64,000 nucleotides of DNA from Rebecca billardiae RCC1528 (GCA_965240325.2 OZ251251.1:744001-808000), one strand, 5' to 3'. Positions 1 to 64,000 are shown, numbered from the stretch's first letter. Notes: generated by a model not told the origin, from the letters alone. Program-made: numbers and translations.

Positions 1-1
1 G

Positions 2-325
2 CTGGCCTCGGGCGAAGTTCGCGAACTCGCGAACCGGTTCGCGAACTACGCGAACTTGTTCGTGAACCCCCCACTGTCAATCTCCCATATGTAAGCGGCC
101 AATCTCAAGGTAATCTTGGGTCGATATTCCAATATGATTTCCGCCAAACTGGGAGAATATTCAATATTTAATCAAGTTTTCCTATTAAATCGAATAAATA
201 ATCGGTTCGCGTACGGTTCGCGAAAGTTTGCGAGTTCGTTCGCGAGAGGGCCGTCGGGGAGGCAGTGAGTTCGCGAACTCCCGTGGTTCGCGAACCGAGG
301 TTCGTGAGTTCGTTCGCGAGGCCAG
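2..325. mobile_element. MITE-like non-autonomous element with imperfect terminal inverted repeats and GTTCGCGAAC palindromes
   Basis: CTGGCCTCG at 2-10 is the reverse complement of CGAGGCCAG at 317-325. The arms carry the palindrome GTTCGCGAAC at 17-26, 37-46, 269-278 and 286-295 plus degenerate copies. An AT-rich core lies at ~75-200. The left end is at the window edge, so no TSD can be checked. Confidence 0.5.
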
Positions 326-1660
326 ATTACACGAACCGGGATCGCTGATCTCGGGCATCTCTGGCCGATGGGTATTGGCCGATGGCCGTCCGGCGGCCGG
401 ACCGCCGTACTCGTAGGCCGCGCCGGACGGCACGGCCACGGCGCCGGCGCGTGATGGCCGCGTGAGCACGCCGCGCGGGCTGCAGCACTGTCCGACTCTG
501 CACGGTCGTAGTTCGAGAGGGCGGCCCCGGGGCTCGGCCGACCCAACTGGTGGACTTGTTGAGCCCCAGTGGCGGTCTCGACCGAGCTTGGCAGGTGTGT
601 GTGTGTGCCTGTGTGTGTTAATCTGATATATACTATATCAGTTACAGGCGACTATGTCTATATATTGCGATGTATTTGCCGATTCTGCGCGCCGGCCCGG
701 CGAGTGAAGGACGCGAGGTGCAGCAGGCGGCGAGCCCGGCGAGACTCCGAGGGCGAGTCAGCGGCCGCACCCGCGCCCGCGACCGCGCCCACGCCTGCGC
801 CCACGTGACCCCTACTTCTGCCACGCGGCTCGCGCTTGCACTGCCAGCAGCGCTGCGGCATCGTCTCACGCAGACCACGTCTGCCGACGCGGCGACTGCG
901 GCAGCCTCGCGGCGAGCGGACGAGCGGTGGCTGCCGCAGCACAGTAGTCGGCTGCAAGCAGCTTCTGCGACGAGATCATGCCCAGACCGAGAGTCAAGCC
1001 GACCTCGTTGGGGTACCGCATACGTTCTGCCCGAGTGGCGAATAATCTTTTGCCGAAAAAGAAAAAGAGGTGAATGAATATATATATATATATGATGTAT
1101 TCATTTATTCATTTATTCGTCGTAGTCGGCCACTGGCCGATGAACGGGCAAACGTGGGCATCCTGTGGCCGACGGGTTGGCCGACGCCCGTCGAGGCTTG
1201 ATTCGCACACAGCGGCGACGGCGGCGCGCGCCGCCGCGGGGGGACGCACGCGCTGCGGGCCGAGATGAGTCCGGCCGCCGAGCCGCGGTGGCGGCGTCGG
1301 CGTGCGCGCCGGGCGAGGTGGGCGAGCTCACGCGGCCCGGGCTCAGCACGCCCGTGCACAGCGCCGGCCGCGGTGGCGAGCGCGCACCGCTCGGCCGCGG
1401 TGGCAACCGGCTGAGCGGTTGATGTTTGAAGCCGCGAGGTCAGCGACGTCTCCGATGACTCGGCCATGATTGTGGTCCTCCTTCGCCCACGGGTGCTTTG
1501 TCGACCATCCGCTGGAGGCGCGCCAACGTCGGTACGGACAGCGCCTGCTTGAGCGTCGTGATGTGCATCAGCTCGAGCCGGCCGAAGATGGGCCCGCCGA
1601 CGGCGATGATCATGATGTGCGCGCTTGCCGCTTGGGCACCCGTCCTCGTCGCGAGACGCT

Positions 1661-1919
1661 GGCGGGCGGGTAACCCGTTTTTCTTATTTCATTATGGCAA
1701 AGGAGGTTCATCCATCGAGGCAGGCGGGTAACTTGGTTTAACCAGCGCTATTCAAAACAATCCCTTCATTATGACACTCAGGAGGTTCATCCATCGAGGC
1801 AGACGGGTGACTTGGTTGGACAAGCGCTATTGAAAAGAATCTCTTTTAATATGACGAGGCGGTTCATCCATCGAGGCAGGCGGGTAACGTATTTGAACAA
1901 GCACTATTCAAAAGAATCT
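1661..1919. repeat. Degenerate ~78-bp tandem repeat (3 copies plus a partial one)
   Basis: Units start at 1701, 1780 and 1857, each AGG(A/C)GGTTCATCCATCGAGGCAG(G/A)CGGGT(A/G)AC...AGC(G/A)CTATT(C/G)AAAA(C/G)AATC. A partial copy (GGCGGGTAAC...TTCATTATG) lies from ~1661. Confidence 0.9.
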
Positions 1920-2382
1920 GGCCTCATAGCTGTTTTCGACCCAAAACAATCAAACGTCGCTCGGCAAACTCGTACTTCAGCATACAAGAGGGGTAGGAAT
2001 ACTCACTTGTTTCACCCCCGGGGTATCTGATCCCACGTCCGTCCATAGTAGATACAAGAATTGCAGCGGGCGCGGCCTTTTAAGCTGTGATGGACAGCAT
2101 ACCCCCCCTCAAAAAGTCGAAAACTCACCCTCCAACAGCCCTCAAAATCGTCCCCCATCCCCTTTTCTTTGATCAAAAGATCTTTTTGAGTTTTTGACAA
2201 CGTAGTGAGGGCCCCCGGCGGGGCTCCACGCTACGCGCTCCGCCCTGCACCGCGGGCCATTATAATATTAATGCGACGTGGTCGTATGCAACGGGCAGGC
2301 GTCAGAGTCGTCAGCAAGCTGTCGCACCAGCTAGATCGATGAGCAGCAGAGACAAACACGACCAGGATCAGCGGTCCTCGCC

Positions 2383-2384
<2 letters not shown>

Positions 2385-2442
<58 letters not shown>
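2385..2442. repeat. 58-nt poly-C (poly-G on minus strand) homopolymer
   Basis: Directly visible uninterrupted run of C. Confidence 0.9.
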
Positions 2443-4074
2443 ACACCTCGTAGTCAGCCCATCACTCCATCGCCTAGCGGAAGCTCGACACACCGTCTGG
2501 CGTCGACGCGCGCGCGCCACCGCGGTGGTCGCGGTGCCACGCGTCGTCAGCCGTCTTCTCGAAGTAGTCGTCGTACGCAGCGCCCCCGCGGGCGCATGCC
2601 CCCGGGCGCACGTGCGCCATGCCCGCGCGGGCGATGAGCATATGTTGGATTAGCGGCGCGGTGATCGATGACGACGCAATAGCCAATATAATGATCCATG
2701 GCGAGCCGGCGCCGTAGGCCCGCGGCCATCACCGACTCGCAGCTCCTGCACTGGCCGCCCGCGGTATATATACGCGTACCAACCGCCCCGCGGCTCCATC
2801 GTCCATGATGGTGATGGTCATCCCGCGAACTCCCGGCGATCCAGCAGAGCAGCACTGGGCGGCTATATCCGGACCGTCGTCATCGTCATCGTCAAGCTGA
2901 AGCCGCTGCTGCTGTGTAGATAATGGTGCCACGACTGAAGTATTCATTCACGATCGCGGCCACGACCACGGAGCTGCCAGCAGTCGTCGCGCCTGCGTGA
3001 CAACCGGACTGACCCTCTCCTGCGCTGCCGCGCCAACGGCTCAATATCGCCGCGCGCCGCTTGTAGCCAATAACAGTGTGAGTGCCGGTGCCGACGGGAC
3101 GACCAGCAGGCTGTGCGTAGCTAGCAGCGTCGGTGCGATGGCGCCAGATATAGCAGTTCAGATCAACCGCTGACTGACTGGGCCCAACTCTGCTGGTCCG
3201 CGACGGCGCAGTCTACTGAAGGCTGCTGTAATGAATGACCTGTGGAGGCCCCTGACGCGGCTGACGCCGTCACACGGCGAGTCGGAGCGGCGCCGCGCGG
3301 CCCGGAGTGGCAGTCCACGTTGACTGGCTGGAGGGTGCCCGAGCGGCGGGCCGCAGAGATCCAGAATCTAGTATTCTTAGTCGTCATATTAATGTGACAG
3401 CTTGACTCGTAGTACAGTAATCAGTAGTTCCGCAGTGCGGCAATACCGCGCGCCCATCCGGCGGGCCATCGTCACCAGCGGCCGAGCCAGTAGACGGCGA
3501 CCTGCTTGGCTCTTGTTCAGAGTCTGAGGCCTCGCCTGCAGGTCATCCCACGCAGCCGGATGGGAACACCCCCTCCCTGTCGCCAGACCTTGCCTCGTCG
3601 GCTCAGAGCAAGCCACTGCGTGCGCTCGCGGCAAATCCGCGCTTCTAAGGTTAGCGGCCGTCAGGCCGGCAGCTGACTGCGCGGCTCATCGGCGGGTGCG
3701 CCCAGTATTGGCGGCGGCGCACAGTCGCACAGACGTTTCCAGCGGAGATGGGTGGCGCCATGCGCCGGTTATGCCGCTGGCCGGAGCTACTCGCCACCCC
3801 TCACTCACACACCGGTGGCGCGCAGGCCGCGCGCCCGCGACGACGACGGCGCGGGCAAGACGCGCGCCGAAAGTTGGCCGCCACGGTTTGTACTTCGTCC
3901 AGTTGTCCTGGTCCGGGTGCCCATCTTCGCCCTCTCCGGATTCTCCTCGCCCTCGCAGGCTCGCAGCACCGTCGTCATCGCGCACGCGGTGGCGGTGGCT
4001 CGTAGCTCTCCGAGTCGCGCCGCGCTCGCCGTCGGCTCCCCGCAGCGCACGCCCCAGGAGCCCAGCCCCCCGGC

Positions 4075-5715
4075 ATGGCGGCGCTCGTGCAGTCCCTCCC
4101 CCCGTCCATCCTCGCGCTCTTCGCGCCGCGCGCCGCCATCGAATTCAAGAAGCCGATTGAGAAGAAGAAGCAGCCGCCGTTTTCGGGCCTCGGCGCGTTC
4201 GTGGGCAGCTTCGAGAGCGCGGAGGAGCAGGAGGAGGCGCGGAAGAGCTGGACGCCGTACGAGACGCTCCCCGAGCGCCAGGCCCGCGCGAAGGCCCGCC
4301 GCGCCGCGCGCGCCGCCGCCAAGCAGGAGCAGACGCGCAGTCGGTGGGATCCGCACGCGGACACGCGCGCCGTCGGCGACCCGTTCTGCACGCTGTTCGT
4401 CGGGCGGCTGGTGCGCGCGGCGCCGCGCGGCGAGGGGGCGCAGCTGACCTGCCGTGCGTGCGGCCCGTCGCGTCTGCCGGCCGACCGCGGCCCGGTGCAG
4501 CGCGCCGCGCGCCAGCGCGCGCATCGGCCGCGCGCCGCTCACGCGCGCGCCGCCGCGCCGCGCGCTCCCCCGTGCGTGCTGCGCCGCGCGGCGGCGGCCC
4601 GCAGAGCTATGACACGGACGAGGCGTCGATCGAGCGCACGTTCGGCGCGTACGGCCCCGTGCGCCACGTGCGCGTCGTGCGCGTGCGCGCGCCCACGCCC
4701 GAGCCCGACGGTGGCGGCGCCGCAACCGGCGGCGGTGCGGCGGCGGAGGCGGCGAAGGCGGCGGAGGCGGCGGAGGCGGCGGAGGCGGCGGAGGCGGCGG
4801 AGGCGGCGGCCGGCGCGGAGACCGGCGGCGCCGAGGGCGACGAGGGCGCGGAGGGCGAGGTGAAGCCAGAGGAGCCCGCGCGCAAGCGCCAGCGCCGCGC
4901 GCCCGACGCGCCCACAACCGCCGAGCACGGCGCGGACGCGAAGGTCAACGGCGGCGGCGCGCACGCGGCCAGCGGCGCCGCTGCTGGCGGCGCGGGTGGT
5001 GGCTCGCGCGCCGAGGGCCGCTCGCGCGGGTACGCGTTCGTCGAGTTCAGCCGCGAGGCCGACGCGAAGGCGGCCGTCAAGGTGCGCCCGCGCGCGATCC
5101 GCGCGCGATCCGCGCGCCGCTTGCCGCGCTCCCGCCCGCGTCGCCGTGGAGGGGGGCGGCGCAGCGCGGCGCGGCGCGCGCGTGCCGCCTGCTTCTGCCA
5201 GCGCGCGCGCTCGCCTTTGCCTTGGCTCAGCGCGCGAGCCCGGACGGGGACGCGCCCCGGCGGCGCGCGCGCGTCGCGCAGGAGCTGCACGGCTCGAGCC
5301 TCGACGGGCGGCGCATCGTCGTCGACGTGGAGCGCGGCCGCACCGTCAAGGCGTGGGAGCCTCGAAAGCTGGGCGGCGGGCTCGGCGCCGGCCGCACCGC
5401 GCGCACCAAGTCCTTACTGCCCCCGCGCGGCGCGCCGTCGTTCGGTGGCAGGTGTGTGCGCGCGCGCGTGCGCGGGGCGGGGCGTGCGCGCGCCGGCCGA
5501 GCGTGCCGGAGGGTGCGCGCGCGCGCGTGAGCCAGGCTGCCGCCTGGGGAGCGGGCGGGCGCGCATCGTCACTTGCGAGCGCGCGTTCGCGGCCGCGCGC
5601 GTGCGCGCTGTGCGTGTGTGCGTGTGCGTGTGCGTGTGTGTGTGTGCGTGTGCGTGTGCGTGTGTGTGTGTGTGTGTGCGTGTGTGTGTGCGCGTGTGTG
5701 TGTGTGTGTGTGTGC

Positions 5716-5746
<31 letters not shown>

Positions 5747-5759
5747 CGTGTGTGTGTGC

Positions 5760-5790
<31 letters not shown>

Positions 5791-5921
5791 CGTGTGTGTG
5801 TGCGCGTGTGTGTGTGTGTGTGTGTGCGCGTGCGTGTGCGTGTGTGTGTGTGCGTGTGCGTGTGCGTGTGTGTGTGTGTGTGTGCGTGTGTGTGTGCGCG
5901 TGTGTGTGTGTGTGTGTGTGC

Positions 5922-5952
<31 letters not shown>

Positions 5953-5965
5953 CGTGTGTGTGTGC

Positions 5966-5996
<31 letters not shown>

Positions 5997-6117
5997 CGTG
6001 TGCGTGTGCGTGTGTGTGTGTGCGTGTGCGTGTGCGTGTGTGTGTGTGCGTGTGCGTGTGCGTGTGTGTGTGTGTGTGTGCGTGTGTGTGTGCGTGTGTG
6101 TGTGTGTGTGTGTGTGC

Positions 6118-6148
<31 letters not shown>

Positions 6149-7072
6149 CGTGTGTGTGTGCGCGTGTGTGTGTGTGCGTGTGTGTGCGTGTGTGTGTGCG
6201 TGTGTGCGTGTGTGCGTGTACTCGCGGCCCCGGCACCCGCATCGCCCCTCTGACGCGGCGCGCGGCGGCGTGCCCTCCTCGCCCGCAGGCCGCCCATGCA
6301 CCACCGCCCCTTCGAACGCCACAGCGGGCCCCCCTCCTCCTCCGACGGCGGCGGCGGCGGCGGCGGCGGCTGGCAGCGCTCAGGAGGCAGCGGCCTGCGC
6401 GGCGCGGACGGCAGAGACGGCCCGCCTGCCCCCGGGCTCCGCGACGCCGGCGGGCGGCCGGGTGGCGGGTACGGCGGCGGCGGCGGCGGCCTGGCGGACC
6501 GATTCGGCGTGAGCGGCGGTGGCGGCGGCGGTGCCGCTGCCGGCGACTGTGGCTCGCGCTACGGCGGCGGCGGCGGCGGCGGCGGATACGGCGGCGGCAG
6601 CCGCGACGTCGGCCGCGGCTCCGGAAGTGCCTCGGCCGTGACGTGGGGGGCCGCCGCCGCGGACGCTGATCGCGCGCCGCCACCGCGGCCGCGCTCGCGC
6701 TCGCGCGAGCGGCTCGACCGGCCGCCGCCGCGCGACCTCGACCGGTACGGCTCCGCCAACCGGTACGACCGTTACGCCGCCGACCGTTACGGCGGCCGCC
6801 ACTCTGAGGATCGACACGAGCGGCGGCGCTCGTCGCCCGAGCGCGCGCGCCGTTCGGACGACCGTTACGACCGTTACGGCTCCGACCGGTACGACCGGTA
6901 CGGCTCCGACCGGTACGGCTCGGACCGGTACGAGCGCGAGCGCGCCGACCGCTACGCCGAGGATCGGCCCCGCGACTCGCGCGAGCGCGGCGAGCGCGGC
7001 CGCTCGAGCGGCGGCGCTGAGCGGGAGAGCAGGCGGGACCCGCGCGCGGAGCGCTCGCGCTACTACGACTGA
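4075..7072 (+). CDS. SNRNP70: U1 small nuclear ribonucleoprotein 70 kDa
   Basis: Exons 4075-4410, 4605-5081, 5282-5451, 6289-7072 with GT-AG introns and consistent phases. N-terminal [12 protein letters not shown]; WDP...[12 protein letters not shown]|SYDTDE (RNP2); [10 protein letters not shown] (RNP1); [28 protein letters not shown]; RD/RE/RS-rich tail. Confidence 0.95.
5609..6221. repeat. ~610-bp alternating purine-pyrimidine (TG/CG)n tract in U1-70K intron 3
   Basis: Continuous TG and CG dinucleotides inside intron 5452-6288. Confidence 0.95.
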
Positions 7073-7505
7073 TTGATGGTCTGATCGAGTGATGAGTCGA
7101 GAGCGCTTCTCCGGCTGCGCCTACTGTGACTGAGTCGATGGCTGAGCCTACGGCTGAGTGAGTGGCGGCGGGGCGGGGCCGTGGCGGACTGCCGGCGGGG
7201 CGGGCGGGGCCGTGGGCGCCGCCGCCGCGCCGCGGGCCGCAGCGCCCGCGGCCGGCAGGAGCCCTCCGGCTCCGCCACTGGGGCCGGCCCAGCGCCGCGC
7301 GGCTGCCAGAGTCCTGGGAGGCCCGAGCCCTGCGGCCTGTCGCCCACAGTGACTGTCGGCCCTGTCGCCCCCCGCCGGCGTGCGCGCGGGTCAGAGCGCG
7401 AGCCCGACTCCGCGCCGGTACTGCTGTGAGTACTGTCTGTACTGAGTACTAGTTTAGTAGTCGCCCCGGCGGCTGTCCGAGTACAGCGCGCTGTACTCGC
7501 CGTTA

Positions 7506-7565
7506 ATATATATATATATATATATATATTAATTAATAATATATATATATATTATAAATTATATC
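7506..7565. repeat. (AT)n / AT-rich island between convergent genes
   Basis: ATATAT... tract in an otherwise GC-rich intergenic region between the U1-70K and RBBP5 3' ends. Confidence 0.85.
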
Positions 7566-9359
7566 TCGTACCGTGTAGGCCGGCCGTGCGGCAGCCCGGC
7601 GGCAGGCCTGCCGCGCCCCGGCCCCGGGGCCGGTCCGGCTGCCCGCCGTGGCGCCGGCGTCAGGCGGTCACTCGGGGCAGCCCCGAGCCCGCTGCGTGTC
7701 ATACTGTAATAAGTAAGTATTAGTAAGGGCGCCGCTGCTCAGTCAGTGGGGCGTGGTCAGGGCGCCTGGGCTCCCGTGACGGACCTGCTGACTGGCGGAC
7801 CGTGTCCACCTCGGGTCAACTGCAGACCGGCCCACTTTGGTCCGCGGCGCGCAGTATCAGTCAGCAGGCTAGCCCGGTTCCGCTGAGCGGCTACGGCGAC
7901 TTCGCAGTGACTCACTAACTATACTAGTGCTAACTTAGTCCGTTCAGTAGCAGCTTATATAATTGCATGCAGCAGCGGCCGCGCGCCGGGTGACGCGGGT
8001 CGCATCCGGCATCGCGTCATCATAAGCAGACATATCACGTCGCCGCACAGACATATCGCGCAGTAGCGCGCAGCATGCGCACGAGCGCAGTGTCGAGTGT
8101 CGCCAGTGTCGGGCTCGCGGACTACCTGATTCGCGGATCCGGGCTGAGTCGGGGACCCATTGCCAAGCGCGAGCCTCGCTCGAAAAAAAAACGATGCGCC
8201 ATCGCTGATGACGACTGCTACACGACACTTTCCGGGCGCGGTGCGCGAGTGATGCTGTGATGTAGTCATTAGGCGCCTGGTCGCTGCCCCAGGCTTGCCG
8301 CTGCCGCCGTGAGGCTGCCGCGCCGGCGGCGGCGGCGGCGGGACAGCGCAGTGCGCACTGAGCGCATCTGCTAGTTACAACCTACCTACTGTAATAACCT
8401 AGTACTGTAGTAGTCCGCGTGTAGCGGCGTTGCTCACTAACGTACGCCTGCTAACTGCCGTCACCGCGCGCCCCTGCATCCGCTGCTTATAGTGCCGCGC
8501 TGGCGCGCAGGCACGGTAACTATATATATATATAGCTGATGCGCTTGCAGCTAACTCCGTCACACGTGACACGTTGCACGGCCTCTCGGCGCTCGGCGAG
8601 CATGGCGCCATGGGCGTGCTGCGCTCAGCAGGCGTGTCGTCGTCATCAAGCGCGCAGCGTGCACCTGTCTCATCGCATCGGCGCATCCGTTGGCAACGGT
8701 TCCGATTAGCCGCTGACGCCCGCTGAGAGTGACGGGGCGCGGCGGCCCGCGCCGCCGGCGGCGGCGAGTCTCCGAGGCGCGCGCGAACTGAGGCGACAGG
8801 CACAGTGCCGAGCCGCGACTCAGTTGAGTACGCCTTAGAGTGCTGCGTAGTAGTAGTCTCAGCTGTATGCTGTTCGTGGGCCGCGCACACTCATCGGCTG
8901 TGACACTCGTCGCTGCCAGGGCGGCACTCTCAGTGCCCGGATGCTGGCGGCTTGGTCAGCAGCCGGCATCATCTGATCGACCGGCGCGGCGCCTGCGGCG
9001 AGCGCCGTCCGCGCGCTCGGCTGTGATCAGTGATGCGTCCGCGCGACTCGACGATAAGACCGCGGTGGCGGCGGCCGGGCTGGCTACGGCTGCTGATGAT
9101 ATGACGAGCTAGATGCATGATGCGCGCGCCGATGCCGAGTAGTGTTGCGCTGTCGAGTATGCTGGCGCGAGCAGTCACCCGCCACGTTGTCCCCGGGACG
9201 TCGCTGTCCGACAGCGACTCAGTCGGACTCGGATGCGCGAATGGCAATGCGTGATCACTGTTCCGATTTACGGCGCATTATCACTCGGAGGTCAGCTGCC
9301 CGGAGCCGGATCGGCTGGCACGCGCGGCACAGTCCGCGGGGTGGTCGTGGTCTTTCGGC

Positions 9360-11746
9360 TCATTGGTGCGGCGTGCGAGCCTGCGCGCTGCCGCCTCCTG
9401 GCCCGCCTGCGCTCGCCGGGTGCGCGCCGAGGCCGAGCATGGGCTGCGCCGCCACAGGCCGCTGCGCGCCCGCACCTTCAGCGGCGGCGGCGCCGCCGCC
9501 CGCGCCGCCATAGCCCAAGCAGGCGGCGCCGCCCGCAGCGTACTCCGCGGCGTGCGCGGCGGCGTGCGGCGGGGCGCCGCCCATCACGCCGCCCATCGTG
9601 CACGGCGCCATCGGCGGCGCGCCCACCGACGTGGGCGGCGGCTGCTGCTGCTGCGCCGGCTGCGCACAAGGGTAGGCCTGCGCAGTCACCGGCCGCGCAC
9701 ACCCGCCGCCGCCCGCGGCGACCGCACCCGGTGGTGCCGGCCTCGAGCTGCCGACGGGGAGAGCCATTGAGTAGGGCGGGGAGGCGGGCATGCGCTGCGG
9801 CGGCGACGCGGCGGCGCCGACCCCGCCGGCCGAGCCCGCGCAGCCCGTGCCGGCCGCGGCCGGCCGCCCCAGCCCTGGGCTGCTCAGCGCGTGTGCGCCG
9901 CTGCCCACTCCGCACGCGCACCCGCACCCGCCGTAGCCGCAGCCGCAGCCGCCGCAGCCGCCGCCGCCGCCACCGCTGGAGGGCGGCGGTCCGGCCGATG
10001 CTGCGGCGTTGGGCATGTCGAAGCGGACGCTCGGCGCAGACGGCGTGCCGAGGGGCGGGCGCGGCGCTGGCTGCTGCGCAGCCATCGGCTGCTGCGGCTG
10101 CTGCTGTGAGTGTGGCGGCTGCTGCGTCGCCGGCAGCAGCGCCTTCGCCGCCGCCGCCTCCGCCTTGTCCTGCGCGCGCTTGAGCCGCTTTGCGGCCGAT
10201 CGCTCCGAATCCCGCTCGCGCTTCCGAGCGGCGCGCGCCGCCGCCTTGACGGCCGCCGCCTCGGCCGCCGCCCGCTGCTCCGCACTCGCCGGCGCGGCCG
10301 CGGCGGAGGGCGCGCCCGCCGGCGCGCCGGCCGGTGTGGCGCCGTTCTCGCCACCGTGCTCCCGCTTGGGCGGCTTGGGCGGCTTGGGCGGCTTGGGCGG
10401 CTTGGGCGGCTTCGGTGCCTTCGGCGGCTTGGGCGGCCTGGGCGGCTTGGGCGCTTTGCCCGAGCCGCCGCCGGCGCCGCCCGCCGCGGCGGATGCGCCG
10501 TGCATGGCGGAGGCGGAGGCGGCCGCGCCGCCCGCCCCGCCGCTCGCCGCGCCTGCGCTGTGCATGCGCGAGAGGCCGAGGGCGAGCTCCGCGCCCGGGT
10601 GTCCCGCGTCCTGCGCGCGCAGGGGCGGAGGTGCGGCGGCGCGCGGTGGCGCGCGCGCACGCGGCAGCGTGGTGGCGGGTGCGGGCGGCGCGGCCGAGTG
10701 AGCCGCCGCGCCGCGCAGCGTGGGCTGCGGTGGACGCGGAGCGACGGTGCGCGCACGCCCGTCCACGGCGCGGCGTCGCACGCGCGCACGCACCGGCTCG
10801 GGGTGCACCGGCAGCCAGTACAGCGAGCCCGAGAAGCCGTCGCCCGCGCCGCTCCCGTCGTCTTCGTCCTCCGTGTCGGAGAGATGGCCGCCGCCGCCGC
10901 CGGCGGCGGAACCGGCGCCGTGCGCGCCGCGCGGCGCGCGGGCAAACGGCCGGACCGCGCGCCTGCCGCCGGCGGTGCGGTGCGGTGCGCGGCTGGGCGT
11001 GTGCGCCGCGCCGCCGCTCGCGCCCTCGGCCTCCTCGTCCCCGTCGCCCCACACGTCAATCTCCGCCTCGGCTGCGCCCGCGCCGCCCTCCGCGCCGCCG
11101 GCCGCGCCGGCGGCCGCGCCGCCGCCGCCCGCGCCGCCGCCCGCCTCCGCACCGTCCGGCCCGTGCGAGGGCGAGTCCGGGTCGTACAGGTCGAACTCGC
11201 CCTCGCGCTCCTGGTACTCCTCGTTCTCCTGCCGCGCGCGCGCGCCGAGCGGGCGCCGCCGCACGGGGGGCGGGGGAGGGGCGGCGCGGCGGCGGGGCAC
11301 GAACATTCAGCCAAACGTCCGTCTGCGCGCGAGCGGCGCGCGCCGCGCCGCGCGCGCGTGCGCCCGCGCTCGGCGCGGCGCGGCGGCGCACCTCGAGCTC
11401 CTTGAAGTCGGGCGCGAAGGCGCGCCAGTTCTCCGAGTAGTGCTTCGCCCACACGTACACCGTGCCCGACGCGCCGAGCGACACCGCCATCAGGTGCGTC
11501 GGGTGCCACAGCGCGAGCCGCGCGCCGTCGCGCGGGCCGCGCACGATGCCGACGAGCGTGCCGTACGCTCGGTCCCAGAGGTAGAGCGTGTGCTCGGAGT
11601 GGCGCTCGGCGACGCCGACGACGGTCTCGCCGCGCGCGCTCAGCGCCGCGTGCGCCCAGCCCGTGCCGTTCACCACGTCGCTGAAGGTCCGGAAGTGCGC
11701 GCCGGCGGCGGGCGGCAGGACTGCGCCACCGCCCGCCGCCGAGCCC

Positions 11747-11787
<41 letters not shown>

Positions 11788-12804
11788 CCACCGGTCGCAG
11801 CCCACGACCGAGCCCGCGCGCACCGTCTTGTCGGCACACGTGAGCGCGACGCACGTGCGGTCGCGCGAGAGCGCCATCGAGCGGATCACGGCGTTCGCGC
11901 CGCCGACCGCCACGCGCGCGAGCGTGCGAAGCGGCGGCGCGGCGGCGCTCGCAGCGCCGTCCGAGCTGGCGGGCGGCGGCAGCCGGATGGCCACGAGCGT
12001 GTTGGCCGTGCCGACGAGGAGCGTGTCGTCGGCGCCGCGCGCCGCCGTGCGCAAGAAGAGCGCGCACGGCGGCGCGCCCGCGCGCCCGGGCCGGCCCGCC
12101 GCCGGCGGCGTGCCTCCGCCGCCGCCGCCGCCGGCGGCGCGTGGCGGCGTCGCCGCGGCCGCGCTCGCGGGCGCGGCCGCGGCGGCGGCGGCTGGCGCGG
12201 CGGCGGCCGGCGCGGGTGGCCCGCCCGCCGCGCTCCCCGCGCACGCCGCCTGCTGCTGCGGCTGCTGCGGCTGCTGCGGCGGCGTGCCGCCCGCGGCGCT
12301 CGGCTGCCTCGGCGGCGTGGCGGCGGCGGCGGCGGCGTGCGCCCTCGGCAGCAGCGGCACATCCCTGACGGTGCCGCCCTCGAGGTCGAGGAGGAGCAGC
12401 CGGCCGCTGGCGGTGCTCACGGCGGCGAGCGAGGAGCGCGGGCCGCCGAGCACCGTGCGCGCGATCGGCCGGTCGAGCTCGATCCGCGCGATCACCTCGG
12501 AGGCGAGAACGCCCCACACGATCAGAACGCCCGATGCGTCGGCGCTGAGGAGCCGGTGGCCGTTGCGCGACCAGCAGACGGAGACGACGGGCTCGGCGTG
12601 CTCGGCGAGCTCGCGCGCGACGCCGTGCGTGTCGTAGTCCCACACGAGCACGCGGCCGTCCGCGCAGCCGCCGGCGAGCAGCGTGCCGCGCCGGTTGAAC
12701 GCGAGGCACTTGCACAGGCCGTGAAAGAGCGCGTCGTCAATCACCTCGGGGTAGTCGGAGGGGACGGTGGCGTCGCGCACGGCGGAGGAGGGCGGGAGGA
12801 CCAT
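9360..12804 (-). CDS. RBBP5: WD40 subunit of the COMPASS/MLL H3K4 methyltransferase (RBBP5/Swd1)
   Basis: DYPEVID...CLAFNRRGTLLAGGCADGRVLVWDYDT...HAEPVVSVCWSRNGHRLLSA, then ENWRAFAPDFKELE|ENEEYQEREGEFD (hallmark RBBP5 motif split by intron 11229-11391) and later LYWLP. A probable in-frame intron lies at 10611-10793. The C-terminus is low-complexity with (KPP)n. Confidence 0.92.
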
Positions 12805-13233
12805 CGGGCCGGGGCGGGGTGGGGGCGAGGGGGGCGGCGGGCCGAGCTGCTGCGAGCGGCGTGCACGACGCGCGCACGCGCGCTGCCAGCCTTTCCGCTC
12901 GCCACTGTCAGTGCGGCACTGCGCCCGCCGGCCACTGGTCGAGCAGCGCACGCGGCGCGAGTCCAGTGTTCGGGCACGGGTCCGGTTTGGCTTGTGGTTG
13001 GAGGAGTGCTTGCGCCTGTGCGCAAGGGGCGTGTGCGGAGCGAGGACATCAGGACAAAGCAATGGGGGTACTTACTCTACCCCGCTCTTGATTTTAAGAT
13101 TGGGGGCCCTCGTCCGCCACTCAGCCACTGGTCAAAGTGCTCTTCTTGCCCGGTGGAGGGCGCTGGCGCCTGGGAGGTCGCGTGCGTTCGAGCGCGCCAG
13201 CCGCGCGCCGCGCCGCCGTGGGCGAGGCGAGCC

Positions 13234-16200
13234 ATGCGCCGCGCCTCACCCTCCAAGACCACGGACGCGCACCCGTCCTCCGGCCGCGCCTTCGCTCCGG
13301 ACGAGCGCTTCCGCCCGCCGGCGCCGCCGCGGACGGCGAGCAGCGGGCCCGGCAGCGCCGCGTTCCGGCCGAGCCTGTTCAGCGCGCGCCGGCTCGGCGC
13401 GTCGGACGGCGCGGCCGAGCGTTTGGCACGCTGCGCGCCGCACACGTTCGGCACATCCCGTGGGGGCCAGCTCACGGACAGCGCGGCCGAGCGTGGCTGC
13501 AACATGCCGAACATGCCGACCCCCGACGGTGGTGCTTCGTTTGATCCACGCAGGCCGACTTTTATGCGACATTCTTCGCGGCGCGAGGGCACGGCGGTGA
13601 GCGATGGTGGCGTGCGTGCGGTGGAGACGGCCGCACACGGCACTGCCGGTGCGCGGCGCACGCGCGGCGCACGGCGCGTGCGCTCGTCTCATGGCTGACG
13701 CTCGGTGCCACGCGGCGCACCGGCGCGGATCGATGCGTGCGTGTGCTCACCTGCGCCTCGCCACGCTCGCGCCCGCGCGCGCGTGCGCGCACACGGCGGG
13801 TACACAGGTGGGGGCCCCGTCAGGGCTGCCGCCGCCTCGGGCGGAGCCGTTGGCTTTGGCGGCGCGGCGCGCCACAGCAGGGGCGGCGCGCTCAGCCAGC
13901 CGTTCGCGCTGGTTGCCCCCTCGCAGCACGCTGCCGGCGGCGGCGGGCTCGGCGGGCCCGGCGCATTCGAATTCGACGACGACTTCGGATTCGACGACTC
14001 CGAACCCGGCGGGCGCGACGGCGCCGCCGATCCTCGCGCATTCCTCGCGCGCGGCGTCGTCGCCCGCCGGGCGGCGCGCGGCGCGCGCGGCCCCGCGGAC
14101 GACGGCGCGCGCTTCGGCCCGCCCCCGCTCGGCGCATGCGCGTCGGCGAACCCGTCGGACCAGCTCGCGCGGCTGCGCGCGATTGGGGCCATCTACGGCC
14201 GCGGCCGCGCGGCGCCCCCCGCGATTCCGGGCGCGGCGATGCTCGCGCAGGGCGGCGTGGCGCCGCGCGCGCTCCCGCGTGCTCCGCTCTCGCCTCGGGC
14301 GGCCTCCGCACGCGCGCCACCGCTGCCACCCTTCGACCACCTGCGCCAGCTCGCGATGCCTGCGGGCATGGCCGCCCCTCGGCGCGGCATCGCGTACGAG
14401 GACGACTCCTTCGACGACCCGGAGGACAGCGCGCGCGAGGAGCCGCCCACGCCGCCGCGCTCGCCATCGCCGCCGCTGCCATCGCCGCCTAGCGACGGGT
14501 TCGGCGGAGGCGGAGGTCTTGGCCACCCGGCCGGCGGCGGCACGCGCCAAGGGGGAGCGGGCGGCAGCGGCGGCGCGGCGCGCGGCAGCCGCGGGATCGG
14601 CGGCTCGCGCTTCTTCTTCGCCAACCCGGCGGTGGCGGCGGCCCACGGCGCAGGCCGCGCGCGACCCAACCCGCTCACCGGTCGCCCTGCTTGGCGCGCG
14701 CCGCCGCCCTCCGCCGCCGATGGGCCCGCGGCGCCCCAGGCCGCACCGTCGTCGTCTGCAGACCCATCTGCGCTGTACGCGCGCATGCTGATCGACACGC
14801 TCGCGCGCATGCGCTCGCAGCTCGACTCCGCTTCGCTGCAGTTGGGCGGCGGCGCGGCGGGGCAGCAGGGGCAGCAGCAGCAGTCGCACGCGCAGCAGCT
14901 GCGGCAGCGGCAGCAGCAGCAGCAGCAGCAGCAGGACACACGCAACGCTCTGCGCGCGATCCTCCAGGGCCGCCTTGCCAGCGGCTACGCCCGGCAGGCG
15001 GCGGCGGCGGCGTTGCCCCGCAGCAGCCGGGCCGCGCGCGCGCACGGCGCGTCCGCCGCCGCCGACGACGACGACGCCGCCGACGCCGCCGACGCCGACG
15101 ACAGCGCCCTTCTCGAGAGCTGCGAGGAGCGACTCTCTCTCAAGTGCCCCGTCACACTTGCGCGGCTTCGGGTGCCTGCGCGCGTGCAGGGCTGCGCGCA
15201 CGCGGCGTGCGTGGAGCGCGCCGAGCTGGAGCGCTACGCGGCCGCCAAGCCCGGCCGCCCGTGCCCGCTCTGCTCGCGGCGGCAGCGCGCGCAGCCGGCG
15301 CAGATCCGCGAGTGCCCGCTGATGGCGGCGGTGCTGGAGGCGGCGAGCGCGCGCGGCATTGACCCGGACTCGCACCGCGCGCTGGTGCGCGGGCGGAAGC
15401 TGGGCGCGATGCGCGCGGGCGAGTGCCCCGTGCGCGTCGTCGACCCCAACCCGAACCCCAACCCTAACCGCCTCGGCCCCGACGAGCCGCCCACCGTCGT
15501 CGACGCGGACGACGCCGTGGTGATTTCATTCGTCCCGATCGGCACACCCGCGGGCCGCGGCGGTGCGGGCGGCCGCGGCGGTGCGGGCGGCGCGGAGGTG
15601 GTGGACCTGCTGAGCGCGGAGCCTGGCGAGCCGCCGCCGCCGCAGCAGCCGCGCCCACGGCCGCCACGGCCGCAGCAGCCGCAGCAGCCGCAGCCGCGCG
15701 CGCGCGACGGCGGTGCGGCCGAGCCGGCGGAGGCGCCGCGCCCGAAGCGGCAGCGCGTGCGCGTGCCCGGCGGCGCGCCGCCCGCACGTCCGCCCGCCAA
15801 CGCGGCCCATATCGACTTGACGCTTGACGACGACGACGACGACGACGATGGCTGCGGCGGTGACGGCTTCCGCGGCGGGCGTGGCAGCGGCGGTGCACGC
15901 GAGTGCGCCGCCCTCGAGCTGAGGGCCGCCGCCGCGGCGGCGGCCGTGGCCGCTGCGTACGAGCATCAAACCGTCGCAGCAGCCGTGGCCGCGCACGGCG
16001 GCGGCCGCCGCGACCAATCCCAAGGCTCCAGCGAAGGCGGCACTTGGGCTGCGACGGCCAGGGGGGCGACGCGCGCGCGCACGCCCGCGCCGCCGCCGCA
16101 CGACGCCGTTCCCGAGCTCGCCCTCTGGCGCGCATTCCTGCAGGGCGACGACGACGACGCACCCGCCGTCGCCCCCGCGGGGCCGACGGCCGACGCCGCT

Positions 16201-16299
16201 GCGGAGTGCTGCGAGGAGGAGGCGGCCATCTTTGGGCTGGACGACCTGTTTGCGCTGTGCGAGAGCGGCGAGAGCGAGCATGCAGAGTCGTGGCGCTGA
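13234..16299 (+). CDS. SP-RING (MIZ/Nse2-type) zinc finger protein, putative SUMO E3 ligase with SUMO-interacting motifs
   Basis: ERLSLKCPVTLARLRVPARVQGCAHAACVE...CPLC matches SP-RING. SIM-like motifs VVDLLS and HIDLTLDDDDDDD. Start inferred at ATG 13234 with a phase-1 intron ~13607/13610-13807 joining the 13705-16299 frame. The 5' structure is uncertain. Confidence 0.75.
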
Positions 16300-16643
16300 G
16301 TGAGCGTTGGCACGGAGGCGCGGGGCGGAGGCGTGCGCGCGCCGCTGCGGGCCGGACGGGCCAGCGGCCGCACTGTGGCTCACTCAGCGGGCGGCGTCTC
16401 AGCATCAGCAGGCGCTGGCACGCGCAGCCGACGGCGGCGGCGCGGCGTGGGCGTGGCCAGCCCTGATCAGCGCGCTACTGCTACTGCTGCTATACGCGAT
16501 GATGATATGATGAGCGCCTGCTATATATATTACCGCGAGCGCGCATATGCTGCTGCGCCACATATATGCTAGTCGTCGTCAGCGCAACGACGATGTATAC
16601 ACATGTATATCGACGAGTAGGACGCGGCGCGGCAGCGCGTCGA

Positions 16644-19290
16644 TCATTCCGCCTCGTCGTCGTCAGCGCTGCTGCTGCCCAGCGGCAGCACGTGCCCGCC
16701 CCGCGCGTCACGGCTTTCAGGCGTCGGCCCGCCCGTCGCGGGCGCTGCTGACGACGGCATGACAGCGGCGGGCACCGGGCAGCTGCTCGCCCCACTGCCC
16801 GCGCGCACGGCCGCGGGCACACCACTCGGCGCTGCCGCGCCGCCGCCGCCGCCTGCCCCGGCCGGCGGCGCCGGCTGCTGCTGCGGCGCGGCGCGGCGGC
16901 CATGCCGGCGCAGCGTCCTGAGCAGCTGCCTGGCAGCCGGGCTGAGGGGCGCGGCGGCACCGCCGGCCGGGAGGCCGTGGTGCGGCGGCGGGCGCACCGG
17001 CACGGCGAAGAAGGGGTCCGCGAGCAGGTCGAGCAGCGTGGGCGGCTTGTGCGCGCGCGCCGAGCCCGCGCCGCCAAAGCCAACGCCGGGCGGCGGCGGC
17101 GGCGCCGGAAAGAAGATGGTGCGCAGCACTCGCCACGCGCCCGGCGCGCCCGGGAACGCCGCGCCGCGCCGCAGCCCTTCCGCGACGTGGGCGTGCTCTG
17201 CGGGTGTGCCGGGCGTGCGCGCGGCGCGGCGGCAGCGCGGCGGGGGCACCGGGCAGAGCGAGGGAGAGGCGGCCAGCAGCAGCAGCCCAGCAGCACCGTC
17301 TGAGCACTGCGGCGGGCGCAAGCGCGCGCGCAGACCGTGGGCGCGCGTGCACGCGCGCGCGCGGCGCAGGAGCGGCGCGGCAGCGCGCACCCGCGGGCGT
17401 GAGCTCTGCGCCCGTCGTCATCTCGAACAGCACGTGCCCAAAGCAGACCACCTCCGGACTGGCGCCCGCCGCAGCCGGCACCGGGCCGCCGCCGGCGGCG
17501 TCGGCGGCGGCCGTCGCGCGCCGCGGCGGCGCGTGCACACTGGCCGGCACAGGAGGCGGCGGCGCCGCCGTCGTCGTCGTCGTCGTCGCGGCCGGCGCGG
17601 TGCGGTGCGCGGGCCCGCCGGGCGCGGCAGCGCCGCCCGCGCGCTCGGCGGCGCCGTCCACCGCGTGCGCCTCCGCGCTCGGCGGCGGCCACCCCGCCAG
17701 CAGCGCCCCGTACGGACTCAGCCCAAGCAGGCCGCACTCGAGGCCCGACAGCAGACAACACAGCTGCGACTCCGCCCCGCCGCCGCCGCCGCCGCCGCGC
17801 GCCAAGCCGCCGCCGCCGCCGCCGCCGCGCGCGTGCGCAGCGCCGCCGGCCGGCTCGTCGTCGTCGTACGCGTCGAGCCCGGCGCCACCGCCGCCGCTCC
17901 CGCTCCCGCCGCTACTCCCGCCGCCGTCCCCGCCGCCGCCCAGCCGTACCCGGTTTACCCGGTTTACCCGGTTTCGTCGGCGCGGCCGGCTGATCAGCAG
18001 CACGTTGCCCGAGTGCACGTGCGGCGCCGGCAGCCCGAGCTCGAGGCGGAGGAAGCGGAGCGCCTCGAGGATCTGCCGGCCGAACGCGGCCACCTGCGCC
18101 GCGGGCAGCGGGCGCGGCGCCATCGCCGCGTCCTCCGCGTCGGGCCGGTACTTCTCGGCATACGGCCGCAGCGGCGGCGCGCTGTGGTGCAGGTGGTCTC
18201 GGAGCGAGCCCAGAGGTTGCAGCGGCCGCAGCGCGAGGAGCTGGCGCTTGCGGGGGTCGGCGCGCGCGTGGAGCACCGGCGCGAGGAACGGGTGGCTGCG
18301 CGACGCGACGACGAGCAGCTCGCACAGCGCCGCCCACGCCGCCGCGCCCTCGGCCGCGGCCGAAGCGGGGGCGGCGGCGGCGGCGGGCCGCGGCGGGCCG
18401 CCGCCGCCGCCGCCGCCGCCGCCGCGCTCGGGCGAGGCGCCGCGCGGCGGCGCGGCGCTCGCGGGCGACGTGTCGCCGGAGGACAGGCGGTCGTCCGACG
18501 GGCTGCCGCCCACCGCCGCGCCGCCGCCGCCGCCGCCGCCCTCGCTCGCGCGCGCCCCGCCGGCCGCCGCCGCGCCCGCCTGGTGCGCGCTCGGCTGCGG
18601 GCTTGGCCGGCGTGCGGGCGACGCGCGCGCGGACGACGAAGGGGCGGCGGCTCCGGGCGGCCGGTGCTCGCGCGGCGCGAGCCACGGGCAGTCGGCCGCC
18701 GCGACGGTCACCGTGGCCATCACCTCCAGCGATCCCGCGCCGCCCACGCCCGCCACGCCGCCGCCGCCGCGGCCGCCGCCGCCGCCGAGCGCAACGCCGC
18801 CGAGCGCGCTCGCGGCGAGGCTGACGGCGCGCTTGGCCACGCCGCCGGGCGCGGAGGCGTCCTCGCCGCTCAGCTCGGCGCCGTCCAGCCCCGCGCCGAG
18901 CAGCGTCGGCCCGTCGCAGCGCAGCGTGTAGTAGCACTTGCTGTAGGCGTCGTCGCGAACGTTCCGGGAACCGACCGGGAGCGGCCCGCTGAGGGTGGCG
19001 AGGCGCGCGCCCGGCACGGCGCGGAGGAGGTGGCGCGCGTCGGCGAGCGCGTCCGCGCGCTGCGCGACCACGCGCTCCAGCGCCGCGGCGCACGGCCGGC
19101 ACACGCGCTGCGGCTCGTCCGGAGCGATCAGCCTGGGCGGCAGCAGGCACCGCTCGTGCGCGCAGCCGTTGCAGAAGACGTGGCCGCAATGGCGGCAGTG
19201 GTGCCGGCGGAGGACGAGGGAGAAGGGCGCGCGGCACCCCTCGCACGCCGAGACGCTCTCGTCCGGCACCCACTCCACGCGCAGCGCCAT
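16644..19290 (-). CDS. FYVE zinc finger + SLOB/PXK-family kinase-like (pseudokinase) protein
   Basis: WVPDESVSACEGCRAPFSLVLRRHHCRHCGHVFC...QRVCRPC (FYVE). HPFLAP...GSLRDHLH...FGRQILEALRFL...HVHSGNVLL...FGHVLFEMTTG (SLOB/PXK-like, no HRD/DFG). Intron 17198-17390; last exon carries VLRTIFF...PTLLDLLADPFF. Confidence 0.85.
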
Positions 19291-19537
19291 CGCCGCCCGA
19301 GGCGCGGGTGGGCGCGAGGGCGGCCGCTGCAGCAACTCCACTGGCGAAAAGGCTAGGCGAAAAGCCAACCGCGCGGGCCGCAAAAGAAATATAAGCCAAA
19401 CCGTCACTTTTTGCCGTTTTGCGCGGCGGAGAATTCAAAAACTTATCGGAGAGCTCGCGGCGCCACGGCGCGGCTTGCCGCGCTTGAGCTTGACGTCGAC
19501 GCCCTGGACACAACGACCGCACAGGCCCCTCGCGCGC

Positions 19538-22500
19538 ATGAAGCGCAAGGCGGGGGCGCTGCTGCTCGGCGCGGCGCCAGCGCGCGGCAGCGCGGGCACC
19601 GACGGGCGCGCTGCGCGACGCGCGCGCCCCGCCAAGCCCACGCCGCCGCCGCCGCCGCCGCGCGCGCGCGCCGCCGGCGGCGAGGGCGCGCTCTGGGTCG
19701 AGAAGTGGCGGCCGAGCGCGCGCGCGCAGCTGTGCGTGCACCCGCGCAAGGTGGACGAGCTCGCGGCGTGGCTGAGCGGCGTGCGCGTGGACGTGGAGCT
19801 CGGACTCACCCCGTCCACACGCGTCTGCGTGCTCTCCGGCCCGACGGGCTGCGCCAAGACCGCGACCGCGCGTGTGCTCGCGGCCGAGCTCGGCTTTGAA
19901 CTCGTGCGCTGGTCGCCGCCGCGCTCGCTCGAGGCGCTGGACGGCTCGGGGTACGGCGAGTCGCGGCTGCGCGAGTTTGAGACGTTCATGCGCACCGCCA
20001 CGCGCGTCGGCGGGCTCACGCTGTGCGCGGCGCCCACCGGCGGTGCGGGCGGCGCGCGCGCCGGCGCGGGCGGCACCGCGCCGGCGCCCGCGCCGCCCGC
20101 GCGGCTGCGGCTGTTGCACATCGAGGAGCTGCCGAGCGCGCCGGGCTCGGGCTCGGAGGCGGAGTTTGGGCGGCAGCTCGCCGCCATCCTGCGCGGCGCC
20201 GCGTGCCGCTCGCGCTTCCCGCTGCTCTTCGAGAGCGGCGCGGAGGGCGTGGGCGTGGGCGAGACGCAGTGGCTGCTCGGTGCCTCGTGCTTTGGCGGAG
20301 GCGGCGGCGGCGGCGGCGGGGACGCGGCGGCGGGCGGCGAGGAGGGCGGCGCGGCGGGGCCGCCCGTGCCCGCAGTGCACGTGGCGCTCAACGCGGTCGC
20401 GCCCACCTTCCTCGCCAAGGCGCTGCGCCGCGTGCTCGAGCTGGAGCAGCCGCGGCCGCAGCCGCAGCCGCGGCCGCATGCGCACGCACAAGCGCAGCCG
20501 CAGCGCGCGCCGGACGAGCGCGCAGCGGGCGGCGGCGGCGGCGGCGGCGGCGCAGCCAGTGCCGCGTCCGCGGCGGCCGCGGCGTGCGCGGCGGCGTGCG
20601 CCTCCGCGGACGGCTGTGTCGACGCGCTGGTGGACGGGTGCGCGGGGGACGTGCGGCAGGCGGTCGGAGCGCTGCAGCTTCACTGCGTCGCGGCGGCGGC
20701 GAGCGCGAGCGCCGCGGCGTCCGGTGTGGCCGGGGGCGGCGCGGCGGCGGCGCGCGCCGGCGGCAAGGCCGGCGCTGGCGGCAAGGGCAGCGCGGCCGCA
20801 CGGCGTCGTGCGGGCGGCGGCGCGCGGCCGACGCAGCCGAGCGCTCACGGCTCGCTGACGCCCGCGGCGGCCTCGGCGACCTCCAACCCGTCCGCCGCGT
20901 CGGCCGCGTCGGCCGGCTGGCCGGCGGGCGGCGCGCACCGCGCCGTGCTCGGCGTGGGCAGCAAGGACCAGTTCGTCGGACTCTTCCAGACGCTCGGGCG
21001 CATCCTGCACCGCAAGCTCGGCGCACACGCCAGCAAGGCGGCCGGCGGCGGCGCGCCGGGCGGCGCGCCCGGCGGCGCCGGGGCCGCCGCCGCCGCTGCC
21101 GCGCGCGCCGAGGATGAGTGGACCCGTGTCGGGCTGTCGCCGCGCCGCGGCGCGAGCGATGCCGACGCCGGCGCCGCCGACGCCGGCGCCGCGCTCGACG
21201 CGGCGTCCGAGCCCGCGCGCGCGCCGGGCCCCGACGAGGCCGGCGGCGCGCCGCCGCCGCAGCCCGCCGCGGCGCGCCGCCGCCGGCTGGGCGCACGGTG
21301 CGCGCTGCTGGCGCACTGCCCGGAGGAGGAGCTGCAACTGTCGACGGTTGGGGCGGGCGCGCTGCTGCCCTTCCTGCAGCAGAACTACCCGCCGTACTTC
21401 TCGCGCATCGAGGACGTCGCACACGCGGCGGGCGCGCTCAGCGAGGCGGCGCTGCTCGCCTCGCCCGCGGTGCCGCAGTGGGCGGAGGCGCTCGAGCCAG
21501 CCGCCGCCTCGCTCGCGGCGCGCGCGCTGATGGCTTACAACAGCGCGCCCGCGGCGAATAAGTGGCAGGTGCGGCGTGCGCGCGCGCCGCGCGTGCGTGC
21601 GCCGCCGGCACTCCGCCGCGGGCGCGCGCGTGCCGCCCTGGGCTGCTGCGGCTGCCGCCGCTGCTGCTGCTGCTGCTGCCCCTGCTGCTGCTGCTGTGCT
21701 GCTGCGGCTGCGGCTGCCCCTGCCCCTGCTGCTGCTGCTGCTGCTGCGCCGAGCCGGCCGCTGCGGCGCGCGCCGGGGCGGAGGCGGAGGCGGCGGTGGC
21801 GCTTGGCCGGCATGGCAGCCGCTGCGGCGCGGCACAGCAGCTGAGCACCACCGCGCCGCCCGCCCCCTCGCCGCGCGGCCGCGCGCAGGCGGTGCGCAGG
21901 CCTGAGCTCTTCGCTACCGAGGGCCGCGCGCGCGCGCGGCTTGCCGAGCTCAGGGCGGCGGCGCGCGGCGCGGGCGCGGCCGGGTGCGCGCGCGGAGCGG
22001 ACTGCGCGCGCGCGCCCTTGTTCGCTCGTGCGTGTGTGTGCGCGTGTGCTGTGCCGCGCGTACGCCCCCGCGCGCCGCGCGTGCCGCGCGCGCCGACGCA
22101 GCACCGCCGCCTCACCAGACCCGCCGCCCGCCCGCCCGCCCGCCTGCTCGGCGCGCGCGCCGAGCGCGCCGCGCCCTCGCCGCCCCCGCGCGTGGCGTGC
22201 GCGCGCGGTGCAGGCTTGGGCAGTGCAGCAGCGCGCGGCTGCTCGGTGTCGAGCTCGGCGGCCACCTGCCCCTGCTGCAGGCGCGCGCCGCCGAGCGCGC
22301 GGCCGCCGCGGCGAGGCCGGGTGGCGCCGCGGGCGGCGCGGCGGCGCGGAGCGCCCTCGGCGCGGCCGCGCAGGGCGTGGCGCCTCCGCCGCCGAGGCCG
22401 GCTCCGGTGGGCGCTGGCGCGTGGGCTCCGCCGCCGCACGCGCCGCCGGGCGGCGCGCCGGCAGGCACGGCGTACCCTGCGCTGCACGGTGGCGGGTGTG

Positions 22501-23180
22501 GCGGCTCCGCCGGCGGCTATGGCGGCAGCCATGCTCGGCCGGCCGCGGCGGCCGGCGCTGGCTGGGGCGGTGGCGGCGCGGCCGCAGCGGCGCGCGGCGC
22601 GGGTGGCCCCGGCTGTGGCCCCGGCGCCCGCTGCGCCCACGGCCATCACGGCGGCGGGTGTGCTGCTGGCCCCGTGCCCTGGCCGCCGCCGCCGCCGCCG
22701 CCCGGAGCCGGCGGCCCCGCGGCCATGGGCGCAGCGGGCTGTGTCGGCCGGGCGCCGCCCCAGTGGCAGCCGCAGCAGCAGCGGCAGCAGCAGCCGCAGC
22801 CGCAGCAGCAGGGGTGGGGGCAGCAGCAGCAGCAGCAGCAGCGGCCGCATGGCGGCGGCCACCCCGCAGCCAGCCAGCACTGGCAGGGCGCGCGCCCCGC
22901 GCCTCTCCACGCGGGCGCAGTGCCTGCGCCGTGGCCGCCGCCCACGCCGGGCGCGATGGGTCCGGGCGCGGCGCCCCACTGGGCCGGCGCCGCGCCCGCG
23001 TGGGGCGGCGGCAGCGCGGGCCCAGCCCGCCCGGGCGGCGGCGCTTTGGCTGTGGCGGGCGCGGCGCCCGCGGCTGGATGCGCCCCGGGTGGTGGCACTG
23101 GGACTGGCGGCGGCGATGGCCGGGGCGGCGCTGGTGCCGGGGCCGGTGGCGACGAGATCGAGGAGGCGGACGACTTCTGA
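19538..23180 (+). CDS. RAD17: Cell-cycle checkpoint clamp loader RAD17
   Basis: LWVEKWRP...LCVHPRKVDEL, Walker A GPTGCAKT, LLHIEELP, GDVRQAV, KDQFVGLFQTLGRILHRK, FLQQNY, acidic end DEIEEADDF. Exons 19538-21568, 21889-21983, 22214-23180 with consistent phases. Confidence 0.93.
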
Positions 23181-23398
23181 GACGGCGGGGGGCTCAGCAG
23201 CAGTCCTGGGCGGGGCCAGCCATTCGCGTCGTCACATGTTCACGAATCACGCCAGTCGGTCTGTTAGACTTAGTCGGGTCGGTACCTAACTGCTAACAGG
23301 GACGCCCGACCCGGACCTCCGGATCCACAGCAGACCGGACACAGCGGGACACAGCACGCCTCCACACAGCGCCGGTCGAGCCCGGCAAATCTCGCAGC

Positions 23399-25228
23399 AT
23401 GGCGACGCTCGACCCGATGGCGCGGACGATGCACGCGCTCGGCGCGGTGGACCCGCGGTACGAGTCGACGGTGATCGGCGTGGCGCACCTGGACGCGCCG
23501 GTTGAGCTGGACGCGCTGCGCGAGCGCGCCGAGCGCGAGCTGCTGCGCTTCTGGCCGTTTCGCTCCGTCGTCGACGGCGGCGGCGGCGGCTCGGCGCCGC
23601 GCTGGCGCGAGCTCGTGGAGGTGGACGTGGCGAGCCACGTGGTCGCGCGCGAGCTGCCCTCATTCGACGCGCTCGACGAGTACATCGGGCGCGCCCTCGG
23701 CATGCCCTGGGACTGGAGCGCGCCGCTGTGGCGGATGGAGCTCATCACGTTTGCGGCCAGCGGCGCCGGCGGCGGCGGCGGCGGCGGCGCGTCGGGCGCT
23801 GGGCCGGGCGTGCCCGCCGCCGTGGTGCTCGTGCGCATGAACCACGTCCTCGCCGACGGCGTGAGCATGCTCAAGATCTTCTGCTGCACCTTCGACGGCG
23901 GCGCCGCCAACGCGCGCGACCCGCCGCCGCGCCGCCGCCGGAGGGCGGCGGGCCAGGGCCGCGGGCGTCACGAGCCCGAGATCGCGGCGGCGGTGCGCGG
24001 TGTGCCGCGCCCGCTGCGCTGGGCGTGCGCGTGGGCGCTCGCCGCCGCGCGCCGGCTGTGCGTCTTCGCCAACGGCCTGGCCTACGGCCTGCTGCTGCCC
24101 CTGCTCCCAGCGGACACGCCGAGCGCCCTCAAGCTGCGCGGCTGCCGGCCGGGCGGCGCGGCGGCGGGCGGCGGCGGCGGCGGCGGCGGCGCGGCGGCGG
24201 CGGGCGGGCTCTCCGCGCGGCGCGTCGTGGCGCACGGCGCGCCGATGCCACTGCGCCACGCGCTCGAGGTGAAGGACGCGTTCGGCTGCACGCTCAACGA
24301 CGTGCTCGCAGCGCTCGTCACGGGCGCGGTGCGCCGCCACCTGATCTCGCACGGCCAGATCGCGATCTCACGCGCCGAGATCGCGGGCTCGCCGTGCGAG
24401 GGTGGCGCTGGCGAGGCGGCGGCGGCGGCGGCAGCGGGCGCCCCCGGCGGCGTCGGCGCCCACCCGACGGCCGCGCATGCCCAGCGCGCCGGGCCGCGCC
24501 GCGGGATTGCATCTGGGCCGCTCGCACCCTCCGGGGAGATCGCATCTCGCGAGCAGATTGCATCTCGCGAGCAGCGCGTGCGCGTGCGCGCGCTCTTCCC
24601 GTACAACCGGCGCCCGGACGGCTCGGACGCGCTGGCCGCGCTGGGCAACGAGTGGGCGATGCTCAACCTGGCGCTCCCCGTCGGCCTCGGCGGCGGCGCC
24701 GCCGCCAGATTGCGCGAGATCGCGCGGCGCACCGCCGAGATGAAGATCTCCCCGGAGGCGGCGGTGGCGCTGCGGCTGAATCACCTCGGGCTGTGCGCGC
24801 TCCCGCGCGCCGCCTTCGCCGCGGCCACCTTCGACGTGATGGACAAGATGACGCTGCTGCTGAGCAACGTGGCCGGCCCGGCACAGCCGCTCGCCCTCCT
24901 CGGCGCGCGCGCCTCCCGCCTCTCCTTCTTCGCCACCGCGCTCGTCGGGCTCGCCGTGGACGTACTCTCGTATGACGAAACGCTCTGGCCGACACTCGTT
25001 GCCGACCCGGCTGTGCTGCCGGACGACGGCGCGGCGGCGGCGGCGCTGCTCGAGGGGCTGCACGCCGAGCTGGACGCGCTGCGCAGGGCGGTGGCGGCCG
25101 GCGCGGCCGACGAGCCGCTGCCGCCCGACTGGCGCGCGTGGCGCCGGCTCGGCGCCGTGCTCGCGCTCGGCGGCGCCGCGGGCCTCCTGGCGACGCGCGC
25201 GCTCGCGGCGGTGCGCGGCGCGCGCTGA
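23399..25228 (+). CDS. Wax ester synthase/diacylglycerol acyltransferase (WS/DGAT, WSD family)
   Basis: Intronless 609-aa ORF. PLWRMEL, acyltransferase motif NHVLADG (HHxxxDG-type), CTLNDVL, LGNEW, LSNVAGP and SYD motifs; hydrophobic C-terminal segment. Confidence 0.9.
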   Translation: MATLDPMARTMHALGAVDPRYESTVIGVAHLDAPVELDALRERAERELLRFWPFRSVVDGGGGGSAPRWRELVEVDVASHVVARELPSFDALDEYIGRALGMPWDWSAPLWRMELITFAASGAGGGGGGGASGAGPGVPAAVVLVRMNHVLADGVSMLKIFCCTFDGGAANARDPPPRRRRRAAGQGRGRHEPEIAAAVRGVPRPLRWACAWALAAARRLCVFANGLAYGLLLPLLPADTPSALKLRGCRPGGAAAGGGGGGGGAAAAGGLSARRVVAHGAPMPLRHALEVKDAFGCTLNDVLAALVTGAVRRHLISHGQIAISRAEIAGSPCEGGAGEAAAAAAAGAPGGVGAHPTAAHAQRAGPRRGIASGPLAPSGEIASREQIASREQRVRVRALFPYNRRPDGSDALAALGNEWAMLNLALPVGLGGGAAARLREIARRTAEMKISPEAAVALRLNHLGLCALPRAAFAAATFDVMDKMTLLLSNVAGPAQPLALLGARASRLSFFATALVGLAVDVLSYDETLWPTLVADPAVLPDDGAAAAALLEGLHAELDALRRAVAAGAADEPLPPDWRAWRRLGAVLALGGAAGLLATRALAAVRGAR

Positions 25229-25709
25229 CGACGGTGAGCCGTGCTAGAGGCCTGCCCGTGAGGCTGCAGCCTGAGCAGGGCTTCCGCGCGGGCGGTCCGG
25301 TTAAGGAAGACGCTGCATATCGATCGGCGCGGCCGAGTGGTAACGAGCGCGTCGTCCGGAGCGCCGACTGCACTGCGGCCAGAGCTCGGTGAGGGCACGG
25401 CTGCTGCTGGCGGCCTGGCAGCGGGCGCTGGCCGCGCTGGTGGCAGCGTCAGTGCTCTGTGCTGGCCGGCCACCATCATCATCAATCAGTCTACTACTTA
25501 CTCTCAGTCAGCAGCAGCAGTGCATATACGCGCAGTGTCGTCAATATGACTATCAGTGCGCATACGTCCGCGTCACGATTCTTGACATCGTCCACGCAAG
25601 CCTGATGCATCAGACTGCTGTGCGACGTACTACACAACCCGGCGGCGCGGGCGGTGCTCAGCGGGCGCCGCACTCGGTCGGCACTGCGTGCGGCCTGCGC
25701 GATACCGGG

Positions 25710-26885
25710 CTAAACCTCCGCAGCCGTCGCGGGGCCCAGCGAGGCGTTGGGCGGGCGCAGCGCGAAGAGGAGGTAGCCCGTGTGCCCGCGCTGCTCGCCG
25801 CCCGCGCGCACGCTCGCCGTGCGCCCGCCGCGAGCCGCCAGCGCCGGCCCGCCCCTCGCGCGCTGCGCCGCGCGCAGCGCCGCCATCGGGTCAGCAATGG
25901 CTTCCGCCGCGGCGGCGGCGGCGGGCGCCTCCGGCGGCGGCGACGGCGCGGCCGCCGGGCCGGGGCGCGCGCGCTTCTGCCCGCGGGCGGCGCCACCCTC
26001 CGCGCCGCGCGAGTCGCCGCGCGCAAAGTCCGGCTGCGCGTCGCGGACGACCGGCAGCAGCCGCACCAGCCCCTCGACGACCGTTACGTTTGTGTAACGG
26101 CCTTTGCTCAGCGCGGCGGCCGTCTTCTGCACCTGCTCGATGCACGGCGAGAAGGTACACAGCCGGCCGCCGGGGCGGAGCACGGCGGAGATCGCGCGCA
26201 CGGCACGCCACGGCGCGGGCAGGTCGAGGATCACCGCGTCCACGCACGCGTCCGTCCGGCCGCCGCCATCGCTCCGGCCGCCGCCGCCGCCGCCGCCGCC
26301 GCTCGGGCCGCCACCGTCGGCGGCGGCGTCGGCGGCGGCGCCGCCGCCGAGCGCGGGCACGGCGGCGTGGAAGTCGAAGCCGTCGTCGCACACGTCGCCG
26401 TACGTGACGGTGCACAGCGCGCCCAGCCCGTTCGCCGCGAACTCCTCCCGCGCGAGCGCGCACCGGCGCTCGTTGAACTCGAACGTGTACAGGTGGCCGC
26501 TCGGCGCGACCGTGCGCATGATGGCGGTGGAGAGGGCGCCCGAGCCGGTGCCCGCCTCGATGACGGTCGAGCCGGGGCGGAGGTGGAGACGGGCGATGAT
26601 CGTGGACACGTCCGCCACGTACAGCACCTGCGTGCGGTGCGGCAGCGCCAGGCTCCACAGCTCGGGCGTGGGCGCGAGCAGCGTGACCGCGCCGCCGCCT
26701 CGGCCGCTCGGCCGCACGGCGGAGCCAAACGCGAGGCCGAGCATGGCGGCGTGCGCGAAGGCGCCAAGCTCGATGCTCAACGTCTCGCCGGCGCGCACGC
26801 GCAGCGGCGTGAGCCGCTCGCCCGAGTCGACGATCACGAGGTCGCCCTCGCTGATCGGCCGCGCGAGCAGCTGCGCGTCGTCCAT
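25710..26885 (-). CDS. TRM61: tRNA (adenine(58)-N1)-methyltransferase catalytic subunit
   Basis: PTPELWSLALPHRTQVLY, VIEAGTGSG, GHLYTFEF, DAVILDLPAPW, FSPCIEQVQ, GHTGYLLFA. Intronless, ATG at 26885. Confidence 0.95.
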   Translation of the reverse strand: MDDAQLLARPISEGDLVIVDSGERLTPLRVRAGETLSIELGAFAHAAMLGLAFGSAVRPSGRGGGAVTLLAPTPELWSLALPHRTQVLYVADVSTIIARLHLRPGSTVIEAGTGSGALSTAIMRTVAPSGHLYTFEFNERRCALAREEFAANGLGALCTVTYGDVCDDGFDFHAAVPALGGGAAADAAADGGGPSGGGGGGGGRSDGGGRTDACVDAVILDLPAPWRAVRAISAVLRPGGRLCTFSPCIEQVQKTAAALSKGRYTNVTVVEGLVRLLPVVRDAQPDFARGDSRGAEGGAARGQKRARPGPAAAPSPPPEAPAAAAAAEAIADPMAALRAAQRARGGPALAARGGRTASVRAGGEQRGHTGYLLFALRPPNASLGPATAAEV

Positions 26886-27783
26886 CGTGGGCACGTGATC
26901 GTCCGGCCGAGCGTTGCCACCGTCGTCACAAGGCCACAAGGGTGGTGAAAAAAGAAAAAAGCGCAGATGCTCAAAATAATGCAAGATTTCCGACAACGAC
27001 GAACGAAATCAGAATAAAAGCGAGAGGCTCCCGGACCGCACCGGCGGGCGCGTTGCCGCGTTCGGTGATCCACCAGCGGTGAGCTATTGGTAGATCTGAC
27101 TACCTTCTAGCGTAGGTGTAAACAAGAATGCAAGTGCCACGTGTCGTGACGATGGCGGCATCAGCAACATCGCCGCCAAGGCAGGCGAACACAGGCTGGC
27201 GCGGTGCAAGCGCTTTGCTGTTCGCATTATACTAGCGCGTCGTCACGAGACACGACGCGGTCGACGAAGGGCGTAGTCGGTCGGCACAGTGGCTCGCGAA
27301 ATCGGCCGATATGATGCGGGCGGAGTAGGCACCATGCAGGAGGCGTGTACACGCTTGCTTGCATGCGAATCGTGCGCGCGCGTGCCGGGACGCGGCCACT
27401 CACTTGGTAGTCAGTCGTGGTGTGCAACATGGTGGGAGGGTTGTTGGCAGCAGTCGGGGGCGGTACAGGCGCGCCAGCAAGCTGCCACCAGGCAGAGCGT
27501 CGTCGATGAATTCCGACGACGACGGCGCGAATACTACTAGTACGTGTGCTGTTGGACTTGAAACCAGCTGCCCACGTCGAAAGGCAATAACGACGCGCGC
27601 GGGGTGAGGGCATATGCAGGCCGGGGTTGTTGAAGGAAGGGGGAGTCGAATGAGCTGCCACGCCATGGGCGAACCGCGCGCGTGACAGCGCAGGCGCGGC
27701 GCGTGGCGCACGCGTGCGTCGCACTCAGCACTCGTGGAATGCGTCAAGCGGAGGCGCGTCTGGCGCGCGAGCCGCCGGCGCCG

Positions 27784-30562
27784 TCACAGCCCGAAAGCCC
27801 GGTGCGCGCTTGCAGCCGCGGCAGCACGCGCGAGCCCGCCGGCGCCGGGCTGCTCGTCCTCGTCCTCGTGCAGCGGGATCAGGGATGGCATCTCGTCCTC
27901 CTCGGAGTCTTCGGCGGCGTACTCCTCGTAGTACTCGCCGCAATATTCGCCCAGCAGTGCGGCGGGCATGCCCAGCCCGTCCGCGAGCGCGTGCGCGTGC
28001 GCGTGCGCAACGCTCCCGTGCTGGTCGGCCCAGTGGGGGGTGCCAGTCTCGTCAATGTAGCAGTGCGCGGCGCCGGCGGTGGGCGCGGCGGGCAGCGGCG
28101 GGCGCGGGAGAGAGGGCTGCGGCCGCTGCTCGCGCGTGGGCCAGCCGCCGAGACCGCTGCTGCCCTGACGCGCCGCCCGCGCCGCGTGCTGCTGCTGAGA
28201 CTGCTGCTCCGCCGCCGCCACCGCCGCAATCGCCAGCGCGACCGGCTCATCGTCCTCCTCAGCGGCGGCAGCAGCAGCGTCGTCCTCCTCCATCGTCAGG
28301 CCGCCCGAGTCGTCGCGCCCGTGCAGCTCGTCCGAGGACACGCCGTCACACGCGATGTCGACCAGCCCGCTGCCGCCCACCGGCGTGCTGTACGTCTCGC
28401 GCCGCTGCTGCTGCTGCTGCGCGGCACGCTGGGGTGGCGCCCAGCGGGACATGGGCATCTTGCGCGCCGACTTGGCGGTGGGCGCGGCCGGCGCAGAGCT
28501 GCACTGGCGGGCGGCGAGCGCGGCCGTGGGCGGCGGCGGCGGCGGCGAGGACAGACGCGCGCGCTGGGCGTCTGCCGACGGGCCAGCCATGGCGGCGTCG
28601 CGGCGCACGCCGCCGCCACCAGCAGCAAAGGGCTGCTGCTGCGGCTGCGGCAGCGGCTGCGGCGTGCGCAGGCTGAATGGCTCGAGCTTGGGCGGCGCGT
28701 GCGCGCCCTGGGCGGTGCGCGGCGGCGGCGTCGGCGGCAGTGCCGCCGGCTCGTCCGCCACCCAGAGCCAACGCCCGCCAGCGCCGGTGGCAGGGGAAGC
28801 GCCGTGGCGCCCGGCAGCACCGTCGGCGTCGCCCACGCAGCCGGGCACGTCATCATCTTCGTACTCCTCGCCGCCGCCTGGGCCGCCGCCGAGGTACGCG
28901 CCGCTGCCGCCGCTGCCGCCACTGCCGCCGCCGCCGCCGCAGCCGCCGCTGCCGTCGTCGCCGTCAAAGAGACGGTTCGCAGCGGCGTTGAGGTCGAAGT
29001 GGCACGCCTTGAGCACGCGGTACGCGACCTCGCGCGGCACGCCCGTCAGCTCCTGCAGCTGCGCCGCCTGGTCCTGCGCCACCAGCTTCACCACGGGGCG
29101 TTGCTGCTGCTGCTGCTGCTGCGGCTGATGCGCGCCCAGCAGGCACGCGGCCACGGCGGCCGGCGGCGCGTGCCACTGCGCGCCGGCGCCTGCGCCGGGC
29201 TCGAGCGGGCGGATAACGCTGCCGTCGGCGGTGGCGGGGTCGGATACGGTCGCAGGCGAAGCGCCCGCGCTCGTCACCGGCACGCGCGGGCGGGGTGGCG
29301 ACCGGGAGGCGGCGTTCGTTAGCGCCGCCGTCTTGCGCGGCGCCCAGGTGACGGAGTGGCACGCTGGGCGGAGCGGCGGGCCGACTGCTGCGGCCGGTGG
29401 CGGCGGCGGCGGCGGCGGTGGCGCTCCGCGGCACGCCGCCCACAGGGCGGCTTGCATGTCGGCTTGGAAGTCGTCGTCGCCGCCGCCGCCGAGCATCGAG
29501 GACGGCCGTTCGACCCCGTCGACGGGCACGCACGCCGCTGCCTGCGCGCTCAGCCGCGCCCGCACGCTCAGGTCTCCCGGAGGGGGCGGCGCCGGCTGCG
29601 AGCGCGCTGCCACGTGCGCCGCTCGCGATGCCTCGGCTGCGCGCGCAGCCGCCGCGCCGCCGGTCTGCGCCCGCTCCGCCTCCGGCGCGAGGTTTGGGGC
29701 AAGGAGCTCGGCCGTGCGCGCGCCGTCGCCATCCTCGCACCGCGCCACCGCACGCTCGATGACGCTGTACTCACCGCCGGGCGGCACGGGTGCTGCTGCC
29801 AAGGCGGCGGCACGCGTGCGCGCCGCTGGCTCGAGCGCGGCGGCGCGTGGCGGCAGCGGTGTCTTGGTGAGTCCGCCGCCCGCGGCGGCGTGCTTGCTTG
29901 TGGAGCCGTGGTTGCGCGCGTCCTCCGGCCTCTTCTCGAGGAACGAGTGCAGCGCCGCGTCCCCCAGCGCGAGCTGCAGCGGCGTGACGCCCTTTGCATC
30001 CGGCACGACCGGGGACGCGTGCGCGCGCACCAGCGTGCTCACGACTTGGTCTGCCTTCTCGTGGCGCCCGTAGTTGCGGACGCAGCAGAAGAGCGGGGTC
30101 TCGCCGGTGCGCAGGTCGCGCAGGTTCACGTTCGCGCCCTTCTGCACGAGCAGCTCCACCGCGTGCAGCTGGCCGGCGGCCGCCGCGTCGTGCAGCGGCG
30201 TGCGCGCGCGCCCGGAGCTGTCGCCGTAGCCGCCGTACGCGTCCGCGCCCTGCTGATTTGGGCACGGGGCAGTGGGGCGCGGGGGGCGGACGGGGGGCCG
30301 GGGTAAGGTGTGCGCGCGCACCGTGGGCGCGGGCGCCCGACGTGGCGATGCAGAGCAGCAGGGTGACATCATGCTGATGAGTGCGCGGGCGGAATGTTGT
30401 CGCTGTCGCGCGCACGCGGCGCGGCGTCTGGCTGCCCCACTGGGCGAAGAGACGCACCGTGTTCAGCAGGAGGCTGAGGCGCTCGATGTCGCCCTCGCGC
30501 GCCGCGAGCGCCAGCTCGTCGTTGCGCGCGAGCTTCGCATCCCTCGACTCGCGGGCGCTCAT
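27784..30562 (-). CDS. Ankyrin-repeat protein with internal UBA-like domain
   Basis: Exons 30562-30458 and 30249-27784. LAAREGD..., TPLHDAAAAGQLHAVELLVQKGANVN, GETPLF and GVTPLQLA are ankyrin motifs. QLQELTGVPREVAYRVLKACHFDLNAAANRLFD is UBA-like. Confidence 0.8.
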
Positions 30563-31349
30563 GCCGGCGAGGGGTCCAAGAGACGAGGAGGCGGGCGAAG
30601 GCCTTTCTCGCCGAGGGCGGCAAGCGAGGCGAGGCTTTGGCTTCTTGTCGAGAAGACGCGCGGGCTACCGACGATTCGCGCGCATCATCATCAGCACCTT
30701 AAATTGGGCGCGCTACCCGCCACTTTTTGAGTACTCGCGCACCTCTTCAGTTGAGTAGCTGACGAGCTTGAGCGATATGCACAGCTGGTAGCCTGATAGC
30801 GTAGTCATCGAGAAGGGGGTGCGGGGTGAGCACCAGATGCTGATCACTCATCATGAATTATTTATCGAATAAACTGCTCATCTTACTTTCGCTGCAGCGC
30901 CATGCGATATGGGACCGATATAGGCACTCTCTGAGATTAGTTGACGAGATTGCGCTTGCGAGCGCAATCTTCATTACAAAGCAGCAACTACTGTACTGTA
31001 TGTGCCGACAGGTAATAAACGTCGTTGTCAATTGCGGGTTGCCTGCAAGCTACAGTACTACTACAGTAGATACTCGGAGCGAAAGTGCCTCTTCGCGCCG
31101 ATTGGCTCATGCTGTGCATCGACGAGGATACCCGCGAACTGACCCGAGACGCGCGCTGCTCGTGCTGTGATTCGGCTTTTAGATATGTACATCCTGCTAG
31201 TAGTCGTCGTCATCGTCATTCCATAATTAGCCATGATGACGACGACGACCTGCTGCTGGACCTTTAGATTAGACGAAGGGCGCGGGCCGCGCGGCGTAGT
31301 AGGTGCCGGGGGCCCTCGCCGGCACGACCCGGCCGCGGCGCAAGCTAGG

Positions 31350-32546
31350 ATGCACACGTGCGCGCTCTGCGGCAAGGCGGCGCGGCACAAGTGCAGCCGG
31401 TGCTTCACCGTGCGCTACTGCTCCGCCGCCTGCCAAAAGGAGCACTGGCACACGGGCCACCGCGAGGCATGCGGCGCCGCCCGCCGCGCCGCCCGCCGCT
31501 CGGCGTGCGAGCCGGCGGCGGAGCAGGGCGGAGCGGTGGCGGGCAGGCGCGCGGCTCGCGCGGGGCCGCAGCCCCGGCACATCGCATCGCTTGGGCACAG
31601 CGCCATGGAGGCCGGGTGCAGCGCGGCGGCCGCCGCCGCGCGCGCCGCCGCCGCGTGCTGCAGGGCGAGCCGCAGACTCGCCCTCCGCGCGCTCGGCGTC
31701 GCGACCGTCGCCGTCCGCGTCCTCTTCGGGAGCCCGTGGGCGTGCATCGGCGCGGCCGCGCTCACGGAGTGGGCCGTCCAGCCCCCGGTGGACGCCGAGA
31801 CGCGCGCTCGGCTCGCGTACCACCCGCCCACCGAGCCGGTCACGCTGGCAGGCCACTCGCTCGGCTTTGTCGCGCTGCTCGGGCTGCTGACGGCGATGGG
31901 CGCGGTCGCGTGCGTTGGGATGAGCGACCGCCGCAGCTTCGCGCGGGTCATGTTCGGCACGCTGTGGCCCGTCGGCCTCTGCCATGCCGTCGCCAAGTAC
32001 GCGCTCCTCGCGCTGTACCTCTGCGCGCCGCTGTGGCTCTGGCTCCGGCGCGGCTGGAGCGGCGCCCACCTCATCTGCTGCGCGCTCAAGGCAGGGCTGC
32101 TCCTTGCGAGCAACGTGCTCGGCGCGCAGCCCGGCGAGGCGGGCGGCTTCGACGGCGAGAAGGACGGGAAGGCCCCCGCCCTGAAGCGCCTGCGGGCGAA
32201 CGCGCGCGTCGCGCTGAGCATCGTCCTCCTCGCCACGGGCGAGCTCTCGCCGCTCAGCCCGCTGCTGCTCGCGCCGGGCGCAGACGGCGCCGCGCCCTCC
32301 CTCATGCCGTGGCTGGTGCGCGAGGGGCTCCTGCTGAACGCGTGGTTCACCGCCTCGCACGGCTGCTGGATGTGGCCCTTTCACGTGGCGAACGCCGGCG
32401 CCTGGCATCGCCTCTTCTCAGAGCGTACCCGCTATACTGACCAATCGCCGCTCGCACTCATGATCTCTGTCAGTCTGCGCTGCCGTGCAGCGGCTGTTGC
32501 TGCGTTGCGCGCGGGCATGAGGAGAGTTGGAGTGAGCTGTGCGTGA
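31350..32546 (+). CDS. MYND zinc finger fused to a multi-pass membrane region
   Basis: CALCGKAARHKCSRCFTVRYCSAACQKEHWHTGHREAC (MYND) followed by several hydrophobic segments. Confidence 0.8.
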   Translation: MHTCALCGKAARHKCSRCFTVRYCSAACQKEHWHTGHREACGAARRAARRSACEPAAEQGGAVAGRRAARAGPQPRHIASLGHSAMEAGCSAAAAAARAAAACCRASRRLALRALGVATVAVRVLFGSPWACIGAAALTEWAVQPPVDAETRARLAYHPPTEPVTLAGHSLGFVALLGLLTAMGAVACVGMSDRRSFARVMFGTLWPVGLCHAVAKYALLALYLCAPLWLWLRRGWSGAHLICCALKAGLLLASNVLGAQPGEAGGFDGEKDGKAPALKRLRANARVALSIVLLATGELSPLSPLLLAPGADGAAPSLMPWLVREGLLLNAWFTASHGCWMWPFHVANAGAWHRLFSERTRYTDQSPLALMISVSLRCRAAAVAALRAGMRRVGVSCA

Positions 32547-33328
32547 CTGACGCGCCAGCAGTTGATGCTTACGTATGGTGGTATCAGAGCCATCGACCTC
32601 CGAATGCCGTAGAGTGCTGCGCACGTCCCTGCTACTTTAACTGACGATGGCGCCGGTTCTGCCACGGACCACGACTGACGATCCAAGTTGCACTGGCGGG
32701 CCTTTTTGCTGGCTACTATAATGCTGTGATGCGCTTGATGACTACACTGCTAGGCTATACTACTACTGCTACTGTGTGACTGCAACTGACTACTGCTGTC
32801 GTATTATACTGCGCTGCGCTGCTGTAAATAAAGAGGCGCTGCTCATGATGTCAGCCTGTTGGTTCAGTCAGGGGCACGTTTCTAGCGGTGTCGAGTGATT
32901 CTGCTGCTGTTCAGAATCAGAGGTCGGCATCGTCATCATGCTAAGAGCTGACCTGCTTGGCGCACCTCAGCCAGCAACGTCATCCGATGCACCACACGCA
33001 CACGACGTTTGTTTGGCGCATGATGCACGGCTACTGAGTGGCTTCCGTCGCTGCGAGAATGCCGCAATGCGCGCAGTGCCATCATCATCGCGAGGCAGTG
33101 ACGTGGCTCGAGAAGTGCGCGCAGGAATTCACCGCGCCAAGCAGCTGCTCACGCGTCGTCATATCACCACTCCCCCACGTGCGCTGCCTCCGCTTGCAGT
33201 ACATAGTGCGGCGGCTACTGTACACACGCGCGATGGGCGGCGTGCAATGGCCGGACGGCCCACCATTGCTGCACTCGTGCCACTTCCACCCGTCCCAGAA
33301 AGCCTCTGAGCCCGTCTTCGGCCAGCGG

Positions 33329-33359
33329 GCTCAAAACATGCCCGCGGCATGTTTTGAGC
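33329..33359. repeat. Perfect 14-bp inverted repeat (hairpin/cruciform)
   Basis: GCTCAAAACATGCC-CGC-GGCATGTTTTGAGC. Confidence 0.9.
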
Positions 33360-34096
33360 TCCCGGACACAGTGCGCGCAGGTGCGCCTCGAGGCGAGATG
33401 AGCACCAAGGCCCGTCACAGCGCCCGTCGCGCGCGCTTGACTGCGGCGGCTGAGATGGCTGGAGCGGCGGCGTGTTGCGCTCATCCTCAGTGCACACGTG
33501 TAAGCGACCTTCGGCGCAGCAGACATGTGCCGCCTTGGGCCCTCCTCCGCCTGCTAGCGCGGCTCGACTGCAACGGTCGCCAAAGCCAAGCATTGCCTAC
33601 TGAGTCCGCTTCTGCCCGCGACACGCGCTCGAATGGCGCCTTGAGCGCGCGCGCATTGGAAACATATACACTGGCCCTCTCTCCAGACAGCGCGCGCCTG
33701 GCTCCTGCAGCCTACTCTGTGCGATGAAGCGGTGGCGTAGGCGCCTGCCGGCCTGTTGTTGAAACGCACCCGCTCGGCTAGTGAGAATGGGCACAGAAGA
33801 CGCCGGGAAGCCGAGACATGAGCGCCGGAAGGGTTTCTGAGGTACTACCAGACCAGCCCACCTGACGCGCCGTCGCACAGCCCTCGCCCACGCGCACGCG
33901 CACGACCAGAGCGAAGCTGCCCGCGCGGCGGACGGCCATTTCTTTTCAAATGTTTTCGCTGAGTCAGCGCCTCAGCGGCCGGCCCCCGACGGAGCTTGAC
34001 GTAGTGGGCTGGGACGGGTGGCAAGCGGGTCAACGGCGAATCGCTGCCGCCAGCAGTTTGATCGACGGGCGTGCGGGCGTGCGCGGGTCTCACAGG

Positions 34097-35668
34097 ATGG
34101 CGCGCGCCGGCCGGCTGGCGGCCGGGTTTGCGGCAGCGGCTGCCGGCGCCACCGCGTGCGCGTGCGCCCCAGAGCTCGCGCGCGTCGTCGATGCCCGCCT
34201 GGGCGCCACCGACGCCGCTGCTGCGTGCGCTCACGCCCCGCCGCTCGCGCCCCAGCGCGCGGCGCTGCGTACGCTTTACCCGCCGAGCGCGCCGCGCGTG
34301 CGCGCGCACGTGCGCTCACGGGACGGCCGCTTCGATCTGTACTACGAGGAGGCGGGGAGCGCGGCGGGGAGGCCCGCGCTCTTCGTGCACGGCGGTCCGG
34401 GCGCCTCGTTCCCGGCCGACGCCCACCGCCTCTTCGACCCGGCGGCATACCGCATCGTGTGCGTCGAGCAGCGCGGAAGCGCGAGGTCGATCTCGGCGCC
34501 GAGATCGGCGCGCGTGGGCGGTGGCGGCGGTGGCGGCGGGGCGGCCGACGGGCCGGCCGTGGGGGAGGCGTTCGTGCCGAGCACGACGTGGGAGCACGTG
34601 CAGGACCTCGAGGCCGTGCGCGAGCACCTGGGCGTCCGCGCGTGGCACGTCGTCCATGGCGGCTCGTGGGGCGGCACCCTGGCACTGGCGTATGCGCAGG
34701 CCGAGCCGGCGCGCGTGCGCGGGCTGGTGCTGCGCGGGGCGTCGCCGTGGGAGCCGCGCGACGTGCGCTGGGTGTACGAGGGGGACGGCCCGGCCGCGTT
34801 CTACCCGCGCGAGCACGAGGCGTACCGCGCCGAGCTGCCGCGCGGCGCGCGCGCCGCGGGCGCAGTTGCATGGCTTCACTGCGCGCTGTGCGGCCGCGGC
34901 GCCGCGGCGGCGGCGGCGGCCGGGGCGACGGCGGCGCCGGCCGAGGCCCACGCGGCGTGTGGGGCGGGCGCGGCGCCCTGGGCCGAGCGCGTGCGGCTGG
35001 CGCGCGCGCTGCTCCGCTGGGAGGCCGTGCTCGCCTCGCTCGAGCCACCAGCCCCTCAGGGCGCTCAGGCTGGGCGCGTCACGGCGGGCGCGGGCGCGGG
35101 CGCCGGCCGCGCCCGCGCGCGCTTTGCGCCCGACGGCGCGTCGGCGGGTGCAAAGGCCGACGGTGGGGCTGGGTGGGGCCTCGCTACGCCGCCGCCTTCG
35201 GCGCCGCCGCTAGAGTCGTGCGCGCCCGCCCCAGCCGGCCGTGCGGCCCTGGACGAGGCGCGAGCGGCCTCGGACGCGGCTGGCGATGCGCACGCGGTTG
35301 CAGTCGGCGCGGCGGCCGCGCACTACGCCGCGCACGGTGCGTTCCTGCCGCGGCCGCGCGCGCTGCTCGAGGGCTGCGCCGTGCTGCGCGCCGCGGGCAC
35401 GGCGCGGCGCACCGTGCTCGTGCACGGGAGATACGATCTCGTCTGCCCGCCCTCGCGCGCGTGGGCGCTGCACCGCGCGCTACCGGGCTCGCGGCTCGAG
35501 CTCGCCGTGGGCGGGCACGCGGGCACCGACCCGGCCGTGCTGGACGCGGTCGTGCGCGCGCTCGACGCGCTCGCGGCCGAGGACGGCGTGGCCAGCGACG
35601 CCGGTGGCGACGCCTCCGCTCCCGACGGCGGCTGCCCTGACAGCGGCGCTGTTGGCTTCACAGTTTAG
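34097..35668 (+). CDS. pip: Proline iminopeptidase (peptidase S33, alpha/beta hydrolase)
   Basis: LYYEEAG...FVHGGPG, nucleophile GGSWG, GLVLRG, HGRYDLVCP (Asp) and GGHA (His). Start at ATG 34097 or upstream ATG 33950. Confidence 0.9.
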   Translation: MARAGRLAAGFAAAAAGATACACAPELARVVDARLGATDAAAACAHAPPLAPQRAALRTLYPPSAPRVRAHVRSRDGRFDLYYEEAGSAAGRPALFVHGGPGASFPADAHRLFDPAAYRIVCVEQRGSARSISAPRSARVGGGGGGGGAADGPAVGEAFVPSTTWEHVQDLEAVREHLGVRAWHVVHGGSWGGTLALAYAQAEPARVRGLVLRGASPWEPRDVRWVYEGDGPAAFYPREHEAYRAELPRGARAAGAVAWLHCALCGRGAAAAAAAGATAAPAEAHAACGAGAAPWAERVRLARALLRWEAVLASLEPPAPQGAQAGRVTAGAGAGAGRARARFAPDGASAGAKADGGAGWGLATPPPSAPPLESCAPAPAGRAALDEARAASDAAGDAHAVAVGAAAAHYAAHGAFLPRPRALLEGCAVLRAAGTARRTVLVHGRYDLVCPPSRAWALHRALPGSRLELAVGGHAGTDPAVLDAVVRALDALAAEDGVASDAGGDASAPDGGCPDSGAVGFTV

Positions 35669-35849
35669 TCACCAAGACCGCCATTCGTCCGCACTGTTAC
35701 CAATCATCCATTGATGTCACTAATGTCGTGTGTCGTCAGCCATCATCATCAACCCCTGGCTTGCTCATCAGCCGGGCTTCAGCAGCCACACTGCTCGCCC
35801 GCGAAGCTTCGTCCGCTTCGTCGGTCGCGGACGGAAGCACTGCAGCAGG

Positions 35850-36272
35850 ATGCGCGCACTTGCCCTGCTCGTCGTGCTCTGCGCGCTCGCCGCGGCCGCG
35901 TCGGCCCGGCAGTGCACGGTGCGCGTGTGCGCGGGCAGCTCGTGCTCGGGGCGCTGCGTCGGTGCCTTCGAGCCCTCGAGCGCCTTCGCCAGCCAAGTGG
36001 CGGCGCGCGCGGCCGACGGTTACACCGACGTGGGTATTGAGGAGGTGTTCTGTATGAACATGTGCAAGCGCGGGCCCAACGTGCGGCTGCTGGTGGACGG
36101 CGAGGTGGCGACGGTGGCTGGCGCGATGGGGGAGACCGAGCTCAAGCGCAGGGCCTTCCAGGGCGTGCGCGACGACGACGCCCTGCAGCGCGTCTGGGCG
36201 CTCGCGGAGGCGGTCGCGGCGGGCGAGGCGGCGGCGGAGACCCACGGACCGCCGCCAGCGGACATGATGTGA
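35850..36272 (+). CDS. Thioredoxin-like [2Fe-2S] ferredoxin-family protein with N-terminal signal peptide
   Basis: MRALALLVVLCALAAAASA signal peptide. VRVCAGSSC ... CMNMCKRGPNV matches the Cx4C...Cx3C-xxGP pattern of TRX-like ferredoxins. Confidence 0.75.
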   Translation: MRALALLVVLCALAAAASARQCTVRVCAGSSCSGRCVGAFEPSSAFASQVAARAADGYTDVGIEEVFCMNMCKRGPNVRLLVDGEVATVAGAMGETELKRRAFQGVRDDDALQRVWALAEAVAAGEAAAETHGPPPADMM

Positions 36273-36693
36273 CGCCGCGGCGTGGCGGGCTCGGAACGCT
36301 GCGGGTTCGAGCCTCACTCACCCGGCAGCAATGTGCACGATGCACAACCAAGCGCGCATTGCCGAAGGCTGCGACAGCCGCATCATCTCCGCTCCGCTCG
36401 CACTAACGTCCGTACCGCCGCGGCTCTACGCTATATGCACTTATTTGGCTTTGCGTCATCGGCGGGCGCTGCGGCGGCGTGACTCTCACTCTGACTGACA
36501 GTAACATGATGCCGATAGCTAGGTACCGATATAGTGATGATGACGATATCGATATCGAAGCCCGCTCGGCTACTACTGGCTCAGGTCGTCAACCGCCTGG
36601 CCGCCCGACTTGAGCCTGCGGCTTGAAGACTAGTCCCGCGGAGACGGAGTAGTCCACTAGTCCGTAGTCGGCGGTGGCTAGTGCGCTGCCGCC

Positions 36694-36878
36694 CTGCTGC
36701 CACTGACTGCTGCGGCGTGCTCGGCTGCCCGCGGCACTACTAGCCCGCCGTCCTCCGAGCCTCTCCGGGGCACCGCCCGAGCCTGCGGCTACTACGGTGC
36801 GCTGTGCCGGCTACTGCCAGTACTGCGGCGTGCCTGCGGCACCAGCCCGTCCTCCGAGCCTCTCCGGGGCACCGCCCG
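36694..36878. repeat. Diverged ~100-bp tandem duplication with identical 32-bp core
   Basis: CCGTCCTCCGAGCCTCTCCGGGGCACCGCCCG at 36748-36779 and 36847-36878. The upstream parts align with short indels. Confidence 0.85.
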
Positions 36879-37235
36879 CTGCTTCTGCACCGGGCACAGC
36901 CGAGCAGCTAAGCGCCGCATCTGCCCGGCGGCCCTGACCGTGCTGGCCACTCACAGCAGATAGTCGAGAGACGGCGCGCGGCCTGCTGGCAGTACCCACT
37001 CAGGCATTCGCCGCCTGGCATGGCACCCCATCGACGCGTGCGGCGCAGCCGCCCTGCTGCGCTGCCAGCCGACGAGCCACCCAGCATGCCACCGCCCGCC
37101 ATCCGACAGATTGAGTGACAGGTCGACAATACGCCCGGCCTCCTCCGGCCCCGGGCGGCGCAGCCGTGGCGCCTCCGACTGCACCGCGCCGTCTGCCGCG
37201 TGCGCCGCGCACAGCCAGGCGGCGGCGCGCGCCCG

Positions 37236-40703
<3,468 letters not shown>

Positions 40704-41044
40704 GCTGCTCCGCGGCCGTGCGCGCGGGGTGTGCTCGCGGTCCGGCGCGCGCGAGGAGCGACGGGGCCTGCCTCGGTGCAAGCAAGCGCAGCCTTGTGGG
40801 CGGCCCGCTGACTGACGGAGGGGGGAACCACCAATGATTGCCTCTTGCCAGCGTCGTCCACCAGGGCGCAGCAGTAACGAACTAACGACAGGCCGATGCT
40901 CGGAGGCTCGATACGTGCGAATAATACGTGCGAGCCGCACGTACCCCATCAGTTACTCCAGCCGCCCCCCTGCACGCACGCGCGCGAGTCGCTCCGGCAG
41001 GGCGTGCGGCGTGAGTGGCGTCCGCCCGGGGCGTAGCGGACGGC

Positions 41045-42805
41045 ATGGACGTCGACGAAGGACAACTCGCACCGGCGCATGAGGCACCAGCCGACCCCTC
41101 CGCCAATGAGCGGCACAATGATGTGCAGGAGGAGAACACGGCCGACATGACCGACATCAACAATCTGGAAAGCAGGGGCGGAGCTAGCGGCTCTGCCTCG
41201 CGCTCGGGGGCGACTGGGGCTAGCGGTCCCGGTCGCTCTACCGCAACCGGCCCAGAGGGCCGTATCCCGACACACGAGGTGCCCAACATGCTCAACGAGC
41301 GCATCGACACGACCGCGCTCGTGATGGCGTACGAACAGGCCCCCCACATCGTCCAGTGCTATGATAAGGTGCTCAAGGCAGCGGCTGAGGGCCGGCAGGA
41401 GCAGGTGCTTGCGACCCTCGAGACGGCGGTCGCCGGCCGGGTGGCAGACCTGAATGCCAAGCTGCAGGCTGAGGCCGGGCAGGGCAACGCCAAACGCGCG
41501 CGCGCCGGCGTCTCCTCGTTGGAGGAGGGCGCGCTAACCGCGCGCGACGAGATGTTGGAAGATGATGCGCTCGCAGCCGCGTTCGACCTGGGGCAGCTCA
41601 CGTCGCTCGTGGCGACCTCGCAGCCGGTGGTGCTCCGCCTGTGCGTCGTCATACCAGGCAAGCACTCTGAGCCCCATGCTGTCGAGTTCGGCAAGCAGTT
41701 CAACTCGTTCATGCACGAGCAGTGCGCGGCGCTGCAAGCTGCATGCACGATGGAGCAGCACTCCGTCCTCCTCCCGGGTTGGAAGTACTATACGGAGGAA
41801 ATGATCACCGTGCAGGGCCTCGCCGCGCACGACCTCGTATACCTGATCCTTAGCCGCATCAAGTGCGACCAGCAGATCGACTTTCTGAAGCCGCCGCCGG
41901 TCGTCTCGAAAGTCCTCCGGCACTCGTCGATCATCCCGTTTGCGCTGAGCAAGGCGGAATACCCGAAGTCGGTGCAGCTCGAATCGGGCACAGTGCGCTT
42001 CGACGTCAGCTGGCCGGAGGGCATGCTAGTGGCCGTGATGCGCCAGGGGAAACCCGAGCTCGAGATCTTCAGCCCGTCAACGGTGAGGGCGCACGGAACG
42101 CTGTTCAAGCTGACGATGTCCACCGCAGCAAACCGAGGCATGGCAGCCGCAGGCGTCCCGCAGGAGGTGTTCCGCTTCACGGCGGCAGACCAGACGTTCT
42201 ACCAGTCACGTAAGACCGGCCAGCTCAGCTTCCCCCTCGGCCCAGGGGCGTTCAAGCCGATCGTCACCGGGTACATGCACATGCATCGGCTCTTCCGCTT
42301 GGAGAACTGGCCCGGTATGCAGCAAGACTCCAAGGCCTTCACCAAGGGCGCCGGGAGCGTCGGTGTGATCGGCGCCCAGGGCGTCAACATCTTCTTCACA
42401 CAGATGGGCGGGCCCACAACCCCGTGCCTCCTCTCGACCACCTTCTCTTTCGAGGGTGGTAACCAGGACATGATCACCCTGGCCAACCTCGACAGCAAGA
42501 TCAAGGGCTGGTGTGTGGCGGACCTCTGCTCCTCTGCCCTCAGATGCGGCGAGCAGTGCCCGAGGCTGGACTGCTCGCTCAAGCATGCCAGCCCAAAAGG
42601 GGGGCAGACCCCATTCAAAAAGTCGGAGTGCGGTGCACTCATCTCGCTGGCGCAGCAGGCGGCTGTGCAGGGATCGCTCGCGCTCCAGGCATCGGCCCCG
42701 CCGGCGAAACACCTCCAGCTCGCGAAGGCGGTCGCTGCCTTCGTCGAAAGGCGGGGCAGCACTGCTGCTGAGGCAGGCATGTCCAATCTGCAGGTCTCTC
42801 AGTAA
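41045..42805 (+). CDS. LINE ORF1 protein (putative nucleic-acid chaperone with C-terminal CCCH-like finger)
   Basis: ~586-aa ORF immediately upstream of the RT ORF. Disordered N-terminus, helical segment with an NLS-like KRAR, and C-terminal CVADLCSSALRCGEQCPRLDCSLKH. Confidence 0.8.
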   Translation: MDVDEGQLAPAHEAPADPSANERHNDVQEENTADMTDINNLESRGGASGSASRSGATGASGPGRSTATGPEGRIPTHEVPNMLNERIDTTALVMAYEQAPHIVQCYDKVLKAAAEGRQEQVLATLETAVAGRVADLNAKLQAEAGQGNAKRARAGVSSLEEGALTARDEMLEDDALAAAFDLGQLTSLVATSQPVVLRLCVVIPGKHSEPHAVEFGKQFNSFMHEQCAALQAACTMEQHSVLLPGWKYYTEEMITVQGLAAHDLVYLILSRIKCDQQIDFLKPPPVVSKVLRHSSIIPFALSKAEYPKSVQLESGTVRFDVSWPEGMLVAVMRQGKPELEIFSPSTVRAHGTLFKLTMSTAANRGMAAAGVPQEVFRFTAADQTFYQSRKTGQLSFPLGPGAFKPIVTGYMHMHRLFRLENWPGMQQDSKAFTKGAGSVGVIGAQGVNIFFTQMGGPTTPCLLSTTFSFEGGNQDMITLANLDSKIKGWCVADLCSSALRCGEQCPRLDCSLKHASPKGGQTPFKKSECGALISLAQQAAVQGSLALQASAPPAKHLQLAKAVAAFVERRGSTAAEAGMSNLQVSQ

Positions 42806-42826
42806 GACCTTAGCCGACCACATTAA

Positions 42827-45800
42827 ATGGCAGCGGCACTTGCTCTGATGGCAGGACAGGGTGATGATGGCCAGGCAGCGGCGGCTGGTGCAGCAGGAGT
42901 AGCATCACCGCTGCACTACCAGTACAGCCACGCTGACATCTCGTATGCATACTGCAATGTTGGGGGAGCAGGTGGGGCTGACCCCTCTGTACGGCGGGGT
43001 GACATCGCCACTTGGATTCGAGCAGTGGGGACACCCGATATTGTCTTTTTGGTGGAGACCCAAATGCCTGCGCACCAGGTAGTACGGTGGGCCAAGTCGT
43101 TCCCGGAGTATACGGTACACGCAGAACACGCCCGCGACAGGCGCAAGGGCGAAAAAGGTGCCAGGGCAGGGTGTGCCATCCTGGTACGCAAGGCGCACGT
43201 AGGTGCGCCCAAATCGCTCCATCTCAACAATGTGTGCAGAGGCAGGGAGATACTATACCCAGAGCTGGCAGGGCACATAATTTCTGGGGAAATCACACTA
43301 TGCAGGGGCAATGGGCAGGCTATCCCTATGTGGGTGTGCTGCTTCTACAACCCGCATGATGAGGAGCGGCAGCACCTGCTGCTTCCACACATAGTCAACC
43401 ACCTTCGGACAGGCACATGCATAGGCCTTCCCACAGCTGGCAACATGAGGACTCATGCTGTGCACGTAGCCAGGCATGCTGCCAGGCTGCAATTGGTGGC
43501 ATGCGATGGAAATGGGCACATGCACGACAGCAACGCAGGGGAGGGGGCTACTCCCAAGGTAGTTTTCCGCACATATATGACGGACGCTGACCACCTCTTC
43601 AACCAAATACCCAGCACCACACGATGGGACACGCTCGAAAGGCCCACATTCATCACTGCACACAGGGAGGACGGCAACGGGGCGGATCGCTCTGTGATTG
43701 ACTACATATTCTCCAACATGGACACAGTTGGGCACACCGGACACATGGACATATCGGAAAAGGCCACACTGCGAATGCCAGGAGCACACATCCCAATATA
43801 TGGCCGGATTCACTCGGTGGCACTCCGCGGCGCTGCTGCAGTACTGGCCTCACCTGTGCAACCTCCCAGGCACATACGTGTGGACCTGGGAAAGACGTCA
43901 CCTGACTGGAATAAAGCCAAACAACTACTTGCGATGTGGATGGAGGGCCTGCCACCACACATTGCGGACTTTGCTGAGGCTCCTGTGCCGGCACATATGC
44001 TGGTGCAACCTTCGCTGGTGACGACTGCAGCCACTGCGCTGACAGCACTGAGACACCTGAATACACTGGCCACCAGGGACATGGCAACTGCACTGGAGCA
44101 ACCCAGTGTGTATGACGGACAGCCAGACACTCCCCTGAAGATCCGACCAGCCACAGCGGGCCAAGCAGCGGGTCAACACAAATCCAAGGCAGATGCTGCC
44201 TCTGCTGCGCTGCATGCGGGCGATATTCTGGCTAACAGAACAGCTGCTGGGCTGCCAGCTGGCCCAGCAGTGCTCAGAGCAGTGCGTAGGTACGAGCGCA
44301 CCTGGGGCACTGGAGCTGCACAGTCCCAGCACTGGATACAAGTGGCAATGGGGCCGCACGGACAGGTGCCAGTAGGGCCATTTCTGTCCCACCAGCGTTG
44401 GAGACAAATCGTGCAGCAGCAATGCAGGACAAGCCGCGCACAAGTGAAAGCTGTGTGGCAGCAGCAGGCCGATGAACAAAAGAGGGCGTGGTTCGCCAAA
44501 GTCAAGGTTGAGACCAAAAAGAACTCGCACAAACTGCGTGTCATGGTGTATGCCAAGGACCCCATCACACTGCCGACCATCGTCAGACGGAGCGATGGGG
44601 CACTGGCCACCAGCGTTGACGATGTGAAATCGGAGTACAGGGGGCACTACCAGGGCCTCCTGGAGCGACAATACACTCGGCCAGAGGGCAGGCCTCCTTG
44701 GCACGCTGGCAGTCACCTGTGGCACGACATCAGGGCCGCATGGCGTACTGAGCAGGGGGACGCATATGTCACTGCCCTCGGAGCGCCACCCACTCCCGCA
44801 CAAATACGACACATCATCACATCTGAGGTGGGAGGCAACTCGGCGCCTGGTCCAGATGGCATACAGTACAATGTCCTCAAGCTCTTGGAAGGACACCATG
44901 CCGAGCGCGACGAGCCGGTACAGCCAAGCGGCACGCGCACACACAGGCAGCACGCTGCACGGCAGACTGGTACCCAGCAGGGGGCAGCCAGGGGACAGGG
45001 GGCAGGGCACCCTGGCCCGATCGCCACTATTATATCTAATCTCTGTGCAGTCATGTACGCGACAGGGACTCTGCTGGACGGACTCCAGCAAGGTGAGGTG
45101 GTCTCATTACACAAGCAAGGGGATATGCACGTGCTCGGGAATTACAGGGGCATAACACTCAACAGTGTGGTGTACAAAATCATGGCAAGACACCAAAACA
45201 ACGTCATGCAAGCTGCGTCCGACAGGCTCAGGCTGATCGAGCCGGAACAGGCTGCCAGCAGAGAGGGGGGGCAAGTGGTACAGCAAGTCGCTGTCTTTGC
45301 CAACGTGGTGGCCGATGCACACCGTTCCAGGCGCACGCTGTTTTGTGCACTGATGGACATTCAAAAAGCCTTCGACACTGTGCCATACCAAGGCATTGAG
45401 GATGGCTTCCGCAGCCATGGGTACCCAGCCATGTTCTATACCCTCATGCGCTCCTTGGGAGAGGGGCATGATGTGGTGGTGAGGACACCATACGGGCCCA
45501 CCGATAGTGTACGCTTACGGTGTGGCACGAAGCAAGGTGACCCTGCCAGCTCCACTAAGTTCTGCCTGTTCATCAACATGTTCCTCAGGTACCTGAAGAG
45601 CAGGCATGGCGGGTACCATGTACAGTCCAAATGCAGCTCAGACGACGCGGACGCTGCTGCAGGGCAGGTGACAGTGGTGGCCACTGCTATCATGGACGAT
45701 ATCAATTTGTACGCGCACAGCAGAGCAGACATCACAGCCATGATGCAGGACCTCATCGACTTTTTGTGGTACTATGATATGGAGCCCAACTACCCCAAAT

Positions 45801-48800
45801 CCAAGGTGGCAGTGTATGTGCCCCCTGGGCACGCACAGGTGGACCCAATACAGGTCATCAACAGGGCAACTGGACAAGCTGCCCTCATAGACACGTTGCA
45901 GGATGGCGAATACTTCACGTATGCAGGGGTGGTGACCAACATTCACCTGGCAACGGACAGGATGTTCGCCAGTCTCAAGGCCAGAGTGGCCAAAGCCGCC
46001 GCGCGGGTGCAGGCAGCTGACTGCTGTACCGAGACCAAAAAGCTGCTCACTGTGTGGGATGTCACGTCGATATTATTCTACTTCTGCGAGGTGGTTGGCA
46101 TGTCCAGGGGCAGACTCAACCAGCTGCAGAGCCTCATGGTGGAGCCAGTGGTCAGGAGTGCTGCCCTGCCAGGGCGCATCGCATACGAGGCAGCGTGCTT
46201 TCCTCCCCAGTTCCTGGGCCTCGGCCTCATCAATCTACATGCGCACCTGGAGAGTGTCCAGGCACACGCGTACTACCACTTCCTGGCAGATGACCCACAT
46301 GGGCTATGTGCGCGCACGTCCATGGCAGCCATGGGTGCCCTGCAATCAGTCGAGCACCCGGCGCGGGCGCGCGTACGCGGCGCTTCTACATTTGCCTCCA
46401 CCATCGTCACCGGGAGAAATTCTGTACGACGCATGGGGTGGGCACTGCTCCCATCCGAAGTGAACCTCGGCAGCAAGCTGATGCAGCAGCTGGCCCCCGG
46501 TCTCGGGATGCTGGCCACAAACCGGACCCACAGGGCATATACAAGACTCGCAGCAATGCCAGGGGCAGCTGCCCTCCCCTGCTTGGCACCACGCGGCCTC
46601 CCTGACGCGAACGGAGAGATGCTCAGCCGGATCGAGCACTCACTGGTGAACGGTACCCAGCACGTGTTGCTAGGTGTGCTCATGCAGCAGCCACCAAGAC
46701 AGATGGTCTCCACTGCGTTCTATGCTGAGCTGTCCTCACTGCCACATAGGTCCCGCCCGGCGGTGATACTGGCAGTGAGGGATATGCTGAGGGCAGTCCT
46801 GACCGACCAGAGCTACTACAGGTACCTGGGGCACGTGCCTGTCGCCAAGCGCACTATCTGTGATCCACCCAATCCCCGCCATCTGCCGGCACTTCCTGTA
46901 CCTGGCATGCTAATGGTGGCCACTGACGGCTCATTCGATGCAGAGAACGGACAGGCTGCATGTGCCTTTTCCTTCTTCAGTGGCAACAATTACACTGCCC
47001 CTGTGCATGTGTATTGCTCCAAGTTCGAGGGGCACCAGGCACCAGGCCCAGCCGAATTCATGGCCATCACCGATGCATTGGTGCAGATAGACCCCACCGC
47101 CAACCTGCTGGTGTGCACTGACCTGCAGGAAATGGTAAAGGCCGCCGAAATGTGGCAAAACGACCCCTGGGACCGACGGCTGCGGCAGGGGCACCACGCG
47201 TACGCACCATACATCGCCAGGGTCATGAGCCTGGTGGGCTGGCGCCGCTTGATGCATGGCAGCACCACTTCATTTGAGCATGTCAAGGCGCACTCTGCTG
47301 ACGATGCTGCAGCGCTACACCTCAGCCTCACTCACACTCAGGGGGACCATCACTGCACTGTCAGCCAACACAGTGTGGCGGCTTTGCGCCAAGCAGGGAT
47401 GAACCCCAAAACCCTGCTCAACGCATGCAGCGATGCTGGGGCCAAGCTATGCTGCTCTGACCCCACAACCCCCTGTGTGACTCACAAGAGAGGTGGCCAC
47501 CCAAATGCGGGTTCTCATGCGCTGATACAGCTGGCCAACGGAGAGCCAGTGGCAGGCAGAATCAAGCCCCTTGTGTATGACAGTGTGCTGTCACAAAGGG
47601 CAACGCACCTGCAAGCCACCAAGTCCAGCTGTGACTTGGTGGGTGAATGGACTGGCGTGTGGCCAGAGGCCTCCACTGGCATCCTACGGACCTGGCAGGC
47701 CAGCACTGTGCCTGCCTACTACATACTCCACCACGGATATGAGTTCCTGCAGCCGGCTGCCCTGCGAGACCCGACGTTGTTATCTGTGCGATTCCAGTCC
47801 GGGGCTGCATTTAGCGATGCCTGCCCCCTCTGTGATCATACTCCACTGCTACATCCAGCGCCAGATACTGAACACCACCTCTTCTCCGAGTGCCCTGAGG
47901 TCGATGCCTACCGCGAGGCTGCTGCCAGAAGCATATCGCATATAATTGAGCCCTTCATGCAGGGACAGGCTGCAGCATGGAACTTGGCGCGACATGTGTG
48001 CTCTGGGGCTGCCCTCTTGGGCAGGGTGCCCAGCACACTGAAGACCACTGTGGGGGGCAACGTGCATCTCGGCAGGACCATGCACGTGGCCTTACTGAAG
48101 GCAGGGCTAGGCATCATGCAGGCCCGCAAGGACGTGGACTCCCAGCTGTCAAAGGCAGGGCGTCTCTTCCGACATGCCAGGGAGCTTCGGCCGCCGCCTG
48201 GGCACGACCAGGGGGGGCAGCCCCCGCCCCCACAGGCACAGGCAGGCCCAGGAGGGGTGATTGCCATGAATAATCAGTTACAGGGACCACCTGTCATCCA
48301 GCAGCAACCCCCTGCCCAGGCTGGCCAGGGCTGGCAGGCAGGCGCGGGGCAGGCCAACCTGCACCAGCCAATAGCGCGCGGTCACCACGTGCGCCCTCAG
48401 CTACTCTTGCGGGCATGGCCCCTACAGCGTGCTCGCCCCCTCCCTATGGTGATTGCGTGGCCTCTGCAGCCTGCCACACCTCTTGTGGCATGGCCGCTCC
48501 AATATGTTACCCCACTGGCTCGCAGCGATGTGCGTCCGTCGGACAATGTGTTGACACATGGGGGCCCTGAGATTGAGGCAGACCCTGCTGCGGGCAGTCG
48601 CACTGGTCACGGAGCTCACAACGGCATTACACAGTCAGACACTGGACAGCAGGCCACACAGCCACCTGCTGGCTCTGCCAAGACACTGGCAGCCCCCAGG
48701 CGCAGGCTGCCTCCTCCTAGTCAAGCTCAGCAAGACAGCCCCCCGCCCAAACGACACTGCCCACCCCACCAGGCAAATGTGCCTATCCTAACACCAACTG

Positions 48801-49108
48801 GCAGGCAGGCTCAGCCTGCGCAACGAAGTATGCAACCCCCTGCAAAGAGCAGCAGAAAGAGGCGCGCAAACGACACCTCCCCAGGCGTATTAGCCATCGC
48901 CACCACTCTGCTTGCGTCCTACAGCGGCCCACGCCCTGACTTGATGCCCGATATCGCACACATGTCTGACATGACACCATCTGCCTCCATAGCAGCACGA
49001 GTGAAATACAGGCGCCTCACTGCCAGGACCAGTGGCCCAGACCCCGGCCCAGCTACTGGGCTCGCTGACAGCCCCCTCCGTCCCCTCCCCCGCGCAGGGA
49101 TCGGCTAG
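42827..49108 (+). CDS. LINE ORF2 polyprotein: APE endonuclease, reverse transcriptase, RNase H, CCHC finger, long C-terminal tail
   Basis: APE: CNVGG, FLVET, YNPH, ACDGN, IDYIF, GAH. RT: APGPDGI, NYRGITL, DIQKAFDTV, GTKQGDP, IMDD, NYPKS, TYAGV. RNase H: ATDGS, AEFMAI, CTD, HVKAHS, NACSD. Finger: CPLC...EHHLFSEC. Confidence 0.95.
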   Translation: MAAALALMAGQGDDGQAAAAGAAGVASPLHYQYSHADISYAYCNVGGAGGADPSVRRGDIATWIRAVGTPDIVFLVETQMPAHQVVRWAKSFPEYTVHAEHARDRRKGEKGARAGCAILVRKAHVGAPKSLHLNNVCRGREILYPELAGHIISGEITLCRGNGQAIPMWVCCFYNPHDEERQHLLLPHIVNHLRTGTCIGLPTAGNMRTHAVHVARHAARLQLVACDGNGHMHDSNAGEGATPKVVFRTYMTDADHLFNQIPSTTRWDTLERPTFITAHREDGNGADRSVIDYIFSNMDTVGHTGHMDISEKATLRMPGAHIPIYGRIHSVALRGAAAVLASPVQPPRHIRVDLGKTSPDWNKAKQLLAMWMEGLPPHIADFAEAPVPAHMLVQPSLVTTAATALTALRHLNTLATRDMATALEQPSVYDGQPDTPLKIRPATAGQAAGQHKSKADAASAALHAGDILANRTAAGLPAGPAVLRAVRRYERTWGTGAAQSQHWIQVAMGPHGQVPVGPFLSHQRWRQIVQQQCRTSRAQVKAVWQQQADEQKRAWFAKVKVETKKNSHKLRVMVYAKDPITLPTIVRRSDGALATSVDDVKSEYRGHYQGLLERQYTRPEGRPPWHAGSHLWHDIRAAWRTEQGDAYVTALGAPPTPAQIRHIITSEVGGNSAPGPDGIQYNVLKLLEGHHAERDEPVQPSGTRTHRQHAARQTGTQQGAARGQGAGHPGPIATIISNLCAVMYATGTLLDGLQQGEVVSLHKQGDMHVLGNYRGITLNSVVYKIMARHQNNVMQAASDRLRLIEPEQAASREGGQVVQQVAVFANVVADAHRSRRTLFCALMDIQKAFDTVPYQGIEDGFRSHGYPAMFYTLMRSLGEGHDVVVRTPYGPTDSVRLRCGTKQGDPASSTKFCLFINMFLRYLKSRHGGYHVQSKCSSDDADAAAGQVTVVATAIMDDINLYAHSRADITAMMQDLIDFLWYYDMEPNYPKSKVAVYVPPGHAQVDPIQVINRATGQAALIDTLQDGEYFTYAGVVTNIHLATDRMFASLKARVAKAAARVQAADCCTETKKLLTVWDVTSILFYFCEVVGMSRGRLNQLQSLMVEPVVRSAALPGRIAYEAACFPPQFLGLGLINLHAHLESVQAHAYYHFLADDPHGLCARTSMAAMGALQSVEHPARARVRGASTFASTIVTGRNSVRRMGWALLPSEVNLGSKLMQQLAPGLGMLATNRTHRAYTRLAAMPGAAALPCLAPRGLPDANGEMLSRIEHSLVNGTQHVLLGVLMQQPPRQMVSTAFYAELSSLPHRSRPAVILAVRDMLRAVLTDQSYYRYLGHVPVAKRTICDPPNPRHLPALPVPGMLMVATDGSFDAENGQAACAFSFFSGNNYTAPVHVYCSKFEGHQAPGPAEFMAITDALVQIDPTANLLVCTDLQEMVKAAEMWQNDPWDRRLRQGHHAYAPYIARVMSLVGWRRLMHGSTTSFEHVKAHSADDAAALHLSLTHTQGDHHCTVSQHSVAALRQAGMNPKTLLNACSDAGAKLCCSDPTTPCVTHKRGGHPNAGSHALIQLANGEPVAGRIKPLVYDSVLSQRATHLQATKSSCDLVGEWTGVWPEASTGILRTWQASTVPAYYILHHGYEFLQPAALRDPTLLSVRFQSGAAFSDACPLCDHTPLLHPAPDTEHHLFSECPEVDAYREAAARSISHIIEPFMQGQAAAWNLARHVCSGAALLGRVPSTLKTTVGGNVHLGRTMHVALLKAGLGIMQARKDVDSQLSKAGRLFRHARELRPPPGHDQGGQPPPPQAQAGPGGVIAMNNQLQGPPVIQQQPPAQAGQGWQAGAGQANLHQPIARGHHVRPQLLLRAWPLQRARPLPMVIAWPLQPATPLVAWPLQYVTPLARSDVRPSDNVLTHGGPEIEADPAAGSRTGHGAHNGITQSDTGQQATQPPAGSAKTLAAPRRRLPPPSQAQQDSPPPKRHCPPHQANVPILTPTGRQAQPAQRSMQPPAKSSRKRRANDTSPGVLAIATTLLASYSGPRPDLMPDIAHMSDMTPSASIAARVKYRRLTARTSGPDPGPATGLADSPLRPLPRAGIG

Positions 49109-49606
49109 TGGCTGGCCCTCTGCCCACACTGGGGCGCCCTAGGGGGTGCCCAGTCTGCCGACTCGGCTCAAACTCGATGATCTCGAATTGCAAGGCAGTG
49201 CACTGCTGGTACCTGGGACCACCCCACAGTGTTGGGCTTGTATGCTGTCGGCAATGGCATACCCCCGCCCCCTCTGGAGGCGGGCTGTCCACAGCGGAGT
49301 GGTGTCAAGGCACTCGGTGTATCGGTCAGTGGTTTGAGGTTGGGTGAGGGTGGTGGTTGGTTGGGGGCTGGCCAGGGTAGGGCTGGAGGCTTCGGCCGCC
49401 AGTCTGATCACCCGGAGCCCGTTATAAAGGGGAATTTAAAGGGTAAAGGCCATGCGCTGGGGAGTAATCGCCGAGCCGCTGCGCGTATCCATCAAGCGGA
49501 TGGGATCATGATACGCCCAACGGCAATGCCGCTCAGGAACCGGCCAATGGAAATGCGCAGCAGCAGCTTTTCGTCCCACGCGCGCACGAGCCCTGAACCT
49601 CACGCG

Positions 49607-49782
49607 ATGGCGGATCGCGCGCCGCCGCCACTCTTCCGCGCGGCGGAGCACCGCTTCCGGCGGCGCGCGCCGGCGGCGCCGCGCGCGCGGCGGAAGCAGC
49701 GGCGCCGCACCGACGAGCAGCCGCCCCCGCCCGCGCCGGAGAGCGAGGCCTCGCTGCGCGCCGCGCTGCTCGACGTCCGCGC

Positions 49783-49820
<38 letters not shown>

Positions 49821-51095
49821 GCGCGCAGCCGGCGCCGAGCGCGCTCGCGCTGCGCGACGGCCTGTTCAGCGTGCACGCGTACCACCCCGGGCTCGTCATC
49901 ATGCCAACGGCGCTCACCCCCACCGAGCAGCGCGCGCTCGCCGCGCGCTGCCTCCGCGCCTGGCTGCGGCCGCCGTGGGCGCGCACGAACAGAGCCGAGC
50001 CGATGCGCGCGGCCGAGCTGCCGCCGCCCGATCTGTCGTGGGCGACGGTTGGGCTGCACTTCGACTGGACCGCGCGCGCGTACCCCGAGGAGACGCGCGG
50101 GCCCTTCCCCGCCGCGCTCGCCGCGCTGTGCGCCAGGCTCGTCGCGCGCGCCGCCGCGGCTGTCGGCGGCGGCAAAGGCGGCGGCGCCGCCGCCGACCGC
50201 GACGGCAGACGCGGCGGGCGCGCGCCCTTTGCGCCGCCGTTCGAGGCGGAGGCGTGCATCATCAAGCTGTACGCGGAGGGCGATCGGATGGGCGGCCACG
50301 TCGACGACTGCGAGGAGGAGCAGGCCGCGCCGGTGCGCGCCCACCAGCCGGCCGCGCGCGCGCCGCGCGCGCGCGCGCGCGGCCGGCGCTCACGCCGCGG
50401 CGCGCGCCGCGGCCCCGCGCCCCGCGCCCTGCTGCGTCGCACAGGTGGTCTCGATCTCGCTCGGCTGCGACGGCGTGCTGCTGCTCGGCGGGCCGCCGCT
50501 GGCCGACCCAACGCCGCCGCCGCCCTCCCCGGACTCGCCCGGATCGTCCGAGCCGCCGCCGCGCGCGGCCGAGTGGCCTCCTGTCGCGCTGTGCGTGTGC
50601 TCGGGCGATGCGGTCGTGATGGGCGGCGTGGCGCGCAGCTGCTACCACGCGATGCCGCGCGTCTTCGCGCGCTCCGCGCCCGCCGGCGTGTTCGGCGGCG
50701 CGGACGAGCAGGCGGCGCAGAGTGCGCCCCTGCCCGCCGACGCCGACGCCGCCGCGGCTGCGGGCTCGGGCGCTGCAGCGCGCGGCGGCGGCAGCGAGCA
50801 GCCGCAGCCGCAGCCGCAGCCGCAGCAGCAGCCGCAGCCGCAGCCGCAGCCGCAGCCGCAGCCGCAGCAGCAACCGCAGCCGCAGCCCGGGCGCGGGCCG
50901 GCGCCCCAGCCGGCGTGGGCCAGGGCCACCGGCGGCGGCGGCGGTGGCGCGGGCGAGGACGAGGCGGACGACGACGCGACGCTCCTGCAGCGCGAGCCGT
51001 GCCCGCCGCTCTCAGCCGCCGAGCTGGACTGGCTGCGCGCGCACAGGCTCAACCTGAGCGTGAGGCAGGTCAGGCGCAGGCGGCGCGGGCCGTAG
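49607..51095 (+). CDS. ALKBH1: AlkB homolog 1 (2OG-Fe(II) nucleic-acid dioxygenase)
   Basis: FRAAEHRFR, PGLVIMP..LT..EQ, LSWATVGLHFDWTARAY, GGHVDDCE, VVSISLG, SGDAVVMGG, YHAMPRV, RLNLSVRQV. Intron 50333-50444. Confidence 0.9.
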
Positions 51096-52387
51096 CGGTG
51101 GCACGACTGCGGGCACGCGCGCGCGTAGTCAGTTATCAGTACGGCGGTCCAATGACGGCGGCCCGCCCGCCGCCGCTCCCTCTGTGGCCGCACGGCGCGG
51201 CAGCGCGCCGGGCAAAGTGCTGCGACGATGACGACGCGCGACGACGGTACCGCGAATTCGGACGGCGCGGCGCCGCCGACGGCACGGGCATGCACGGCAC
51301 GGCAGGCCGGCAGCGGGGGCAGCAGCAGTCGAGTCCCACGTAGCAGTCGTCAGCGATCGCGAGTCGCCCGAGACGGCATCGGACTACATCGTCCGGTCCG
51401 ACACGACCGATTATACACTCGGACCGGACCGCCGGTCCGCCGGTCACTCGGCGTAGTCTCCTGACGGGCCGGTCGTCACTCAGCTACTAACTAGCATCAG
51501 TCACTACTACGCTGCGCGCGCTGCTGGCTGATCGGATGCCGCCGCGTTGTACGCGTCGTCGTCGTCGTATATATATATATATATATTATATATGTGGCGT
51601 TATAGGGAACCTATAACTGAGTGTCTATGAGCGACGCCAAGAATCCGGCTCGCACGGCATTCCTGCGTTGTCCCGCGCGCACCGCCGCGCGCAGGAGTCC
51701 TGGTGCACTGCCAATCTGGCCCACAGCGGCGCACCTGCAGGACTCGGTTGGTTACCGCTCACATCGGATCGATCAGGCTTCGCTCTCGGGGGCGCCATGG
51801 GGCTGCTCGCGACGAAGGCGCCGAGCTGGGCAAGGGAATCGCCTGCATCGAGCACTGCCGGGTGCACTCTCCGCTGCAGGAGGTGCACCGCAGTCGCCGC
51901 AGCCCCTCTGCTCGGTAAGGTCGCTGGCTGTCTGTGTGGCCCGGCTCCCCGCCTGATCGTTCGGCGGCGCGACGACATCATCTACTGTCTTCGCCGCGTC
52001 GCCCCTCATGCAATATGGTCTCTTGCTCTCGCCGCTGTCGCGTCAACCAGCACGCTTCATCGTTTGCCCGCCCGGCCGCCCTCGGCCTCTGGCGGATATG
52101 GAAGCACTGCAGCGTCAGCGAGCCATCAGCCCTAATCGACCTTGCTCAGTGACTGACGACTCGCGGGCGCCCTCTCGACCTCGGGCAGCAGCTCGACCGC
52201 CACGCCGCTCACCCGCTGCCAGCGCCCGCTGTCGTTCGTTGCTCAAATCCCAACATAGCTAACCTGATCGTTCCATGATTGATCATCGTGGTCTGTCTAC
52301 TCCACGACGCCGCGCGCCGCGACCATCCAGCTCCAGAGTCCATTCGTACCCGACGCCTTGTGCGAGCCGGGCATGGCGGAGTGGCTA

Positions 52388-52523
<136 letters not shown>

Positions 52524-53482
52524 ACTCGCGCGCATCATCATTATAAGCGCCTGGCCGCCTGCTCAGCAGGCGCCCGCGTTCCGGGAGTTGACGCGCCGCA
52601 TCATCGCGGCGCGCATGATCCGTCCGCACTCCGCAGACGTGAACTGCCGACGACGACGTCGACGTCAACGTGCCGCGCGCCGCACTTATACGGTATGCGC
52701 GGGCCCGGTCTGACGCGGTGCGCCGACGGTCCATGCTGATGCGGCGGTCTGATCCGTCAGTGAGTTAACTCCGCCTATCGATCACGGCCATCGCTGACTG
52801 AGTCCGACTCGACGCCCGGGCAGCGGCGGAAGAGTCATCATCATCAGCAGCCTGGCCGTGCGCGCCGGCACCGTCACTCCCGAGGCCGAGTCCCGGACTA
52901 ATTCTATGATATTTAAAGACACAGGCACGAGGGCGCAGGGACTCATCACTATATTATTCATACTATATATAATATAATAATAATATTATATATATTCGTC
53001 GTTCGTACGCCGTACGTGGAGTTCGTCAATACGCGGACCGCGCGAAGCCGAATACGTTATAACGTTAGTCGTATACGGTCGTCGTATATATATATATATA
53101 TCATATAGACGAATATACATACGCTATAGCAGCGCAGTATTAGTCGTCTAACTACGGATCGAAGGTACTAAGCGCTAGTCACTTCACTCCGACCGCCGCG
53201 CGCGGGCCAGTGCACTCGGATCCGACTCGACTCGCGCAGCCCACCGGTGCGGCACTGCCACGGCGGGCTGTTGCACTCTGGCAGCGCCGCTGCACCGCCT
53301 CGGCTCAGCGCAGAGTCGGTCTCGTCCCCAGGACTGGTGCGCCCGAGCCCGGCTTGCCCCCGTGCCGTCATGCGGCGGCGCACGGCGCACTGCCCGCTCG
53401 GGCGCTCGGTCCCGCCGCGCGCACGACTCGCGCCGGGCGGCGCGCAGTCCGCGACGGCCTGCCAGAGCCCAGACAGTGAGAC

Positions 53483-56400
53483 TCAGCGGAACGGGCCTGG
53501 CGGCAGCCCCCCAGGCGGCCCCATCGGCGGGATGCCGCCCTGCTGCTGCTGCTGCGGCGGCGGCGGGCCCTGCGGCGGGCCGCCAAAGCCGCCGCCGCCG
53601 CCGTAGCCGTGTGGCGGAGGCGCTCCGGGCGGGGGCCCGCCCCAGCCGCCGCCGCCGCCGGGCGGAGGGCCGCCGCCAAAGCCGCCGGGCGGTGGTGGCC
53701 CGCCGCCGCCGCCGCCGCCGCCCCAGCCGCCGCCCGGCCCGCCGCCCATCATCATCCCACCGCCGGGCGGCCCGCCGGGCGGCGGCCCGCCAGGCGGCGG
53801 CCCGCCCCAGCCTCCGCCGCCGTGGTGCGGCGGCGGCCCGCCGCCCGGCGGCCCGCCGCCCATGAACCCGCCCTGCTGCTGCTGCGGCTGCTGCGGCGGC
53901 GGCGGCGGCCCCGGCGGCGGCCCGCCGCCGCCGCCGTACGGGCCAGGGCCGCCCATGCCGCCCCCGTGCGGAGGGCCGCCGCCGTACGGGCCAGGGCCGC
54001 CCATGCCGCCGCCCATGCCGCCGTGCGGCGCTCCGCTGTGCGGCGGCATCCCGCCCCAGCCGCCGCCACCCGGGTGCCCGCCTGGCGGCGGGCCGCCCGG
54101 TGGCGGCCCGTAGCCGCGCCCGCCGCCGCCGCCGCCGCCGGGGCCGGCAGGCGGGCTGCGGCCGCCCGGCGGCGGGCCGCCGCGGCTGGCGTGCACCGCG
54201 GCCGCCTTCTCGTCGAGAAACCTGCAGCGGCGCACGCGCGCGTGCGCGTGAGCGCGTGAGCGCGCTCTGGGCGTGGGGCTCGAGCGCGCGGCGCGCCCGT
54301 GGCAGCGTGCGCCCACGCGCGTGTGTGCCCAGTGCGTGTGTGTGCGCGTGCGTGCGCGTGTGCGTGTGTGTGTGTGCGTGTGCGCGCGCGTGCGTGTGCG
54401 CGTGCGCGTGCGCGTGTGTGTGTGTGCGTGCGTGTGTGTGCGTGTGCGTGTGTGCGTGTGCGTCCGAGTGTGCGTGCGCGTGTGCGCGTGTGCGCGTGTG
54501 CGCGCACATGTCCATGTCCAGAGGCCTCGAGCGGTCGGTGAGCGGACCTGAGCCCGTGCGCGGCGCATCCGGGGCCGGCTGCTGCTGCGGCGGCGGCTGC
54601 TGCTGCGGCTGCATCCCGCCCATCATCTGCGGCATGCCGCCGACCATCCCCGGCGGCGGCCCGCCACCCATCCCGCCGCCGCCGCCGCCGCCGCCCCAGC
54701 CGCCGCCTCCGGGCAGGCCGCCGCCAAATCCACCGCCGCCGCCCGGCGGGCCGCCAAACCCGCCGCCTCCGCCGTGGGGCGGCGGTCCGCCGCCAAAGCC
54801 GCCGCCGCCCGGCGGCCCGCCAAACCCGCCGCCGGGCGCCCCCCCCTGCGGCGGGCCGCCAAACCCGCCGCCTCCGCCGTGGGGCGGCGGGCCGCCGCCA
54901 AACCCGCCGCCGCCACCGGGCGGCCCACCGAAGCCGCCCGGGCCCATCGGCGGCGGCGGCTGCTGCGGCGGTCCGGAGCTGGGCGGCGGCGTGCTCGGCA
55001 TGCCGCCGCCGCCACCGCCGCCCCAGCCGCCGCCGCCGCCGCCCCACTGCTGCTGCTGCTGCTGGTGCGGCGGCGGCTGCTGCGGGCCGCCCATGCCGCC
55101 GCCGCCCATGCCGCCGCCGCCGCCCATCGAGCCCATCGACGCGCTCGGCGGCACCATCCCGCCGCCCATCCCGCCGCCCATCCCGCCGCCCATCCCGCCG
55201 CCCATCCCGCCGCCCATCCCGCCCGGCGCGCCGTGCGCTGCCGCCGCCGCACCGAACGGGTCGGCTGTCGAGGTCGGCGGCCCTGCTGAATGCGTGGAGC
55301 GCGCGCCGGGCGAGCCGGGGCCGCCGCCGCCGCCGCCGCCGGGGGCGAAGGGCTCGAAGCCGCCGCCGCCCCACCCCTGCTGCTGCGGCGGCTGCTGCGG
55401 CGGCTGCGGCTGCGGCGGCTGCGGCTGCGAGCGCGGCGGTGACGGGGCGAACGGATTGTCGGCAAGGGCCGGCGGTGGGAGCCCAAACCCGCCCGAGCCC
55501 GCCGGCTGCTGCGGCGGCGGCGGGCCGCTGAGCGCGGGCGGCGGCGGGCCGCCAAAGACCGGCGACCTCTGTCCGGCCGGCGGGCCGCCGGGCGGGCCGC
55601 CAAAGCCGGGCGGCGGCTGCGACATGCCGCCGCCGCCGCCGCCGCCCGGCGGCGGCGTGAAGCCGGGCGGCGGCGTGGGCGGAGGGCCGAGCGCCGGCGG
55701 TGGCGGCCCGCCCCACTGCTGCTGCTGCGGCTGCTGCTGCTGCCCCCACCCCTGCTGCTGCGGCTGCTGCTGCTGCTGCTGCCCCCATCCCTGCTGCTGC
55801 GGCTGCGGCGGCTGCTGCTGCCCCCACCCCTGCTGCTGCGGCTGCGGCGGCTGCTGCTGCCCTCCGCCCACGCTCATCTCCCCCAACCCACCCAGCAGGT
55901 CGTCGAGACCGCCGCCGCCCACGCCGCCGCCGGAGGGCGGCGTGGGCGCGGGCGGCGCGCCGCCCGCGTGCGCGCCCTGCTGCCCGCCGCCCACCACCAA
56001 CTGCGGCGGGTTCGCCCCCAGGATGGCGGAGACGGGCTGAGAGCCGCCGCCGCCGCCGTGCGGCGGCTGCTGCGGCGGCTGCGGCGGCGGTTGGTGCTGC
56101 TGCGGCGGCGGTGCGTTCGGTGCGCGGTACCAGCGCTTGTTAACGTACCTGCGGGGCCGCACCCAGCGGCGCGCGTGTGTGCCGTGTGAGTGCGTGCGTG
56201 CGTGCGCGTGCGTGCGTGTGCATCCCCACGCCCGGGGCCGCGCGCCTCCGCGCAGAGTGCACCGCGCGCGGCCGCGGGTGGCGCTCTGCTCTGCTCTGCT
56301 CTGCGCATATGCAGCGCACAGCGCACAGCGCACAGCGCACAGCGCGCGCACTTCTCGCGGATGAACTTTCGAATGTCGGACGGACTGTCCTCGGACGGGG

Positions 56401-57232
56401 TCTGGACGAAGGGGGCGGCGCGTGCGCGGGGCGGGGCGGGGCGGGCGGAGGCGTCGGGCGCGAGGCGGGGCCGCCGCGCCGCGCGCGCCGCCCACGCCCG
56501 CGAACCTTCCGCGAACCTTCCGCGAACGTACCGGGAAGTCTCGCTCCGACCACGTCGCGAGGAAGGCTGCGCGCGCCGCGCCGTTGCCGCCGGCGGAGAG
56601 CGCGTCGACCTCGTCCTTGGAGAAGGTGCTCATCCCCACCGACTTGATCCGGTGGTTGAACTCGCGGCTGGCCGGGCGCGGGGCGGGGGATCGGGCGGGC
56701 CGGGCGGAAGGGCGGGCGGGCGGGCGGGGGGCGCGGACGCGCGCGCGGTGAAGGCGCGGCCAGAGGGTCCCGGGGGTGGACGCGGGGCGGTGGGCGGCAC
56801 GCGCGGAGGAGGCGCATGGCGTCGGCGCGCGCGTGGCGGCCCCGCGCGGCAGCCCCGGCGCGCGACGGCGCGTCACGCGGCGCGAGGCCGGCACAGCGCG
56901 CCGCCGCGCCGCGGCGCGCGCGCGCGCGCGGCGCGCGGCGCGCGCGGCGCGCGCACTGGAGCCCGGAGCAGGTGGTGCAGGTGAAGATCTGGAAGTTGGT
57001 CACGACGTACTGGTTGCCCTGCGGCCCCGCCACGCGCGGCGCGGGGCAACGAAGCGCGCGGCGCGCGAGGCCGCTCAACCGCCGCCCGCCGCGCCGCCCG
57101 CGGCCGCGCCGCGCCGCCGCGGTCGCGCGCGCGCACCCGGCTGGTGCAGTCGGCGCAGTGCTTGTTCTCCGGGCGGCGCTGGATCTCCTTGAGCTGCTTC
57201 GCGATCCGGTCCTCCTTCGCCTTATTGCTCAT
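53483..57232 (-). CDS. ArfGAP of the AGFG/NIG type with long Pro/Gly/Gln-rich tail
   Basis: Exons 57232-57137, 57018-56957, 56667-56532, 56401-56352, 56148-54508, 54221-53483. They splice to [53 protein letters not shown]...GGN...[20 protein letters not shown] motifs in the tail. Confidence 0.92.
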
Positions 57233-57433
57233 CGCGTCAGGCCGCGGCGGCGCGGCGGCGGCGGACGACGAGGGGCGCAGGCGGATGCGCTGCGCTTGGG
57301 GGCCGAAGTCGCGAGCTCGGCGGGCGGGCGGCGCTGGTCCGGGCGGAGGGCCGGCGGCTGGCAGCCGGACTGTCGCGCCAGCTGCTGCCGCGCAGGAGCA
57401 GCTGGCCGCGCGCAATTCTGCGTGGCGCGAGCG

Positions 57434-64000
<6,567 letters not shown>

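What the first reader, a model, noticed from the sequence alone, without database searches (positions are those of the whole stretch)
40828..49428. Intact, divergent RNase H-bearing LINE: candidate new non-LTR retrotransposon lineage
Seen: two uninterrupted ORFs (586 and 2093 aa) with domain order APE-RT-(~300-aa linker)-RNase H-CCHC-(~300-aa tail), and no poly(A) tail. Known: RNase H occurs in I-group LINEs, Proto1 and some plant/oomycete L1s; the LLGRVP...GIMQARK segment after the CCHC finger resembles L1-group C-termini. Inference: the unusual ORF1, deviant catalytic motifs, motif-bearing tail and structured 3' UTR together do not fit a textbook clade. The lack of stops or frameshifts suggests it is young or active.
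Basis: partly seen in the sequence, partly recalled or inferred. Interest (0 to 1): 0.85.

Follow-up and report, generated by a model that had tools for sequence, protein, structure and literature searches.

The report
Young RNase H-bearing LINE in an alga
This is a real, intact and very recently active jumping gene of the LINE type in a GC-rich, probably haptophyte, algal genome; it is a new family inside a well-supported but so far unnamed group of environmental LINEs, and its design (endonuclease, reverse transcriptase, RNase H, zinc knuckle) is shared with that group rather than unique.

Summary
Two uninterrupted ORFs (586 aa from the ATG; 2093 aa) encode APE, RT, a conserved linker, RNase H, a CCHC knuckle with a helical domain, and a disordered tail.

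The ends need correcting. The 3' end is ...GGGGAATTTA plus 0-14 A, at about 49438-49441, not 49428. The 5' end is uncertain; shared sequence starts near 40929, not 40828.

- **Activity.** About 410 copies of the 3' terminus exist in the 72-Mb genome. They are extremely 5'-truncated (median 73 bp in 20 unselected copies) and some are 99.9-100% identical. ORF2 dN/dS is 0.15 against a 95% subfamily.
- **"Deviant" motifs.** IMDD, and GAH in place of SDH, vary on traits of the wider clade (xMDD; STH/TPH).
- **Phylogeny.** The RT sits on a long branch. It is sister (100/97) to other LINE families of the same genome plus three metagenomic proteins. All lie inside a 100/100 clade of unnamed environmental APE-RT-RNH-CCHC elements, separate from an L1 reference clade.
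- **Not plant-type L1, not Dualen.** The RNase H is not plant-L1 type. No restriction-like endonuclease is present.
- **Untested.** I could not test membership of Repbase clades such as Proto1, Nimb or Dualen.

Verdict: a new family of a known kind; clade-level novelty is possible but unproven. Other readers of the scan had already noted parts of this stretch.

The parts
40929..41044 (+). 5' UTR. The start is uncertain.
41045..42805 (+). ORF1, 586 aa from the ATG (an in-frame GTG lies at 41015). It has an acidic, low-complexity N-terminus and an orphan body. A conserved C-x4-C-x9-C-x4-C-x3-H cluster near the C-terminus looks like a CCCH finger. The body (41308-42770) is unique to this copy in the assembly.
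42806..42826 (+). Inter-ORF spacer of 21 nt. ORF1 and ORF2 are in the same frame, separated by two TAA codons; the second abuts the ORF2 ATG (TAAATG).
42827..49108 (+). ORF2, 2093 aa, intact.
42938..43861 (+). APE endonuclease domain (about aa 38-345). N, E, Y, D-x-N and D motifs are present; the last motif reads GAH instead of SDH. dN/dS 0.05.
45017..46336 (+). Reverse transcriptase (aa 731-1170). Motif C is IMDD at 45689-45700. dN/dS 0.055.
46337..46891 (+). Conserved RT-RNase H linker (aa 1171-1355). It is alignable at 32% identity to metagenomic relatives. dN/dS 0.11.
46904..47461 (+). RNase H domain (aa 1360-1545). Catalytic residues D1367, E1410, D1432, H1489 and D1536 are present.
47822..48184 (+). 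CCHC knuckle (C1666, C1669, H1684, C1689) followed by an all-helical C-terminal domain to about aa 1786 (pLDDT 88-96). It has no beta-sheet and no PD-(D/E)xK motif, so it is not a restriction-like endonuclease.
48194..49105 (+). Pro/Gln/Ala-rich, presumably disordered tail of about 300 aa. No Pfam match. dN/dS 0.33.
49109..49441 (+). 3' UTR, ending ...CCCGTTATAAAGGGGAATTTA plus AAA in this copy. It includes a GC-rich UUCG hairpin about 40 nt from the end. Whole-UTR fold z-score is -1.95.

Best explanation
This is an autonomous, APE-type non-LTR retrotransposon (LINE) that has been transposing until very recently in this algal genome.

Inferred mechanism, from the established LINE pathway:
- The bicistronic RNA is translated into ORF1p and ORF2p. 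ORF1p is probably an RNA-binding protein with a CCCH-like Cys/His cluster.
- ORF2p recognises the element's own 3' UTR end rather than a poly(A) tail.
- Its APE domain nicks chromosomal DNA, and the RT copies the RNA from the nick (target-primed reverse transcription).
- The built-in RNase H, of cellular RNase H1 type, removes the RNA template.
- The CCHC knuckle and helical C-terminal domain hold nucleic acid.
- Reverse transcription usually aborts very early, leaving mostly 35-250-bp 3' fragments.
- Integration usually leaves no recognisable target-site duplication.

Shown here: the domains, catalytic residues, copy structure, youth and selection. Inferred: the steps of the mechanism.

Phylogenetically it is a new, fast-evolving family. 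Its nearest relatives are other LINE families of the same genome. It lies within a strongly supported clade of unnamed environmental APE-RT-RNase H-CCHC elements.
For: - Intact ORFs and domains.
- RNase H fold: TM 0.61-0.64 to E. coli RNase HI, VIA Z 13.9, and invariant D-E-D-H-D.
- At least 56 long matches, nearly all 5'-truncated and co-terminal at the 3' end.
- 410 copies of the 3' terminus against 0 for the control.
- 20 unselected copies have a median length of 73 bp.
- Several copies are 99.9-100% identical over up to 5.7 kb.
- dN/dS against the 95% subfamily is 0.15 overall (APE 0.05, RT 0.055, RNase H 0.16, tail 0.33).
- A nested 62-bp insertion has a clean 4-bp TSD.
- RT trees: the clade with the genome's own C5, C12 and C17 families plus P0002, P0003 and P0160 is supported 100/97. 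The enclosing 22-row clade is 100/100. The L1 reference clade (Juglans + Anolis) is separate, at 100/99.
- Relatives share the architecture.
Against: - No expression or de novo insertion data. The single public run found holds only three short low-depth contigs.
- TSDs are indistinguishable from chance in 30 copies, apart from one of 9 bp and one of 4 bp. The integration chemistry is therefore not fully LINE-typical.
- Pfam scores for APE and RNase H fall just under the gathering cut-offs.
- ORF1 has no homologue, no Pfam or PDB match and no confident fold, so its role is a guess.
- The ORF1-deleted subfamily also spread, so ORF1 may be dispensable in cis.
- The clade name is unresolved, because no Repbase references were available.
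Confidence: 0.88

Rival explanations
1. It belongs to an already named RNase H-bearing clade and is simply a new family of it. Candidates are the I group (Nimb, Tad1, Ingi, Outcast, Loner and others) and Proto1 of the L1 group.
For: - APE-RT-RNase H(-CCHC) is the published architecture of those clades (PMC4640811).
- The RNase H is of the cellular RNase H1 / PF00075 type.
- Atlas neighbours include arthropod APE-RT-RNase H clusters at a lower score.
- Clade-level RT identities of 25-35% are normal within named clades.
Against: - No sequence from a named organism falls inside its 100/100 clade among the relatives I could label.
- Fungal, insect, fish and dictyostelid LINEs fall elsewhere.
- Published dictyostelid APE-RT-RNase H elements could themselves not be placed in known RNase H-bearing clades (PMC5006619), so unnamed groups of this design exist.
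Confidence: 0.45
2. It is a Dualen/RandI-group element that has lost the C-terminal restriction-like endonuclease, and a protease. The P/Q-rich tail would be the remnant.
For: - Dualen is APE-RT-RNase H-CCHC-RLE (PMC5029228).
- This RT scores closer to R2 than to L1: 7e-11 against 0.047 for the single sequence, and 353 against 269 bits for the profile. That fits Dualen's mid position.
- The best non-RNase H structural match of the C-terminus is the R2 knuckle + RLE region, Z 7.8.
- Sister families in this genome carry extra C-terminal sequence with OTU-like Cys and His motifs by eye.
Against: - After the CCHC the model is all-helical at high pLDDT, with no beta-sheet and no PD-(D/E)xK motif.
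- None of the close relatives inspected shows an RLE.
- There are no long Dualen-4b-like duplications within 2-10 kb of 10 copies (PMC9977147).
- The tail is not (ATT)n (PMC3747384).
- Z 7.8 is within the noise range for helical models.
- Pfam and PDB sequence searches do not confirm OTU in the sisters.
Confidence: 0.12
3. It is an L1-clade element of the plant or oomycete RNase H-bearing kind.
For: - It has two ORFs, an APE, and a CCHC followed by a G-x-x-P motif reminiscent of zf-RVT C-termini. Relative P0007 hits zf-RVT weakly.
- There is a weak structural match to the human ORF2p C-terminus, Z 6.0.
Against: - The Juglans L1 + Anolis reference clade is separate (100/99).
- Human ORF2p is only a marginal sequence hit, E 0.047.
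- The RNase H matches PF00075, not the plant-L1 RVT_3 family.
- The CCHC lies after, not before, the RNase H.
- There is no poly(A) tail.
- ORF1 has no RRM, Transposase_22 or CCHC match.
Confidence: 0.05

Closest known systems
Sister LINE families of the same genome (C5-type, L029:2515-9024, ORF2 2170 aa; C12/C17-type, 2903-3371 aa) and metagenomic proteins P0002, P0003, P0160
   Same: APE-RT(-RNase H-like)-CCHC order; xMDD motif C; loss of Asp in the APE SDH motif. RT identity is 33-37%. The clade is supported 100/97.
   Different: They carry longer C-terminal extensions with OTU-like motifs (by eye only). They have no homologue of this ORF1. This family sits on a much longer branch (1.2-1.4 substitutions per site) and has Ile instead of Tyr/Phe/Cys in motif C.
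Unnamed environmental APE-RT-RNase H-CCHC elements (for example P0005, P0006, P0007, P0013, P0031, P0032; 1560-2295 aa)
   Same: Identical domain order, including the conserved RT-RNase H linker and the CCHC + G-x-x-P helical C-terminus. They share a 100/100 clade.
   Different: Only 26-32% RT identity. Most keep SDH and (F/L)ADD or FMDD. None has the 300-aa P/Q tail or this ORF1, as far as the contigs show.
Dictyostelid NLTR-A/NLTR-B (Spaller et al. 2016, PMC5006619)
   Same: APE-RT-RNase H LINEs of protists that the authors could not place in any known RNase H-bearing clade. A Polysphondylium violaceum APE-RT-RNase H protein (P0077) is among this element's relatives.
   Different: P0077 falls outside the 22-row clade. 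NLTRs target tRNA genes, and no such targeting is seen here. That P0077 is an NLTR is my inference and was not tested.
Dualen/RandI (Kojima and Fujiwara 2005)
   Same: APE, RT, RNase H and CCHC in the same order. Found in algae. The RT is nearer R2 than L1.
   Different: No restriction-like endonuclease, no long target duplications and no (ATT)n tail.
I-group LINEs (I, Tad1, Ingi, Nimb and others)
   Same: RNase H of cellular type downstream of the RT, and stringent 3'-end recognition without poly(A).
   Different: No reference sequences were available for a test. Elements with the Exo_endo_phos_2-type APE (insect, fish) and fungal LINEs fall in another clade.

Membership tests
APE-type non-LTR retrotransposon (LINE) | N-terminal APE endonuclease followed by a LINE-type RT in one ORF | tested here: met
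   Pfam finds RVT_1 at E 3e-17. Exo_endo_phos scores 21.2 bits here and 24.8 bits (above the cut-off) in the 95% subfamily. Motif alignment agrees.
APE-type non-LTR retrotransposon (LINE) | Many 5'-truncated copies that end at the same 3' terminus, with no terminal repeats | tested here: met
   No flank-to-flank repeats.
APE-type non-LTR retrotransposon (LINE) | Target-site duplications of variable length | tested here: inconclusive
   One 4-bp and one 9-bp TSD were found. The other 28 copies are not different from shuffled pairs.
L1 clade | RT groups with L1 references | tested here: not met
   Juglans L1 + Anolis form a separate 100/99 clade. Human ORF2p scores E 0.047 against 7e-11 for R2.
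L1 clade | Poly(A) or A-rich tail used for priming | tested here: not met
   The unique terminus GGGGAATTTA is followed by only 0-14 A.
Plant/oomycete RNase H-bearing L1 | Archaeal-like RNase H (Pfam RVT_3; Arg in place of the conserved His) | tested here: not met
   The domain matches PF00075, not PF13456. His1489 is conserved. The best PDB profile match is human RNase H1.
Dualen/RandI | Restriction-like (PD-(D/E)xK) endonuclease after the CCHC, in addition to APE | tested here: not met
   The model after the CCHC is all-helical at high confidence, with no PD...D/E...K motif. The same holds in relatives.
Dualen/RandI | RT groups with Dualen references | not testable with these tools
   No Dualen sequence is reachable. 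The founding paper (PMC1182223) is not held.
I group (RNase H-bearing APE LINEs) | Cellular-type RNase H downstream of the RT | tested here: met
I group (RNase H-bearing APE LINEs) | RT groups with I, Tad1, Ingi, Nimb, LOA or R1 references | not testable with these tools
   No labelled references. Fungal and arthropod LINEs of unknown clade fall elsewhere.
Proto1 | RT groups with Proto1 references | not testable with these tools
   Only the clade name appears in the held papers.

The most novel reading that the evidence does not exclude
This family, its sister families in the same genome and some 20-30 environmental sequences may form a distinct, still unnamed clade of APE-RT-RNase H-CCHC non-LTR retrotransposons of marine or protist hosts. 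The clade would be comparable in rank to Repbase clades, and this family would be a living, assayable member. That member tolerates a non-aromatic motif C (IMDD) and an APE without the penultimate Asp. It integrates mostly without target duplications.
Probability: 0.33. Interest if true: 0.55.

Novelty: new member of a known kind. Interest (0 to 1): 0.4.

Why it matters
- **Annotation.** It provides a complete, apparently competent LINE for a poorly annotated algal lineage. That is useful for repeat annotation, since about 410 mostly tiny fragments would otherwise be missed or mis-called.
- **RNase H-bearing LINEs.** It anchors a well-supported group of environmental RNase H-bearing LINEs to a real genome.
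- **Testable biochemistry.** Does an RT with IMDD, and an APE with GAH in place of SDH, work?
- **Integration.** Why is reverse transcription aborted after a few dozen nucleotides? How are insertions resolved without target duplications?
- **ORF1.** An ORF1-deleted subfamily that still spread is a natural test of whether ORF1 is needed in cis.

None of this overturns current views of LINE biology.

Tried and rejected
- Word-indexed protein search with ORF2 aa 1-1300 gave no hit at all, probably because low-complexity words swamped it. With a 60-sequence profile it gave only 8 hits.
- ORF1 has no Pfam, PDB or Atlas match. Its AlphaFold model failed (pLDDT 30), so no fold search was done.
- Expression: the only public run found holds under a tenth of the sampled words. 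When laid, it gave three contigs of 150-207 nt and no junction information. This says nothing about expression.
- Rfam found no family in the element.
- Long Dualen-like target duplications are absent within 2-10 kb. Short TSDs are not above chance.
- OTU protease in the sister families is seen by eye only; Pfam and PDB sequence searches were negative. There is no OTU remnant in this element's tail.
- The Dualen paper could not be read, and Proto1 is nowhere described in the held papers.
Host-gene capture as the origin of ORF1 is rejected as the main reading, because the 95% subfamily retains both ends of ORF1.
Full report
**What is there**

- ORF1 runs from 41015 (GTG) or 41045 (first ATG; 586 aa) to 42805. 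ORF2 runs from 42827 to 49108 (2093 aa). Both are uninterrupted.
- The two ORFs are in the same frame, separated by 21 nt that contain two TAA codons. The second TAA abuts the ORF2 ATG.
- The element sits about 220 bp upstream of the start of a minus-strand cNMP-binding protein kinase gene. It is about 170 bp upstream of a plus-strand 2OG-Fe(II) oxygenase gene. It therefore lies in a short divergent intergenic region.

**Domains**

- Pfam finds RVT_1 (aa 763-996, E 3e-17). RNase_H (aa 1362-1492, 24.3 bits) and Exo_endo_phos (aa 43-122, 21.2 bits) fall just under their cut-offs. The 95% subfamily's APE passes its cut-off (24.8 bits).
- An alignment of the RNase H-to-C-terminus region with 30 relatives has invariant D1367, E1410, D1432, H1489, D1536 and C1666, H1684, C1689.
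- An AlphaFold model of aa 1340-1790 (mean pLDDT 75.7) matches E. coli RNase HI (TM 0.61-0.64, probability 1.0). It also matches retroviral and human RNase H (VIA Z 13-14).
- After the CCHC the model is a confident all-helical domain. Its best matches are the knuckle/RLE region of R2 (Z 7.8 and 6.6) and the C-terminal part of human ORF2p (Z 6.0). All are within the range the tool calls unreliable for helical models. There is no beta-sheet and no PD-(D/E)xK motif, so there is no restriction-like endonuclease.
- The last 300 aa are P/Q/A-rich with no match.
- The RT-RNase H linker is conserved: 32% identity to P0001 across aa 918-1355, with profile hits in several relatives.

**Copies, ends and age**

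- The genome holds at least 56 longer matches, nearly all 5'-truncated and all ending at the query's last base.
- A 27-nt pattern from the terminus occurs 410 times, against 0 for the reversed control.
- Twenty unselected sites are 35-246 bp long (median 73 bp). Their tails have 0-14 A, sometimes with TTTA or TA stutter.
- Several copies are 99.9-100% identical to the window copy over up to 5.7 kb.
- At the 5' end, window 40828-40925 matches nothing else in the genome. The full-length copies of the 95% subfamily begin at a point that aligns to about window 40929. The true start is therefore unresolved.
- TSDs: a 62-bp copy nested in an older copy shows a clean 4-bp duplication, ACAA, when compared with the uninterrupted sequence. 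One other copy has a 9-bp TSD.
- Across 30 copies, the best junction matches are no longer than for shuffled flank pairs (mean 3.9 against 3.7).
- No long duplications occur within 2-3 kb of nine copies or within 10 kb of the window copy.

**Subfamilies and ORF1**

- Three 7.5-kb copies (C19, C21, C8; 99.8% identical to each other) share 95% identity with the window copy from ORF2 codon 6 onward. They have an intact 2073-aa ORF2.
- They lack the ORF1 body (window 41308-42770). They keep the first ~100 codons of ORF1, triplicated as ~175-bp tandem repeats, and its last ~35 nt. They are ORF1-deleted derivatives that still spread.
- The window copy is the only one in the assembly with the whole ORF1.
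- The only other relative of ORF1 is a fragment on C11: 56% aa and 71% nt identity over aa 321-596, dN/dS 0.59. It lies between two copies of an abundant ~1.1-kb repeat and is not followed by an ORF2.
- ORF1 has no Pfam, PDB or Atlas match, and its model failed. A C-x4-C-x9-C-x4-C-x3-H cluster is invariant between the two paralogues. I read it as a CCCH-like finger; that is inference.

**Selection**

Between the two subfamilies, ORF2 dN/dS is 0.15 overall.

| Region | dN/dS |
|---|---|
| APE | 0.05 |
| RT | 0.055 |
| Linker | 0.11 |
| RNase H | 0.16 |
| CCHC region | 0.17 |
| Tail | 0.33 |

The odd-looking APE and RT are therefore under strong constraint.

**Relatives**

- An exhaustive phmmer search of aa 600-1790 against 1.84 billion representatives gave 6697 hits. 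The best has only 31-32% identity (E 2.8e-47).
- Full-length relatives are 1560-2295 aa APE-RT-RNase H(-zf-RVT) proteins from metagenomes. Atlas clusters of 55-129 members show the same set of domains.
- Of 48 relatives with more than 600 aa after the RT, 39 have the RNase H and 29 the CCHC module.
- The closest relatives of all are other LINE families in the same genome, with RT identity of 33-37%.
- Motif C is xMDD across this sub-clade (YMDD, FMDD, CMDD; IMDD here). The APE SDH motif is STH, TPH or TDH in relatives and GAH here.

**Phylogeny**

- Trees were a quick 133-row tree and a careful 57-row IQ-TREE (LG+C20+F+G4).
- Window + 95% subfamily sit on a long branch (1.2-1.4).
- They are sister to {C5, C12, C17, P0002, P0003, P0160}, supported 100/97.
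- All lie within a 22-row clade (100/100; 31 rows in the larger tree) that holds only environmental and own-genome sequences.
- Juglans L1 + two Anolis proteins form a separate 100/99 clade.
- Batrachochytrium, Puccinia, wasp, fish and Polysphondylium sequences lie elsewhere.
- Deep nodes are poorly supported and the root is arbitrary.
- Against solved structures the RT is nearer R2 than human L1: 7e-11 against 0.047 for the single sequence, and 353 against 269 bits for the profile.

**Comparison with the literature**

- RNase H is reported in the I group, plant L1, Proto1 and Dualen (PMC4640811).
- Dualen is APE-RT-RNase H-CCHC-RLE (PMC5029228). It makes very long target duplications (PMC9977147) and has (ATT)n-type tails (PMC3747384). 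None of the last three traits is met here.
- Dictyostelid NLTR-A/B are APE-RT-RNase H elements that could not be placed in known RNase H-bearing clades (PMC5006619). Unplaced groups of this design are therefore already on record.

**Verdict**

- The thing is real, intact and recently active. It is a new family with some unusual but clade-typical motifs.
- The claim of a new lineage is plausible at about one in three, but untested.

Noticed in passing
L029:2515-9024 (G000:C5:282014-288523); L027+L028 (C12:1140224-1150336); L030+L031 (C17:675296-684004): Two further LINE families in the genome have intact giant ORF2s: 2170 aa in at least 6 loci, and 2903-3371 aa. They show APE, RT, an RNase H-like DGS..E..D motif and CCHC. 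Their C-terminal segments show OTU-protease-like Cys (G-x-N-C / G-D-C) and His (G-H-Y) motifs by eye. Pfam and PDB sequence searches do not confirm OTU.
   Followed up: partly
L012:1359-8836 (C19), L013, L014 (C21, C8): The ORF1-deleted 95% subfamily has three 99.8%-identical 7.5-kb copies. Each has three ~175-bp tandem repeats of the ORF1 N-terminal coding region and an intact 2073-aa ORF2.
   Followed up: partly
L024:950-4849 (G000:C11:2667449-2671348): A fragment homologous to the C-terminal half of ORF1 lies between two direct copies of an abundant ~1.1-1.27-kb repeat. That repeat has at least 80 copies, many in clusters on C7, C11, C13 and C22. This looks like a captured or composite arrangement.
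   Followed up: no
G000:C5:2830406-2836984: Four copies of the LINE 3' terminus lie at an exact 2184-bp spacing. This is a tandemly duplicated unit that contains a LINE fragment.
   Followed up: no
window 40706 (minus strand) and 49607 (plus strand): The element lies between the start codons of two divergent host genes. One is a cNMP-binding protein kinase beginning MGCGAS (a myristoylation-like start). The other is a 2OG-Fe(II) oxygenase. Without the element the intergenic gap would be only about 400 bp.
   Followed up: partly
L054 (G000:C1:1759831-1761417): Two LINE 3' termini lie almost back to back: ...GGGGAATTTATAAAAAAAA followed directly by CCGGAGCCCGTTATAAAGGGGAATTTAAAAA. This suggests a tiny second insertion, or template re-priming, at the tail.
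   Followed up: no
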